Below are positions 1 to 7,588 of a DNA stretch of 7,588 nt, piece by piece. A model generated the notes under the pieces. That model did not search any database and was not told the DNA's origin. It saw nothing but the letters and a program-made list of their open reading frames with translations. This DNA comes from Candidatus Thorarchaeota archaeon. Its GTDB lineage: Archaea > Asgardarchaeota > Heimdallarchaeia > Hodarchaeales > Hodarchaeaceae. Within the stretch, counting starts at the first letter, position 1; each line of letters begins with the position of its first letter. A program made the translations under genes and the position numbers. Where the stretch lies: NCBI GenBank assembly GCA_048882505.1, contig JBHLRO010000053.1, forward strand, positions 1 to 7,588, written 5' to 3'.

Positions 1-207
1 GGTCAGGAGTACGTCTCCGTCGACCACGGCTACCCCGAGCCGGTCAACAACGAAAGGAGGTTCTGCCACTGGGCCTTCGCCGACATACAGAAGTACCTCG
101 TCTTCTTGGACTTCGAGAACGAACTCTATGGCCAAGGGAAACCAGGCTATGCCGCCTGCACGGACGGGACGGCGACGGTGGTGTTCAGGCTCGAGAGGGT
201 CGAGTAG
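1..207 (+). CDS. TIGR04076-like small Cys-containing protein, 3' part (5' end outside window)
   Basis: Hand translation of frame 1 is open from base 1 to TAG at 205-207: GQEYVSVDHGYPEPVNNERRFCHWAFADIQKYL...GYAACTDGTATVVFRLERVE*. It has the FCxWAxxDI and C-T-D-G...VFRLER motifs shared with the next ORF. Confidence 0.8.
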   Translation, partial: GQEYVSVDHGYPEPVNNERRFCHWAFADIQKYLVFLDFENELYGQGKPGYAACTDGTATVVFRLERVE

Positions 208-216
208 GCGGTCGCC

Positions 217-528
217 ATGAACAAGGTGAGGATCACCGTCTTGAAGTGCTTCACGAAGGAGGAGATCTTCGGGGACGACATCCCCGAGGATCTTGTCGAC
301 TCGGTCACTCCCTGCGAGGCGCTCTCCCCCGGCCAGGAATTCGTCATGGAGAGCATGGTCTGCCCCCCGGGCTTCTGCAACTGGGCCTTCGGAGACATCT
401 ACAGGGACATCGCCCAGCTCATGATGGGAGGGGACTTCCCCTTCATAGGGAGGCCGGGGGTGATGTTCTCCTCGTGTACGGACGGGAAGAGGCCGGTAAT
501 ATTCCGGCTGGAGAGGATCGATGAATAA
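217..528 (+). CDS. TIGR04076-like protein (103 aa)
   Basis: MNKVRITVLK...PCEALSPGQEF...CPPGFCNWAFGDIY...SCTDGKRPVIFRLERIDE matches the family pattern as I recall it (KITVL / CP..G..F / GFC..AW..I / C.DG.RPV.F.LE). High GC like the upstream paralog, which ends 9 nt before its ATG. Confidence 0.85.
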   Translation: MNKVRITVLKCFTKEEIFGDDIPEDLVDSVTPCEALSPGQEFVMESMVCPPGFCNWAFGDIYRDIAQLMMGGDFPFIGRPGVMFSSCTDGKRPVIFRLERIDE

Positions 529-913
529 TAAAAGACTAGAGTGTAGAAGATTGAATGATATCAGCACATACCAATTCCGGTTTACTCTCCGCATGACGGC
601 GCTATATTTCGTATTAACGTTTGCAATAATTTGGGCAATATTGATTCCAGCGCTATCGTCGGTGCCCCTCGTTCTCTACGAGATAGGACTGCTCGGTATA
701 GAGAGTCTAGCACCTTTTTTCGTTCTGGCAGCCTTTGGACCATTCATAGCATCAGTCGTTGTGATGGGAATAAGCGGAGGGCGATCTGGACTTATTCAAT
801 GATTACGCCAAGTCTTCAAAATACGTATGCCGATCGTTCTGTATCTGGCTGGCGCGTTCTTCCTTCCTATTGGCATTGGGGCATTACACTACAATCTATA
901 CTGGGTCCTAGGA
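521..913 (+). pseudogene. CPBP (CAAX/Abi-type) intramembrane protease 'A', N-terminal fragment with internal TGA at 800-802
   Basis: YFVLTFAIIW...AAFGPFIASVVV..GGRSGLIQ*LRQVFKIRMPIVLYLAGAFFLP...LYWVLG is a typical CPBP N-terminus, and the frame continues through the TGA. The start could be 521 or 593. Confidence 0.7.
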
Positions 914-946
914 GAAGGATCAGACATACCAACAGTTGTCGCGCGC

Positions 947-952
947 GAGGTG
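947..952 (+). promoter_or_regulatory. Shine-Dalgarno-like GAGGTG for the ATG at 959
   Basis: GAGGTG lies 6 nt upstream of ATG 959 and overlaps the last G of the CGCGCGCG tract (940-947). Confidence 0.65.
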
Positions 953-958
953 TATGCG

Positions 959-1975
959 ATGGACAAGATTAGGAATTTGGTTGCCAGAAATCAGCTAAAA
1001 ACGTTCTTTCTTCTCACCTATGTAATTACGTGGGGTTTGTGGATTCCTTTTACACGATCGTATCTCCAAGGCGGTTTTTTTGCCGGGATTTTCATTGGAT
1101 GGGGGTTATTTGGTCCCGCACTAGCAGGGATCTTTATTACGTGGGTCATAAATCCCGAGCGGAATGATAAAAGTCGAAAGAAACCGCTTTTGGTTTTTTG
1201 CATGGGGTTGGTTCTCTCGGTCTTGGTCTTTATCCTGAACACTCGGAAGTTGGTGGACTTATCTTGGACCACCGAAATCATGATCGGTGTGATCTTCATG
1301 GGATTAATGGTGGCAATTCCACCGGCCTTTGTTATCTCATCTGCTTTTACTGTCAATCAGAAAGTGAGAATATACTTACATTCTCTAATCAAACCACGCG
1401 GCTCGTTGGTTTATTACCTTATCGCGTTGTTTGTGCCACCATTCCTATTCTGGGGTGGATCCCTCATCTCAGATGTGCTTGGCCAAACCGCATATTCGAA
1501 TCCTTCACCACTGATTGGATGGAATGCTGTTCATGTCCTATCGATAGCCTTCATTTACCACTTCTTTTTTGCTAATTCTTTAGGAGAAGAAGTTGGCTGG
1601 CGTGGTTTTGCGCTTCCGAGATTACAGGCTCGATACAGTCCGCTTGTTGCGAGCTTGATCATTGCGTTGATGTGGTTTGCATGGCACTTGCCTTTGAAGT
1701 GGATGACCCCGGATACATTACCACATCTTTTTTATGCCCTTAACTTTATCCCGCAAAGCATTTTCCTTACCTGGATTTACAATCGAACCCATGGCAGCAT
1801 CCTGGCCGTTGGAATCGCTCATGTATCAAATAACATAGGTGGAGAAATTCTTTTCCCGATTACCAATTCTTGGTTGATCGTGACCTTTGTTGCAGCGATT
1901 GTACTGATCCTCATCGATCACATGTGGGATAAAGAATACCATGGTCAATTCCTCGAGTCACCTCAGTGCCACTGA
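959..1975 (+). CDS. CPBP family intramembrane glutamic endopeptidase 'B' (338 aa)
   Basis: All catalytic motifs are present: EEVGWRGFALPRLQ, WFAWHLP, AHVSNN. The N-terminus MDKIRNLVARNQLKTFFLLTYVITWGLWIP parallels paralog C. Its own RBS favours a start at 959 over the ORF-track start at 827. Confidence 0.9.
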   Translation: MDKIRNLVARNQLKTFFLLTYVITWGLWIPFTRSYLQGGFFAGIFIGWGLFGPALAGIFITWVINPERNDKSRKKPLLVFCMGLVLSVLVFILNTRKLVDLSWTTEIMIGVIFMGLMVAIPPAFVISSAFTVNQKVRIYLHSLIKPRGSLVYYLIALFVPPFLFWGGSLISDVLGQTAYSNPSPLIGWNAVHVLSIAFIYHFFFANSLGEEVGWRGFALPRLQARYSPLVASLIIALMWFAWHLPLKWMTPDTLPHLFYALNFIPQSIFLTWIYNRTHGSILAVGIAHVSNNIGGEILFPITNSWLIVTFVAAIVLILIDHMWDKEYHGQFLESPQCH

Positions 1976-2305
1976 GAATCTGTACGCGCACGGCATCTAC
2001 CGCTCATGAACTATAACAATACAACTTTTGGATGGTATCTTTTCAATTTGATTCCTCTTACGTTCGTTCTCAATTGGCTGTACCTCAAGTCGCATCAGAG
2101 TGTCATCCCAGTCATGCTACTACATTCAGGTATAAACGTGATTTCCAGTTTTATTCCTATACCGGGAGATGTGCTTCAGGGACTCGGAACTTACATGTTC
2201 CTTAGAGGAATCGTTTACTGGGGTATGGCCATCGTTCTTTTAATCACGACAATGGGCAGACTGGGCTATGATACAACGGATTGCTCGAATGCTAGGTTAC
2301 CTTAA
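1976..2305 (+). pseudogene. CPBP protease 'A', C-terminal fragment
   Basis: In frame after gene B's stop: ESVRA-RHLPL-MNYNNTTFGWYLFNLIPLTFVLNWLYLKSHQSVIPVMLLHSGIN... RHLPL corresponds to WHLPL (CGG vs TGG) and the HxxxN motif is present. The EExxWR motif is absent. Confidence 0.75.
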
Positions 2306-2321
2306 AACTGATTTTGGGTTT

Positions 2322-2337
2322 GGGCCATAATTTTATC
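2322..2337 (+). repeat. Intergenic bulged-hairpin motif, copy 1 (GGGCCATAATTTTATC)
   Basis: Exact 16-mer also at 4239 and 5196, and with one mismatch at 5890. Lies between convergent CPBP stop codons. Confidence 0.9.
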
Positions 2338-2399
2338 CCCCACACACACATTGGCCTCTGGCGCTGAGGCTGCGGGTGTTATTGGGGCTGCCAATGAAT

Positions 2400-3413
2400 C
2401 TATGGTTGGTGATGTTGGTGAGCATGCGCAGGGTTTCCAGAGGACAATTTATTCCACATTTTATCAATAAGGACCAGGAATATCATTGAGGCTGGAACTA
2501 GTAAAATCGCACCTAATGTCCCTGGGAGAAAACGACCAGTTGTGTTCATTGAGGCATGAAACAAAGCCGCCACTAAAATGCTTCCCTTAGTACGATTGTA
2601 GAACCAAGTAATTATGACGGTTACAAACAGGATGAGCACCCATTCAACTAAAGTGTCCTCAAGAGTCTTTGCTTCTATTCCCCCGAATCTCGCTGGAGCA
2701 TGCCAGACAGCCCAGAGTACCCCCAGGATAATGCTAGAGGTGAGAGGGCTGAATTGGCCTTGTAGACGGGGTAAGGCAAAACCACGCCAACCGGGTTCCT
2801 CGGAGAGTCCACCGTGGATAGCGTTCATTAAGAATATGAGTAATATCATTCCCACTGACCTTACATCCACAATTGCATATTCAGGATTCGGGATGCTCAT
2901 TCCTAAGCCGCGACTCATAAACATGCCAAGGAGCCATATAACGGGAATAAAAACGAGTGTAAGGAGATAGTAACCTAGATTCTCTCTCGTGGCAATATAT
3001 GTGGCGAGATGAACTCGGACGCCGGGTATACGTGAATAGATGGATGATACGACATAAGCCGGTAATAGCGCATTTATTGCACTGATGACTAATAACATGA
3101 GGCTATAGGCAGTTTGGTCTATCGCAAGTTGACCGATGAGTATTATAATGAACGCTATTATCCATGTGCTGATGAAGCTGATTGCTATTTTTTTACGGTT
3201 GCCCTGTTTTGGACTTGGATTGAGGATGGCGGACAACCCAATGCTAACGAGTGCGGGTCCGAAGACTCCTAGACTGATTAAAGGTATCAGGATATAGTAA
3301 CCGTCGAGTACGAGTGGTTGAAGAGGTATCCATAGTCCCCATGAGAACGCATATGTGAATACAAAGTATGCCATAATTTGATGTCGTTTAATATAATCAG
3401 TTAAATTGGTCAA
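2400..3413 (-). CDS. CPBP family intramembrane glutamic endopeptidase 'C' (337 aa, TTG start)
   Basis: Motifs SEEPGWRGFALPRLQ, WAVWHAP and FHASMN; multiple TM segments; RBS upstream. Confidence 0.92.
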   Translation of the reverse strand: MTNLTDYIKRHQIMAYFVFTYAFSWGLWIPLQPLVLDGYYILIPLISLGVFGPALVSIGLSAILNPSPKQGNRKKIAISFISTWIIAFIIILIGQLAIDQTAYSLMLLVISAINALLPAYVVSSIYSRIPGVRVHLATYIATRENLGYYLLTLVFIPVIWLLGMFMSRGLGMSIPNPEYAIVDVRSVGMILLIFLMNAIHGGLSEEPGWRGFALPRLQGQFSPLTSSIILGVLWAVWHAPARFGGIEAKTLEDTLVEWVLILFVTVIITWFYNRTKGSILVAALFHASMNTTGRFLPGTLGAILLVPASMIFLVLIDKMWNKLSSGNPAHAHQHHQP

Positions 3414-3419
3414 AGTAGT

Positions 3420-3426
3420 TCACCTT
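3420..3426 (-). promoter_or_regulatory. Shine-Dalgarno AAGGTGA for the TTG at 3413
   Basis: The minus strand reads ggaaAAGGTGAactactTTG, a 6-nt spacing. GGTGA is the typical archaeal SD core. Confidence 0.7.
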
Positions 3427-3531
3427 TTCCAAAGTTCCTGGTGCGAGTCAATTTTACATCTCTCCTTGTCTTCCTGCACCACATAATGGAGCTAATCACA
3501 GATTAAGACTTACGAGAAAAAGATAGAGGAT

Positions 3532-3580
3532 GGTTTGGTTCGGTTTGGTTTGAGGTTAAATTTAACCCCCAAACCCAAAC
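3532..3580. repeat. Imperfect inverted repeat with a perfect palindromic core GGTTAAATTTAACC (3554-3567)
   Basis: GGTTTGGTTCGGTTTGGTTTGA-GGTTAAATTTAACC-CCCAAACCCAAAC. The right arm is the reverse complement of the left flank of motif copy 4. Confidence 0.8.
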
Positions 3581-3832
3581 TTCTTATGCATCTACCTTTC
3601 AATTCTGTAAAATTCAGGAGCGCATGCGAAAGCCCTATTCTTTTTTCCAAAGCCTTAAAGATAGAAAAACCATTAAAAACCATGATCGATCGAAATTAAA
3701 TTATTATACATCTAAGCATTATTATTTTAATTAGATAATTCTCATGGAATTTCGAAGTGATTTTTCATAGTCTACAATACGTTCACTACTCTTTTTAAAA
3801 GCTGCCTAAAAGTTTTTCTCGCGCGAGTCAAC

Positions 3833-4051
3833 CTATATTTTGATAAGTACTATGCAAGAGATGATGGATAAGGCATTGATGAGGAATAAAGTTAGAATGA
3901 GGGTGATTACTTGTTCGATTTTTAGGAAGTCTTCGTTACAGGCCAGGCTGGAAAAATAACCAGCGTCGGTACGCCTCTGCAATACCTTCCTCTCCCGTCC
4001 AGTTAAACCCCGAGAATGAATTTGTATAATTTTTATTGATTCCAAATACAT
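3833..4051 (-). pseudogene. Possible degraded small membrane-protein gene
   Basis: 72-codon ORF with a hydrophobic C-terminus (VITLILTLFLINALSIISCIVLIKI). An adjacent frame reads YVFGINKNYTNSFSGFNWTGEEGIAEAYRRWLFFQPGL*, suggesting a frameshift. No family recognised. Confidence 0.3.
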
Positions 4052-4119
4052 ATTACTGATACAAAATTATGGGTTTAAGCCTTCTCGATAAAGACAAACC
4101 TCCCACGGATCGCGCGAGT

Positions 4120-4238
4120 ATACCTTTACCAACCTCTGAAAGATGTGTGGGTGTATAGAGTGTGTATGTATGTAGGTAGGGGAGGGAAGGGAGAGGAGAG
4201 AGGGTGTGGCGGGGGTCGGTGAGGGAAGTGTGTGTGTG
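4120..4238 (+). repeat. Low-complexity G/T/A-rich tract (GT runs, pure-purine run 4178-4204)
   Basis: Contains gtgtgtatgtatgtaggtaggggagggaagggagaggagagagggtgtggcggggg...gtgtgtgtgtg and lies directly left of motif copy 2. Confidence 0.8.
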
Positions 4239-4254
4239 GGGCCATAATTTTATC
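4239..4254 (+). repeat. Intergenic bulged-hairpin motif, copy 2
   Basis: Exact GGGCCATAATTTTATC, about 105 nt past the nucleotidyltransferase stop. Confidence 0.9.
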
Positions 4255-4359
4255 TCCCTCATACATGCTTTTCAACTTAAAGAAATAGTTACTTGGGGTA
4301 ACCGCTACTCCATTTGATCACTTGTTTATATTATTTGAATCAGATACGGTGAGAAAATG

Positions 4360-4917
4360 TTAGAGAAATCTCTTTAATATTGAAAATATGCGTGCGTTAG
4401 TGAAATAGAAGGAGTTGAAGAAGGAGCGTTTGATCTTTCCACCCGAGTGGCGTTTTTCTAGCTCGTTCCACACGTCGATGATGGTTGTCTTTTCGTGTCC
4501 AAACTGGATTTTCTCTTCTTTTAATCGCCTGTAGTGTTGGTTCCATTCTTCCTCTATCTCAGGGTTCTCAGCGAAGTAGTCGTTGATCCTTCCGAGTAAG
4601 GGTTCGATCGTGTTCTCACGATCGAAGAGGAGCTTTGCCTTCCCCAGGGGGTGCAGCAGGTATGGGACCGTGTCCACGCTTTGGGTGAGGACCTGATGAG
4701 TGAAAAATAGGTTTCCCACCTTTATGCCGTCGATCACCATGTTTTCTATCCCTGAGGATGGCTTTTGTTCAAGCAAGACTGTCATTACGTCGATGTCCGA
4801 TTTTTCGTGGTGTGTTCCGGAGGCCACGGATCCGAAGACGAGGAAGCCGAGGGTGTTCAGATCGCCTTTCGCCTTCACGAGCAGTTGTTCGAGTATCTGG
4901 TCGTGCTTCATTTGCAT
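4360..4917 (-). CDS. Pol-beta superfamily nucleotidyltransferase domain protein (~183-185 aa)
   Basis: FLVFGSVASGTHHEKSDIDV fits the hG[GS]x9-13Dh[DE]h signature, followed by a helical C-terminal extension. The second ATG (4911, MKHDQ) fits the upstream GAAAGGT RBS-like sequence better. Confidence 0.88.
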   Translation of the reverse strand: MQMKHDQILEQLLVKAKGDLNTLGFLVFGSVASGTHHEKSDIDVMTVLLEQKPSSGIENMVIDGIKVGNLFFTHQVLTQSVDTVPYLLHPLGKAKLLFDRENTIEPLLGRINDYFAENPEIEEEWNQHYRRLKEEKIQFGHEKTTIIDVWNELEKRHSGGKIKRSFFNSFYFTNARIFSILKRFL

Positions 4918-4953
4918 ACCTTTCCATAAACTTGTTACGGTAAATGTTGTGTG

Positions 4954-4972
4954 TATTTAAACATTCCTTTAG
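4954..4972 (-). promoter_or_regulatory. Putative archaeal BRE/TATA promoter of the nucleotidyltransferase gene
   Basis: The minus strand reads ctAAAGGAATG-TTTAAATA, a purine-rich BRE-like block then a TATA-like box at 4961-4954, about 40 nt upstream of the start codon. Confidence 0.5.
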
Positions 4973-5033
4973 GTTTCGCGCTCACGATTCGCGCGTGGGA
5001 CATCACACCTGGTTGGGTGATTTCCGGGACTAC

Positions 5034-5171
5034 AGAGACATTTATGGGATCGTAGCCCAAATGAAGATGGGTGAGGGTTCCCCCTTTGTCGGGAGACTAG
5101 GGGAGATGTTCTCCTCCTGCATGGACGGGAAGAGGCCGGTGATATTCCAGTTGGAGAGGCTCGACGAATAA
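5034..5171 (+). pseudogene. 5'-truncated TIGR04076-like paralog of 217..528
   Basis: Ungapped hand alignment to 391-528 gives 106/138 nt and 30/45 aa identical, ending in the same DE-TAA. The N-terminal half and the FCxWA motif are missing. Confidence 0.85.
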
Positions 5172-5195
5172 AAAAAATTACGACATACGCAGTTG

Positions 5196-5211
5196 GGGCC
5201 ATAATTTTATC
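5196..5211 (+). repeat. Intergenic bulged-hairpin motif, copy 3
   Basis: Exact GGGCCATAATTTTATC, 24 nt after the pseudogene stop, followed by a C/A-rich tract. Confidence 0.9.
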
Positions 5212-5275
5212 CACACACCCGCCGCACCGCACACACCCTCTATCACACCCCCTAGACCTCACACCTTTACGAAAA
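5212..5275 (+). repeat. Low-complexity C/A-rich tract
   Basis: cacacacccgccgcaccgcacacaccctctatcacaccccctagacctcacacc lies directly right of motif copy 3. Confidence 0.75.
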
Positions 5276-5354
5276 GAAAATTTACCGTAATCGTTTTCGA
5301 GCTAAGCGCGCGATGGGTAGGAATAAATATTCCCGTTTAAGGTTCTGAAACAAG

Positions 5355-5807
5355 GTGACTGTTTCACGGAACTACACGGAATACATTGGACATAGAGCCC
5401 GTCTGATCAATGTTTTAGCACTCCTATGTGGTTTCACCTTTACTTCAACGATCATTCTCGTCACGAACCTCCCAGAACCTATCCCTCTTTCATCTCAGTT
5501 AATTCTTCTCTTCTCTGCTGTTCTACTGGATCTATTTGTACTACTACTTTTAGTCAACATGCTAAACATCTTTTTTTATATAGAAGATATTCCAGAACCC
5601 ACTAGAACAACAAATTTCATCAGTGCTATGTCGGTTGTGACAATCGGTTTCTGGGGCTTTTTACTGCCATGTATATTTCTGATATTTGGGTTTGAATTTT
5701 TAGCCTTATCTTCAGGTATAATTTGGGCGTTTATTTTAGTACTTGGGATAGCACTCATCTGGAGACCGTTTGAGAGAAGACGAAGACACGTTGAAAAGCC
5801 ACATTAA
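5355..5807 (+). CDS. Hypothetical membrane protein, about 4 TM helices (150 aa, GTG start uncertain)
   Basis: Long ORF in AT-rich DNA with four hydrophobic segments and a basic C-terminal tail (RPFERRRRH), consistent with the positive-inside rule. Confidence 0.75.
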   Translation: MTVSRNYTEYIGHRARLINVLALLCGFTFTSTIILVTNLPEPIPLSSQLILLFSAVLLDLFVLLLLVNMLNIFFYIEDIPEPTRTTNFISAMSVVTIGFWGFLLPCIFLIFGFEFLALSSGIIWAFILVLGIALIWRPFERRRRHVEKPH

Positions 5808-5889
5808 CCGCACGCGCTGGGCATAAGAAGATGCCCTCCGATCCAACTATATCAAGTATCTCGTGCGCGCTAGTGTGTGTTTGGGTTTG

Positions 5890-5905
5890 GGGCCATAGTT
5901 TTATC
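5890..5905 (+). repeat. Intergenic bulged-hairpin motif, copy 4 (GGGCCATAGTTTTATC)
   Basis: One mismatch (A>G) that keeps stem pairing as G:T. Lies between convergent stop codons. Confidence 0.85.
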
Positions 5906-5934
5906 CACCAAACGCGCGCGTGTTCTAATGAATC

Positions 5935-7170
5935 TCAGCTATCCGAATTCGCTACTTCTGTTGTCTTCAATGTCTTAGGCATGGTGATAAGTAGCGGGAT
6001 CCTAATGAAAACATCGGCTATTATATGGAAAAGAAAGGGTGCCTGAGGGGAGATATAGGTGTACAGGAGGCCGCCAAGGATGGGGGCGGGAATCCGGAAA
6101 ATCCCCCTCAGAAGCTCTCTTATGCCCATCCACCTACCCCTCTCTGACGGATCCACAAGCTCGTTCCTGTAAGCGGCTAAAATGCTCAGACTGGGTTGGA
6201 AGGTCCCCCGGAGAGCCCAACCTATTACAATCAACCGTGGATCGGGAGTATACAGTAGTATTAGGGTGGAAGCGTGGAAGAAGGGCCTCAGGAGCAATAT
6301 CGTCCTTATCCTCCCTATCCTGTCAGCTAGGTGCCCCAGGGGGATGGAGGACACTATGCTGACCAGAGCCGTAGCAACCCCCATGGCTCCGATGATCATG
6401 GGGCCGGCCCCTTGCTCCTCCGCCGCGTAGACCATTATGTAACGGGCCATGACCGTGAAGGAGGATGCACTCAAAGTGTCGATAATCAGCCACCTCTTTA
6501 GAACTGGACTGCCCGAGAGCACCGAACGGAACGCCCCGATTAAGGATGGTCCAAAGCCCTGTCCGAGACTTTGTGTCCCACGAAGTTTGATGCTCACATA
6601 GACAGATATCAGTACGAGCCCTGCGAACTCGATGAGGAAGAGGACATTGATGCTGTCTACGGAGAGCCCACCTAGCTGGGTTAGGATGGCCCCAGCCACC
6701 AAGGGGATAACAATGTTGGGAATCATGGAGAGTGCTGTGACGGAGGCGAATCCCGTCGCCCTGTCATCGTCCCTCAGGGAGTTGGCAATGATTACATTCT
6801 CGACGCCACTAGCGCAGAAGAATGCTAGGGTCGACAGGGCGGTGGCCATCGCTATCCAGACCCAGTCCCTTGCGTAGAAATATGTCAGGGGAACCAAGGC
6901 CTGGGTGAAGATGGTGACGATAAGTATCTTTGCAGCACTATACCTGTCGATAAGCCAGCCGAAAGGGTAGGAGATGATGGAGTTCATCAACGCCCCGATA
7001 GAGCCTACAAAGCCCAGCTGAACGAAGCTGGCCCCAAGGAGGCGGATGTACACGTTGACATAATTAACGGTCAAGTTGTTGAAGAGGGAGAACCCAACAC
7101 GCTTGATGAGGACCAGCTTGAAGTTGTGGCCCTGTCTCCTAACAAAATCCAGTAGCTCTTCAACGACCAT
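5935..7170 (-). CDS. Major facilitator superfamily transporter (411 aa)
   Basis: About 12 hydrophobic segments, with MFS motif-A-like loops in both halves: FGWLIDRYSAAK and LGHLADRIGRIR. Confidence 0.92.
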   Translation of the reverse strand: MVVEELLDFVRRQGHNFKLVLIKRVGFSLFNNLTVNYVNVYIRLLGASFVQLGFVGSIGALMNSIISYPFGWLIDRYSAAKILIVTIFTQALVPLTYFYARDWVWIAMATALSTLAFFCASGVENVIIANSLRDDDRATGFASVTALSMIPNIVIPLVAGAILTQLGGLSVDSINVLFLIEFAGLVLISVYVSIKLRGTQSLGQGFGPSLIGAFRSVLSGSPVLKRWLIIDTLSASSFTVMARYIMVYAAEEQGAGPMIIGAMGVATALVSIVSSIPLGHLADRIGRIRTILLLRPFFHASTLILLYTPDPRLIVIGWALRGTFQPSLSILAAYRNELVDPSERGRWMGIRELLRGIFRIPAPILGGLLYTYISPQAPFLFHIIADVFIRIPLLITMPKTLKTTEVANSDS

Positions 7171-7297
7171 TAGAGATCAAACGACCTTTCCAATGTAGAT
7201 CCAATTATCGATACTTTGACATTCTACATACAAAAAGGCATCTCGCGCGCGGGATTAGAAGCATTCGGAAGAGTCGGCGAAGCGACACCTTTTAATT

Positions 7298-7588
7298 TCA
7301 TATTAATACCTCAAACCACGCTCCAAACAAGAGCAATGCTAAAATTATTACGATAAACAAAATAAGTTCTTTATTATTTTCTTTAAATACAACTCTCCAA
7401 TTTCTTTTTTGCTCAGGAAATAGTCTCTTCCAATTCTTCTTCCAGAAATCCATAATTTCATTTATTTCAGGTTTTACACCAAAAATTTCTGTGCCTAACG
7501 CCGATGCAAAGGTTATTGTTAGAAGGATAAAAGAAACCTCTATAGTAATTAAAATTGGTGAGTGCCAAAAAGGTACACCACGCCCAAT
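7298..7588 (-). CDS. Membrane protein, 3' part, SpoIIM/DUF95-like (5' end outside window; not in the ORF track)
   Basis: Hand translation is open from 7588 to TGA at 7300-7298: IGRGVPFWHSPILITIEVSFILLTITFASALGTEIFG...ELILFIVIILALLLFGAWFEVLI*. The H...E...A..G and terminal A..E pattern resembles SpoIIM C-termini as I recall them. Confidence 0.6.
   Translation of the reverse strand: MGRGVPFWHSPILITIEVSFILLTITFASALGTEIFGVKPEINEIMDFWKKNWKRLFPEQKRNWRVVFKENNKELILFIVIILALLLFGAWFEVLI

Follow-up and report, generated by a model that had tools for sequence, protein, structure and literature searches.

The window, a stretch of 7,588 nt from one contig of an Asgard archaeal assembly, is best explained as a tandem series of inserted, mostly non-autonomous casposon-type units that would be mobilised in trans by a stand-alone Cas1; we put the probability of this reading at roughly 0.6. 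In related Cas1 elements, the host DNA on either side is followed inwards by one copy of a 13-14 bp duplication and then by the element itself, CCCCAAACCC...GGGTTTGGGG; from this anatomy the repeat that recurs in the window is read as the right inverted-repeat tip of one unit, the target and the left inverted-repeat tip of the next. In each joint, a specific AT-rich target of 13-14 bp, CCATARTYTTAT(C), would be present once, preceded by the right terminal inverted-repeat end of the left unit (...GGGTTTGGGG or ...GTGTGTGGGG) and followed by the left inverted-repeat start of the next unit (CCCCAAACCC... or CCCCACACAC...).

A co-oriented repeat in the window

The sequence GGGCCATARTTTTATC has exactly four matches in the window, all intergenic and on the + strand, with starts at 2322, 4239, 5196 and 5890 (spacings of 1917, 957 and 694 nt). 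The chance expectation is 0.01, and four copies were reached in none of 200 shuffles, bearing out the co-oriented intergenic repeats reported by a first-pass annotation of this DNA. That annotation described the repeat as a 16-mer; the conserved block is longer, reading G GGGG CCATA RYY TTATCC with a GT-rich left flank and a C/A-rich right flank, and a fifth, related joint lies at 3552-3567, with a different centre (GAGGTTAAATTTAACC) and arms identical to those of the main family. The stable bulged hairpin proposed for the sites did not hold up. Folded as single-stranded DNA, the four sites gave -2 to -6 kcal/mol (z of +0.9 to -1.4 versus shuffles), and the types of the two arms of a site are freely mixed. 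Arm types agree within units (18/26, against 14/35) and not across sites. The arms read GGGTTT...AAACCC in both the sequence and the logo. As we ourselves read the logo, the core may be divided into imperfect inverted arms of 11 bp on either side of a 6-bp spacer.

Anatomy of joints and units

The joints, units and genes of the window are listed below (. denotes an unstranded feature).

1..528, strand +: two tandem TIGR04076-family genes (1-207, partial; 217-528)
534..2324, strand.: segment left of joint 1, with a small ORF and CPBP genes; not in contig L054
827-1975, strand +: CPBP protease gene of this segment
2006-2305: CPBP fragment of this segment
2313..2358, strand +: joint 1, formed by the right inverted-repeat tip of the upstream unit (TTTGGGTTTGGG, 2313-2324), the duplicated target (CCATAATTTTATC, 2325-2337) and the left inverted repeat of unit A (2338-2358)
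2338..4241, strand.: unit A, 1904 bp, flanked by two direct copies of CCATAATTTTATC
2400-3413, strand -: CPBP/Rce1-type membrane protease gene, cargo of unit A
3530..3580, strand.: second-type joint within unit A, a near-perfect palindrome, GGTTTGG...GAGG TTAAATTTAA CCCCCAAACCCAAAC
4221..4254, strand +: joint 2, formed by the right inverted repeat of unit A (4221-4241) and the duplicated target CCATAATTTTATC (4242-4254)
4255..5198, strand.: interval 2-3, two gene features and then a 24-nt spacer
4360-4917, strand -: nucleotidyltransferase (MNT-like) gene in interval 2-3
5031-5171: 3' fragment of a TIGR04076 gene in interval 2-3
5195..5212, strand +: joint 3, with a host-like left flank (TIGR04076 3' end and spacer)
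5212..5892, strand.: unit of ~680 bp with a single gene, ending in GTTTGGGTTTGGGG (5879-5892)
5355-5807, strand +: 150-aa membrane protein gene of the ~680 bp unit
5889..5906, strand +: joint 4, GGGG CCATAGTTTTATC C, with an A-to-G variant in the centre
5935..7170, strand -: MFS transporter gene in the unit right of joint 4

Unit A, which also contains an AT-rich non-coding part, ends in 21-nt imperfect terminal inverted repeats (86% complementary) whose tips are perfect over 13 nt (CCCCACACACACA), and both ends directly abut a copy of the 13-nt CCATAATTTTATC. The unit tips in the window are identical to the tips of two Cas1 elements, L237 and L240. The latter has the order host, ATAAAAATTAAAT, CCCCAAACCCAAACCC...GGGTTTGGGTTTGGGG, the same 13-mer and host, with inverted repeats of ~100 nt around Cas1, and the target of this single-copy element has no arms; L237 shows a 14-bp duplication and the same tips. 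The second-type joint combines the arms of the main family with another centre (fold z -1.95), and 12 copies of such joints were found in the family loci, with 0 in the reversed control. A perfect 14-nt inverted-repeat pair is formed by 3567-3580 and 5879-5892. Some units are devoid of matching inverted repeats: none were detected at the ends of interval 4255-5198, and arm types are mixed in 2338-3551 and 3581-4241. The left neighbour of the array (1..528) has a GC content of 53-61% and is 93% identical to L054; the left boundary of the segment 534..2324 (~530-533) has no site.

Gain and loss of units at the core

Breakpoints of unit gain and loss, observed in independent assemblies and public runs, fall inside the core. 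In L054, the left flank of site 3 is fused to the right flank of site 2, window positions 534-4238 are missing, and homology begins exactly at joint 2. Run X6 lacks exactly the 694-bp unit, the core copies on either side of which differ by one base (joint 5192->5887, with 41 nt on the shorter side), and its depth over 5314-5819 is zero; run X3 jumps over 4227-5872. The left flank of joint 3 meets other right flanks in L054, X6 and X7. Clean filled/empty pairs were provided by L147 versus L130 and by L151 versus L133 and L130. Sixteen right-flank clusters have at least two different left flanks, and 11% of homology breakpoints lie within 10 nt of a site, versus 0.7% at random; one recurrent breakpoint (window 530-533) is without a site.

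The idea of a cassette array of gene-sized modules, put forward in the first-pass annotation, is upheld: strains differ in which modules they possess and in how these are joined, and the breakpoints lie within the motif; the strain comparison it had proposed revealed whole units absent or present and bounded at the core. The opposite picture, a motif spread behind conserved housekeeping genes with no rearrangement breakpoints mapping to it, was not what we found on either count. Across the family, 56 of 70 neighbouring sites (80%) are co-oriented, and site-to-site spacings range from 373 to 3859 nt. The unique units (n=61) have a median length of 1.4 kb, 32 of 57 units contain a single ORF, and genes lie in the same (61) or the opposite (45) orientation. 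Their cargo comprises membrane proteases, transporters, DUF4760 proteins and others.

Distribution of the repeat family and origin of the contig

At least 200 sites (up to 3 mismatches) were found in 134 contigs, with 0 for the reversed pattern. Sites are present in 14 of the 201 Bathyarchaeia genomes sampled (maximum, 18 copies), and the same arrays are seen on Bathyarchaeia contigs 168-300 kb long. Searches for the motif gave no carriers among 82 genomes of the host's own class, no copies in the remaining contigs of the host Asgard assembly and 0 matches in viral contigs. Since the motif family belongs to a subset of Bathyarchaeia and is absent from the host assembly and class, the window probably stems from Bathyarchaeia and reached the Asgard assembly through misbinning. 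Relatives of the MFS transporter (5935..7170) occur in Bathyarchaeia at 62-68% identity, and the host assembly's own Asgard class yielded none; in composition the contig stands apart from the rest of its bin, and its GC content is mosaic. This assignment is tempered by one cargo gene that shares 82% DNA identity with a gene located elsewhere in the Asgard assembly, on a different contig. A sister contig was binned into a Desulfobacterales MAG. As a practical warning, short mosaic contigs of such arrays fall into bins almost at random.

Cas1 accompanies the sites

Among the ORF clusters of the site loci, Cas1 (PF01867, E 1e-43) ranks second in size. Cas1 similarity, intact or as remnants, is found in 27 of the 134 site loci and tyrosine recombinases in 3. 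In genome G002, intact Cas1 genes are flanked on both sides by sites of the same orientation, and four of nine Cas1 matches are within 2.1 kb of a site (~0.1 expected by our own arithmetic). The catalytic E/H/D residues align with those of solved Cas1, the best solved relative being 4n06. Full Cas1 occurs in only 2 of the 61 units, some site-rich genomes show Cas1 fragments only, and many Cas1 relatives reside in genomes without the core.

The window has no Cas1 gene, and the finding of Cas1 in other site loci agrees with the earlier proposal that the enzyme is encoded outside it. The same proposal envisaged a system of an undescribed kind and suggested a test for a tyrosine recombinase or HUH/Y1 transposase near the sites; the associated enzyme turned out to be a stand-alone Cas1, the anatomy that of a casposon, and neither of those enzyme types showed an association. 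Of the 15 tyrosine recombinase matches (PF00589) in genomes G001 and G002, none has a site within 10 kb; Y1 transposase (PF01797) is absent from the site-richest genomes, G002 and G202, and elsewhere none adjoins a site. No recombinase other than Cas1 was identified by Pfam in L237 and L240. PolB was sought by Pfam/NCBIfam in the window, the G002 Cas1 units, L237 and L240 and was found in none; Cas2, Cas4, leader and effector genes were not recognised, nor was a C-terminal HTH on the stand-alone Cas1.

We infer that Cas1 catalyses the insertions. In the proposed mechanism, this polymerase-less 'family 5' casposase, encoded by a few autonomous units elsewhere, would attach a unit's 3' ends at staggered positions within the target, and gap repair would duplicate the target after insertion. 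As the target would be duplicated by each insertion, two usable targets would remain, so that units could pile into an array. Small units reduced to their repeat tips plus a single cargo gene would rely on Cas1 supplied in trans, and recombination between identical joints could then delete and re-partner units. With no Cas1 in the window and Cas1 between sites in G002, the window units would be non-autonomous derivatives. The absence of Cas1 from the window, the scarcity of full Cas1 among the units and the site-rich genomes with fragments only speak against this reading and leave the mobilisation of Cas1-less units in trans as an assumption. The units without matching inverted repeats, the site-free breakpoint at 530-533, the base difference between the core copies around the 694-bp unit and the Cas1 relatives in genomes lacking the core also count against it. 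DNA ends with the GGGTTTGGGG-3' tip would be expected to be integrated by Cas1 at targets that contain GGGGCCATAGTCTTATCCCC, with a 13-14 bp stagger.

Alternative explanations

Integron-like site-specific recombination, in which an unrecognised recombinase would act on a ~30-bp palindrome (arms plus core) of circular cassettes and Cas1 would be a frequent cargo, could also account for exact unit gain and loss at the core, freely re-partnered flanks and mostly co-oriented sites. A circle joining the two ends of a unit would recreate a complete site, and the inverted-arm parse of the core is compatible with it. We consider this mechanism unlikely, given that neither tyrosine recombinases nor Y1 HUH enzymes go with the sites, Cas1 is the sole recombinase by Pfam in the autonomous elements L240 and L237, L240 sits transposon-like in an armless target, arm types correlate within units rather than across sites, and attC boxes are absent. 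An integrated circle with one full palindromic site would leave the same pattern, so that the choice between transposition and site-specific recombination cannot be made from the sequence by itself.

The sites might instead be REP-like or terminator-like intergenic palindromes, an alternative offered by the first-pass annotation, with ordinary homologous or illegitimate recombination acting between short dispersed repeats and the Cas1 link a by-product of variable islands. Their intergenic placement, often just 3' of genes, the T-run, the partial palindromy and the occurrence on several contigs per genome all fit this idea. It is nevertheless very improbable and not favoured here, as the predicted hairpins are no better than those of shuffles, arm covariation across a site is absent, and the sites form co-oriented clusters with gene-sized spacing; furthermore, the same inverted-repeat tips are found on elements that carry Cas1 and show clear target duplications, and Cas1 is concentrated near sites in G002 (4/9 within 2.1 kb versus ~0.1 expected). 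We give hardly any credence to an assembly or binning artefact, that is, a chimeric contig stitched at a short repeat. The contig being a compositional outlier in its bin, a GC mosaic and the only motif-bearing contig of the assembly could suggest one, but the shared core (16-20 nt) is below the word length of assemblers, long joint-spanning stretches recur at >=99% identity in independent runs (X3 pieces 4847-5203 and 5174-5807), and the same arrays are held by the Bathyarchaeia contigs of 168-300 kb.

Comparison with known systems

The CRISPR adaptation machinery is proposed to descend from casposons, which generate a target-site duplication of ~14-15 bp. To our knowledge, described casposons are large, rare and self-replicating and occur never more than two in tandem. 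What sets the present case apart is a Cas1-associated family shrunk to small cargo units and piled at one specific target, in arrays that vary between natural populations. Of the casposon hallmarks, the window shows terminal inverted repeats and target duplication and lacks Cas1 and PolB. In Methanosarcina, family-2 casposons form tandem units separated only by a shared 14-bp target duplication; the published arrays consist of two elements of >8 kb, each with cas1 and polB, at a tRNA gene target (Krupovic et al. 2016, PMC4779613). The present arrays likewise have adjoining inverted-repeat units with one duplication between them, a reused target and a Cas1 homologue as the putative integrase. 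They differ in having at least five units of 0.4-4 kb that each bring one or two cargo genes; cas1 is missing from nearly all of these units and polB from every one, and the target is a dedicated AT-rich 13-14-mer rather than a tRNA gene. 'Family 5' casposases are polymerase-less in most members, and their description covers proteins and a few inverted repeats, with no specific target, duplications, Cas1-less units or arrays (Salgado et al. 2022, PMC9755687). The Cas1 found here resembles them by features rather than by placement in a tree: it is stand-alone, has intact catalytic residues and no PolB, is close to archaeal type I-A-like Cas1 (4n06) and has a highly variable gene neighbourhood.

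Integron attC sites carry RYYYAAC ... GTTRRRY boxes and extrahelical bases, next to an IntI-type tyrosine recombinase. The units studied here resemble integron cassettes in outcome, being single-gene modules with a repeated, partly palindromic site and strain-to-strain gain and loss. Unlike integrons, they have no IntI and no R/L boxes, the arm polarity is reversed (GGGTTT...AAACCC) and genes lie in either orientation, in keeping with the earlier view that the sites are not attC; transposition is indicated by the core duplication and the inverted repeats at the ends. REP/RAYT and IS200-type elements differ from them as well, as the sites lack an HUH Y1 association and a conserved stable hairpin. 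If Cas1 moves units in trans, it would be the engine of a cassette system comparable to integrons in outcome, would explain part of the accessory-genome turnover of Bathyarchaeia, which belong to the most abundant sediment archaea, and would offer a testable model of how repeated insertion at one palindromic target leads to a repeat-spacer array.

CRISPR arrays consist of 24-47 bp repeats and 26-72 bp spacers and are served by Cas1-Cas2. The arrays described here share a Cas1-family enzyme and a direct joint, GTTTGGGG...CCCCAAAC (~28-33 bp), that would be regenerated with each insertion; unlike CRISPR, their 'spacers' are gene-bearing units of 0.4-4 kb with their own inverted-repeat tips. No CRISPR-type tandem array was found, with spacings of 373-3859 nt and Cas2/Cas4 unrecognised. 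We tentatively raise the possibility of an integron-like platform for gene capture driven by a stand-alone Cas1, in which single-gene, Cas1-less mini-casposons are serially inserted at one 13-14 bp target to give strain-variable arrays. The direct joints of ~30 bp would then resemble CRISPR repeats with gene-sized spacers, and such a platform, if real, may allow genes to pass between sediment archaea and would be an extant transitional form linking casposons to CRISPR arrays.

A family of co-oriented intergenic sites

The window contains four copies of the 16-mer GGGCCATARTTTTATC, each of them intergenic, whereas dinucleotide-preserving shuffles predict 0.01 matches by chance; the four co-oriented copies proposed in the first-pass annotation are thereby confirmed. 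Alignment of the four copies gave a conserved block longer than the 16-mer, GT-rich on the left and C/A-rich on the right. These sites and the minor motifs of the window are as follows.

2322, + strand: site 1
4239, + strand: site 2
5196, + strand: site 3
5890, + strand: site 4
3552-3567: core copy of a second type, with the arms (flanking sequences) of the main family and another centre
3820, 4111, 4990, 5306, 5865, 5913 and 7244: GCGCGC/CGCGCG motifs, intergenic and close to unit ends

A metagenome scan for the motif returned at least 120 contigs. Viral contigs in IMG/VR gave no match, and a viral origin was rejected on this ground. Within 134 family loci (726 kb), 200 sites were found at up to 3 mismatches and none with the reversed pattern. 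The family logo reads (GGGTTT)n or (GT)n on the left, G GGGG CCATA RYY TTATCC in the centre, and CC(AAACCC)n, C(CA)n or CTCACTTCMAC on the right; the family loci also contain 12 copies of the core of the second type (GGGGTTAAATTTTATCC, or GGTTAAATTTAACC, which is palindromic) between the same arms. Of 70 pairs of neighbouring sites, 56 share one orientation, and most spacings are 0.4-3.9 kb. Between co-oriented sites there are 61 unique units, whose median length is 1.4 kb; 32 of 57 contain just one ORF of 80 aa or more. ORF orientation is mixed, with 61 on the strand of the site and 45 on the opposite strand. Known RNAs and tRNAs were rejected as site anchors since neither Rfam (gathering thresholds) nor ARAGORN gave a match at the sites of 10-12 loci. 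Throughout the family, GCGCGC/CGCGCG is enriched 2-3 times at distances of up to 160 nt from sites, and could be a subterminal binding motif or a promoter motif.

The most frequent cargo consists of genes for DUF4760 membrane proteins, with 31 ORFs in 19 loci. They are often in tandem with a site between the copies (L164:574-1300, L172:7015-7700, and contigs L014, L142, L173 and L178), and a conserved leader of about 45 nt (CTCACTTCCACCTGATACTCAACCGTGA...) separates the site from their start codon.

Origin of the contig

The window is an entire 7.6-kb contig (C53) in an archaeal assembly of 4.3 Mb. No other contig of this assembly carries the motif in a family-like context at up to one mismatch, and the 18-mer core at the same tolerance is present in 0 of 82 other genomes of the host's class, 21 of which are of the same genus. 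When one genome per prokaryotic species was scanned, Bathyarchaeia MAGs accounted for 11 of 73 exact matches, and extended flanks were common only to these 11. An even sample of 201 Bathyarchaeia genomes contained the core in 14, with up to 18 copies per genome, and the reversed control pattern in none. C53 is a tetranucleotide outlier (r = 0.81 versus a median of 0.956), and its MFS transporter has relatives in Bathyarchaeia at 62-68% identity and no match in the Asgard class at E <= 1e-30. The range of the motif, the composition and the transporter relatives therefore suggest that C53 most probably comes from Bathyarchaeia and was misbinned into the Asgard MAG. A sister contig, L054, which is 93-95% identical to C53, is assigned to a 'Desulfobacterales' MAG.

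A CPBP protease gene (window 827-1975; aligned over 956-1948) is similar to G000:C31:23717-24721, on another contig of the host assembly, at 82% DNA and 73% protein identity. The C31 copy carries an in-frame TAG and lacks site-like flanks, and 21 genomes of the same genus contain no homologue of it. This similarity may reflect cross-lineage transfer of cargo; alternatively, it could link C53 to the Asgard organism, which sits badly with misbinning.

Units are gained, lost and re-partnered at the core

The reverse complement of L054 matches window 1-533 at 93%, followed by an 18-24 nt spacer and then 4239-4458 at 95%; window 534-4238 is therefore missing from L054. In this contig, the left flank of site 3 continues into the right flank of site 2, and the switch falls exactly at the core. 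Contigs of four public sequencing runs (X3, X6, X7 and X8) were also compared with the window, at an assembly word length of 31, longer than the common core. X3 and X6 belong to a set of runs (X1-X6) from sediment and mangrove samples. X6 precisely lacks the 694-bp unit that separates site 3 from site 4 (41 nt on the shorter side of the joint), with zero depth over this unit. X3 joins window 4226 to 5873, and X7 and X8 show further partner flanks. An apparent X7 joint (533->2318) between the TIGR04076 flank and unit A (between sites 1 and 2) was rejected, as its far side is only the 20 nt of the core; the X7 contig continues with a different right flank and therefore supplies one more partner of that left flank.

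Family-wide, a site centre is found within 10 nt of 11% of internal homology breakpoints and of 0.7% of random points. Left-homologies pass through the core and right-homologies begin inside it. Sixteen right-flank clusters have at least 2 different left flanks, and eight left-flank clusters have at least 2 right flanks. Clean pairs of loci with and without a unit, from different samples, were found for a 2.5-kb unit (L147 filled, L130 empty) and a 1.38-kb unit (L151 filled, L133 and L130 empty); L148 versus L222, one of four automatic pairs, was dropped as showing arm similarity only. Breakpoints, whose absence from the motif had been named as speaking against a gene-cassette array, therefore do fall there, together with re-partnered flanks and filled/empty pairs, and the array stands, its units being gained, lost and re-partnered at the core between strains and samples. 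Core variants at positions 9-11 did not travel consistently with either flank, so the crossover position cannot be placed by them.

A recurrent breakpoint at window 530-533, at a TIGR04076 stop codon (L054, X7, X8), has no recognisable site. TIGR04076 genes, with a GC content of 53-61% that is far above their surroundings, occur as five tandem paralogues in L054:245-2869 (41-97% identity) and in the window as two copies (1-528) and a 3' fragment (5031-5171). After the last copy come a conserved 24-nt spacer and the target site.

A stand-alone Cas1 is associated with the sites

Clustering of ORFs from all site loci gave DUF4760 as the largest family and Cas1 as the second largest (PF01867, E 1e-43; TIGR00287, E 1e-48). 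By local ORF clustering and tblastn on the site loci, Cas1 similarity, full-length or as a 3' remnant, was detected in 27 of 134 loci and tyrosine recombinases in 3. In G002, a Bathyarchaeia genome, intact Cas1 genes lie within units bounded by two co-oriented sites, one such unit being bounded by a 33-nt direct repeat that comprises the whole joint; 4 of the 9 Cas1 matches fall within 2.1 kb of a site, where about 0.1 is expected by chance (our own arithmetic). The protein aligns with solved Cas1 structures through the catalytic Glu, His and Asp, with 4n06 as best match and the casposase 6OPM also matched. No Cas2, Cas4 or PolB was seen with the site-associated Cas1, and a CRISPR array was rejected because TRF found none in a Cas1 locus.

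An association with a tyrosine recombinase or HUH/Y1 transposase, which the first-pass annotation had envisaged, was not found. Tyrosine recombinases are not associated with the sites, at 3 in 134 loci and with none of 15 matches in genomes G001 and G002 within 10 kb of a site; the same holds for Y1 HUH transposases, of which the two genomes with the most sites contain none. The associated enzyme is the stand-alone Cas1, not the undescribed enzyme that had been suggested.

Several site-rich MAGs contain Cas1 remnants only. Short 3'-terminal remnants of the stand-alone cas1 gene (last 40-180 codons, ending ...QTIETLINEEA...) are numerous in individual Bathyarchaeia genomes, and many lie less than 1 kb from a site. 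It looks as though elements that decayed or lost internal sequence had retained that end.

G002, G163, G202, G116 and other Bathyarchaeia: cas1 remnants
L014:216-329 and L133:629-1096: cas1 remnants

In L198:108-2494, an intact cas1 is part of an apparent operon encoding a winged-helix protein, Cas1 and a Dam-type (D12) DNA methyltransferase, in that order; the Cas1-methyltransferase pair recurs in L169.

Inverted repeats and target duplication

Relatives of this Cas1 at 53-68% identity, in genomes without this exact core, reside in ordinary transposon-like insertions. The element in contig L240 has terminal inverted repeats of about 100 nt, starting with CCCCAAACCCAAACCC and ending with GGGTTTGGGTTTGGGG, and a direct 13-mer on both sides with plain host DNA beyond. 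In L237, the same tips flank a 6.2-kb Cas1 element, which has one copy of a 14-mer (pattern xxATAAYTTTATxx) on each side. Pfam found no other recombinase in either element. The inverted repeats of L241 are 270 nt long and of a different type. Judged from these sequences, two adjacent elements in one target would give GGGTTTGGGG, target and CCCCAAACCC, which is exactly the window site.

Unit A (2338-4241) has 21-nt inverted repeats, the outer 13 nt perfect at each tip, that directly abut two copies of CCATAATTTTATC. A perfect 14-nt inverted-repeat pair links window 3567-3580 with 5879-5892. Inverted repeats are lacking in interval 4255-5198, whose right end (a TIGR04076 fragment and the spacer) shows homology to the DNA adjoining the array on its left. 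Arm types agree within units (18/26 versus 14/35) and not across a site (35/107 versus 33/93), as is predicted by inverted repeats borne by the units; a hairpin site predicts the opposite. The bulged hairpin described earlier was accordingly rejected: arm types do not covary across the site, and DNA folds of the four sites are no better than, and thermodynamically not distinguished from, those of shuffles.

Discussion

In the best-supported reading, the window is an array of casposon-type units in tandem, which lack a polymerase and are mostly non-autonomous; this reading retains the cassette array of the first-pass annotation as real, without the hairpin and the undescribed enzyme. Stand-alone Cas1 would insert units into one dedicated AT-rich target carrying GGGGCCATAGTCTTATCCCC, with a stagger of 13-14 bp centred on CCATARTYTTAT. 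The 3' tip of a unit would end in GGGTTTGGGG-3', each insertion would duplicate the target, and later recombination between identical joints would reshuffle the array. We infer that Cas1 would be the catalyst and that units would be mobilised in trans from the observed association and known casposase chemistry. A circle carrying one full palindromic site and integrating by recombination, as in integrons, would leave an identical sequence pattern, so this explanation keeps appreciable weight beside the casposon-type array.

Literature searches retrieved no paper on cassette arrays based on Cas1 or on non-autonomous casposons. Derivative units that lack Cas1 and carry a single gene, arrays of at least 5 units, this specific target and population-level evidence of unit turnover were likewise not found in the literature searched. 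Casposases without a polymerase ('family 5'), which are close to archaeal Cas1, have been described (PMC9755687). In Methanosarcina, tandem casposons with element-specific repeats and targets are separated only by a common 14-bp duplication (PMC4779613), and the window units resemble them in sharing a duplicated target between adjoining elements.
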